A DNA stretch of 64,000 bases from the IMG/VR virus record IMGVR_UViG_3300042970_000025; one strand, written 5' to 3'. The DNA is from a virus (lineage: Duplodnaviria > Caudoviricetes). The notes beneath the pieces are model-generated. The model saw nothing but the letters and a program-made list of their open reading frames with translations. It searched no databases and was not told the DNA's origin. Of this stretch, positions 1 through 64,000 are shown piece by piece. The translations under genes and the position numbers were made by a program. The stretch's first letter is position 1; each line of letters opens with the position of its first letter.

Positions 1-10135: not shown

Positions 10136-10241
10136 GGTATTTTCCTCCTGGGTTCTTCGTGTCTTTGCTTTTTGCATGTACATATATCACTCTAAACCCT
10201 TGGAATAGCAAGCTTTATCTGGGAATAAGATCATTCTATCT

Positions 10242-10466
10242 TTAGTTATATTGATGGATCAGGACCGCGTAGGCGAGCTGGCTTGTTTCATCTTCCGGCT
10301 CGATGTCCCAGCCCCGGTCATAGCGGAGCGTCGTTTTGCTTTCAACGCGGATCTCCATCTTGCTGATTTTTCCGCATTCGATGCCGTAGCCCGAAGGTTC
10401 ATCATAGTGTTTTAGTTCGTATTCTACTGTTTTCCCTTCAATTTCAAGCGTTCCTTTTTCCCACAT
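10242..10466 (-). CDS. Small conserved phage protein (YDRGWDI motif)
   Basis: AAGGAGG RBS before MWEKGTL. Confidence 0.7.
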   Translation of the reverse strand: MWEKGTLEIEGKTVEYELKHYDEPSGYGIECGKISKMEIRVESKTTLRYDRGWDIEPEDETSQLAYAVLIHQYN

Positions 10467-10476
10467 GGCGGCCTCC

Positions 10477-10944
10477 TTATGCAATCGTAAACTCAATTCC
10501 GTTCTTTGTTTCTGGCTCGTTTGTTCCGAAGTGGTGGTCATTTTCTCTTGTAACAGTTTTGAGGGCTCCCATCTTCCAGGCGTTTTCGCAGAGCCCATAG
10601 ATTCCATCCATCAGGCCGGTGCTCTGGTCGGTGACTGTGATGGCGTCAATTCCGGCTTCCAGGAGCGTTTCCGCGAAATCTTTCATGTCCTTAGGCCAAG
10701 GCAGGTCTTCGACCTCGAAGCAGTCGGATCCGCGATAGTTCATGTTCTGGTAGGCCCAGTAGGCTTTCATCGCTCCGTCTGTGTAAGGAAATTTGTTTTC
10801 CTCTTCGAAGGCTTTCATCAGGGCGGTTCCTTCGTCGTATTTTTCTTCGTCGAAAAGTTTGCTGCGCTGCTTCTTAGCGGCTTCTTTCTTTTCCTGGTAG
10901 TCTCTTACTTCTTTGTACATGCTTTCAAAATATGCGTTTTTCAT
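10477..10944 (-). CDS. Conserved hypothetical phage protein
   Basis: GGAGGA RBS before MKNAYFE; preceded by a repeated promoter motif. Confidence 0.7.
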   Translation of the reverse strand: MKNAYFESMYKEVRDYQEKKEAAKKQRSKLFDEEKYDEGTALMKAFEEENKFPYTDGAMKAYWAYQNMNYRGSDCFEVEDLPWPKDMKDFAETLLEAGIDAITVTDQSTGLMDGIYGLCENAWKMGALKTVTRENDHHFGTNEPETKNGIEFTIA

Positions 10945-11037
10945 GGTCTTTCCTCCGTTGTTCTTTGCTTTTCTTTGCATGTACATATATCACTCTAAAG
11001 CCTTGAAATAGCAAGCTTTATGTGAGTTTTTCCACCT

Positions 11038-11217
11038 TTATTTTTCGCTACCTGTCAGGATGAAATGAACGTACTCTTTCCGGTGTTCTTCGATGTAAAG
11101 AACCAGATCGTAGTAGTCATAATCGAAGGCAATCCGCTGCACAGAGTTTGTGTCTAGCATGTTAGTTAAACCGCTTCGCTGGATTGCGAGAATTTCAGTT
11201 TTGATTTCTTCAGTCAT
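11038..11217 (-). CDS. DUF5049-like small protein (59 aa, missed by the ORF track)
   Basis: Translated by hand: MTEEIKTEILAIQRSGLTNMLDTNSVQRIAFDYDYYDLVLYIEEHRKEYVHFILTGSEK. Confidence 0.8.
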   Translation of the reverse strand: MTEEIKTEILAIQRSGLTNMLDTNSVQRIAFDYDYYDLVLYIEEHRKEYVHFILTGSEK

Positions 11218-11443
11218 GGCAAGTTCCTACTTTCCGTACGAGGTCTTCTCCAAAGATTACATTTAGGCCAGATCCATTATCCCAGTGGACCAGGATAGAG
11301 CCGGTGTCATCAACACCGTAGACGGTGCCAAGCGTTCCTTTGGGCGGCGCCTGGACATCATCCATTTTTATAAGCTCAACTCTCGTTCCGGCTGGATAGC
11401 CGGAGCGGAGAATCGATAAGGTTTCTTTTCCAATGATGCTCAT
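11210..11443 (-). CDS. DUF4314-like protein
   Basis: YPAGTRVEL..MDD.QAPP.GT.GTV..VDD.G.I.V.WDNGSGL pattern. Confidence 0.8.
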   Translation of the reverse strand: MSIIGKETLSILRSGYPAGTRVELIKMDDVQAPPKGTLGTVYGVDDTGSILVHWDNGSGLNVIFGEDLVRKVGTCHD

Positions 11444-12132
11444 GCGTTAACTTCCTCCTTTGCTTCTGGGGCATTTCTAAACGCGGAGTTTCCGGATAAA
11501 TTCCGTAGAAGTATCTTCCTATCAAGTTTGTAATCCGGCCCGATAAATCCAAGACGCAGAAGGAAGCAGCGGAAGGCGTACTTTTCGTTGGTCACCTCAG
11601 AGGCTCTGCTGCTGACTCTAGACTGCTCCTTGCTGAGCTTGCAAAGTAGGGTAATGAAGTCGGTGTAGGCTTTGATTTCATCTGGCTCCGGCATTTTCTT
11701 AAACCATGGGAAGCTGACCCTGTCATCGTTTACGTCGATGCTAAGATCGTCAATTCCAAAGGACTTCTTGATGAGATTTCCTTTTGCTTTTAAAAAATTG
11801 GAAAGGTTGGTGACGTTTACCTCATCAATTGGAATTTCAATGGTCAGGCCGGTGTCTTCTTCAGTGTTTTCCGTCTCATCTGGAGCATCAGGTTCATCCG
11901 CGCCGCTGTCATCTACCGGGGTGAAATCTACTTTCTCAAGTTCCTTTGCGATGTAGTTCAGCTTTTCTTCGTCCTCGCAAGTAACCCCGCCGTCTTTATC
12001 GATGGTGACGTTTCCCACCTTGTATGCGCAGGTCGGCATGAACTGGTATTCCGAAGGCTCGCCTGTGATGCGGCAGATTTCTGTGACTAAATCTTTCCGT
12101 TCTTCTCCTGTTACCTTGTAGTTAAGTCTCAT
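11440..12132 (-). CDS. Conserved phage protein (often annotated 'virulence-related protein')
   Basis: NEKYAFRCFLLRLGFIG...LL.NL.GNSAF C-terminal motif. Confidence 0.75.
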   Translation of the reverse strand: MRLNYKVTGEERKDLVTEICRITGEPSEYQFMPTCAYKVGNVTIDKDGGVTCEDEEKLNYIAKELEKVDFTPVDDSGADEPDAPDETENTEEDTGLTIEIPIDEVNVTNLSNFLKAKGNLIKKSFGIDDLSIDVNDDRVSFPWFKKMPEPDEIKAYTDFITLLCKLSKEQSRVSSRASEVTNEKYAFRCFLLRLGFIGPDYKLDRKILLRNLSGNSAFRNAPEAKEEVNA

Positions 12133-12237
12133 TTTCGTACCTCCTTGGTTTTGTTTCTTTTGGCAGGTACATACATCACTCTAAAGCGGTGAAATAGCAA
12201 GTGTTTTCAAGGAAAAGAAAGAGAAATCAGATGCTCT

Positions 12238-12849
12238 TCATCGGTTTCCTCTTTGCATAAAAAATAAGCGGTATGTTTCTGTATCCACATACCACCCATA
12301 GCGATCAATATACCTCTGACACCTATTGAAGACATCTGTCTGAAAGTCATGACTCAGTTCCCGGATTCCCGGCCCGGTGTTTTCTCTTCGATATTCTCCG
12401 AAGAATATTCTTGAAGCAAAATTATAAACAGAAGCAGCCACTTTCTCATCAGTATATTTACCCAGCTCCACACGCCGCCCATTGTAGCGGATTCTTGCTG
12501 TCCATTTATTATTGCCAGTACGCATAAAAACACCCTTGTAGCTGCTTGTACAAGGGATATTTGTCTTTCTCTTATTAAACGCATTCTGCTGTGTGGACGC
12601 ATATCTGAGATTCTTTTTCCTGTTGTCCAGACCGTTGCCGTTAATGTGGTCTATGACTGATCCATCAGGTGCGTGCATAACTTCACGATGCATCTGAACC
12701 GTTCTTGGTTCTCCTCTTCTTTTGCTTCCTTTTCGTACGGCATAACCCACTCCTTCTGGATTGAATGCCCATTTTCGCCGAGTCAGACGTTCATAATCTT
12801 CATCATCGACAATGGCCTCTGCGCCTCGGGTAAGTTGGATTCTCTTCAT
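12238..12849 (-). CDS. Free-standing HNH endonuclease with AP2 DNA-binding domain
   Basis: IDHINGNGLDNRKKNLR HNH core; SSYKGV...WTARI...LGKY AP2 domain. Confidence 0.88.
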   Translation of the reverse strand: MKRIQLTRGAEAIVDDEDYERLTRRKWAFNPEGVGYAVRKGSKRRGEPRTVQMHREVMHAPDGSVIDHINGNGLDNRKKNLRYASTQQNAFNKRKTNIPCTSSYKGVFMRTGNNKWTARIRYNGRRVELGKYTDEKVAASVYNFASRIFFGEYRRENTGPGIRELSHDFQTDVFNRCQRYIDRYGWYVDTETYRLFFMQRGNR

Positions 12850-14123
12850 CTGTCACCTTCCTTTGGCATCTCCGCCAGCGCTTCGTCCAGGGTCAGTTTC
12901 TTGCCGTCCCGGATCAGATAAATGTCAGAAGCATCTTGACCTGCGTCTTCCATGAACTTCTTGTAGCGCATCACCTCGACATCGATGAACTTCGGCTCGA
13001 TCTCTATCCCATAGGCGATCCGGCCCAGTTCCTCACAAGCTACGATCGTCGTGCCGGATCCCATAAAAGCATCCAGGACGAGGCTGTTCGTCATCGTGCA
13101 CTGGGAGATCAGATAGGCGATGAGCGGCACTGGTTTCGCGTCCGGATGGTTATAGCCTTCTTTCTTGCTGCTCTTGATTCGGGGAAATTCAAATACCGTG
13201 ACCTGTTTTTGGTCTCCGTACCAGATATGCTTGCCCTTTTTCTTCCATCCCCAGATGATCGGCTCGTGGATGTATTTCCAGTCCGTCCTGGTGAGAACAA
13301 GCCGGTCCTTTTTCCAGACCAGACCGGCGCCTACCTTAAAGCCTGCATCTTCAAAGGCATCATGGAATATACGTGCTTTGGATGTCGCATAGAACTCATA
13401 GATCGAAGCATCGTCCGCCATGCTATCCCGCATGCAGGTAAAGGCCTTCATCAGGAACTCATAAGCATCCTTGTCATTCAGATCGTCATTAGTGACTTTG
13501 CCGGATGCGCTTTCCAGATTCACAAAATATGGAGCATCGGTACATACCAGATTCACCTTTTTGCCTTCAAGAAGAGATGTGTATGTATCAATCTTTGTGG
13601 AATCTCCGCAGATGACTCTGTGTTTTCCTAGATACCAGATGTCACCTGGCTTAGAAAAGCACGGTTTCTCGAGCTCTGCCTCTACATCGAAATCATCGTC
13701 TACTGCTTCTGTATCCACATCCATGAGCTTCGCGAGGTCCTTTTCGTCAAAACCAAGAAGGGAAAGGTCGAAGGCGTTTTCCTGAAGATCAGACAGCTCA
13801 ACGGATAATAAATCTTCATCCCAGCCAGCGTTGAGGGACAGCTGGTTGTCCGCGATAATATATGCACGCTTTTGGGCGTCGGTCAGATATTCTTCCTTTA
13901 CGCAAGGAACTTTCTTCAGCCCTAATTTCTGCGCAGCATAAAACCTTCCGTGCCCGCAAAGGATGGTGTTATCTTTTGAGATTACAATAGGGGACAGGAA
14001 GCCGAATTCTTTAATCGATGCAGCAATCTGTGCAATCTGTTTGTCAGAATGGGTTCTCGCATTTCTGGCGTAGGGGATCAGCTTATCGGTGTCTTCGAGA
14101 TAGTACTGTGTTGTTTTCTCCAT
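12846..14123 (-). CDS. ParB-domain N4/N6 DNA methyltransferase (beta class)
   Basis: ParB-like N-terminus (GHGR); motif IV DAPY; HPDAKP; motif I VLDAFMGSG. Confidence 0.88.
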   Translation of the reverse strand: MEKTTQYYLEDTDKLIPYARNARTHSDKQIAQIAASIKEFGFLSPIVISKDNTILCGHGRFYAAQKLGLKKVPCVKEEYLTDAQKRAYIIADNQLSLNAGWDEDLLSVELSDLQENAFDLSLLGFDEKDLAKLMDVDTEAVDDDFDVEAELEKPCFSKPGDIWYLGKHRVICGDSTKIDTYTSLLEGKKVNLVCTDAPYFVNLESASGKVTNDDLNDKDAYEFLMKAFTCMRDSMADDASIYEFYATSKARIFHDAFEDAGFKVGAGLVWKKDRLVLTRTDWKYIHEPIIWGWKKKGKHIWYGDQKQVTVFEFPRIKSSKKEGYNHPDAKPVPLIAYLISQCTMTNSLVLDAFMGSGTTIVACEELGRIAYGIEIEPKFIDVEVMRYKKFMEDAGQDASDIYLIRDGKKLTLDEALAEMPKEGDR

Positions 14124-14677
14124 TACTTACCTCCGCGTCTTGCTCTAAGCAGCCGCTCCATCACGTCATCCTGAGGATTCGATCCATTGAATTCGGTCGA
14201 GCAGTTTTCTTTTACGATCTGAAAGATTTCATTCCAGAGCCTGTTGGCCTGATTCATGTAGTTAATCCCGATGTTGATGAAAGGTGATGGAATTGGCTTT
14301 CCCGTAGTCGGATGCTTGCTCAGATATCCAAGTTTTGAGGTGATCTTCTCACAGGCGATCCATCTGGCGGAGGCCATGGAGTATCGCTCAAGAAGCGCCG
14401 GAGACACCGCGCGGGCGACACCCAGGCCATCGAGCCAATCCCAGGTCTCTTTGTAGATCTCAGCAGCGGCAAACTCAGAGCCATCATGCTGAATATCCGA
14501 AAGAAATTCATGAGGCTTCGGCATTTCCGCGCCTTCAAGGTCCGGAATGTCCAGTACCTCAAGTGGCCTTCCTCCGGGATTTCCATTTTGGTATTTCTCC
14601 AGCGCAGCTTTTTTCTTTCGTCCGGCGCCGGGGCGTCTGCCTCCGCGACCGCCGGTATTATTCGATTTTGTAGGCAT
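14123..14677 (-). CDS. terS: Terminase small subunit (P27 family)
   Basis: RGGRRPGAGRK..., HPTTGKPIPSP, DDVMERLL motifs; follows the packaging HNH gene. Confidence 0.8.
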   Translation of the reverse strand: MPTKSNNTGGRGGRRPGAGRKKKAALEKYQNGNPGGRPLEVLDIPDLEGAEMPKPHEFLSDIQHDGSEFAAAEIYKETWDWLDGLGVARAVSPALLERYSMASARWIACEKITSKLGYLSKHPTTGKPIPSPFINIGINYMNQANRLWNEIFQIVKENCSTEFNGSNPQDDVMERLLRARRGGK

Positions 14678-14820
14678 AATGTAGCTGCCTCCTTTTTCAA
14701 TATTTTGATATTCCTAACAGTCTGCTGGGTTATTACCCTTAAGAAAACGCATGTTCTGCGCAGGTGAGGGGGCGCCGGTCTCCAGAGAGGCTCGCCGTAG
14801 AGATCTTTCCTCCCCCTGGG

Positions 14821-15168
14821 TCAGCGACTTCCTTTCCGTTTATGCATTTTCTCGTGGCAGGAGTGGCAGAGGCTCATCAGGTTATTTTCCTCGCTGCTCC
14901 CGCCCTCGGACAGCGGCACGATGTGATGCACCTCCTGCGCCTTCACGTACCTTCCTTCAAGAAGGCAGCGCTCGCAGAGTGGGTGCTTATGGATGTAGCG
15001 GTCCCGGATTCTCTTCCAGGGCCTGCCGTACCTCTTCCCGGTGGAGTAGCCGCGGGTGAACGTGTCGTAATGACGCTGCATCATCTTTTCATGCTCCTCG
15101 CAGTAGGTGCGTTCGGTCAGGCGAGGGCATCCTGGGTAGCGGCAGGGCCGCTTGGGTTTTCGTGGCAT
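14821..15168 (-). CDS. Packaging-associated HNH endonuclease (HK97 gp74-like)
   Basis: HPLCERC...VHHIVPL..GG....NLMSLCHSCH. Confidence 0.9.
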   Translation of the reverse strand: MPRKPKRPCRYPGCPRLTERTYCEEHEKMMQRHYDTFTRGYSTGKRYGRPWKRIRDRYIHKHPLCERCLLEGRYVKAQEVHHIVPLSEGGSSEENNLMSLCHSCHEKMHKRKGSR

Positions 15169-15265
15169 GGCTTCTCCTTTCGGGCAAAAGAAAACCTCGC
15201 AAGGGGATTTCCTTACGAGGCTGCTTTATCCTAACTTTCTACACTATCATTTTACTATTTCTTGA

Positions 15266-15312
15266 GGTGCACTCAAGTGAAGTGAACTGCACATGACTGC
15301 ACTTAACTGCAC
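15266..15312 (-). promoter_or_regulatory. Putative late-activator binding site (ACTGCAC repeats at 10-bp pitch)
   Basis: ACTGCAC at 15286, 15296 and 15306, plus TGCAC at 15268; at the end of the RinA-like gene, upstream of the late operon. Confidence 0.55.
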
Positions 15313-15734
15313 TCTTCGTTGATGACCCGGTCCAGCTCTTCAAGAGCGTAGCCGTGAAGGGAGTAAACCCAGCGGAGGGAATAGAACATGTTTAAAGAGA
15401 TCTCTTCCCAGGACTCGTTCTTAAAGTAACGGGAGATTAAAACCGTCTGGTAGTCTGGTTCCTTGATCCTTCCAATGTAGTCCAGAGCCTCGGTCTTCCT
15501 TTCCGTCAGTTCATCCTCATCGCTTTTAATTTCTTCTTCTAAGCTCAGCATCTTCACGATGGTTTCTTCCAGGCGGGAAGAATCATGGTTTGAGGCCGTT
15601 GGCAGGTCAGAGAAAGCAGGGGAGCTGACGGAGCGGGCCAGGTCCTGCATGATCGTTAATCGCTCCTTCTTTGCCTTGATCCTGGCTTCCTCTCGGGACA
15701 GTCCCCTTAGATATTCTTTTGCATTCATAAGCAT
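15303..15734 (-). CDS. RinA/ArpU-like late transcriptional activator (DUF1492-like)
   Basis: AKEYL...RYF...WEEI...YS.RWVYSLHG.AL; position before the packaging module. Confidence 0.75.
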   Translation of the reverse strand: MLMNAKEYLRGLSREEARIKAKKERLTIMQDLARSVSSPAFSDLPTASNHDSSRLEETIVKMLSLEEEIKSDEDELTERKTEALDYIGRIKEPDYQTVLISRYFKNESWEEISLNMFYSLRWVYSLHGYALEELDRVINEECS

Positions 15735-15940
15735 TCCTCCCTCAGCTTTTCAATTAAGTACTCCCCGTCGACTTTAGTGAGCGACTTAAACCAGGAAGAA
15801 CGGAAGAAGCGTTCGTCTTCCTTGACCTTACCTTTGTTGATGTTGCTTGGACTATTCTTCATGCGCCTTAAATCCTGCCGGTAGTCTTTGACTGCCTGAA
15901 GGACGATTGCGTCTGCTAATTTCTGATATGGATCCATCAT
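15725..15940 (-). CDS. Small conserved phage protein
   Basis: LADAIVLQAVKDYR...FFRSSWF pattern; coupled to neighbouring genes. Confidence 0.7.
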   Translation of the reverse strand: MMDPYQKLADAIVLQAVKDYRQDLRRMKNSPSNINKGKVKEDERFFRSSWFKSLTKVDGEYLIEKLREECL

Positions 15941-17286
15941 TTCACCTCCAGCTGCGCTTTCACCGCATCAATTAAGGCGGCCTGCGTCTTGTCTTTCCGT
16001 TTGAGAGACTCCATCACGTTTTCATCGATGGTGCCTCGCGTGATGATGTGGTGGATGACCACCGTATCTTTCTGGCCCTGCCGCCAGAGCCTGGCGTTGG
16101 TCTGCTGGTAAAGCTCTAAAGACCAGGTTAAGCCAAACCAGATCAGGGTCGATCCTCCTGCCTGAAGGTTCAGGCCGTGTCCTGCAGAAGCAGGGTGGAG
16201 GACAGCAAGAGAAATCTTGCCTTCATTCCAGTCGCGGATGTCTTCACTTGTCTTGATCTCACGAACAGGAAAACGTTTCCGGATCCTCTCTAAATCATGC
16301 TTAAACCAGTAAGCAATTAATACAGGCTTTCCGTTTGCGCTTTCAATCAGGTCCTCTAAAGCGTCGAGCTTCCGATCGTGGATCCGAACCGCTTTTCCAT
16401 CGTCACTATAGACGGCCCCGTTTGCCATCTGAAGAAGTTTATTTGATAGGGATGCTGCGTTGACCGCATCGATTTCCTTATCCTTTAAGTTCACCACCAT
16501 GTCCCTTTTCAAGTCGTCGTATAGCTTTTGCTCTTTTTCGTTTAAAGACACCTTGACTTTATTCATGAAGAGATCCGGCATCTTGAGATAATCACAAGCT
16601 TTCATGGAGATCGTGATGTCCGAAAGCTTTTTATAGATCGCATCTTCCGCGCCAGGAAGCGGCTTGTAGGAAAAGACAACTTGCGCGTTTCTTTTGTCTG
16701 GAAGAAAGTAGTTCCTCCGGTACTGGCCGATGTAACGCCCAAGCCTTTCTCCCATGTCAAGCAGCCTGAACTCTGCGAAAAGGTCCATCAGGCCGTTACT
16801 TGATGGCGTTCCGGTTAAGCCCACGATCCGTTTTACCTTTGGCCTCACCTTTAGAAGGCTCTTAAAGCGCTTGGACTGGTGGGATTTAAAGGAGGACAGC
16901 TCATCAAGCACAAGCATGTCGTAGTCAAAGGGAAGGCCGGACTTTTCCACGAGCCAGCTGACATTTTCCCGGTTGATGATGTAAAGGTCAGCTTTACTTT
17001 TCAGGGCTTTCTTCCGCTCGCTTTCCGGGCCAGTCGCTACGGAGTAGGTCAGGCCTTTCAGATGGTCCCACTTTTTGATTTCTTCCGGCCAGCTGCTGGT
17101 GCAGACGCGAAGAGGAGCAATGATTAAAGGCTTCCTTACTTCAAAGCGGTCAAACATCAGCTCCTGAATCGCGGTCAGTGTGATCACGGTCTTTCCAAGT
17201 CCGCAGCTAAGAAGGATCGCGGACACTGGATGATCGATGATGAACTTTGTGGAGTAGGCCTGGTATTTATGAGGATTGTATTTCAT
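15937..17286 (-). CDS. SNF2-family helicase
   Basis: GLGKT, DELS, LTGTP, GHGLNLQ, QTNARLWRQGQ motifs. Confidence 0.92.
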   Translation of the reverse strand: MKYNPHKYQAYSTKFIIDHPVSAILLSCGLGKTVITLTAIQELMFDRFEVRKPLIIAPLRVCTSSWPEEIKKWDHLKGLTYSVATGPESERKKALKSKADLYIINRENVSWLVEKSGLPFDYDMLVLDELSSFKSHQSKRFKSLLKVRPKVKRIVGLTGTPSSNGLMDLFAEFRLLDMGERLGRYIGQYRRNYFLPDKRNAQVVFSYKPLPGAEDAIYKKLSDITISMKACDYLKMPDLFMNKVKVSLNEKEQKLYDDLKRDMVVNLKDKEIDAVNAASLSNKLLQMANGAVYSDDGKAVRIHDRKLDALEDLIESANGKPVLIAYWFKHDLERIRKRFPVREIKTSEDIRDWNEGKISLAVLHPASAGHGLNLQAGGSTLIWFGLTWSLELYQQTNARLWRQGQKDTVVIHHIITRGTIDENVMESLKRKDKTQAALIDAVKAQLEVK

Positions 17287-17548
17287 CTAAAATTCCTCCA
17301 ATCTGTTCTGGCTGATCGATTAAGTAAACAGAAAAGCCAAGATCTTCAAGCTGGCGTTTTCTTTTTAGCTGAAGAGGCCGCATCTTCTTCCCGGGTGCTT
17401 TCAGCTCGACAAAGGCTATATTGCCTTCCGGCAGTAAAACGATCCGGTCTGGTACTCCGCTTAGGCCGGGAGAGATAAATTTCAGTGCTAGGCCTCCCAT
17501 GCCTTTAACTTCCCGTCGCAGTTTCTCTTCGATTTCTTTTTCTTTCAT
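17267..17548 (-). CDS. VRR-NUC domain nuclease
   Basis: GVPDRIVL...FVELKAPG...Q motif; start MKEKEIE after AAAGGA. Confidence 0.9.
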   Translation of the reverse strand: MKEKEIEEKLRREVKGMGGLALKFISPGLSGVPDRIVLLPEGNIAFVELKAPGKKMRPLQLKRKRQLEDLGFSVYLIDQPEQIGGILDEIQSS

Positions 17549-18337
17549 ATCGTCCTTTCCGCGTTCCAGTGATCCACTGATCCACTGATCCACGTTTTTC
17601 TCTATATATCGTATATATGTATATATATTCTATATACTCTATATTTATATATATTATTTTTAATAGAATATAGTGGAACAGTGGAACAGGATGTGCTGAA
17701 ACACTTGTAATTACAAACTTCTGGCATGATCCAGTTTTGTTGTTCCGGTCTGGATCAGACTGGAATGGAACACGATCCAGTAATCCAGACCGGATTGCTT
17801 TTCACCCGATTAGAATTTATGGCTGGATGCGTTCAGATGGAAGGTAAACCCACTGCGAACCATAGAGTGGAAGGCGGATTTTCTTTTCATAAACGATCCA
17901 CTTAGGCTAGGAGAGATAAACTTCAGCGCTAAGCCTCCCATGGTTTTTGTCTTCTTGCGAAGCCTCGCTTCGATTTCTTTTTCTTTCATATCGTCCTTTC
18001 TCTGTTCCAGTGTTCCACTAAATCCCCATTAATTTAGAAAAGGGTATATATGGTTATATATGTGTCCTATATGACCTATTTCTATGTTTTTTATTTTTAA
18101 TAGAATATAGTGGAACAGTGGATCAGTAAGCGCTGAAACACTTGTAATTACTAACATCTAGCATGATCCAGTTTTGCTGTTCCGGTCTGGATCAGACTGG
18201 AATGGAACACGATTCAGTGATCCAGACCGGATTGTTTTTCGGCCGACTGGAACTTATGGACGAAGGCGTTCAGGTGGTATGTAAACCCACTGAGAGCCAT
18301 AGAGTGGAATGCGGATTTTCTTTTCGAACCGATGCCA
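17457..18337. repeat. Diverged tandem duplication (~440-bp period) of virE 3' end, AT-rich candidate origin and VRR-NUC 5' end
   Basis: Paired segments, e.g. TTTTAATAGAATATAGTGGAACAGTGGA at ~17658 and ~18095, and GTTCCGGTCTGGATCAGACTGGAATGGAACACGAT at ~17742 and ~18179. Confidence 0.9.
17817..17989 (-). pseudogene. Fused fragments: VRR-NUC N-terminus and a second virE C-terminus
   Basis: MKEKEIEARLRKKTKTMGGLALKFISPSLSG joined out of frame to WIVYEKKIRLPLYGSQWVYLPSERIQP*. Confidence 0.8.
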
Positions 18338-20611
18338 GCCGAGCTTCACCAGGATGGCCCGAATTTTTGCTCCTTCCGCGATGGTAAGGTCGGCCCGGTT
18401 CTTTCCAAAACACTCGCACCAAATCTCCATGTTGGAGACGCTGGTGCGCTCAATCGTCCCGGTGCGAAGATCTGCTCCAAACTCGCTTTCACCATTTAGG
18501 AAGTTCCTCCGCTCATACAGGGTCATGCGGTCCCATTCGGAAGGGAGCTTGGTCTGAAGGTAGGAGACTACAATGCCTTCCCGCTCATCCGACTCCATGG
18601 CTTTAAGCTGCTCTGTCTTCGCAACATCCTGAAGCTCTGGCTCAAGGTAGAGCTTTTCACCAGCTTTAGCATACTCTAAGGCCTCTGCCCAGATCTGCTT
18701 GATGTCTTCCTCCGTAAGGCCCCAAGGGTGCCTGGCTAAACTTCCTGGTGTCTTGACTGGCCAGAACCTTCTGTTTCCTGTGGTGTCCCGAAGATACCCA
18801 GTCTCTGCGTTGGTGGTGCCAAAGAACACGCACTGGCGTGGGTGAGGCGTTGTGCGGCGCCCGAAAGACGCCCGGTAAATGTCGTTCTGGCGGGATAAAA
18901 AGGAACGGAGCGTTTCCACTTCTGCTTTTCTTAAACCTGCCAGCTCTCCAATCTCTAAGATCCAGTAACCCTGGAGCTTTTCTGCTGCGGTCTTATCTCT
19001 CGTATCACTGAGGTTAAGAGAGTCCGAGAACCATTCACCGGCGAGCTTAGCGATCAGGGTTGACTTTCCAATTCCCTGAGGGCCGTTAAGGACCAGCATG
19101 GAGTCGAACTTACAGCCAGGATGCATAACCCGGCATACGGCAGCGCAGAGGGTCTTTCTGGTGACGGCCCGGACATAGGCATTGTCTTCTGCACCGAGGT
19201 AATCGATAAGAAGGGTGTCGACTCGCTTCACGCCATCCCATGCGGGAAGTGATGCAAGAAACTCGCGGATAGGGTGATAGGATCTGTCGTCCGCCACCCT
19301 TGCCAGAGCGATCTGGTAGAAGCGCTGTGAAAAGTTTCCATAGTGTTCATCCACGTAGCTTACAAGCTGGGCGTCGTCTGCATCTCTCCAGTACTTGGTC
19401 GGATGATTCCAGGGCACCTCTCCTTTTATTTCCAGACAGTCAAGCTGCTGGTTGTAGACAATGGCCTTAAGGTTCTCATCGTTCTGAAGAATCAGAGTCA
19501 GGTTACCAAGTTCGTTCTCAATATTTCCTCTCCTGTTTAAGGTGAGCTTTCCCATCCAGTCGTCTGAAGTGAATTCCTCCATGGCCTGCTCCCGGCGCTC
19601 TCCGGTGATCAGCTCCCTGACCTTTGCGTCACCACGGGCAAGATCAATCATTGCCTTGTAAGATGGAAGTTTTGTCACCGGAGTGTCATCTGAGCAAGTT
19701 TCATCAAGGTCTCTAAACTTATGGAGCCTGACTAAGTCAAAGGCATTAAGAAGCTTTCCGCATGCCGGGTCGGTGGCGTGGTGGGAGTAGGAGAACTTAT
19801 GTTCATAAATTACGACGCCAGCAGAAGACTCGCCTTTGATGTAGTCATAGCGGCCATCGATGACCGATGGCGCGTAGACATCAGGCAGAAAAGTTTCTAT
19901 CGCGTCTTCCACGTTGTAGGCCCGGCAGAAACAGCCAATCAAGCCGGGTTTCGTTAAAGGGTCTTCCGCTTTTCTTACTGCGGACCTTCTCACTTCCGAC
20001 TGCCGGGAAGACACCGGCCAGGTGGATTCATCCCGCCAGTTGTCGTACCTGGAGAGGTAATCGTCCGGATCAAGCAGTACGCCATCGTGCTCCTTATAGA
20101 AAAACATCCCATTTGAAGAGGTGGACGGCCAGTACATCAGCCGGTGCGCCTCATAGGTTGAGTCGTCGAACAGGTCGATTCCGATTTCTTTAGCTGCCAT
20201 ACGTCCTACCGCCGGGTACTCAGTTTCCGATACCTCGCGGCTCAGCGGAATGATCATGCGAAGTCGCGGGTGCTCTGGGGTATGCTTATGCGTGGAGTAG
20301 GCGCAGAAAGCGTAGGGAAGATGCGATAAAACGCTTTCCCACACACCTGGCGTGCCAAAGTCCATGTCTAAGGCTAAGGCAGACCTACTGAGGACGTGTC
20401 CTTTCTTGCGCCGTCCAGCTTTCAGGTGGCCAAGAACATATCCTCCTTTGTCTTTAATTTCGGCCTGCTTTGCTTTTGGCATTTTCTTGTATTCTTCTAC
20501 CGTTTCTGTTGTTTTGATGGTCTGGCTGACCCTTTTCTTGAAGTCTTCCCAGCTGATCTCGCTGTTCTTCCAGTGAAGCTCTTTTCTGCTGTTTCCAAAA
20601 GAGATTTTCAT
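18254..20611 (-). CDS. VirE/VapE-family primase-helicase
   Basis: N-terminal primase-like DMD and STHKH motifs; Walker A GPQGIGKS; GTTN...DTTGNRRFWPV. Confidence 0.9.
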   Translation of the reverse strand: MKISFGNSRKELHWKNSEISWEDFKKRVSQTIKTTETVEEYKKMPKAKQAEIKDKGGYVLGHLKAGRRKKGHVLSRSALALDMDFGTPGVWESVLSHLPYAFCAYSTHKHTPEHPRLRMIIPLSREVSETEYPAVGRMAAKEIGIDLFDDSTYEAHRLMYWPSTSSNGMFFYKEHDGVLLDPDDYLSRYDNWRDESTWPVSSRQSEVRRSAVRKAEDPLTKPGLIGCFCRAYNVEDAIETFLPDVYAPSVIDGRYDYIKGESSAGVVIYEHKFSYSHHATDPACGKLLNAFDLVRLHKFRDLDETCSDDTPVTKLPSYKAMIDLARGDAKVRELITGERREQAMEEFTSDDWMGKLTLNRRGNIENELGNLTLILQNDENLKAIVYNQQLDCLEIKGEVPWNHPTKYWRDADDAQLVSYVDEHYGNFSQRFYQIALARVADDRSYHPIREFLASLPAWDGVKRVDTLLIDYLGAEDNAYVRAVTRKTLCAAVCRVMHPGCKFDSMLVLNGPQGIGKSTLIAKLAGEWFSDSLNLSDTRDKTAAEKLQGYWILEIGELAGLRKAEVETLRSFLSRQNDIYRASFGRRTTPHPRQCVFFGTTNAETGYLRDTTGNRRFWPVKTPGSLARHPWGLTEEDIKQIWAEALEYAKAGEKLYLEPELQDVAKTEQLKAMESDEREGIVVSYLQTKLPSEWDRMTLYERRNFLNGESEFGADLRTGTIERTSVSNMEIWCECFGKNRADLTIAEGAKIRAILVKLGWHRFEKKIRIPLYGSQWVYIPPERLRP

Positions 20612-20937
20612 ACTGCTGCCTCCTCAATCTGGTCCGTAAGAACCTTCGTGATAAATTTCAGGGCCTCTAAGATCGTGGATAGCTCAGAGTCTCCGCCAAG
20701 AATCAGTTCAAGCCCGCTATTTCCTTTAAAGTAGTTTCGAAGTGGGCGTACCGTGATGTCGGTACCCGCCATGTCCTCGATTCGGATGTAGGTCCTGCTG
20801 CCATGGCCGCTGTCTCCACCGCAGTAGCCGTTTGTCCCGGCTTCGACTGCGAGGATGTTCGCATCGAAAATCTCCCGTTTCCAGGTCTCTATTTCTTTTC
20901 CCTTGACCTGCCTTGTGTCTATTCTTGTTTCGTACAT
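20608..20937 (-). CDS. Hypothetical protein
   Basis: Coupled ORF; EAGTNGYCGGDSGHGSRTY. Confidence 0.7.
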   Translation of the reverse strand: MYETRIDTRQVKGKEIETWKREIFDANILAVEAGTNGYCGGDSGHGSRTYIRIEDMAGTDITVRPLRNYFKGNSGLELILGGDSELSTILEALKFITKVLTDQIEEAAV

Positions 20938-21260
20938 GTAAACGCCTCCGTCCTGCGAAATCTTCTGATTGGAATTTCCCTTTTTATGGCCTCTGTTGCT
21001 TCAAGAAGCATGCCGGATGTAACTTTGCTTCCAAAGATCCAAAGTTCATCACACTTTGCTAGAATTTCCTTATTCATCGAAAGAGCAAGGCTCCGCTCGT
21101 CCGGATCATCATCATCCATAAACTGAGGAAACAGCAGATGGGGAGCAAGGGGAATCCCGCCTAGTTTCAAAGCGAACCTGCAGTAAGACCTGGCGAGATC
21201 TTGGTTTCTTTCCACATCGCCAGAGTAGGGGCTGCAGATAAAGATAAGTGGTCTTTCCAT
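20919..21260 (-). CDS. DUF4406 / nucleoside deoxyribosyltransferase-like protein
   Basis: FICSPYSGD...PHLLFPQF...CDELWIFG...GM..E. Confidence 0.75.
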   Translation of the reverse strand: MERPLIFICSPYSGDVERNQDLARSYCRFALKLGGIPLAPHLLFPQFMDDDDPDERSLALSMNKEILAKCDELWIFGSKVTSGMLLEATEAIKREIPIRRFRRTEAFTCTKQE

Positions 21261-21307
21261 GACTTCACCTCCTGTAAAGTACTTGTGAGATAACTTCTAC
21301 AGGTATT

Positions 21308-21336
21308 CCGTCAAAAGAAATGGGCAAGATCCGTAC
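21308..21336 (-). promoter_or_regulatory. Putative alternative-sigma promoter, copy 1 (GTACGG-N17-TGACGG)
   Basis: Same motif at 47448 and 52614; each copy lies upstream of an operon. Confidence 0.65.
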
Positions 21337-21341
21337 TCTCA

Positions 21342-22040
21342 TTAAAAATTTCGTACGTGTTTTTTCAGCTCCGGGTCCTGCTTGAGTTTCTCGTAGATCC
21401 TCTTGACTTTTCTCTGGATGACCCGCTCGTTTCTGCTTTTCATCCTTGCGTAGTTTGCGGCGGAGTGGTGCTCCAGGATCACATACTGGAAGATCTCCTG
21501 GTCTTCCTTACTAAGCGTACTTACGATCTCAAGGATCCGGTCAAAGGCAGAGCCCTGAGTTTCGCTTAGATTCCAAAGGTCAAAAAGGGCGGAGGACTTG
21601 TCGCTGCAGCCTTCTTCTTCATCGGAGGACAGGATCCGGTCTAAGGAATCAGTCCAGTTCTTTGGGAAGGCTTCCTTTGCGGCATCTTCAACATATTCAG
21701 AAGATGGGGCGTAGCCGTGATCACGCATGAAGTTTTGGGTGAACGCTTCTTTCCATCCTTCAATTTTTCTTTTTTCTTGATCGCTGCGAATTGGCCTTCT
21801 TGCTTTTAAGTTGTAATACACTTCTGAATCCTCGATCGAGTAGAGGGCTTTGATGTCTTCTTCTTTGACTCCGTCCTGGCCTGGGATGATTTCGAATTCT
21901 TCGATGAAATCAACATTTCTTCCGTCATGCTGCTCACGCATCGGAAATTTGTATGTATAGGAATAACGCTTTCTCTGGTCCGTTTTCTTCAGTTGATCAG
22001 ACTTATTTTCTGCATGGACATATACTTGTTTACGTTTCAT
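21342..22040 (-). CDS. Sigma70 region-4-like (ECF-type) phage transcription factor
   Basis: C-terminal LSKEDQEIF...AANYAR...VIQRKVKRIYEKLK helix-turn-helix; GGAGGA RBS before MKRKQV (track start is too long). Confidence 0.6.
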   Translation of the reverse strand: MKRKQVYVHAENKSDQLKKTDQRKRYSYTYKFPMREQHDGRNVDFIEEFEIIPGQDGVKEEDIKALYSIEDSEVYYNLKARRPIRSDQEKRKIEGWKEAFTQNFMRDHGYAPSSEYVEDAAKEAFPKNWTDSLDRILSSDEEEGCSDKSSALFDLWNLSETQGSAFDRILEIVSTLSKEDQEIFQYVILEHHSAANYARMKSRNERVIQRKVKRIYEKLKQDPELKKHVRNF

Positions 22041-22250
22041 AGTGTTTCCTCCAGTCCATCCCGAACCGAAAGAAACATGGCAAAAAGAGCATGGCAGGCC
22101 TCTTCGGAACGAGATATTCGTTTCGATACGGCCAGCCATGCTCGTAGGCTGGGTTTGTTTAGTTTTCTTCTCACCTCTGCTCGAGCCACCTCTGCATGCC
22201 TGGGTGAACAGGGGTAAGAAAGAGGCTTTTACCGTCATCCTCAGGACAAA

Positions 22251-22323
22251 AATAAAAAAAACGGCAGGCAGTTATCTTTTGCAAAAGGAAAACTTCCTAT
22301 TGCTTTTGATATCTGTCTGCCGG
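22251..22323 (-). terminator. Long hairpin with U-tract in the leader of the sigma-like gene
   Basis: CGGCAGGCAGTTATC...GATATCTGTCTGCCG stem followed by a T-run on the minus strand. Confidence 0.65.
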
Positions 22324-22443
22324 ATTCTTCACGGTGCTCTGCGCTGTTGCGCTGCCGAGTTCAATACTTCGTGCAAACTTATGCTGCAGATTAGCTCTTC
22401 GCGGTTCTCTGCCGGGTTCAGCTCATATACTGCAAGCAATTAT

Positions 22444-22635
22444 TTATTTTTTCAGATGGGCGGGTGATTTGCTGGAATGCCTTAGAATCTCAACCGTTAC
22501 TTTTCCATCCATGACTTCATAGTTAAGTAGGGCCCCGCATTTCGGGCAGGACGTTTCAGTGTTTGTCCCGTCGCCGGAACGCCCCAGCTTATACCCGCAT
22601 TCGGGGCAGGTGGTGAAGAGCTTCATTGTGATCAA
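22444..22635 (-). CDS. Small zinc-ribbon protein
   Basis: CPECG...CPKCG. Confidence 0.7.
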   Translation of the reverse strand: MITMKLFTTCPECGYKLGRSGDGTNTETSCPKCGALLNYEVMDGKVTVEILRHSSKSPAHLKK

Positions 22636-22648
22636 TCCCCCAATCTGT

Positions 22649-23254
22649 TCAATTTATGTTTTTTAACACATTTACGGCTATGCCCTGGATAATGCAGTGC
22701 TCAACATAGATGTCATTCATCTCCTTATTTTCTGGATGAAGGCGGATGAGCTTTTTCTTAGGCTCCGGATAAAAACGTTTTAAGGTTGCATCTTCATCGA
22801 TCAGAGCAACAACAATCTGTCCAGGCTCTGCTGCGTTTTGCTTTTTGATGAGAACAAGATCGCCGTTATTGATTCCAGCATCAATCATTGAATTGCCTTT
22901 TGCGTGAAGCAGAAAGAAATCGCCTTTGCCGAAAAGGGAAACCGGTAAGGGGATATATTTTTCGATATTGCCTTCAGCGTACTTCGGGATGCCGCAGGCA
23001 ATGCTTCCAAGAAGCGGGACTAACACAGTGGACTCTTTTTCTTCTTTCATTTTCGGTGTTATGATTCCCCGATGTCCTTTATATTCGATCTTGCCTTCTT
23101 TGCGAAGGTCCTGCAGGTAGCGGGAGACCGTAGCAGTAGAAACACCTGTTCCTGCTGCGATGATCCGGTTTGTTGGAGAAACTCCATGCTCTTCCCGGTA
23201 GTCATCGATGAAGGAAAGTAAGGTTTTGTAGTACTCCTGGCTCTTTAACTTCAA
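22649..23254 (-). CDS. lexA: LexA-like repressor (S24 peptidase)
   Basis: Winged HTH; IACG cleavage site; GNSM catalytic Ser; TLKR Lys; TTG start after AGGAGG. Confidence 0.88.
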   Translation of the reverse strand: MKLKSQEYYKTLLSFIDDYREEHGVSPTNRIIAAGTGVSTATVSRYLQDLRKEGKIEYKGHRGIITPKMKEEKESTVLVPLLGSIACGIPKYAEGNIEKYIPLPVSLFGKGDFFLLHAKGNSMIDAGINNGDLVLIKKQNAAEPGQIVVALIDEDATLKRFYPEPKKKLIRLHPENKEMNDIYVEHCIIQGIAVNVLKNIN

Positions 23255-23301
23255 CTCTTGTCCTCCTTTCTTAGCGTAAGAATAAGTACCTTGCATCTAC
23301 T

Positions 23302-23329
23302 ATTATACGAACAAACGTTCAGTCGTCAA
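23302..23329 (-). promoter_or_regulatory. Sigma-A promoter TTGACG-N16-TATAAT with an SOS (Cheo) box in the spacer
   Basis: CGAAC-AAAC-GTTCA at 23308-23321 matches GAAC-N4-GTTC. Confidence 0.8.
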
Positions 23330-23463
23330 TATGGTAATTTTGCTATTCGGAAAACTGTCACTTTTTCCTTACACTTGAGAAGATGTTGGTAGATGGGCAG
23401 AAAAGGGTAGAAGAGGATGCTTGAAAATCCGGTCTTTATATAGTCCGCAAAATAGCAGAACAT

Positions 23464-23481
23464 TGTCGTGAAATTGCGACA
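23464..23481 (+). promoter_or_regulatory. Putative WYL/BrxR operator (TGTCG-N8-CGACA)
   Basis: Inverted repeat upstream of an extended -10 (TGATATACT, ~23510) of the WYL gene. Confidence 0.45.
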
Positions 23482-23558
23482 GTTTATGTTTGCGGGCTCA
23501 GCTTTATGCTGATATACTATTATTTATTGAGTATGCATAAGAAACCGGAGGAGCCCAG

Positions 23559-24539
23559 ATGCCAAACGGGAACAGACAGAAAATCAAGCTGCTGAAGCTC
23601 ATGGAGATGCTTTACCAACAGACCGATGAAGAGCATCCGCTTTCGACCAGCCAGTTAATGAAAAGACTGAATGATCTTGGAATTAGCTGTGACCGCAGGA
23701 CCCTTGGTAACGACATCGCGACCCTGAACGAGTACGGCTACGAGGTCTTAAGCTGCTACGTGGGCCACGAGAAGGGCTACTACGTCGTCGACCGGACCTT
23801 TACCGTCCCGGAGCTGAAGATCCTGATCGATGCGGTCCAGGCCGCAGGCTTCATCACAGAGAAGAAGACAAAAGAATTCGTGGACAAGATCGCAAGTCTT
23901 GGAGGAAGCCACCGAGCCGAGATTCTGAAAGGCAATATGGTCTGCTTCAACACAACGAAGCATTCCAACGAAGAGATCTACTACAACATCTCCGAACTCG
24001 AAAATGCGCTTCTTCATAAGAAGAAAGCCTCCTTCTATTACTTCGACCGGGACGAAAAGGGGCAGAAAGTCTACCGGCAGAACAAAGAGCGCTACATCGA
24101 AAATCCGATGGCTCTGATTTACAACAACGATCGCTATTACCTGATGTGCTATTCCTTCAAACATAACGGGATCTGCAACTATCGGATCGACCGGATGGAG
24201 CACGTCAACACAGAAAATGAAGACGTCACTCCGGAAGCCATCATGGATGCATCGGGCATCGGAGAATACACCGAGCAGGTCTTCAAGATGTACGGCGGCA
24301 AGGCCGAAGACATCGTCCTGGAGTTTGACGACAAGCTGATCGGCGTGGTGCAGGATAAATTCGGAGAAGGCACCAAAATGATCCGGACAGCCCCGGGCAA
24401 ATGCACAGCCTCGATCAAGGTGCAGATCTCACCGACCTTCTGGGGCTGGCTCTTTCAGTTCGTTGGGCAGATGAAGATCCTGTCACCGGAAAGCTTGATG
24501 GAAGAGTACCGGCAGCGGGCGAAGATGGTGATGGAATAG
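23559..24539 (+). CDS. WYL-domain transcriptional regulator (BrxR/CapW-like)
   Basis: N-terminal wHTH; RYYL...YRIDRM WYL core; first gene of the defence island. Confidence 0.88.
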   Translation: MPNGNRQKIKLLKLMEMLYQQTDEEHPLSTSQLMKRLNDLGISCDRRTLGNDIATLNEYGYEVLSCYVGHEKGYYVVDRTFTVPELKILIDAVQAAGFITEKKTKEFVDKIASLGGSHRAEILKGNMVCFNTTKHSNEEIYYNISELENALLHKKKASFYYFDRDEKGQKVYRQNKERYIENPMALIYNNDRYYLMCYSFKHNGICNYRIDRMEHVNTENEDVTPEAIMDASGIGEYTEQVFKMYGGKAEDIVLEFDDKLIGVVQDKFGEGTKMIRTAPGKCTASIKVQISPTFWGWLFQFVGQMKILSPESLMEEYRQRAKMVME

Positions 24540-24557
24540 GAAAGGAAATACAAGCGA

Positions 24558-25508
24558 ATGCTTGAGATAGATATCATAGAACAGAATATTGCAGACATCA
24601 GCTTGGACCTTCTGAAAATTCTCCTCACTGATAAAACGACGAGAAAATATATCCGATGGGGAAGCGATAATTATACCAAGTATGGTTCTGAGTACAGCGC
24701 AAATCAAGAGATAAGGCCGGAACTCATTATCGGGGATCGAAGTACAGTGATTCAGCCCCGCGTTTCTAAGAAAGAAGAGGAGCAGACAAAGCGAACCAGA
24801 GATAAAGCGGAAGTCTTCACACCGTCCTGGGTCTGTAACGAGCAGAATAATTTAGTCGATGAAGCATGGTTTGGAAGACAGGATGTATTTAATACGGCTG
24901 GAGACAAGTGTTGGACTACACATTTAGAGAAAATAGAGTTTTCCGGAGAGAAAACTTGGATGAGTTACGTCGATGCCAGGCGAATGGAAGTCAGCTGCGG
25001 TGAGGCACCGTACTTAGTCAGCCGTTATGATACGGTTACTGGTGAAATAATTCCGTTACACGATCGCATTGGCATTTTGGACAGGAAGATCAGGATCGTA
25101 AATGAAAATGCTTCTACCGATGATGAGTGGAAGAAGTGGGCAGAAAGAGCATTTCAGAGCTGCTACGGATATGATTTCCAGGGTGATAATGTATTACTTG
25201 CACGGGAGAATTTATTGTATTCCTACCAGGAATATTATGAAGACAGATTCGGGCAAACACCTGCTGTGCAAGAGTTAAAGAAGATTGCGCAGATAGCTGC
25301 CTGGAATATCTGGCAGATGAACGGACTTACCTTGACCGCACCGTATAGTCTGGCTCCTCCGGTGCAGAAACAGATGTCTTTGTTTGATGTACTCGGACAG
25401 GATGATAATGACGAGAGTGAAAAAGAAAATAACGAACTGCCATGTAAAATCTTCGACTGGCGTTCGAAAGAGAGTTTAGAGTTTAGATCACTAGTAAATA
25501 GAGGGTAG
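24558..25508 (+). CDS. Methyltransferase-like R-M accessory subunit (SAM-binding half, no NPPY)
   Basis: AEVFTPSWV (motif X), EVSCGEAPY (motif I-like), YGYDFQGDN. Confidence 0.7.
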   Translation: MLEIDIIEQNIADISLDLLKILLTDKTTRKYIRWGSDNYTKYGSEYSANQEIRPELIIGDRSTVIQPRVSKKEEEQTKRTRDKAEVFTPSWVCNEQNNLVDEAWFGRQDVFNTAGDKCWTTHLEKIEFSGEKTWMSYVDARRMEVSCGEAPYLVSRYDTVTGEIIPLHDRIGILDRKIRIVNENASTDDEWKKWAERAFQSCYGYDFQGDNVLLARENLLYSYQEYYEDRFGQTPAVQELKKIAQIAAWNIWQMNGLTLTAPYSLAPPVQKQMSLFDVLGQDDNDESEKENNELPCKIFDWRSKESLEFRSLVNRG

Positions 25509-25509
25509 A

Positions 25510-28500
25510 TTGATGGATACAAGATTTAAAGAAGCCTTCGACTACAAAGTAATTTACGTATTTACAATCCTGGATGAGGCACATAAGGGATTGCTTAAAA
25601 TCGGCGATGCAACAGTAGAAACGGAAAGTCCTATCGACAAACTTCCGCCAAACTGTCATGAATTGAATCAGGCAGCCCTGAAAAGAATCCGTTCCTATAC
25701 AAACACGGCTGGATTGAATCCGAAACTCCTTCATACAGAACTTGCAGTCCGCCAGAAGAAAAATAAAGATGGAAGCGTTGTAAATGAAGCCTTTCGCGAT
25801 CATCAGGTTCATGACGTATTAAAAAATTCGGGAATCAGAAATGTCAAATTCGACGGATCAACAGGCCAGGAATGGTATAAGATTGATCTCGAAACAGCGA
25901 AAAAAGCGATTGAGGCGGTTAAGAATTACTATGCAAATTTAAGCAATAGCTCTTCATCAGCATCAACACATACTCCGATTGTTTTCCGCCCGGAACAGGA
26001 GGACTGCATCAAAAAGGCCGTAAAGCATTTTAAAAAGGCAGATCGTTTCCTTGTCAATGCTAAAATGCGTTATGGCAAGACACTGGTCTCTCTTGAGATC
26101 GTTAAAGAATGCAAATTCAATAAAACTATTATCATGACCCATCGACCGGTAGTAAATGCCGGCTGGTATGAAGACTTCACGAAAATTTTCTACGATGAGA
26201 ATGACATTATTTACGGATCTAAGGATAATGGCTATACAGTAGAAAAACTGCTTAATACAGGAAAACGCTTTATCTATTTTGCGTCGATTCAGGATCTTCG
26301 AGGATCATCGGAAGTTGGTGGAAAGTTCAACAAAAACGATGCCGTTTTCAGTACGCACTGGGACTGCGTGATTGTTGATGAGGCGCATGAAGGCACGACA
26401 ACAGCACTTGGAGAAGAAACCGTCAAGGCAGTCGTAAAAGAAGGCTCCGGGACGAAATTCCTTGCGCTGTCCGGTACGCCGTTTAATATTCTGACTGATT
26501 ATGATGAGAACTCCATTTATACCTGGGACTACATCATGGAGCAGGAATGCAAGTATGGATGGGACGACAAACATTTCGGTGATCACAATCCGTATGACGA
26601 CCTGCCTGAGCTGCGTATTTACACGTATTCTCTAGGGGATATTCTCCACAACAGCAACTATATCACATACGAGGATAAGGCCTTCAATTTCAGAGAGTTT
26701 TTCCGCACATTTACAGGTGACTATAAAGCGGACTACGCGGATATGCCAGAGGGCGCTGAAGTAGGCGATTTTGTACATGAAGCTGACGTTTGGTCGTTCC
26801 TTAATCTGATGACAAAAGAAGACGAGCAGAGTGGATACCCGTATTCGAATGAAGAGTACAGAAACATCTTTAAGCATTCTTTGTGGATGGTTCCAGGCGT
26901 TAGAGAGGCTCGTGCGTTGAAGAAACTGATGCTGAAGCATCCTGTTTTCGGAAGCGGTCAGTTTGATATCGTTAATGTTGCCGGAAATGGAGATCAGGAC
27001 GAAGAATCAGAAGATGCGCTCAAAAAGGTGAAAAATGCTATCCGTTCTGCCAAGAAGTCCGGAACTTATACCATCACGTTGTCTTGCGGAAAGTTAACGA
27101 CTGGTGTTACCGTCAAGGACTGGACGGCGGTATTCATGCTTGCTGGATCCTATTCGACTTCGGCTGCGAATTATCTGCAGACGATTTTTCGCGTGCAGTC
27201 TCCTTGCAGCGACAATGGTAAGGTGAAGGATAGGGCATATGTGTTTGATTTTGCGCCAGATAGAACGCTGAAGATGATTTCAAGCGCTGTACAGGTATCT
27301 TCTAAGGCCGGGAAGACAAAAGAAAGCGACAGGAGAATAATGGGTAAGTTCCTGAACTATTGTCCTGTTATCTCCGTCTCTGGATCACAGATGCATGAAT
27401 ACAGCACCAACAGACTTCTTCAGCAGCTGAAGCGTGCATATGCTGACAAAGTAGTTAGAAATGGCTTTGACGATTCAAAATTATATAACGATGAGCTTTT
27501 CAAATTAGATAAAGTTGATATTGAAAAGTTTGATAAATTAAAGGGAATCATCGGGACCTCAAAGGCAGCACCAAAAGCCAACGATATTACTGTTAATGAC
27601 CAGGGATTAACAGATGAAGAGTATGAAGAACAAGAGAAATTAAAGAAGAAAAAGAAAAAGGACTTAACACCTGAAGAAAAGGCACGTCTTGAGGAACTGA
27701 ACAAAAAGAAGAAAGTACGCAGTGATGCGATCAGTATTTTGCGTGGTATCTCTATTAGAATGCCGCTTCTCATTTATGGTGCAGATATTCCATATGACGA
27801 AGAGGTAACACTTGATAAATTAGTTGATATCGTAGATGATTCATCTTGGGAAGAATTTATGCCAAATGGTATTACCAAGCGTGTGTTTAAAGACTTCCAG
27901 AAATATTACGATGAAGAGGTGTTCATTGCTGCGGGAAGAAGAATCAGAAATATTTCCAGAGAAGCAGATACCTTGGAGCCGACCGAGAGAGTAAAGAAGA
28001 TCGCCGGCCTCTTCAGCTACTTTAAGAATCCGGATAAGGAAACCGTACTTACGCCATGGCGTGTTGTAAACATGCACATGTCTGACTGTCTCGGCGGCTG
28101 GTGTTTTTACGATGAGAGCTTTGAAGAAGATAAAAAGCTGGATGAGCCACGTTTCGTAGATCGAGGTCAGGTCACAGCTGATGTATTTGGCAAGCTGGAT
28201 ACGCGGATCCTGGAGATAAATTCTAAGACTGGACTATATCCGCTATATGTCACTTACAGTGCATATCGCAGACGGCTAAGGGAACTCGGGAACAAAGAGC
28301 TGAATGTTCAAGAATTGCAGAAGATATGGCTGGACACTGTAAGGGAGAATATATTTGTTATCTGTAAGACGCCGATGGCGAAAGCTATCACAAAGAGAAC
28401 GTTGGTAGGGTACGCTGATGCTGTAATCAATGCGCATTACTTTGATGACTTGATTAATACGATGAAAAATAAGCCACAGCAGTTTGTTAAGCGCGTGTTA

Positions 28501-29496
28501 AAAGAAAGCTATTGGAAAAAAGGTATTGATGAGATGAATTTTGATGCTATTGTAGGAAATCCGCCATATCAGAATATGGATGGCGGAAATAAATCGAGTG
28601 CTTCGCCAATTTATCATTATTTTATTGAGCAGGCAAAGTCAATAAATCCACATTATCTTTCTATGATTGTTCCAGCAAAATGGTATTCGGGTGGCAAGGG
28701 ACTGGATGCATTTAGAAAAGAAATGTTAAGCGACAGACGAATCGTAAAAATCTTTGATTTTAGCAATAGCTTGGATGTCTTCAACAATGTAGATATTGCA
28801 GGTGGAATATGCTATTTTTTGTGGGATAATGCTTATAATGGAAAATGTTTGTTTACAAACCATAGCGCAATTGGAACTACAAGCATTCAAAAATATTTGG
28901 ATGAATATGATGTGCTGATCAGATACCCTCTGGCGGATTCAATTATCAGGAAAATATTAAATAAAAATGAGAGCAAACTTTCTGAAGTTGTATCTAGCAG
29001 AAAACCATTTGGACTTGCTACCAATGTCAAACCGCAACAAGAAGGGGATCTTACGCTGAGATATACAGGTGGAACTGGACCTTATAGGAGAGCAGATGTA
29101 AAGGTGGGAATCGACATAATCGATAAATGGAAGGTAATGATTTCCTATTTAAGTGCGGAACACGCTGGCCAGCCTGATAAAAATGGTCAATTTAAGGTAT
29201 TATCTACGACAGAACTATTACCACCAAAATATATTTGTACGGAAACGTACTTGATAGCTGGGTACTTTGATACGGAAAATGAAGCTGTCAATTACTATGA
29301 TTATTTAAAAACGAAATTTGTTAGATTCCTTATAGGACAAGTTGCGGTATCTCAGCATATAACAAAGAATTCGTTTATGTTTGTTCCGAGCCAGGATTTT
29401 AGCAAGGAATGGAATGATGAACAATTATTTGAAAAGTATGGGTTGAGTAACAATGAAATCCATTTCATTGATTCAATGATAAAGCCTATGGATTAA
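25510..29496 (+). CDS. Single-chain restriction-modification enzyme: putative nuclease, SF2 helicase, Eco57I-type adenine MTase and TRD
   Basis: GIY-YIG-like YVF...LKIG start; AKMRYGKT; DEAH; SGTP; NPPY. Confidence 0.85.
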   Translation: MMDTRFKEAFDYKVIYVFTILDEAHKGLLKIGDATVETESPIDKLPPNCHELNQAALKRIRSYTNTAGLNPKLLHTELAVRQKKNKDGSVVNEAFRDHQVHDVLKNSGIRNVKFDGSTGQEWYKIDLETAKKAIEAVKNYYANLSNSSSSASTHTPIVFRPEQEDCIKKAVKHFKKADRFLVNAKMRYGKTLVSLEIVKECKFNKTIIMTHRPVVNAGWYEDFTKIFYDENDIIYGSKDNGYTVEKLLNTGKRFIYFASIQDLRGSSEVGGKFNKNDAVFSTHWDCVIVDEAHEGTTTALGEETVKAVVKEGSGTKFLALSGTPFNILTDYDENSIYTWDYIMEQECKYGWDDKHFGDHNPYDDLPELRIYTYSLGDILHNSNYITYEDKAFNFREFFRTFTGDYKADYADMPEGAEVGDFVHEADVWSFLNLMTKEDEQSGYPYSNEEYRNIFKHSLWMVPGVREARALKKLMLKHPVFGSGQFDIVNVAGNGDQDEESEDALKKVKNAIRSAKKSGTYTITLSCGKLTTGVTVKDWTAVFMLAGSYSTSAANYLQTIFRVQSPCSDNGKVKDRAYVFDFAPDRTLKMISSAVQVSSKAGKTKESDRRIMGKFLNYCPVISVSGSQMHEYSTNRLLQQLKRAYADKVVRNGFDDSKLYNDELFKLDKVDIEKFDKLKGIIGTSKAAPKANDITVNDQGLTDEEYEEQEKLKKKKKKDLTPEEKARLEELNKKKKVRSDAISILRGISIRMPLLIYGADIPYDEEVTLDKLVDIVDDSSWEEFMPNGITKRVFKDFQKYYDEEVFIAAGRRIRNISREADTLEPTERVKKIAGLFSYFKNPDKETVLTPWRVVNMHMSDCLGGWCFYDESFEEDKKLDEPRFVDRGQVTADVFGKLDTRILEINSKTGLYPLYVTYSAYRRRLRELGNKELNVQELQKIWLDTVRENIFVICKTPMAKAITKRTLVGYADAVINAHYFDDLINTMKNKPQQFVKRVLKESYWKKGIDEMNFDAIVGNPPYQNMDGGNKSSASPIYHYFIEQAKSINPHYLSMIVPAKWYSGGKGLDAFRKEMLSDRRIVKIFDFSNSLDVFNNVDIAGGICYFLWDNAYNGKCLFTNHSAIGTTSIQKYLDEYDVLIRYPLADSIIRKILNKNESKLSEVVSSRKPFGLATNVKPQQEGDLTLRYTGGTGPYRRADVKVGIDIIDKWKVMISYLSAEHAGQPDKNGQFKVLSTTELLPPKYICTETYLIAGYFDTENEAVNYYDYLKTKFVRFLIGQVAVSQHITKNSFMFVPSQDFSKEWNDEQLFEKYGLSNNEIHFIDSMIKPMD

Positions 29497-29660
29497 GGTG
29501 GAGAATGATTACTATGAAAGCAGACATTATCACTATAACTAATTTATTGTGGTGGTCGAGTCCTTTGATTTACTGGGGATGAAGGACATTCAACGTGATA
29601 ATGAAATTTGCTTAGTTGCTTTTTAAAAATAATTTGAGAAAGAGAGTTAGGCAGGATCAA

Positions 29661-32600
29661 ATGAAAGGTTCAGAAGCGAAGTTATTAAACTTTATGGAAG
29701 GTGCAAATTACAGATACGTCATTCCAGTTTATCAGAGAAAGTATGATTGGAAAAGAGACAACTGCGAACAGCTCTATGACGATTTAAAGAGCGTCATTCG
29801 GGATCATAGAGACAGCCATTTTTTCGGAAGTATTGTTTCACAGGTGATACCAGAAGGTGCCAATATTCATTATCAGATTATTGATGGTCAGCAGCGTTTG
29901 ACAACGGTTACGTTGCTCCTTCTGGCAATGAGTAATCTTATCCGAGACAAGAAAATCAAGTCTGAGGAGCATAAACTTGATGAACAGATCATGCAGCGTT
30001 TTCTTATTGCCCCTTGGGCAGCGGAAGAGGACAAAATAAAACTTCGGCCCGTAAGAGAAGATCGGGAAGCATTAAAAAAGTTATTCGGACAAGAGGAGGA
30101 TTTTGATCGAAGTTCCAACCTCACCATAAATTACTATTATTTCTGTGAACAGCTTCTTCGGGAAGAAGTCAGTGTGGACGATTTATATGCGGCAATCGGA
30201 AAGCTTGAAATCATCAGTATTCTGCTTGAGCATGGTGATAATCCACAGCTTATTTTTGAAAGTCTGAACTCGACCGGCCTGGCTCTCACCGAAGGAGATA
30301 AAATAAGAAACTATATTCTGATGGGATTAACACCAAAGGAACAGACTCAATATTATGATAAGTACTGGACTAAAATTGAGAAGTGCACGCAGAATAACGT
30401 CAGTGGATTTGTTCGAGATTATCTGAGTATAAAGCAGCAGGTTACGCCAACCATAAGTAATGTTTATCATGCGTTTAAGAAATATGCTGAAGAGGCGAAT
30501 TTGCAGGTTGAAGATCTCCTCGCAAGCCTTTTGGAATATGCTCGTTATTATGAAAAGCTACTTACTGGTAACAGTGGGTTAAATAACCAGGAACTGGATG
30601 ACTGCCTGTATCGCTTAAACCGATTAGAAGTGGGTGTAACTCGTCCATTCTTTATGGAAGTCCTGAGGCTTAACCATGAGGGGAAGTTGTCCGTGGATGA
30701 TGTGCTGCAGGTTTTCCTTATCACGGAGAACTACTTATTCCGTAGAAATATCTGTGATGTTCCGACGAATGCCTTAAATAAGGTGTTCTTGAACTTGAAC
30801 AGAGATATCCTTCGCTACGATAACACGGTTAATGATTACGTCGATAAATTTGTGTACGCGTTACTTACGAAAAAAGAAAGCGGCAGATTCCCGCGTGATG
30901 ATGAGTTTTCGATGGCACTTTCTGAGAAGCAGGTATATCAGATGCGTGGAAAATATAAAGTTTACCTGTTCGAGCGTTTTGAAAACTACGGTACGATTGA
31001 AACCAAGGATGTTTATAAACATTTAGATCAGAACGATTATTCAATTGAGCATATTATGCCGCAGCATCTCACTCCAGCATGGATTGAAAGTCTTGGCCCA
31101 GATTATGAGACAATACACGAAACATGGCTTCACCGACTGGCAAATCTTACTTTGACTGGATATAATCCGAGCCTCAGCAATAATACTTTTATTGAAAAGA
31201 GAGATGCCAAAGTTGGCGGATATAAAAACAGTGGACTGCGCATGACCCAGAAAATTGCGGCTAAGGATTCTTGGGGGCTTCCTGAATTAGAAGAACGAAA
31301 TAAGAGAATGGTGAATTATGCTACGAAAGAAATCTGGAAATGCCCAGCAACTGCATTCCGGCCAGCAATAAAAGAATTTGATTCTTGTACATTGGAAGAT
31401 GAGAATTATGACTTAACTGGAAGGGATATTATTAAATACAGTTATCAGAACATGGAGCAGCCGGTAGCCAGCTGGGCAGATATGCTTGAGCATGTACTGA
31501 AGTTTCTGCATCAGAAGGACAAATCTGTTCTTGTGAGCATAGCCTATAACCAGAATTCGGCGTCGGATCTCGCAGCTTATGTCAGCACTGATCCAAAGAA
31601 ATTACGCAGTGCAATAAAGGTAGATGAAGAACTCTATTTTGAAAAGGGAACCAGTACTTCGCTCAAAATTTCTATCCTCCGCAGATTATTTGCACTCTAC
31701 AATGCTGACCCAATGGATTTGGTGTTCTATCTGCGTGATGTTCAGCAAGAGAAGGTATCGGATGAGTCGAGGTATGAATTAAGAAAGAGGTATTGGGCTT
31801 ACGCGTTGCCGGAGATCCAAAAAAAGAATGCTCATCGGGGAACATTTACAAATTGCGCATTAACCTCTTCAAACACGGTTTCTGGATATTTTGGACTTTC
31901 GGGATTTAGTATTCACTGTGTTGCGAATTATGATAAAGCACGCATTGATATGTATCTGGGAAATGGAAGCAAGGAAAAGAATAAAAAGGCATTTGACTTA
32001 TTACAGAACCATAAGTCGGAAATCGAGAGTAACTTAGGAACGGCTCTCAACTGGGAACGTTCTAATGATACTAAAGGATCTTGGATTTCATATTCTTTGA
32101 AAGATGTCAGCATTACGAACGAAGCTGACTGGACCAGGATGGCGAAGTTTCAGGCAGAGTGGAGCGATAAGTTTGGCAATGCGATGATTCCTATCCTTGA
32201 GGAGAACTTCAGCGACGAGACTGAGGATGAAAGAAATAAAAGGAAACGCATAGCTGTAGTCACAGGGTATATTCATGAATGGGGCTTGAAGAAGACCGAG
32301 TCTGGAGAAATCGACTTTGATCTTGCCAAGAGCAATCAGGCCTATTCTCGTTTCAGGACAAAAGAAATGTCTGCTCTGCTTCCGGATGTGGAAGGTGCGC
32401 TAAGCGACTGGAATGTGCTGAATCATTACTTTTATGAAATCCGCAATACGACAGGGGAAAGCCTGTATATTCAGTTAGCCTTTAATTCAAAGAATCTTCC
32501 TGAGGATCAGAGGGAAATCTGCGAACGCATTTGTGATATAGAATCCACGAAATATAAGAAGAATTGGGATTGGCTGCTCCCGTTACGTACCGGCACTGAG

Positions 32601-32714
32601 ACCTTTGGTATTGACGCAGAGGAGGAAGCTGTATTTGAATCACTGGATAAACTGCAGGAAGAGATTCTTGAGAAGCAGAATGATCTGCTAAAGCGATTGG
32701 AAGAAAGCAGATAA
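29661..32714 (+). CDS. GmrSD-like type IV restriction nuclease (DUF262 + DUF1524 HNH) with extra C-terminal domains
   Basis: IPVYQRKYDW, IIDGQQRLTT, FESLNSTG, SIEHIMPQ...LANLTL. Confidence 0.88.
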   Translation: MKGSEAKLLNFMEGANYRYVIPVYQRKYDWKRDNCEQLYDDLKSVIRDHRDSHFFGSIVSQVIPEGANIHYQIIDGQQRLTTVTLLLLAMSNLIRDKKIKSEEHKLDEQIMQRFLIAPWAAEEDKIKLRPVREDREALKKLFGQEEDFDRSSNLTINYYYFCEQLLREEVSVDDLYAAIGKLEIISILLEHGDNPQLIFESLNSTGLALTEGDKIRNYILMGLTPKEQTQYYDKYWTKIEKCTQNNVSGFVRDYLSIKQQVTPTISNVYHAFKKYAEEANLQVEDLLASLLEYARYYEKLLTGNSGLNNQELDDCLYRLNRLEVGVTRPFFMEVLRLNHEGKLSVDDVLQVFLITENYLFRRNICDVPTNALNKVFLNLNRDILRYDNTVNDYVDKFVYALLTKKESGRFPRDDEFSMALSEKQVYQMRGKYKVYLFERFENYGTIETKDVYKHLDQNDYSIEHIMPQHLTPAWIESLGPDYETIHETWLHRLANLTLTGYNPSLSNNTFIEKRDAKVGGYKNSGLRMTQKIAAKDSWGLPELEERNKRMVNYATKEIWKCPATAFRPAIKEFDSCTLEDENYDLTGRDIIKYSYQNMEQPVASWADMLEHVLKFLHQKDKSVLVSIAYNQNSASDLAAYVSTDPKKLRSAIKVDEELYFEKGTSTSLKISILRRLFALYNADPMDLVFYLRDVQQEKVSDESRYELRKRYWAYALPEIQKKNAHRGTFTNCALTSSNTVSGYFGLSGFSIHCVANYDKARIDMYLGNGSKEKNKKAFDLLQNHKSEIESNLGTALNWERSNDTKGSWISYSLKDVSITNEADWTRMAKFQAEWSDKFGNAMIPILEENFSDETEDERNKRKRIAVVTGYIHEWGLKKTESGEIDFDLAKSNQAYSRFRTKEMSALLPDVEGALSDWNVLNHYFYEIRNTTGESLYIQLAFNSKNLPEDQREICERICDIESTKYKKNWDWLLPLRTGTETFGIDAEEEAVFESLDKLQEEILEKQNDLLKRLEESR

Positions 32715-32789
32715 AGAATCGTTCAGGGACGATAATTAAAATTGGGATAAATATTTTCATGAAAACCGAGAGGAACGAAGTATCAGAAG

Positions 32790-33323
32790 ATGAGTAATTT
32801 ATCAAGAATGCAGGGATCACCCTGGCACGTAGAACGTATGGAACGAGGTGACGGTGACGAGAGGAGGCACCGCAGCAGGTGCATTTATTTTCATAAGAGA
32901 GGAAAGCATTGCATTTATTATAATGGCCAATGCTATGGATCAGCGCATTGCAATTATTACAAGGAAGGAAATCATAAAAATAAAGAATTCGCAGATTCAC
33001 TTCGAAAGAAAACTGAGAAAGTACATAATAACAATTGGCCAGGATCAGGAACAACAAATTATGAGATGGTCGGAGTATATACGGAAACGGCCAGAAATCC
33101 AATTGTCACAAAGAATAGCAAGGTTACGCTGCGGACAGGGGAGCAAGAAGAATTTACTATCATTATTGTTGAGGACGGTCGGGGCGATCCGTTCTCTAAT
33201 CCGATGAAAGTTTCTGAATCCGCTGCACTGGGCAGGGCGTTAATGAGACATAAAGAAGGTGACACTGTTCAAGTAATAATGAATGACGAAGTCGTAAAAT
33301 ACAAGATAGTAAGTATAGGATAA
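32790..33323 (+). CDS. Cys/His-rich N-terminus fused to a GreA/GreB-like C-terminal domain
   Basis: RHRSRC...C...C....HC; VSESAALGRALMRHKEGDTV. Confidence 0.6.
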   Translation: MSNLSRMQGSPWHVERMERGDGDERRHRSRCIYFHKRGKHCIYYNGQCYGSAHCNYYKEGNHKNKEFADSLRKKTEKVHNNNWPGSGTTNYEMVGVYTETARNPIVTKNSKVTLRTGEQEEFTIIIVEDGRGDPFSNPMKVSESAALGRALMRHKEGDTVQVIMNDEVVKYKIVSIG

Positions 33324-33388
33324 ACTTATTAACGATTAACCATACCTTTTAACGTTTACCACACCATTTAACGATTACAGATAGGAGG

Positions 33389-36115
33389 GTGTGCACTGTG
33401 ACAAGATCAACTACAGTTCAAAACGGTGCATATCCTCTATATGCAAATCGCGGAGCGTCTGATGGCGGAGCTGAAGGGCCGGAAAGCCGTTATTTCAAGA
33501 CATTCAGTGGTATTGTGCTGAGCGAGGCAATGAAGAGGCATGGTATCAAATTCGACGTCTTTATAGATCCATGTATGGGTTCAGCACACTTCGGGGTCTA
33601 CGCTTTTGACGTGCTCATGAAAATTTACACGGAATACGGCTATACAGAGCGAGAAGCAGCTGCCTCCATTGTGCAGAATAATTTGTTTGGACTCGATATT
33701 GATGAGCGTGCTGCACAGCTTGCCAGCTTTGCCATTATGATGAAGGCTATGCAGTATGACAAGCGGTTCCTGAAGCGTGACATTCAGCCGCATTTTTACG
33801 AGATAAAGGAAAGTAATCATGTTAATTCCTTTACCATTGATTCCTTTACCAATGGGAACGACAAGCTCAAGAAGGATATCCAGTCGATTATCGAGGAAAC
33901 ACGGGATGCCAAGGAATACGGCTCTATCATTCAGATAAAGCCTGTAGATTTTGGCGCACTTTTTGCGCGATTTGAAGAGATCGAAGGAGATGTCAATCTC
34001 TATAAAGATATGGCATTGGATACACTTCTGCCGCTTGTACGAGAAGCAAAGATTCTGTCCGACAAATATGCAGTGGTAGCTACGAATCCGCCGTACCTCA
34101 ATAAGTTTGACGCGAAGCTGAAGAAGTATATCGTGGACAACTACGCCGATTACAAGGGTGACCTGTTCAGTGTGTTCGTTTACAGAAATTTTGGATTCTG
34201 CGAGGAGAATGGATATTCCGGATTCATGACGCCTATGGTCTGGATGTTCATAAAGACATATGAGCCTTTACGGAATTATGTGCTGAAGAATAAAGCAATC
34301 ACAACGCTGATCCAGTTTGAATACTCAGCGTTTGAGGAAGCGACAGTGCCTATCTGCTCGTTTGTGCTGAAGAATGGAAAAACTGAGAGCAAGGGAGAGT
34401 ATTTCCGCCTGTTCGATTTTACGGGCGGCATGGAAGTACAGCGTAAAAAGGTAAAGGAAGCATTAGCAAATCCGGATTGCGGCTACTTCTACGAATCCAC
34501 CCAGTCCAACTTCTCCAAAATTCCCGGCAGCCCGGTGGCGTATTGGGCGAGTGAACAAATGTTGAAGGATTTTGAAATAGGAACGCCTTTAGAAAAAATC
34601 GCCTATCCTCGACAAGGCATGGCAACAACAAATAACAATAAGTTCTTGAGATTATGGTTTGAGCTCATAGCGGGAAATATAGGATTTAATCTTCATGATG
34701 AACGCGACACCTATGATGGATTTAAGTGGTTTCCTTATAACAAAGGCGGAGACTTTAGAAAATGGTATGGTAACAACGACTATGTAGTCAATTTCAAAAA
34801 TGGCGGAAGGGAAGTCTGCGATTATATAGATGCGCATTCAGCTGTTAATCATACTGGACGAGTTATTAATAGAGATAGGTACTTTAAGCCAAGTGTCACA
34901 TGGTCAAAAATATCAAGTGGCAATATTGCATTTAGGTATAAGCCGAATGGCTTCATATTTGACGTCGCAGGCACATCAATTTTTGGAAATGATAAAACTC
35001 TAAAATGGATAGAAGGTTTTTTGAATTCAAACACTACGCGTAGAATATTATCTATGTTATCACCAACATTAAATTTTGAAGTTGGTCATATATGTTCAAT
35101 ACCGGTGATAGAAACTTACGATGATAAAACTATAGATCTTGTAAATGAAAATATACATTTAAGCCAATTTGACTGGGACTCCTTCGAAACCTCCTGGGAC
35201 TTTCAGCGACATCCACTTATCCGCAGCACAACGACGATCAAAGAAGCTTTCTCTCAGTGGCAGCAGGAATGCGACGAGCGTTTCAATCAGCTGAAAAGTA
35301 ACGAGGAAGAACTGAACCGTATCTTCATCGACATCTACGGCTTGCAGGATGAATTGACACCGGAGGAAGAGGAAAAGGATGTGACTGTCCGCAAAGCTGA
35401 CCTCGAACGGGACATCCGTTCGTTTGTCTCCTATGCTGTTGGCTGTATGTTTGGTAGGTATTCTCTTGATGTAGACGGTCTCGCCTATGCGGGCGGCGAT
35501 TGGGACAGCTCGAAATACAAAACATTCATTCCAGATAAGGATGCCATTATCCCGATTACTGATGACGAATATTTCACAGATGATATTGTCGGTTGCTTCG
35601 TGGAATTTGTGAAGGATGTTTATGGCGCTGACACGCTGGAAGAAAATCTGAAGTTCATTGCGGATGCGTTGGGTGAGAAAGGCGCTACATCACGGGAGGT
35701 CATTCGGAATTATTTCATAAAGGATTTTTACAAGGATCACTGCAAGACCTACCAGAAACGTCCGATTTACTGGCTCTTCGATTCCGGCAAGAAGAACGGA
35801 TTCAGGTGTCTAATATACATGCACCGCTATCAGCCGGATACTATCGCCCGCATTCGAACTGACTATGTACATGAACAGCAGGCGCGCTATCGCACGGCAA
35901 TTTCCGGTCTTGAGCGCCAGATTAACGGTGCTTCGACATCAGAGCGGATTCGTCTGAATAAGCAGCTCAAAAAGCTTCGTGATCAGGCGGAGGAAACTCG
36001 TCTATACGAGGAAAAGATACACCATCTTGCGGATCAGATGATCTCGATTGATTTGGATGATGGCGTGAAGCACAACTACGCAATATTCCAGGATGTTCTG
36101 GCGAAGATTAAGTAA
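33389..36115 (+). CDS. pglX: BREX-1 adenine methyltransferase PglX, N-terminally truncated/chimeric
   Basis: DPCMGS, TNPPY, PYNKGG.FRKWYGN, YQKRPIYW, IDLDDGVKHNY; motif I begins only ~60 aa from the start. Confidence 0.85.
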   Translation: MCTVTRSTTVQNGAYPLYANRGASDGGAEGPESRYFKTFSGIVLSEAMKRHGIKFDVFIDPCMGSAHFGVYAFDVLMKIYTEYGYTEREAAASIVQNNLFGLDIDERAAQLASFAIMMKAMQYDKRFLKRDIQPHFYEIKESNHVNSFTIDSFTNGNDKLKKDIQSIIEETRDAKEYGSIIQIKPVDFGALFARFEEIEGDVNLYKDMALDTLLPLVREAKILSDKYAVVATNPPYLNKFDAKLKKYIVDNYADYKGDLFSVFVYRNFGFCEENGYSGFMTPMVWMFIKTYEPLRNYVLKNKAITTLIQFEYSAFEEATVPICSFVLKNGKTESKGEYFRLFDFTGGMEVQRKKVKEALANPDCGYFYESTQSNFSKIPGSPVAYWASEQMLKDFEIGTPLEKIAYPRQGMATTNNNKFLRLWFELIAGNIGFNLHDERDTYDGFKWFPYNKGGDFRKWYGNNDYVVNFKNGGREVCDYIDAHSAVNHTGRVINRDRYFKPSVTWSKISSGNIAFRYKPNGFIFDVAGTSIFGNDKTLKWIEGFLNSNTTRRILSMLSPTLNFEVGHICSIPVIETYDDKTIDLVNENIHLSQFDWDSFETSWDFQRHPLIRSTTTIKEAFSQWQQECDERFNQLKSNEEELNRIFIDIYGLQDELTPEEEEKDVTVRKADLERDIRSFVSYAVGCMFGRYSLDVDGLAYAGGDWDSSKYKTFIPDKDAIIPITDDEYFTDDIVGCFVEFVKDVYGADTLEENLKFIADALGEKGATSREVIRNYFIKDFYKDHCKTYQKRPIYWLFDSGKKNGFRCLIYMHRYQPDTIARIRTDYVHEQQARYRTAISGLERQINGASTSERIRLNKQLKKLRDQAEETRLYEEKIHHLADQMISIDLDDGVKHNYAIFQDVLAKIK

Positions 36116-36129
36116 AGGAGGCTCTGCTT

Positions 36130-38739
36130 ATGGCTTTGCCTGATTCAGATAAAGTAATACAGGAATTAAACCGCCGGTTCGCCGCGCCGCTTCCGGAGTT
36201 CTATCAGCGCCGGATCATTTTCTGGTACGACGAGGATCGGGATTTTGAGGAAAAGGTTCAGAACGGAGAAATCGAACTGGCGGACTCAAAGCTCATCGAG
36301 CTGAATGAGACAAATAATTTTGAAGTAAAGAAGCTTTTGACGCATGACGACAGGACGAGCAATTTCTGTGTCTATTGCCCGGTCACATATCCAGATGAAA
36401 AGAACTGGCTTCTGCCGGTTCAGCTTTACAGCGAGGAATTCCGTGCGGATCTTGTTTCCATCTGGCTTGAGGAGATGGGCATAGAGAACACGGCGAACCT
36501 GCGTAAGACGGTGAAGGACTATCGTCCGTTTTTCAAGACGAAGGCTCACCGAACGAAGGTGGCAAATCTCAATCAGAAGATTACTGCGCCTGTACATCTT
36601 CATAAGGCTGTGATTGCGGTTCTCTGCGGTGTGAAAGATACCGGCCCGAATCTTTTGATCCGGACAGTGCTCCGTGCTGGAACCAATCAGGAACAGAATG
36701 GCATCTATCAGTCGCTCGTGAAGTATGGAGCGGACTCTGTCTTCTGGCAGATGGTCGCACAGGTGACCGGATATCGGGAAGAAACGCCAGATCTCGGCAT
36801 GCTTTCATGTCATATTCTGATGACAGCCGCTACGCGTACTATGCGCATGGATAATCTGGTCGGACTGGATAGCTTCATTTCCATTCCGCACCAGAGCTAT
36901 TGCTATGACTTTATGTCGGAGTGGATGCATTCGGATGAGGTGCAGGAACTTTACGGCATCGCGAGAGAAACAGAGGACGAGCTGCGTCTTCCGGCAAGAT
37001 TCAGCCAGCTTCCGATTGAAGAACTGGTCGGAACCGAGATCTTCCCGTGCATCGACGAATGCATCTTGAAAAAGCTGATGACAGATATCATCGACCATAC
37101 GATCAACGTAGATGTCATCGAGCAGACTGTGGGACAACGAAGGACGATGCTCTGGTATGAGCGGGTCCAGAATTTCTACGAGGGTGTTCTGGAAGTTGCG
37201 CATATGCAGCAGTTCTATCTGGATCATGCAGCAGGGTTCCATACGGTGGAGCCGCACAAGGCCTGGAAGGAATACACGACGGATTATTACAAGATGGACA
37301 CTTATTACAGACTGTTCCATGTTGCATTCGGAGAATCTTTGAATTCATCGAATCCGCTGCTTGATGATCTGTTCAAGCATGTGGCGGACAATGTGGAAGG
37401 GCTGTACGCAAACTGGTACTTGGACAATCTCGGCTCCAACTGGGCGAATGCGGCAGCAGATAACCTGAAGGAATACGGCAGGATTCTGGAAGTTCCGCAG
37501 CAGCGGGATTTCTATAGAACCTATGTACAGAATGCAGACACGCGTGTCTTCGTGATCATCTCTGATGCAATGCGCTATGAGGTGGCCGCTACACTTTCAG
37601 AGGAATTGCGCCGGGAAACGCAGGCGGAAGTGAAGCTTTCATCCTGTGAAGGAATCTTCCCGACCGTGACGAAGTTTGGCATGACTGCGCTTTTGCCGCA
37701 CAAGGAACTAAAGGCAGAATTGAAGTCAAACGGCGTCGTGGGTGTTCTGGCGGATGGTCAGCCGACGGATGCGCAGTACCGGGATGGAATCCTTAAAAAA
37801 GCAAATCCGGCAAGTGTGGCACTTAAGTACAAGTATCTCATTAAGATGAAACACGCCGAACGCAGTGCGTTGGTGAAGGGTATGGAGGTCGTGTATATCT
37901 ATCACGATAAGATCGATGAGACGAGTCATACCGATGAAGCACTTGTTTTCGATTCCTGTAGTGACGCGATTTCCGAGCTCAAGAACATGGTGCGGATCAT
38001 CGTGAATGAGTTCAGCGGGACGAGAATATACATCACTTCTGACCACGGATTTATCTATACCTATAAGCCGCTGACAGAGGATGCAAAGGTAGATAAGACG
38101 CCATCCTCAGCCGATGATATAGAAGTCGATCGCCGCTATCTCATCACGAAGAAGGGCGCGAAGCCGGAATATCTGCTTCCGGTGAAGTTCCTCGATGGCA
38201 CGCAGTATGACGCTTTTGTGCCGATCGGGAATACGCGGATCAAGAAGAAAGGCGGCGGTCTGAATTTCGTGCATGGAGGCATCAGCCTGCAGGAGATGGT
38301 TGTGCCGGTGATCGATTACCATTACATGCGTACGGACAGCGCCGGGTATCAGAAAAATAAGAAAAAGTATGATACCAAGCCTGTAACGCTGAGCCTTCTC
38401 TCCGCAAGCCGCAAGATCAGCAATATGATCTTCTCTTTGAATTTCTATCAGAGGGAAGCTGTCGGTGATAACCGGGAAGCTGCAAATTACCTTCTGTACT
38501 TTGTCGATTCAGAAGGAAAACAGGTCAGCGATACGCAGCGGGTGATTGCGGATAAGACGAGCAGCAATAATCAGGACAGGACGTTCCGCGTGAGCTTCAA
38601 CCTGAAATCAATGAAATACAGTAATAAAGAAAGCTATTATCTGGTAATTGCAGACGAAAGCGGTCTGCAGCTGCCACAGCGTGAAGAATTCTCCATAGAC
38701 ATTGCCTTTGCTGTGGATGACTTCGATTTCTTCAGTTAA
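36130..38739 (+). CDS. pglZ: BREX-1 phosphatase PglZ
   Basis: RRIIFWYD, IISDAMRYE, ITSDHGF, FVHGGISLQEMVVP. Confidence 0.93.
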   Translation: MALPDSDKVIQELNRRFAAPLPEFYQRRIIFWYDEDRDFEEKVQNGEIELADSKLIELNETNNFEVKKLLTHDDRTSNFCVYCPVTYPDEKNWLLPVQLYSEEFRADLVSIWLEEMGIENTANLRKTVKDYRPFFKTKAHRTKVANLNQKITAPVHLHKAVIAVLCGVKDTGPNLLIRTVLRAGTNQEQNGIYQSLVKYGADSVFWQMVAQVTGYREETPDLGMLSCHILMTAATRTMRMDNLVGLDSFISIPHQSYCYDFMSEWMHSDEVQELYGIARETEDELRLPARFSQLPIEELVGTEIFPCIDECILKKLMTDIIDHTINVDVIEQTVGQRRTMLWYERVQNFYEGVLEVAHMQQFYLDHAAGFHTVEPHKAWKEYTTDYYKMDTYYRLFHVAFGESLNSSNPLLDDLFKHVADNVEGLYANWYLDNLGSNWANAAADNLKEYGRILEVPQQRDFYRTYVQNADTRVFVIISDAMRYEVAATLSEELRRETQAEVKLSSCEGIFPTVTKFGMTALLPHKELKAELKSNGVVGVLADGQPTDAQYRDGILKKANPASVALKYKYLIKMKHAERSALVKGMEVVYIYHDKIDETSHTDEALVFDSCSDAISELKNMVRIIVNEFSGTRIYITSDHGFIYTYKPLTEDAKVDKTPSSADDIEVDRRYLITKKGAKPEYLLPVKFLDGTQYDAFVPIGNTRIKKKGGGLNFVHGGISLQEMVVPVIDYHYMRTDSAGYQKNKKKYDTKPVTLSLLSASRKISNMIFSLNFYQREAVGDNREAANYLLYFVDSEGKQVSDTQRVIADKTSSNNQDRTFRVSFNLKSMKYSNKESYYLVIADESGLQLPQREEFSIDIAFAVDDFDFFS

Positions 38740-38744
38740 AGGAT

Positions 38745-40874
38745 GTGATACGAATGGATGATATTTCTACCGGGGAAAAGAGTGCCCGTGAAATCATAAA
38801 AGAAAAGCTCCGTCAGAATTTTGATGGGAAGATCGTGCGGAAGGATCTGACTAAGAAGATCAAGGAAGGCGCGAATGTGCCGGTCTATGTTCTGGAGTTC
38901 CTGCTCGGCCAGTACTGCAGTTCCGATGACGAGGAAGTCATCGAACAGGGCATTGAGAATGTGAAGCGGATTCTGGCGGACAACTTTGTCCGTCCGGATG
39001 AAGCCCAGAAGGTTTTGTCGAAGCTTCGCCAGAGGGGGAGCCACACCATTATTGATATGGTGACAGTGAATCTCAATCTCCATTATGACGAGTACGAGGC
39101 GAGCTTTTCTAATCTCGGCCTTGCCGGGATTCCAATCAGTGAGGAATATCCGGAGAAGTATGACCGCCTGCTCTGCGGAGGTATCTGGTGCATTGTTCAG
39201 CTTGAGTATAACTCCGGCGAAGACGCAGTGCCAGATATTATTTCTCTTTCTGGCGACCGGATTCAATCGAAGCGGAAAAAGCAGAAAGATCTGACACCGA
39301 TCAGCATCCGCAAGCTGACGCCGATCCAGTTGCCAAACGTGGATATGGAGGGCCTGAAAGAAGGCCGGAAAGACTTCACAAAAGATGAATGGCTCGATAT
39401 TTTAATGCGCTCCATTGGAATGGAGCCGGATGAACTGACCTACAGAGAGAAATGGTTGCTTCTCACCCGGATGATCCCGCTGGTCGAGAATAACTTCAAT
39501 CTCTGCGAGCTGGGTCCACGTTCGACCGGAAAGTCGTATCTGTATAAAGAAGTGTCGCCGAACAGTATTCTTGTATCCGGTGGGCAGACGACGGTCGCAA
39601 ACCTCTTCTATAACATGGGCCGGAAGACCATCGGACTTGTCGGACTATGGGACTGCGTGGCTTTTGATGAAGTCGCTGGAATCAAGTTCAAAGATAACGA
39701 CGGCATTCAGATTATGAAGGACTACATGGCTTCCGGTTCCTTTGCCCGCGGAAAGGAAGAAAAGGCTGCTTCTGCGTCAATGGTTTTCGTTGGCAATATC
39801 AATCAGAGTGTCGATGTGCTTCTGAAGACATCCAGCCTCTTTGATCCGTTTCCGCCGGAAATGGGTACGGATACAGCATTCCTGGATCGTATTCACTGCT
39901 ATCTGCCGGGATGGGAAGTGCCGAAGTTCCGCCCTGAACATTTTACAGATGACTATGGATTCATCACGGATTATCTGGCCGGATGGATTCGCGAGATGCG
40001 GAAAGAGCAGCTGGGTGACGCGCTGGATCATTATTTCCATCTCGGCAAGAACTTGAACCAGCGTGATGTCATAGCGGTCCGCAGGATGGTGGATGGTTAT
40101 TTGAAACTCATGTATCCAAACGGCGAATTCACAAAGGACGACATAGAGGAAGTCCTGAAGATTTCTCTCGAAATGCGCCGCCGCGTTAAAGAGCAACTCA
40201 AGAAGCTCGGTGGCATGGAATTCTATGATGTGAACTTCAGCTATATCGACAACGAGGCCTTTGAAGAAAAGTATGTATCCGTCCCAGAGCAAGGCGGCGG
40301 AAAGTTGATCCCGGAAGGAATCTGCAATCCAGGTCAGGTCTATACCGTGTCCCGTGGTAAGAGCGGCATGCTCGGTGTATTCCGTCTGGAATCGCAGATG
40401 TTGCCGGGAACTGGAAAGCTCGTATGCACCGGCCTTGGAAGCGATCGTGGTGCAAAGGAAGCAACAAATACTGCATTCAATTTCCTGAAGGCGAATGCAA
40501 AGCGGATCAGCGGTTCCATCAGCATGACGTCGAAGGATTACAACATCGATTATCAGGATTTGCAGGGCATCGGAATCACAGACAAGCTGGCTCTGCCGAC
40601 GGTCATCTCTATCTGTTCGATTGCGCTGAACCGACCGACGCAGAGTTCTCTGGCCGTCCTGGGAGAGATCAGCATCGCCGGTTCCATGATAAAAGTTGAT
40701 GAGCTAGCAAATACGCTCCAGGTATGCCTTGACAGCGGAGCTAAGAAGATTTTGCTTCCGATCACATCGGCAGCAGACATGGGAACTGTACCACCGGAAC
40801 TGATGGGAAGCTTTCACATTATTTTTTATCAGAGCGCGGAGGACGCGGTGTTCAAGGCGCTGGGAGTGGAATAA
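38745..40874 (+). CDS. brxL: BREX Lon-like protein BrxL
   Basis: NVPVYVLEFLLG, ELGPRSTGKS, VAFDEV, C-terminal Lon-like domain. Confidence 0.93.
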   Translation: MIRMDDISTGEKSAREIIKEKLRQNFDGKIVRKDLTKKIKEGANVPVYVLEFLLGQYCSSDDEEVIEQGIENVKRILADNFVRPDEAQKVLSKLRQRGSHTIIDMVTVNLNLHYDEYEASFSNLGLAGIPISEEYPEKYDRLLCGGIWCIVQLEYNSGEDAVPDIISLSGDRIQSKRKKQKDLTPISIRKLTPIQLPNVDMEGLKEGRKDFTKDEWLDILMRSIGMEPDELTYREKWLLLTRMIPLVENNFNLCELGPRSTGKSYLYKEVSPNSILVSGGQTTVANLFYNMGRKTIGLVGLWDCVAFDEVAGIKFKDNDGIQIMKDYMASGSFARGKEEKAASASMVFVGNINQSVDVLLKTSSLFDPFPPEMGTDTAFLDRIHCYLPGWEVPKFRPEHFTDDYGFITDYLAGWIREMRKEQLGDALDHYFHLGKNLNQRDVIAVRRMVDGYLKLMYPNGEFTKDDIEEVLKISLEMRRRVKEQLKKLGGMEFYDVNFSYIDNEAFEEKYVSVPEQGGGKLIPEGICNPGQVYTVSRGKSGMLGVFRLESQMLPGTGKLVCTGLGSDRGAKEATNTAFNFLKANAKRISGSISMTSKDYNIDYQDLQGIGITDKLALPTVISICSIALNRPTQSSLAVLGEISIAGSMIKVDELANTLQVCLDSGAKKILLPITSAADMGTVPPELMGSFHIIFYQSAEDAVFKALGVE

Positions 40875-40883
40875 GCATTTTTA

Positions 40884-41684
40884 TTGAGGTATCGTATGAA
40901 CGAAAGAATTGAGGAATCATTTGAACTGTTGTCCCAACAAGAATGGGATGATTTCTTAGCTGTAAATTATTTTGATAACATGATAATAGACGGCAGTAAA
41001 TTTGGTGTTGGCAGTATAGGCAAGCCAAAGTTACCAGAAATAATTCAACAGCATAACAATAAAATTGGCGATTGCAAAATCACATACTGTTTTTGTAGAC
41101 ACTACTACGATAGAGGGATACCGGATGATCCTTGGTATAGTTCTCCAGGAGAAAACGGAGAATCAATACAATATTTTCCCTATTTTAAAAAAGAACATTG
41201 GATGAGAAAATATTGGTTCGCGTATTTTTCCGATACGTATTATTTAAAGATGTCCGCTGTGTGGGATTCAATTGTTGAGCTTTTGAATTATTACTATGGA
41301 TTAGAGTATAGATCTGATTACCGGCTAAAAAGTAATGTCTTGGAGTGGTTGAAAGACAATCAGAAAAATTTATATGATGAATTGGATGCCTTGTGGAAAG
41401 ATAAGATATTCCAAGATGCCAATAAATATAGAACGGCAGCAGCTCATGGAATTTCAGAGAATGAAATCCATAATACTATTTCAGAAGAAAAAAATGTGAC
41501 GGCTACATTCCCGAAATTAGATGAAAAAGGGAATGTTGTTTTTAAAGAAGTGAAAGGGGAAAGAATCTCTGCTACAGCAGGTGAATATACGAATGTAAAA
41601 ACAATTATGGACAATATGCAAGATTATGCAGTTTTATCAGGAAATGAAATACAAAAGATTATTTCTATTATTCTTGCTAAGTAA
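40884..41684 (+). CDS. HEPN-domain protein (Cthe_2314-like), putative RNase
   Basis: R-X4-H motif YRTAAAH; AT-rich gene at the end of the defence operon. Confidence 0.65.
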   Translation: MRYRMNERIEESFELLSQQEWDDFLAVNYFDNMIIDGSKFGVGSIGKPKLPEIIQQHNNKIGDCKITYCFCRHYYDRGIPDDPWYSSPGENGESIQYFPYFKKEHWMRKYWFAYFSDTYYLKMSAVWDSIVELLNYYYGLEYRSDYRLKSNVLEWLKDNQKNLYDELDALWKDKIFQDANKYRTAAAHGISENEIHNTISEEKNVTATFPKLDEKGNVVFKEVKGERISATAGEYTNVKTIMDNMQDYAVLSGNEIQKIISIILAK

Positions 41685-42186
41685 TAAACAGAAGGTTATT
41701 CGAAAATGTAAGGCTTTACTACTGGTATAGACAGAGTGTACAAGAACCTTTCAACGATAGCCATACTTTTTAACGATAGCAGATGGGGGTGTCGCTTTTG
41801 ACCACAGCAAGCACAGCAGTATATAACTTCAGGGGCAGAACCGCGTTCCCGCACTCTGCCCGGAAGTCGAGAAAAGCCCAGAAACAGCGCAGTTTCCGGG
41901 CTAAAAGTACATACGGGTACGGGCATTGTATCAAAGATGAGGTCTTGATCGAGCGATAAAATGTCTGAGGTTATTTTATGATTGCAAAAAAACTATAGGG
42001 CCGAGACGTCATCTCCCATCAATCAAGTGCGCCTATATAGGGTGGAGACGTCTCGGGATCTGTGATAGATTAACTTTGATTACAAGCGAAACTCCGGCTC
42101 TTTGACCACTTCCCGAAGTCGAAGCAACGTGTACAAAAGCACCTATTTTTGCCTTGACCGTTTCCCTTTGACGGGAGGAAAATGGC

Positions 42187-42249
42187 GATATTTATACGCT
42201 AAGCTCGTCGCATGTTGAGTGCATAGCATTGATGTCACGAGTAAAGTAA
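42187..42249 (+). other. attP-like site carrying a replacement 3' end of rlmD/rumA (HVECIALMSRVK*)
   Basis: 42211-42249 translates HVECIALMSRVK-stop; the upstream sequence lacks the rlmD DMFP motif; close to the recombinase cassette. Confidence 0.7.
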
Positions 42250-42280
42250 CAAAGGCCAGGAATGGCTTGAAATCAAAGGC

Positions 42281-42320
42281 TCCCGCCATTGTGCACATGT
42301 GGCATGGTGGCGGGAATTTC
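42281..42320 (+). terminator. Hairpin after the rlmD-like tail
   Basis: TCCCGCCATTGTGC...GCATGGTGGCGGGA. Confidence 0.55.
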
Positions 42321-42504
42321 TGTAAACATCTGAAACAAAATATAAGCGGAGTATTGTTATAGTAAAATAATAACAACACTAATCCGTACATAGTAAATGA
42401 AGATGACGTCGGGTCGTGTGTTTATGATGAATGTCAGGCGGGTCGGGTTCTGTGACTGGATGTAGTGCTCAGGATGGATGTGAAAAGAAAATCAGAATAT
42501 TGCA

Positions 42505-42533
42505 TTGACGTCTATACATAATAAGATTATACT
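42505..42533 (+). promoter_or_regulatory. Sigma-A promoter TTGACG-N17-TATACT
   Basis: Near-consensus, upstream of the Ig-domain gene. Confidence 0.65.
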
Positions 42534-42575
42534 AAATACATCATTCTAATGCATTGTTTGAATAGGAGGGAAGTT

Positions 42576-43562
42576 ATGAAGGCAATAAAAAAATCATTGT
42601 TGATCACATTGGTAGTTGCTATAGTCGCAACATTCAGTGTTTCGACGACCAGCTTTGCTGCTACAAAGCTTAAGCTCAATTGTACAAAAGCTACGATTGG
42701 CGTAGATAATGTTATCACACTCAGTGTCAATGCGAAAAAGGCCAAATGGAAAAGCGGTAATACGAAGATAGCAGATGTCAGTAAGAACGGTGTTGTGACT
42801 GGAGTGAAATCGGGAAAAGTCACGGTTACCGCAAAAGCAAATGGTAAGACCGCAAAATGCAGAATTACTGTGAAGAACTATTTGACGGATAGTCAGGCTG
42901 CACAACTTATTGCTTCAGGTGTTTTGACGGAAAACTCTGTGAAACAGATTATTAAAGATAACAGCCTTACCACAGAAGAAGTGATTAAGTTGATAAAACA
43001 GAATTCGAACAATACAACTACAATTGTTTCTGGAGGAGGATTATCACAATCCGAAGTACAGGCAATGATTAATGATGCAATGGGTAATAACTGGACTGAC
43101 GGAACAGAACTTACCTTCTATAATTCTGAACAGATGCCAGTAACTGTTTATGGCGAGAATGTAGAAGATTTTACTCTTGAAACAGATCCATCGGATAGCC
43201 ATATAGAGATAACGTCTGTAAAGATAACAAAATATCGTGACACATCTGTTATTCTTGGACATAAACAAAAGTATAGGTATCATGTAGAGATTAGTGGCGT
43301 CAACTACCCGAATTCGAAAGGTGAACAGCTTCGTAGATGTAGTATCACGTATATGCGTAGTGATGGGGCAGGAACTGATGAACGCGAGTATCCTCTGACT
43401 GATAAAGAAATAGAATCGGATAATAGCAATCTCCTAAGGTCAAACTCAAACTTAAGAAATTGCCAGATCACACGAGATGGTAATAATTTTACCTTCTCAT
43501 GTGACCAGTATAATATGTGGTCAGATTACGATGAGTTCTTGATGCAGAATTATGGTTATTAA
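42576..43562 (+). CDS. Secreted protein with a bacterial Ig-like (Big_2) domain
   Basis: Signal peptide ending SFA; WKSGNTKIADVSKNGVVTGVKSGKVTVTA; low GC; own promoter. Confidence 0.8.
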   Translation: MKAIKKSLLITLVVAIVATFSVSTTSFAATKLKLNCTKATIGVDNVITLSVNAKKAKWKSGNTKIADVSKNGVVTGVKSGKVTVTAKANGKTAKCRITVKNYLTDSQAAQLIASGVLTENSVKQIIKDNSLTTEEVIKLIKQNSNNTTTIVSGGGLSQSEVQAMINDAMGNNWTDGTELTFYNSEQMPVTVYGENVEDFTLETDPSDSHIEITSVKITKYRDTSVILGHKQKYRYHVEISGVNYPNSKGEQLRRCSITYMRSDGAGTDEREYPLTDKEIESDNSNLLRSNSNLRNCQITRDGNNFTFSCDQYNMWSDYDEFLMQNYGY

Positions 43563-43591
43563 CTTTGACAGGGGTGCTGACTAAATAACAG

Positions 43592-43635
43592 GACGGATTC
43601 CAGAACTATTTCTTCAGTTCTGGGATCCGTTTTTC
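43592..43635. terminator. Terminator between convergent genes
   Basis: ACGGATTCCAGAACT...AGTTCTGGGATCCGT followed by TTTT. Confidence 0.75.
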
Positions 43636-43655
43636 CGTGGGGCAGGTGCTTTTCC

Positions 43656-45224
43656 TTATTTTTCAATCTCCACGCTCACGCCGGATTTGAATTCAACGGT
43701 GAAGCGAGATGGGTATACGGTGATTTTCTGAATCAGTCTGCGCACGAGCTTTTCGTCAAACTCGGTAATTTCTGCGCTCTGCTTCCCGATGAAATCCTGC
43801 AGCTCGGAAATTCTATCTAAAGCTTCTCTCTGTTTGCAGCTGTCCGCTTCGGCCTGTTTCTTTTGCTCTCTGAGCCGGAAGATCTCGTCGGCTATTGCAT
43901 TGTAGTCCTGTTTGCTGTTTGCTTTTTGGATAAGCTCTTTCTGAAGCTCATTGAGCCGATCCTGGATGCCATCCGGGGAGAGGGTATCGGCTTTCGAAAC
44001 AGCCCTTGCGATGTTTTCCTGAAGCTGCTGAATAAAGGAAGATTTATCGGTAAGGATCTGGTTGATCGCGTCAAGCGTGATTTCTTTCAGCAGTTCTTCT
44101 TTGACGGTCCGGTTGGTGCAGTTGATCTCTGCAGATGATGGCTCCAGCCGGCTGATGCAGCGCCAGACGATGGACTTCTTTCCGTGGTTATTCCAGTGGA
44201 CGCGCCGGTAAAGGTCACCGCATTCACTGCAGAAAACAATCTGGGAAAAGCAGCAGCTGCTGGAAAAATTACGCTTTTTCCCAGAAGGGCTTTTATGAAC
44301 GTTGCGGCGGCGGACAATCTCAGCCTGGACCTGCATGAAAATGTCTTTTGGGATAATTGCCGGATGGTCGCCCTCCACGTAATACTGAGGAACAGAGCCG
44401 TCGTTTTTGATTCGTTTCTTGGTAAGAAAGTCGACGGTTACCGTTTTCTGAAGAAGTGCATCGCCAAAGTATTTCTCGTTTCGCAGGATCTTGTTGATGG
44501 AGGAGATCCACCATTTCGTTTTGCCTGCACCGGTGAGGATCCCGTCTTCTTCTAATCCTTTTGCGATCTGTCCCATTGAGTAGCCATCTAGGTATTCCCG
44601 GTAGATGCGCTTTACGACTTCGGCTTCCTTTGGGACAATGACAAGCTTTCCATCCGCGTCTTTGGTATAGCCGAGAAAGCGGGTGTGATTGACCTGCACT
44701 TTTCCCTGCTGGTAGCGGTACTGCAGTCCAAGCTTAACATTCTGGGAAAGGCTCTGAGATTCCTGCTGAGCAAGGCTGGCCATGATGGTAATCAGGACTT
44801 CACCTTTGGCGTCCATGGTATTGATGGATTCTTTTTCAAACCAGACCGCGATGTTCTTTTCTTTGAGTTTTCGAATGTACTTCAGGCAGTCCAGAGTGTT
44901 CCTTGCAAATCTGGATATCGATTTGGTGATGACCATATCGATGTTTCCGGTCATGCATTCTTCAATCATCCGGTTGAATTCTTCTCTCTTCTTGGTGTTG
45001 GTGCCTGAGATTCCGTCGTCCGCGAAGATCCCGGCAAGCTGCCAGTCCTCGTGGCTTTTGATGTAATCGGTGTAGTGGGAGACCTGGGTTTCATAGCTGG
45101 TTTCCTGTTCATCTGTATCTGTAGAGACGCGGCAGTAGGCAGCTACGCGCAGCTTTGGCTTTTCAGATTTCTTAACGCTGTTTCCGACCTGTCTTCTGGC
45201 GGGGATAATGGTTACGTTTGACAA
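43656..45224 (-). CDS. Large serine recombinase
   Basis: [18 protein letters not shown], recombinase domain, Zn ribbon CSECG. Confidence 0.95.
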
Positions 45225-45227
45225 TTT

Positions 45228-45632
45228 CTACACCTCGCTTTCAATCAGGCTGTATAAAAACTCGGCTTGCTGTTTCGGATCTTCAAAGGACCGATTCGCT
45301 GGGAGCCGGTGAAAACGTGTCGGAGGGATGCGCTCTGGCTTTTCCTTGCTTTTTCCTTTTGTCCGACCTAGCTTATGAGCTCTCCGCATGCGTTCTTCCG
45401 CGGCAAGGTCAAAAGTGCACCTATCGATGATGGGAGGGTAGAAATCATCTCCCAGGTAATGCCGGTTCTCAAGGATCCGGCTGACGGATCCGTGCCGGGC
45501 ATTGATTCCGGCCTCTTTGGCCGCTCTGGAGAGAGTCATGCCGGAGAGGTAGTTTTGGTAAAGCGTCCTGATTTTCCCGGCTGCAATTTGATCGATCACA
45601 GCAGCTCCGTTTTTTATTTCATATCCGTACAT
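45228..45632 (-). CDS. Small recombinase-domain protein of the triple-recombinase cassette
   Basis: YGYEI..G, ILENRHYLGDDFYPPII. Confidence 0.8.
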   Translation of the reverse strand: MYGYEIKNGAAVIDQIAAGKIRTLYQNYLSGMTLSRAAKEAGINARHGSVSRILENRHYLGDDFYPPIIDRCTFDLAAEERMRRAHKLGRTKGKSKEKPERIPPTRFHRLPANRSFEDPKQQAEFLYSLIESEV

Positions 45633-45634
45633 AT

Positions 45635-47206
45635 TCAAATCCTTTCCGTTAAATCGAGTCCGCATTTTAGTTCGAACGTAAGTTCATTTCTAGACTTTAC
45701 TATGATTTTGCTTACAAACTTTTCAAAAAGCTCTTCGTCGAAATCATCCAGCATGACACCTTTTTCGGTGAAGCGCAGGAGCGCAAAGGCAGAGGATGCT
45801 ATAGCGGCTTTACTGCTTGCCGAATGGGAAAGCGTTTCTTTTTCCTTCCGGAGCGCTCCAGCTTCCTTTCTAAGGGCATTTGTTTCCTTTAGGCAGATCG
45901 CCTGACTGATGATGCCATCTGCCAATAGTTTTGTCAGGGTTTCCCGCTTTTCTGTGTTTTGCGCAAGATCGGTTTCGATCTGCTGGATTCTTCGGAGAGC
46001 GTCGTCTCTAGAGGAACTTCGGAGCGCCGCCGCATAAGGGCGGAGAATGGTTCTCCTGGAGAAAACGAGTTTGTTCAGCATCGTGACAAAGGCGTATTGA
46101 ATCGCATCGTCCCGGATAAACTTCATGCTGCATTGCTTTTTATCTGTGATGTGAGTCTGGCAGCTCCAGACCGCGTAACGGTTTAGACTGCTGGAGCAGA
46201 TCCTTCTTCGAAACACGCTGCCGCACTCTCCGCAGATAATTTTTCCGGAAAAAGGGTAGCGCTTCTGGTATTTACGGCCTTGCCTTTGGATTCCTTTTTC
46301 TTCTGCATGCTGCTGAATCAGTCTTTGCGCAGCATCAAACTCTTCATGGCTGATGATCGCCTCGTGGTGGTTATGGCAGAGGTACATCGTCTGTTCTCCA
46401 TGATTGTGGTGCCGGTTAAACTGCGAATCGGTCCAGGTCTTTTGAAACAGGCAGTCACCGGTGTATTTTTCATTTGTGAGCATTCCTCTAATGGTACTTT
46501 CCGACCATTTGCCGCCACGTCTACTTGGGATCTTCTTTTCATTCAGATCCTTTGCGATGGCGGTCATTCCTTTCCCTGAAAGAAGAGAAGTGAAGATCCC
46601 TTTTACAATTTCCGCCTGTGCAGGATTCACAGACATCTTTCCATCTTTCCAGTCGTAGCCGTAGGGCACGCTGCCTGCCTTAAAGGTGCCGCTTTCAAAC
46701 CGCTTTTGAATGGACCATTTGCTGTTCTGAGAAATGGATGAGGACTCATCCTGGGCCATACTCGAGAGAAGGGAAAGAAGCAGCTCGCTTTCCATAGTTC
46801 CGGTGTCGATGTTTTCTTTTTCAAACCAGATCGGAATATGCAGAGACAAAAGTTCACGTACAAGCTGAAGACAGTCTGCCGTATTCCTTGAGAAACGGCT
46901 GATTGACTTGGTGATCACGAAGTCGATTTTTCCTTTTCTGCAGTCTTGCATTAAACGCATCAATTCCGGGCGCTTGTCTTTCTTTGTCCCGCTGATGCCT
47001 TCGTCAAAGTAAAGCCCTGCAAACACAAGATCAGGTCTTGCTGCGATGTAGCTTTCGTAGTGTTGTTTCTGGGTTTCTAAGCTTTCCAGCTGCGCGTCCA
47101 TATCGGTGGATACGCGGCAGTAGGCTGCCGTCCGAAGTTTCTCTGGCTTTGCTCTTGTTTCTTCTATTTTCGTTACTTTCTTCAATGCTTTTTCCTCCTT
47201 TTTCAT
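45635..47206 (-). CDS. Large serine recombinase
   Basis: [23 protein letters not shown]; true start may be TTG at 47185. Confidence 0.95.
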   Translation of the reverse strand: MKKEEKALKKVTKIEETRAKPEKLRTAAYCRVSTDMDAQLESLETQKQHYESYIAARPDLVFAGLYFDEGISGTKKDKRPELMRLMQDCRKGKIDFVITKSISRFSRNTADCLQLVRELLSLHIPIWFEKENIDTGTMESELLLSLLSSMAQDESSSISQNSKWSIQKRFESGTFKAGSVPYGYDWKDGKMSVNPAQAEIVKGIFTSLLSGKGMTAIAKDLNEKKIPSRRGGKWSESTIRGMLTNEKYTGDCLFQKTWTDSQFNRHHNHGEQTMYLCHNHHEAIISHEEFDAAQRLIQQHAEEKGIQRQGRKYQKRYPFSGKIICGECGSVFRRRICSSSLNRYAVWSCQTHITDKKQCSMKFIRDDAIQYAFVTMLNKLVFSRRTILRPYAAALRSSSRDDALRRIQQIETDLAQNTEKRETLTKLLADGIISQAICLKETNALRKEAGALRKEKETLSHSASSKAAIASSAFALLRFTEKGVMLDDFDEELFEKFVSKIIVKSRNELTFELKCGLDLTERI

Positions 47207-47236
47207 GTCTATTCATCACTCTAAGTAAGGAATCTA

Positions 47237-47422
47237 TCAAGAGTTTTCTGGATCGATTTCCGAGAAAAGAGGAGGAAAGGTCTTAAAGTTGATGTCCGAG
47301 AGCCGGTTGAATTCTTCCTTGCTGATCAAGCCGGAATCAAGAAGAAGCTCTGCAATTTTCTGCGCCCTCCGGGAATCTAGTTCTGCCTGCAGTTTTTCTT
47401 TCGTATAGTATGTGTTGTTCAT
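47237..47422 (-). CDS. SHOCT-like small protein preceding the recombinases
   Basis: LLDSGLISKEEFNRL. Confidence 0.7.
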   Translation of the reverse strand: MNNTYYTKEKLQAELDSRRAQKIAELLLDSGLISKEEFNRLSDINFKTFPPLFSEIDPENS

Positions 47423-47447
47423 TTTGGAAAGCCTCCTTACAGGTCTT

Positions 47448-47475
47448 CCGTCAAAAGAAAATCAGAAGTCCGTAC
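47448..47475 (-). promoter_or_regulatory. Putative alternative-sigma promoter, copy 2 (GTACGG-N16-TGACGG), embedded in the pol terminator hairpin
   Basis: Matches the copies at 21308 and 52614. Confidence 0.6.
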
Positions 47476-47493
47476 TCTGGACTTCCGATTTCT

Positions 47494-50376
47494 TTAGTCT
47501 TTTTTGTAGAACGAACATTCGTACCCATCAGCCCGAAGAAGAAGCCCTGGCGCCCAGGGAGGCGTTCGTCCCATGAGATCACAGATCTCCTGAAGCTCGG
47601 TCTCAAGAGGGCACTCGATAATCAGCTCATCGTGGACGTGGGCGACAATAGAGCAGTCTGAGAGATTGTGCATGGCATAGCAGAGGATGTCTCTTGCGAT
47701 GGCCTGGATGATGTTCTCCACGAACTTTGGCCCGTAGGACTCAATCCGCTCCCACTTTTTCGAAGGGCCTATTCCCATGTAAGTAACCGATTCCTCTCCG
47801 AAGCGGTTTTCTCCAATCTGGGGCTTTACGTAAGACAGTCTCCGGCCAGATGGCAGGGTGATAAACAGCATCTGGCTTTGGCATTTGATCGTCAGGCCAT
47901 GCGTTTTCGTGACTATCTTCTTCTTTACCGCTGTTTTTACCGCCCGGTCCACATCCCACCAGAGCCGCACGATGTGGGGATTGGCTTTTCTCCACATGTC
48001 GACGATGGGTTTAAGCTCAGATTCCTTAAGGCCCATCTCGAGAGCGCCCATAGCCTTTAGAGCTCCTACAGAACCTCCGTATCCGCAGTTATGAACTAAT
48101 TTCCCCGATACGGTAAAACGGTGATATTCTCCGGCATTTCGTATGTCATAAACTCTAACCTTGCCTCGATGAGCCGCCAATTTTTTCTCTTTTCTTTGAC
48201 AGCCTGCTCTGCACTTTCTATAATCCCCGTACGGTCCATTCCCTGGCTTAGCTTCTTGATTACAACACTTCTGGCATAAGGCCAATATTTCTGATGGAAT
48301 TCGCTTAAGACGGTATTCCTTCGATTTGCCTGGTTCTGCCTGCGAGTTGCGAAGCGGATGTTTCCAGGGGCATAATTTCCATTGTTGTTGATCCGGTCGA
48401 TTTCCATTTCCCGGCTTGGAAGACCGAAAGTACGAATGAGATAAAGCCCGGCTTCGGTTACTGATGGAAATTCGAACTTTATGCCTCGTCCTCCATAGTT
48501 TGGATAGTTGCGGTCCTTTGGATTTGTGCATCGTTGTTTTGCAGCGGTAAGACGTCTGTCCAGCCATACCGGGATTTTCCTCGGTTGGGAGCAATGCTGA
48601 CAGCCCCTGGATTTTCTTCTTCTTAGACTTCCAAGGTCTGTCCATTGGATTCTTCCGCAGCCGGTGCATTGGGTTAGAACATAACACCGGTTCCAACTCT
48701 CGCTCCAGCGCTTTTGGGGACTGATAATCTTCACCCAGCCGTACTGCCTGCCTACTATCTCCTGCCTGTATGAGATGTGCGCCGCTTCTGGCGGCTTCTT
48801 CAAAGTGTACTGGCTGACATTTCCCTTCGATGAAAACGAGGTGATCTGGTGTTGCGGTAAGTCCTTCATAAGTGATTACCTCCTTTCTTCCTCTGTAGAC
48901 TACTCCGTCATGCTTTACCCAGGACTTCCCGTCCCAGAGAAGATCACTCCTTGTTACAGATTCTATCGGCTTTAAGCCGTGGTTTGTAAGTACAGGCTGG
49001 CCTTCCGCGATGCAGGCGAGCACTGCGATTTTCCCTTTCTGGCGGAGCTCCCCGTTGATGCCGTGCTTGACCACGGGAACGCCAAACATGGCAGAAGCCG
49101 TGGAGCAGTAGATATCTTCACCCTTCGCAAAAGCATCCATCGTGTGGGTTTCTCCCGCCAGCCAGGCGAGAACTCTAGCTTCAATGGAGGAGAAGTCGGA
49201 AACGATGAACTTGCATCCCTCCCGCGGGATAAAGGCGGTCCGGATCAGCTGGCTTAAGGTATCCGGGATGTCATCATAAAGTAACTGAAGAGCTTCATAG
49301 TCACTAGATTTTACCAGAGCTCTTGCTTCTCCTAAATCCGGCATGGTATTTCTTGGAAGGTTCTGAAGCTGAATCAGGCGCCCTGAGAATCTTCCGCTTC
49401 GGTTGGCGCCGTAGAACTGAAACATCCCTCTGGCCCGTCCATCCTTACAGGCTGCGTTTTCCATTGCCTGGTATTTGCGCACAGAGGATTTCGCTAATTT
49501 CTGGCGTAGCTTCAGGACTTCCTGAATGCTGGGCGGCGCTGTTTTAATCAGTTCTGCAACCGCTTTCTTTCCAAGGGTCTCTGTTTCGATGCCGCGCTCC
49601 TTCAGCCAGCTTTTCATTTGCATCACGCTGTTTGGATTTTCCAAGCCGGTCAGGTCCCTTAGTTTATCTGTCAGTTGCTGTTTGGACTGTTCATCAATTG
49701 TAATGGCGGACCGAACAAGCGTCTTATCAATCCTAATTCCTCTGTCGTTGATCTTCTGATCGAGCTTGTATTCTTCCCAGACGAAATCCGGGACAGGGTA
49801 GTGGGAGAGTTTCCTTTGGATAGACATTTCGACCTCCACATCCCGCTTGTTGTAGAATTTAAAGAGATTCCACTTTTCTATTGCGTCAGATGGGAGGTTC
49901 CGCGTTTTACCTCCGTTTGCCTTCGTTGGCCTGCAGGGGATGCAGAAATAGCGGATTAAGTTTTTACCCTCTGTCAGCTTCTGCTCCTTAAGGCCAAGAG
50001 CCTCACCAGATTCTTTTAGAGATAACGGAAGCCCAAGGTAGGCAGACCAGATCATGGAGCAGCGCCAGTTCTTAGGACTTAGATACTTTGCAGAGAGCCG
50101 CTCGGGATAGCAGCGGTGAAGATACGTAGACAAGCAGACGCGTTCAAAGTTAGCGTTAAAGGCCCATTTAGAAATTTCATCGTCTGTCAGGGCGTCTAAG
50201 ATGCCTCTTGGAAGCCTTTCTTTTGCCGCAAGGTCTACAACCTGAACCGGGCCATCGTCCAGCGCGTAACCAAAGAGCAGAATCTCAAAATCAGGAGCCT
50301 CTGCATATCGGTACACGCCGGATTTGTTCAGGTTGATGCTGGAATAGGTTTCAATATCGATGTGAAGTGTTTTCAT
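47494..50376 (-). CDS. Family A DNA polymerase with 3'-5' exonuclease domain, interrupted by an intein
   Basis: DIET Exo I; DFSSIEAR motif A; RQKGKIAVLA/CGYGG motif B; HVHDE motif C. Confidence 0.95.
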   Translation of the reverse strand: MKTLHIDIETYSSINLNKSGVYRYAEAPDFEILLFGYALDDGPVQVVDLAAKERLPRGILDALTDDEISKWAFNANFERVCLSTYLHRCYPERLSAKYLSPKNWRCSMIWSAYLGLPLSLKESGEALGLKEQKLTEGKNLIRYFCIPCRPTKANGGKTRNLPSDAIEKWNLFKFYNKRDVEVEMSIQRKLSHYPVPDFVWEEYKLDQKINDRGIRIDKTLVRSAITIDEQSKQQLTDKLRDLTGLENPNSVMQMKSWLKERGIETETLGKKAVAELIKTAPPSIQEVLKLRQKLAKSSVRKYQAMENAACKDGRARGMFQFYGANRSGRFSGRLIQLQNLPRNTMPDLGEARALVKSSDYEALQLLYDDIPDTLSQLIRTAFIPREGCKFIVSDFSSIEARVLAWLAGETHTMDAFAKGEDIYCSTASAMFGVPVVKHGINGELRQKGKIAVLACIAEGQPVLTNHGLKPIESVTRSDLLWDGKSWVKHDGVVYRGRKEVITYEGLTATPDHLVFIEGKCQPVHFEEAARSGAHLIQAGDSRQAVRLGEDYQSPKALERELEPVLCSNPMHRLRKNPMDRPWKSKKKKIQGLSALLPTEENPGMAGQTSYRCKTTMHKSKGPQLSKLWRTRHKVRISISNRSRALSHSYFRSSKPGNGNRPDQQQWKLCPWKHPLRNSQAEPGKSKEYRLKRIPSEILALCQKCCNQEAKPGNGPYGDYRKCRAGCQRKEKKLAAHRGKVRVYDIRNAGEYHRFTVSGKLVHNCGYGGSVGALKAMGALEMGLKESELKPIVDMWRKANPHIVRLWWDVDRAVKTAVKKKIVTKTHGLTIKCQSQMLFITLPSGRRLSYVKPQIGENRFGEESVTYMGIGPSKKWERIESYGPKFVENIIQAIARDILCYAMHNLSDCSIVAHVHDELIIECPLETELQEICDLMGRTPPWAPGLLLRADGYECSFYKKD
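48088..49014 (-). mobile_element. Class 1 intein (309 aa) in polymerase motif B
   Basis: Block A CIAEGQPVLT, block B TATPDH, block F VYDI, block G LVHN followed by extein Cys. Confidence 0.93.
48096..48869 (-). CDS. HNH-type homing endonuclease nested in the +1 frame of the intein
   Basis: CTGCG/GCQHC zinc motif; KQRCTNP...YGGRGI; IDRINNNGNYAPGNIRFAT...QANRR; SD AAAGGAGGT 8 nt before the ATG. Confidence 0.85.
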   Translation of the reverse strand: MKDLPQHQITSFSSKGNVSQYTLKKPPEAAHISYRQEIVGRQYGWVKIISPQKRWSESWNRCYVLTQCTGCGRIQWTDLGSLRRRKSRGCQHCSQPRKIPVWLDRRLTAAKQRCTNPKDRNYPNYGGRGIKFEFPSVTEAGLYLIRTFGLPSREMEIDRINNNGNYAPGNIRFATRRQNQANRRNTVLSEFHQKYWPYARSVVIKKLSQGMDRTGIIESAEQAVKEKRKNWRLIEARLEFMTYEMPENITVLPYRGN

Positions 50377-50432
50377 GTTTTCTCACCTCAGGGTAAAAGG
50401 CGGCAAGAATATCTCACCGCCCACAAGTAGTC

Positions 50433-50594
50433 TTATGCGTCACGTTCTTTCTGCCGAAGCGCTCTTCTTGCTTCCTTTCTTTTGTCCTCCCGGATAGAGT
50501 CAAGCAGAAGCTTTATTCCAAGACACGCCCAGGAGAGAAGAAGGAGGCTGAAGCTAAAAACAAGCATCAGGCAGAGAAATGAGGATAGATTCAT
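50433..50594 (-). CDS. Small membrane protein (53 aa, missed by the ORF track)
   Basis: AAGGAGG RBS; MNLSSFLCLMLVFSFSLLLLSWACLGIKLLLDSIREDKRK... Confidence 0.65.
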   Translation of the reverse strand: MNLSSFLCLMLVFSFSLLLLSWACLGIKLLLDSIREDKRKEARRALRQKERDA

Positions 50595-50606
50595 TGCAAG
50601 CCTCCT

Positions 50607-51152
50607 TTACGCCAGAAAATCATCTTCCGAACTTTCCAGGGCAGTGAAGTCATCAGCCGCGTTGCTATGACCGCCAAGGGGCTCGCCGTCACGGACTTTC
50701 TGGATATTTCCAAGCCCGCAGGCCACGCCCTTGTTTCCGTTGGTGTTAAAGGCGTAGAAGTTGATGGAGACTCTGGCGTAAACGCCGCTGTAGACTTCGG
50801 AGCGGTCCAGGATCGGCTGAACTCTACCGTCTACGATCTGAGGCGGCGTCATGCTGTTGGCATTGATAAAATAGCATCCCGCGTATGCCGGATCATCCTT
50901 TTCCGTGTCGCCATCCCGAAGAGGAAGCTTCAGCGCTGCCTTATTTGGCTTTTTTCCTCCGAACTTCCCGATGCCTTCTTCAATCGCGGCATCGACTGCC
51001 TTGTTGATTTTCTCGATGGTTTCCTTATCTTCTTTAGAGATGATCAGGGATGTGCTGTATTTTTCCTTTCCTCCGTTGATGGATTTTGGCTCCCACACGT
51101 TGGCGTAGGAGAGTCTTACGGTACCGGTTACGACTTTTGTTCTGTTCTTCAT
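50607..51152 (-). CDS. DUF2815-family ssDNA-binding protein (T7 gp2.5-like)
   Basis: RLSYANVWEP, LPLRDGD, YSGVYARVS, GLGNIQK, acidic tail DDFLA. Confidence 0.9.
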   Translation of the reverse strand: MKNRTKVVTGTVRLSYANVWEPKSINGGKEKYSTSLIISKEDKETIEKINKAVDAAIEEGIGKFGGKKPNKAALKLPLRDGDTEKDDPAYAGCYFINANSMTPPQIVDGRVQPILDRSEVYSGVYARVSINFYAFNTNGNKGVACGLGNIQKVRDGEPLGGHSNAADDFTALESSEDDFLA

Positions 51153-52300
51153 TTTTCTTCCTCCAATGTTTTAAATTCTTCTTTTGCATTTTCGATGTTT
51201 ACTTCTGGCCGTTTGTCTGTGCTTGGCACCAGCGTCAGCTTCCCAGGAGGTTTTACAACCAGGCTGCCTAAGACATTTTGAAAGGTTTTCTTTCCCATCA
51301 GCTTTTCCATTTCGGTGATGGAAATCAGCTTACGGATGTAGATATCGTGAAAGCCGGCTTTTTCCGCGGCCTTAATGACAGCGCTTTCGTCCTTGTATTT
51401 CCGATTGCTTCTTCCATGAACGAGCTTCCAGTTTTTCCATTTCTTTCCGTGATGGATCGCCATGTTTGATGCGTACGAGCTTATGTCATTTGCCCATTTT
51501 GTGAGCCTGGGAAGAAGGGGCAGGAGCTCTTCGATTTCCTCATCTGTGAGCTTAGGCGGGAGGGCAAATTCCTTCCGGGCAAGGGATAAATTGGCTTCTG
51601 CTCTTGCCCGGCATTTGACCGCGGCCTTGCAGAAAAGACACCAGTCGCCGCAGCAGAAATCTCCATTTCCTTCATTGGCAAGTTTCGCTTTTGGCTTGAG
51701 AACATCGATAGCCCATTTCTTGAGCTCCTTTACCGATTCCGTCCAGGTGCTGATATTCTCCCGCCTTGGCTGAAAGATTGTCATGGAGACTTCCTCAAAG
51801 TCGTAGAGATGTTCATAGAGATCTAATGCGCCAAGGGCATACAGCTTCATCTGCGGATTTTCCTCAGCTTTAACGACAATTCCCTGACCGTACTTGAAAT
51901 CGATGACGTGGAGCCTGCTGTCTGACACGATGATGCAGTCCGAGGTGCCAAAGGATCCAGGCACGTATCTTGTCAGATCTAATTTTGTCTCCACATAGAC
52001 CTTCGCGTCCGGGCAGGTCTGTTTCTCTTTCTCCCATTGCTCCAAAATGTAGTCCCGGTAGTCATCGGTGAAGCCCTCCATCTCGTCTGAATCAAAGCTT
52101 GATATTGGTCTGCGGCTTCGCATCTTTAAAGCCTTCTTCAGCTTGTGCTCGGCCAGCGCGTGAGCCGCGGTTCCTTCTGCGGCAGCAGGCGTTTCCTTAT
52201 CCGCAAAATCAAGTTCAAACCTCGGCGCTCTGGTGCAGTGAAGCCATCTTTCCGCGCTGGAAGGAGAGAGGATGGCGTGATTTCTAGCTGGCACTTCCAA
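51149..52300 (-). CDS. DUF2800 Cas4-like PD-(D/E)XK nuclease
   Basis: HAILSPSS..RW..C, GTAAH, FGTSD, IDFKYG, QMKLYALG, C..C...C. Confidence 0.9.
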   Translation of the reverse strand: MEVPARNHAILSPSSAERWLHCTRAPRFELDFADKETPAAAEGTAAHALAEHKLKKALKMRSRRPISSFDSDEMEGFTDDYRDYILEQWEKEKQTCPDAKVYVETKLDLTRYVPGSFGTSDCIIVSDSRLHVIDFKYGQGIVVKAEENPQMKLYALGALDLYEHLYDFEEVSMTIFQPRRENISTWTESVKELKKWAIDVLKPKAKLANEGNGDFCCGDWCLFCKAAVKCRARAEANLSLARKEFALPPKLTDEEIEELLPLLPRLTKWANDISSYASNMAIHHGKKWKNWKLVHGRSNRKYKDESAVIKAAEKAGFHDIYIRKLISITEMEKLMGKKTFQNVLGSLVVKPPGKLTLVPSTDKRPEVNIENAKEEFKTLEEEK

Positions 52301-52571
52301 ACACCTCCGCTTCTTTCAGCATCTCGCTGTAATGCGAGGGATCAATGGCTGAGAGCTTGTCCGCGCCGTATTTCTTGATGAGTGCGCGGACCTTGTCGCC
52401 ATAGCCTTCTCTGGACTTTGCTGCAAGTACTGCCCGGATGTCGGAAAGCTGAATCGGATCTTCCTGTTTAGCTGTTTCTTCCATCGGCGCATTCACGATC
52501 CGCTCTAAGTCATCTGCAGCTTCCCGGATGTGTTTAATCAGGCTGCTTAAATCGTCTCTTCGGATAATCAT
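52284..52571 (-). CDS. Conserved small replication-module protein
   Basis: IRAVLAAKSR.G....VRALIKKYGA.KLS.IDP..Y pattern. Confidence 0.75.
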   Translation of the reverse strand: MIIRRDDLSSLIKHIREAADDLERIVNAPMEETAKQEDPIQLSDIRAVLAAKSREGYGDKVRALIKKYGADKLSAIDPSHYSEMLKEAEVFGSAS

Positions 52572-52613
52572 AGCTTCTCCTTTCCTGAGTGTTTGTTTTA
52601 CCTTACATATCCT

Positions 52614-52641
52614 CCGTCAAAGGAAAACCCGAAATCCGTAC
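52614..52641 (-). promoter_or_regulatory. Putative alternative-sigma promoter, copy 3 (GTACGG-N16-TGACGG)
   Basis: Upstream of the polymerase operon. Confidence 0.65.
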
Positions 52642-52684
52642 CCGTAAGAAGAAAAAAGTTTGATCAAAAAAGGCAAACCGTGCC

Positions 52685-52890
52685 TGTTCCGGTGATCCAG
52701 TATTCCAGTGAATTCTCTATATACCGTATATATGTATATATGTGTCTATATAGGTATATATCTATATTTTTATTTTTAATAGAAAATAGTGGAACAGTGG
52801 AATAGAGCAGCCGGGAAGCATTGAAAACACTGAGAGGAAAGTCGATCCAGAAAAGCTGATCCAGTGTTGTAATCACTGGAACTGGAATGC
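52685..52890. repeat. Third copy of the candidate origin sequence
   Basis: TA-rich tract, TTTTAATAGAAAATAGTGGAACAGTGGA and GATCCA/TGGAAC repeats as at 17550-18250. Confidence 0.75.
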
Positions 52891-53043
52891 GTGAAGGTAA
52901 TCCAGTTGGGGGACGGAGAGCAAGGACGGAACAGGGGTGATTTTTGGGTGTTGAATAAATTGACTCGGCAAGGTGTCATCGCTAAAATGAAATCAGGTAA
53001 GGATTTACCGCTTTGAAAAAAGACCTAAAGCAGCGGGAGGCTG

Positions 53044-53259
53044 ATGGCAGTGATTAGAGAAAGCGATGTTTATCCTAAGATTTGTCCGATTTGCGGAAAG
53101 AGTGTGATTGAAGAAGAGGATGATATTTGTCCGGTCTGTTATTGGCAAAGCGACCCGGTGCAGGAGGACGACCCGACCTATGCAGGCGGCGCTAATAATT
53201 TAAGCTTGAACCAGTACAGAGAAGAGTATCGGAAGAAATCCGTAACCTTTAATAAATGA
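53044..53259 (+). CDS. CPCC-family cysteine-rich protein
   Basis: CPICG...DICPVCYWQSD...GGAN.LSL; promoter TTGACT-N17-TAAAAT at 52960-52988. Confidence 0.8.
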   Translation: MAVIRESDVYPKICPICGKSVIEEEDDICPVCYWQSDPVQEDDPTYAGGANNLSLNQYREEYRKKSVTFNK

Positions 53260-53293
53260 GGAGTAGCAAGACTCAGAGAGAAAGGAAAAGAAT

Positions 53294-53620
53294 ATGATCA
53301 ATTTTTCTGATATGGTGTTGTGTGACATCAGCAGTAAAAAAGTGGATGTTCACATCCGGGTTTCCGGCGATGATGAAGGTCTGCATTTCAGTGGCTATGA
53401 GATTGGCCCTGTTGTGGACGATTCCTGGGGAGATGACGATTATGAATATTGGTATAATCTGGATGCCGAGAATGCAGAGAAACTGCTGGAACTGATTGAA
53501 GGAACGGATGATCCGAAGGCGGCGCTTGTGCGTGAATTCAGCGGTACGGATGGACTGAGGAAAATGACAGATCTCTGTAATCAGAACAATATCGAGTACA
53601 GTTTCCATTCGTATGTCTGA
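53294..53620 (+). CDS. Acidic hypothetical protein
   Basis: ORF with RBS, same orientation as the CPCC gene. Confidence 0.65.
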   Translation: MINFSDMVLCDISSKKVDVHIRVSGDDEGLHFSGYEIGPVVDDSWGDDDYEYWYNLDAENAEKLLELIEGTDDPKAALVREFSGTDGLRKMTDLCNQNNIEYSFHSYV

Positions 53621-53873
53621 TTGCCTGAGAGAATTTTTTAGAATATGGAGTACTTTCGTTTATCCATTCTCGCGATGAACATGGATAGTTTGCAAAGGCG
53701 ATAAAGGCGATCTTTATCTTTGGTCGTATAATGGCTCAATTAATAAAGCTCATTAAGCACACAGAATCCTACAGGTATCGTTCGTAGAATTTTAGGAGCG
53801 CTTAATGAGCAGGTGATAAATAATTTATTTTGTAAGTATTATTATAACCATTATATGGTTTTATAGCGAGATA

Positions 53874-54404
53874 TTATTCGGCTTTCTCCGGAGCCATCTG
53901 TTTCATGGACTCTTCCATTTGCTCAGATAACTGATCCATAGTCTGTTTTTTTAATTCATCCGATATGCCAGGGATCGTATCGAGATATTGTCCAATATAA
54001 ACTTTGTAAACTCTCATACCCTGATGATTGTAAACTTCATAAAGCTTTTTGAACCATTTATCGTATACTTCGTACTCATCGCCCTTTGAGGCCATGTGAG
54101 CCGCGAGTTTTTCTCCTCCTTCAACCTGTACATCTGCGATTGTCTGAACTTGATCATTCGCTATAGTTGCCAGGTCGTTAATGTCGCTTTTTCCAGCTGC
54201 CTTTTTTTGATATTCTTTTACGGCATTGGTTCCAGCCTTTTTGATTTTTGAACTGTACTCACTATAGATAGTTTGGTACGAAACTTTAGGTTTTTTTGTA
54301 CTTGAAGAACTGCCACTATCAGAACTGTCCGATCCACACGCTGTGAACGCAAAAGCGATCACTGTGATTAGAGCGAATACTGCAATCCTTTTGATTACTT
54401 TCAT
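53874..54404 (-). CDS. Lipoprotein
   Basis: Signal peptide with lipobox FTAC and a Ser-rich linker. Confidence 0.8.
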   Translation of the reverse strand: MKVIKRIAVFALITVIAFAFTACGSDSSDSGSSSSTKKPKVSYQTIYSEYSSKIKKAGTNAVKEYQKKAAGKSDINDLATIANDQVQTIADVQVEGGEKLAAHMASKGDEYEVYDKWFKKLYEVYNHQGMRVYKVYIGQYLDTIPGISDELKKQTMDQLSEQMEESMKQMAPEKAE

Positions 54405-54525
54405 TTTTCCTTACCTCATTCGCATTGCTATTCAGCAGAAATCAACGTAGCTTCGTGATAAATTTGTTTTGAGAATTTTCACATTATCGAATAGTTTATA
54501 AATTAATGGTTACATTATCTATCCG

Positions 54526-64000: not shown

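Follow-up and report, generated by a model that had tools for sequence, protein, structure and literature searches.

A family-A DNA polymerase gene of a prophage, found in the 64,000-nucleotide stretch of viral DNA that we analyzed (the window), carries an intein whose central part also encodes an HNH-like protein in another reading frame. We consider it probable that the two make up a two-frame selfish element, that is, a self-splicing intein plus an overprinted, separately started putative homing endonuclease. An earlier reading made from the letters alone (the sequence-only reading) had proposed its core, an independently started out-of-frame gene within the intein, and this is now supported by conservation, frame-specific selection, start signals and predicted folds. 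The sequence evidence thus supports a decoupling of splicing from mobility, the nuclease-like gene being an independently started ORF in the other frame.

The polymerase gene and its intein

The polymerase gene, intein included, covers 960 codons on the minus strand (47494..50376) and was identified from the ORF list and a match to Pfam DNA_pol_A (E 3.8e-25); annotated phage DNA polymerase I genes display 58-67% identity to it. As had been described from the sequence, a 927-bp in-frame insert separates RQKGKIAVLA from CGYGG in motif B. Translation gives an N-extein of 454 aa (49015..50376, minus strand), ending with ...RQKGKIAVLA in motif B (O-helix), and a C-extein of 197 aa plus stop (47494..48087, minus strand), which begins with CGYGGSVGALKAM... 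and has the +1 Cys codon (TGC) at 48085..48087. When alleles were compared, the +1 codon was TGY in 34/34 intein-bearing alleles and CTY or TTG in 69/69 intein-free ones; in the latter LGYGG comes directly after the N-extein, with Leu (CTY) where intein-bearing alleles have Cys. Many intein-free polymerase alleles exist, and full, mini and empty alleles are found side by side.

The insert (48088..49014, minus strand) is a class-1 intein of 927 nt, or 309 aa, running from Cys1 to His308-Asn309. All 28 distinct homologous inteins are exactly 927 nt long, with no indels among them. Its N-terminal splicing domain (residues 1-95, 48730..49014), delimited by alignment A2, pLDDT and fold matches, contains blocks A and B: Cys1 (TGC, 49014-49012), directly after the N-extein, is invariant in 16/16 aligned inteins, and block B reads T55-P-D-H58, with T55 and H58 invariant (alignment A2). 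The C-terminal splicing domain (residues 275-309, 48088..48192), with the sequence RVYDIRNAG..RFTVSGKLVHN, contains blocks F and G, in which D290 of RVYDIRNAG, H308, N309 and the Cys+1 that follows are all invariant. Every class 1 splicing block listed in the sequence-only reading (C1, TxxH, VYDI, HN and +1 Cys) is therefore present. In the AF2 model pLDDT is 82-92 for residues 1-80 and 79-88 for the C-terminal splicing domain. The best 50 Foldseek matches of this model (probability 0.85-1.00) are all inteins or autoprocessing domains with the related Hint fold; E is only 3e-3 owing to the long disordered centre, and matches to the intein ends include the gp41-1, Npu DnaE and RecA inteins.

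Intein-frame residues 86-274 (48193..48759, minus strand) form a basic, unconserved and stop-free linker which is predicted to be disordered (AF2 pLDDT <50); with a pN/pS of 1.25 in the intein frame, it fits its earlier description as basic shadow sequence. The linker is absent from natural mini-inteins (L033-L035, L004 and L029), and natural mini-inteins of 122 and 168 aa occupy the same polymerase site.

We infer protein splicing because the catalytic residues are invariant and the polymerase frame is selected to stay open (see below). The 927-nt insert would be translated within the polymerase precursor and then excised in four steps: an N-S shift at Cys1, transfer to Cys+1, Asn309 cyclisation and finally an S-N shift. 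The spliced polymerase would differ from intein-free ones at one position of the O-helix, with Cys where they have Leu, and some 190 residues in the middle of the intein would act only as a stop-free disordered spacer.

An independently started gene in the +1 frame

The nested gene (48096..48869, minus strand) encodes a 257-aa protein, HNH-like (His-Me finger-like) and a putative homing endonuclease, in the +1 frame relative to the polymerase (50376-48869 = 1507 = 1 mod 3). Its ATG (48867..48869) is made by the intein codons TAT-GAA (Tyr49-Glu50) and is preceded, with an 8-nt spacer, by the Shine-Dalgarno sequence AAAGGAGGT (48878..48886), which lies in intein codons R-K-E-V; its stop is a TAG at 48098..48096, 8 nt short of the intein end. 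These are the limits and signals first noticed in the sequence. At its two ends the ORF shares DNA with the splicing domains, over about 47 codons of the N-terminal one and about 30 of the C-terminal one. Ribosomes would initiate at this internal Shine-Dalgarno/ATG (intein codon 49) and terminate 8 nt before the intein ends.

The start signals were found to be conserved, as the two-frame proposal predicts. The ATG is present in 29/29 loci, the intein Tyr codon being TAT in all of them vs 57% TAT at other Tyr codons, and distant relatives retain xAT-G even with His as the intein residue. A Shine-Dalgarno-like motif is conserved upstream, its best match to AGGAGG among homologues being 6/6 in 9, 5/6 in 13 and 4/6 in 7; it was also found in the distant relatives L117 and L119, and its spacing to the ATG is 8-11 nt in near and distant relatives. 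[quoted passage not shown] It draws on a sister lineage (L120-L124) in which both frame-changing indels lie in A runs, GCAAAAAAAGAC included, and on a few proteins of 760-781 aa that, as read at the protein level, carry in a single frame both DNA_pol_A and 60-76% of the nested protein. However, the ATG is kept against codon usage behind a Shine-Dalgarno at 8-11 nt, stops in the +1 frame occur just upstream of the ATG in 26/28 sequences (L018 and L032 are stop-free for about 30 codons), no slippery run was detected at the frame boundary in the window sequence, and RNA folding around the nested start is unremarkable (z = 0.19).

Both frames stay open, as had been anticipated: among the 28 homologues the polymerase frame is open in 28/28 and the +1 frame in 26/28, L003 and L036 having premature stops in the nested ORF, so that frequent +1 stops were not seen. 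The +2 frame contains 13-34 stops, and the third frame of the window's own stretch contains 18. Over the central 585 nt pN/pS was 0.29 for the nested frame and 1.25 for the intein frame, in line with the low +1-frame dN/dS that the sequence-only reading expected for the centre. Wobble periodicity follows the intein frame at nt 1-189 and 883-927 and the nested frame at nt 190-880; purifying selection acts on the nested frame centrally and on the intein frame at both ends. Strain variants from four digester metagenome studies show the same pattern: of the central substitutions, the nested frame reads 15 as synonymous and 5 as non-synonymous, and the intein frame 4 as synonymous and 16 as non-synonymous. 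Moreover, synonymous-codon resampling of the nested gene, keeping its protein, gave a mean of 9.9 intein-frame stops (about 10-13 overall); a stop-free intein frame was obtained in 0/3000 resamples, and therefore this frame is held open by selection.

The frame offset could only with negligible probability be an artefact, whether of sequencing or assembly errors that shift an in-frame HNH intein or of an intron or split gene taken for an intein. A lineage with an in-frame nuclease core does exist; nevertheless, the offset and the exact length are common to 28 independent sequences, and contigs from four independent digester metagenome studies carry no indels over 47900-49200, so the pair of compensating indels that the sequence-only reading had named as a possible refutation was not seen. 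The polymerase frame is open vs 10-13 stops expected, an openness which an intron or split gene would not need, and the splicing residues are invariant.

The same +1 design is present in far more divergent PolA clades, whose nested proteins are 36-42% identical to that of the window (alignment A1). Relatives of the nested protein at 63-96% identity to the window copy fill hundreds of 90%-identity clusters, and at E <= 1e-3 there are 57,919 representative relatives. Although published examples of out-of-frame intein nucleases call the architecture rare, these hundreds of clusters and the recurrence of the layout in several PolA clades suggest a stable design. The nested gene is called almost solely on short metagenome contigs, and its annotation is absent from all eight related phage polymerase matches in the searched collection. 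Since it is mostly unannotated, polymerase inteins of this family are likely misread as decaying or mini-inteins. The element is a clear natural example of dual coding over the long term: one frame is selected only for openness, and at either end the nested gene runs into functional splicing blocks. A change of TAT to TAC would abolish the nested start without changing the intein, separating splicing from mobility.

New here is the sister lineage L120-L124, in which the nuclease core has been brought in frame by two homopolymer indels: the loss of 1 nt and the gain of 1 nt, each in an A run, put the zinc ribbon and the core in the intein frame, with remnants of both nested-gene ends still in +1. 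If read as a transition, this lineage would exemplify how a free-standing nuclease becomes a canonical intein nuclease, a route that was only proposed by Gosselin et al.; it is also relevant to the model of intein origin in which splicing came first and the nuclease later.

Fold and probable role of the nested protein

The nested product has a confident predicted fold (pLDDT 84.4), and would combine a beta-barrel that bears a zinc ribbon with a core resembling His-Me fingers and a helical tail. The zinc ribbon, C68-x2-C71 ... C90-x2-C93 (48591..48668, minus strand), lies at the end of the beta-barrel domain (residues 31-94); in alignment A1, C68 is invariant and C71, C90 and C93 are nearly so (90% or more). 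The beta-beta-alpha core of the predicted structure (residues 156-184, 48318..48404, minus strand), EIDR...NY...GNIRFA..RRQNQANRR, is made of strands 156-159 and 171-174 and helix 176-184, with pLDDT around 90, and its residues D158, R159, Y166, N170 and N182 are invariant or nearly so (alignment A1).

The sequence-only reading had seen in this protein a clear HNH-type endonuclease. Its motifs, ...QRCTNP...YGGRGI... and IDRINNNGNYAPGNIRFATRRQNQANRR, and its two CxxC pairs stand, and PHROG families named HNH endonuclease match it (PHROG 374, E 1e-24; PHROG 3377, E 6e-19). The word "clear" does not: a Pfam/NCBIfam search with the window's nested protein matched no family, including HNH_3, which was hit weakly by 3/41 family members (best E 0.0069), and a PDB sequence search gave no match. 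In addition, where the first strand ends and HNH enzymes have their catalytic His, this protein has an invariant Arg159, with DR in 189/192 motif instances across relatives. We therefore describe the protein as HNH-like, with a presumed nuclease activity.

Among structural matches, PacI (3m7k_A) ranked second and was the best of the nucleases (Z 5.9, rmsd 2.8, 75 residues, region 97-185), a Z score that falls below the level excluding a chance arrangement. PacI (PDB 3LDY/3M7K) belongs to His-Me finger group 20 of Jablonska et al. 2017 (PMC5714182), where a loop Tyr stands in for the catalytic His. Like it, the nested protein has a predicted beta-beta-alpha fold without the catalytic His and a Tyr in the inter-strand loop, the likeness of the invariant Tyr166 (alignment A1) resting on its loop position; in contrast, PacI is a free-standing restriction enzyme with no detectable sequence similarity to the nested protein. 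Tyr166 might act for the missing His in a PacI-like manner.

The missing His also lends some weight to another explanation, which we consider rather unlikely: the nested gene is translated, but its product is a sequence-specific DNA-binding protein of HNH-fold descent, a regulator or a recruiter of another nuclease, and the intein is mainly inherited vertically. His-Me finger groups without the His, the PacI group excepted, have been described as inactive DNA binders (PMC5714182), and the core domain is found in tandem, in two to four copies, in some proteins, which would suit a DNA-binding module. Consistent with vertical inheritance, intein identity rises with extein identity (r = 0.96, no outliers), with no recent transfer in the sample; a single clade of intein-bearing alleles was not rejected (AU p = 0.15), so multiple gains are not statistically required. 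Mobility in this sample also finds no support in four Streptococcus constellatus strains, each of which contains an intein-bearing prophage together with an uninvaded intein-free polymerase allele. On the other hand, Tyr166 is invariant, as in active PacI, and Asp158 and Asn182 are nearly invariant at the sequence places expected for metal ligands. By protein features the nested protein lies closest to viral clusters, some with NUMOD and AP2 homing-endonuclease accessory domains, which serve as a lead only. Furthermore, a homing cycle would account for the location of the nested gene within an intein, for the mini-inteins and pseudogenes derived from the element, and for the large number of empty alleles.

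The homing endonuclease of the element is the most likely identity of the nested protein. Its targets would be intein-free motif-B alleles (...AARATHGCNGARCTNGCN|CTYGGNTAYGGNGGN...), and the repair of a cut or nick there would copy in the intein together with the Leu-to-Cys codon. A more far-reaching reading, which we put forward only tentatively, is that these proteins form an undescribed large class of PolA-intein homing endonucleases with a PacI-like tyrosine mechanism (Asp-Arg...Tyr...Asn...Asn), spread across many phage clades, and that L120-L124 display their transition from out-of-frame to in-frame.

Comparison with known systems

The out-of-frame intein nuclease design is already published and is not new here. 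The sequence-only reading had mentioned a hidden second-frame HNH in a phage methylase insertion, which does exist, and knew of no description for a PolA motif-B intein; the design as such is found in the two preprints and the APSE-1 record discussed below.

Gosselin, Arsenault and Gogarten (bioRxiv 10.1101/2025.01.02.630785) described "non-canonical" actinobacteriophage inteins whose homing endonuclease, of endonuclease VII-like type, is encoded in a different frame, and noted that annotation pipelines overlook such genes. As in the window, a phage replication or packaging gene carries the splicing domain in its own frame, the intein-frame centre is unstructured, and a same-strand out-of-frame ORF shows nuclease similarity and a confident predicted fold. 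They differ in the nuclease, endonuclease VII-like and in "frame 3", and in the polymerase host, Pol III alpha vs family A here; besides, their secondary ORFs lie mostly outside the splicing domain, whereas the nested ORF of the window overlaps both splicing domains.

A cyanobacterial DnaX intein with an out-of-frame LAGLIDADG gene was reported by Phillips, DeSimone and Gogarten (bioRxiv 10.64898/2026.09.14.751524), who cite Gorbalenya 1998 as having first proposed the out-of-frame nuclease. It shares with the window an overlapping ORF with its own Shine-Dalgarno-like motif, the coexistence of full, mini and empty alleles, and frame-dependent selection, with a low omega for the nested frame and one above 1 for that of the intein. 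However, that nuclease is a LAGLIDADG protein in the +2 frame of a cellular clamp-loader gene, while the one in the window is His-Me-like and in the +1 frame of a prophage family-A polymerase.

In the RefSeq record of Hamiltonella phage APSE-1 (NC_000935), the CDS APSE-1_46, "HNH endonuclease", is nested +1 in the intein of polymerase P45. This is likewise a family-A-type phage polymerase with a homologous class-1 intein, and the nested core has 39% identity over 75 aa to the window's nested protein, LDRINNN.GY..N included. Nevertheless, the APSE-1 intein occupies another polymerase site, after ...KTYGGK near the C-terminal motif, and its nested CDS is 140 aa long, without the zinc-ribbon domain.

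The ShiLan domain, the phage methylase insertion mentioned above, which hides an HNH gene in another frame (Arsenault, Gosselin and Gogarten, Genes 2025, PMC11855218), resembles the window in that the insertion is stop-free in the host frame and the HNH-type gene starts just inside it and stops a few bases before its end. Unlike the window, which has splicing blocks and a Shine-Dalgarno, it has no splicing domains, is not an intein, and no ribosome-binding site was found. Finally, in fractured genes (Dassa et al. 2009, PMC2677866) split inteins have a free-standing endonuclease gene between their halves. There, as in the window, the nuclease gene is separate from the splicing domains, which fits an origin in which splicing comes first and the nuclease invades later; there, however, the host gene itself is broken in two and shares no DNA with the nuclease gene, whereas in the window the host frame runs continuously through the nuclease gene.

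The polymerase gene, its intein and the nested reading frame

The family-A DNA polymerase gene (47494-50376, minus strand, 960 codons; Pfam DNA_pol_A) carries an in-frame insert of 927 nt in motif B (48088-49014, minus strand), placed between ...RQKGKIAVLA and CGYGG. Translation of this insert displayed Cys1, T55-x-x-H58, RVYDI, His308-Asn309 and a Cys at +1. Within the insert, an ORF of 257 codons runs in the +1 frame (48096-48869, minus strand), having a Shine-Dalgarno sequence, AAAGGAGGT (48886-48878, minus strand), 8 nt ahead of its ATG, and ending with a TAG 8 nt short of the last intein base. The intein, its splicing blocks, the +1 ORF, the SD, the ATG and the stop had all been listed in the sequence-only reading, and each was correct in nature and position.

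In the fold predicted for the intein frame, confidence was confined to residues 1-85 and 275-309, with pLDDT below 50 at residues 86-274; matches to the ordered part were inteins and other Hint domains only (gp41-1, Npu DnaE, Mtu RecA). Mini-inteins from which the centre is absent were found at the same motif-B site, either of 122 aa (L033-L035:2706-3071) or of 168 aa (L029:2847-3350; L004:2347-2850), the latter, of the Javan422 type, retaining fragments of the nested gene. Separately, in three intein-bearing IMG/VR loci (L018, L019 and L020) the stop-free polymerase stretch spans 820, 652 and 670 codons, respectively, versus the usual ~960; it is the open frame upstream of the intein that is shortened, pointing to another interruption or break within the N-extein.

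The polymerase belongs to a prophage replication module in the order DUF2800 nuclease, Enc34-type ssDNA-binding protein and PolA, followed by two large serine recombinases in tandem (43656-45224 and 45635-47206, minus strand), with siphovirus tail genes on the other side. The two recombinases appear to mark the end of the prophage beside the polymerase; just past them are the BREX genes PglZ (36130-38739, plus strand) and BrxL (38745-40874, plus strand). The window DNA was found in bioreactor and anaerobic-digester metagenomes from 17 studies.

Conservation and selection in the two frames

Against phages, the polymerase gene gave only short megablast matches. Using tblastn and pattern searches, the same arrangement was detected in Streptococcus prophages Javan255, 101, 104, 107 and 113, in PhiSdyV1524, in Gardnerella phage vB_Gva_AB1 and in ~25 IMG/VR contigs; in all these records the nested protein matches in the +1 frame of the annotated polymerase CDS, and the nested gene itself is absent from the annotation. 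Full-length inteins measured exactly 927 nt in 28/28 distinct sequences, with the polymerase frame open in every one and the +1 frame open from the conserved ATG to its end in 26/28 (loci L003 and L036 have a single premature stop each), while the third frame contains 13-34 stops. Sequencing error or a pair of compensating indels, the latter named by the sequence-only reading itself as a result that would speak against it, could in principle generate such an offset. This explanation was rejected, as offset and length are common to the 28 inteins and as contigs from four anaerobic-digester or bioreactor studies showed substitutions only, with 0 insertions or deletions, over 47900-49200.

We also fixed the nested protein and resampled its synonymous codons in 3000 trials per sequence, a procedure that introduced a mean of 10-13 stops in the polymerase frame and left it stop-free in 0/3000 trials for each sequence, thus indicating that the polymerase frame is held open by selection. 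Such selected openness fits an intein and is at odds with an intron or a split gene; this, together with the splicing residues, led us to reject those two alternatives.

Column entropy across the inteins peaks at the third codon position of the intein in nt 1-189 and 883-927, and at the third codon position of the nested gene in nt 190-880. Accordingly placed values were obtained for pN/pS, which in the central 585 nt was 0.29 in the nested (+1) frame versus 1.25 in the intein frame; the intein frame had a value of 0.27 in the first 144 nt, and both frames had values of 0.44-0.58 in the two overlap zones. This switch of frame in selection holds at population scale too: among co-occurring strains in metagenome contigs, central substitutions were 15 synonymous and 5 non-synonymous when read in the nested frame, against 4 synonymous and 16 non-synonymous in the intein frame. 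Co-occurring strain variants in four digester metagenomes diverged from the window by 9% over the C-extein (47918-48100), by 6% over the final stretch of the intein (48073-48261) and by less than 1% from 48232 to 49200, a step (47918-48261) that points to recombination with a breakpoint within the intein.

The nested ATG is built from the intein codons TAT-GAx. At this position TAT is used in 29/29 loci, versus 57% TAT at the other Tyr codons of the same genes, and distant relatives retain xAT-G even with His as the intein residue. Upstream of the ATG, a purine-rich stretch matching AGGAGG at 4-6 of 6 positions was present in each of the 29 loci examined, and also in L117 and L119, two contigs carrying distant relatives. 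The sequence-only reading had suggested looking in homologues for two open frames, for a low dN/dS centrally in the +1 frame and for a conserved SD and ATG; both frames were open in 26/28 homologues, central pN/pS was low in the +1 frame, and the ATG and an SD-like match were conserved. A programmed frameshift as the main route of expression was rejected given the +1 frame layout in the homologues and these conserved start signals. RNA folding around the SD and ATG did not differ from shuffles, and no promoter-like site was found on the polymerase strand within the polymerase gene. On the opposite (plus) strand, inside both the intein and the nested gene, there is a perfect sigma-70 consensus at 48196-48224 (TTGACA, 17 nt, TATAAT; 12/12), promoter-like sites in the region not being above the number expected by chance.

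Identity of the nested protein

The nested protein was described in the sequence-only reading as a clear HNH-type endonuclease, a designation that stood in part. It matches PHROG families labeled "HNH endonuclease" (PHROG 374, E 1e-24; PHROG 3377, E 6e-19), and its own family is very large, with 57,919 representatives at E <= 1e-3; however, the position of the HNH general-base His is occupied by an invariant Arg, DR being present in 189/192 motif instances. Neither the single sequence nor a profile gave a match in Pfam, NCBIfam or the PDB sequences, and HNH_3 was matched weakly in 3/41 relatives.

In the fold, predicted with an alignment of 41 relatives (mean pLDDT 84.4), residues 31-94 form a beta-barrel that includes a C4 zinc ribbon, residues 156-184 a beta-beta-alpha core and residues 200-240 a helical tail, the core residues being D158-R159 ... 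Y166 ... N170 ... N182. A Foldseek search of the PDB returned nothing at E <= 0.001, and HNH enzymes came up only near E ~1. PacI ranked second among the structural matches and first among the nucleases, with a weak score (Z 5.9, rmsd 2.8, 75 residues). This enzyme does not have the catalytic His and uses a loop tyrosine instead (PMC5714182); Tyr166 is invariant in the corresponding loop of the nested protein, the match being at the level of the fold only. A PacI-like tyrosine chemistry is a prediction from the model, and we take the kinship as a lead rather than a demonstration, because the Z score is weak, the comparison is one of whole folds and the domain occurs in tandem in some proteins, in two to four copies.

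Four such proteins (P0151, P0221, P0227 and P0262) are 500-830 aa long, belong to no Pfam family and repeat the core motif ..RC.NP...Y..YGGRGI...DRIDN.G.Y..GN.RW.T...Q..N two to four times. Tandem copies are unusual for a catalytic nuclease domain and would also suit a DNA-binding module.

Distribution, mobility and relation to known systems

The best 120 near-length matches listed for the nested protein, each representing a 90%-identity cluster, were 63-96% identical over the full length; most of these clusters derive from short contigs in which truncation of the polymerase ORF leaves the nested ORF to be called. More distant proteins, only 36-42% identical (P0125, P0138 and P0153, encoded by Logan contigs L117, L118 and L119), are again nested in +1 within class-1 inteins, whose host PolA genes, much more divergent, carry them at the motif-B site. 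Junctions among the three contigs read ..KGTWLA/C...HN/CIYGAG and ..KVGMLS/C...SN/CCFQTGA, L117 having the C-terminal junction only (...HN/CQYGGAAG). It follows that the two-frame design is old and that several polymerase clades carry it.

A derived sister lineage has the nuclease-like core in frame. A search for longer proteins retrieved one cluster of seven 962-aa polymerases (P0277, P0282-P0287), found on more than 50 contigs from several studies, and here the intein frame itself encodes residues 53-203 of the nested protein. DNA from five samples (L120:2842-3771, intein of 930 nt, and also L121-L124) revealed three changes with respect to the other inteins: a 1-nt deletion in an A-run near intein nt 301, a 3-nt insertion, and a 1-nt insertion near intein nt 753 that creates GCAAAAAAAGAC. 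The two frame-changing indels, both in A-runs, moved the zinc ribbon and the catalytic core into the intein frame, all the invariant core residues being retained. In the +1 frame the old N-terminus survives with its ATG and 65 open codons, and the old C-terminal helical domain is readable there only; since both ends of the old nested gene persist as +1 remnants, the in-frame state is the derived one. Variable sites in this lineage numbered 1/930 in the intein versus 22/1959 in the extein, the intein count being too low for a selection test.

Intein-free alleles are common (69/103 complete sampled loci, plus many Javan phages) and read ...LA/LGYGG, with Leu at the position of the splicing Cys of intein-bearing alleles. 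Four S. constellatus strains harbor an intein-bearing prophage of the Javan104 type alongside another prophage whose polymerase is intein-free. In the intein-free polymerase of Streptococcus phage Javan105 (L126:1669-1671) a TAA stop replaces the motif-B Gln codon, ..LR(stop)KGKIAELA/LGYGG. The stop lies 8 codons short of the unoccupied insertion site, and the gene is annotated as two CDSs; Javan102, 108 and 112 likely have the same stop.

At least 4 changes in intein presence are needed on the extein tree, where L012, a locus with a full intein, falls within a clade of 36 empty alleles; grouping all intein-bearing alleles as one clade was not rejected by the AU test (p = 0.15). Pairwise identities of intein and extein were correlated (r = 0.96), with no near-identical inteins in divergent exteins, and a sliding-window scan for co-conversion beside the site placed L012, over the final 180 nt upstream, slightly nearer to the alleles that carry the intein, in sequences too divergent to make a call. 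For a strongly conserved nuclease-like gene that sits in an intein and is surrounded by empty, mini and decayed alleles, the most economical reading is homing, a prediction from these comparisons.

Taken together, the observation of the sequence-only reading is confirmed and its interpretation supported, with two exceptions: the "HNH" is without its histidine, and the architecture had been recorded before. The same reading knew of no description for a PolA motif-B intein, and our literature search found no paper on that family; the window element is an intact member of this known two-frame design, in a large family not described in the literature searched. The hidden second-frame HNH in a phage methylase that it mentioned corresponds to ShiLan, in which the methylase insert is not an intein (PMC11855218). 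[quoted passage not shown] In phage APSE-1 (RefSeq NC_000935), inside polymerase P45 (L125:28827-31808, minus strand) and at another polymerase site than motif B, an intein homologous to that of the window contains a +1-frame CDS of 140 aa annotated as "HNH endonuclease" (L125:29132-29554, minus strand), whose core shares 39% identity with the nested protein of the window across 75 aa.
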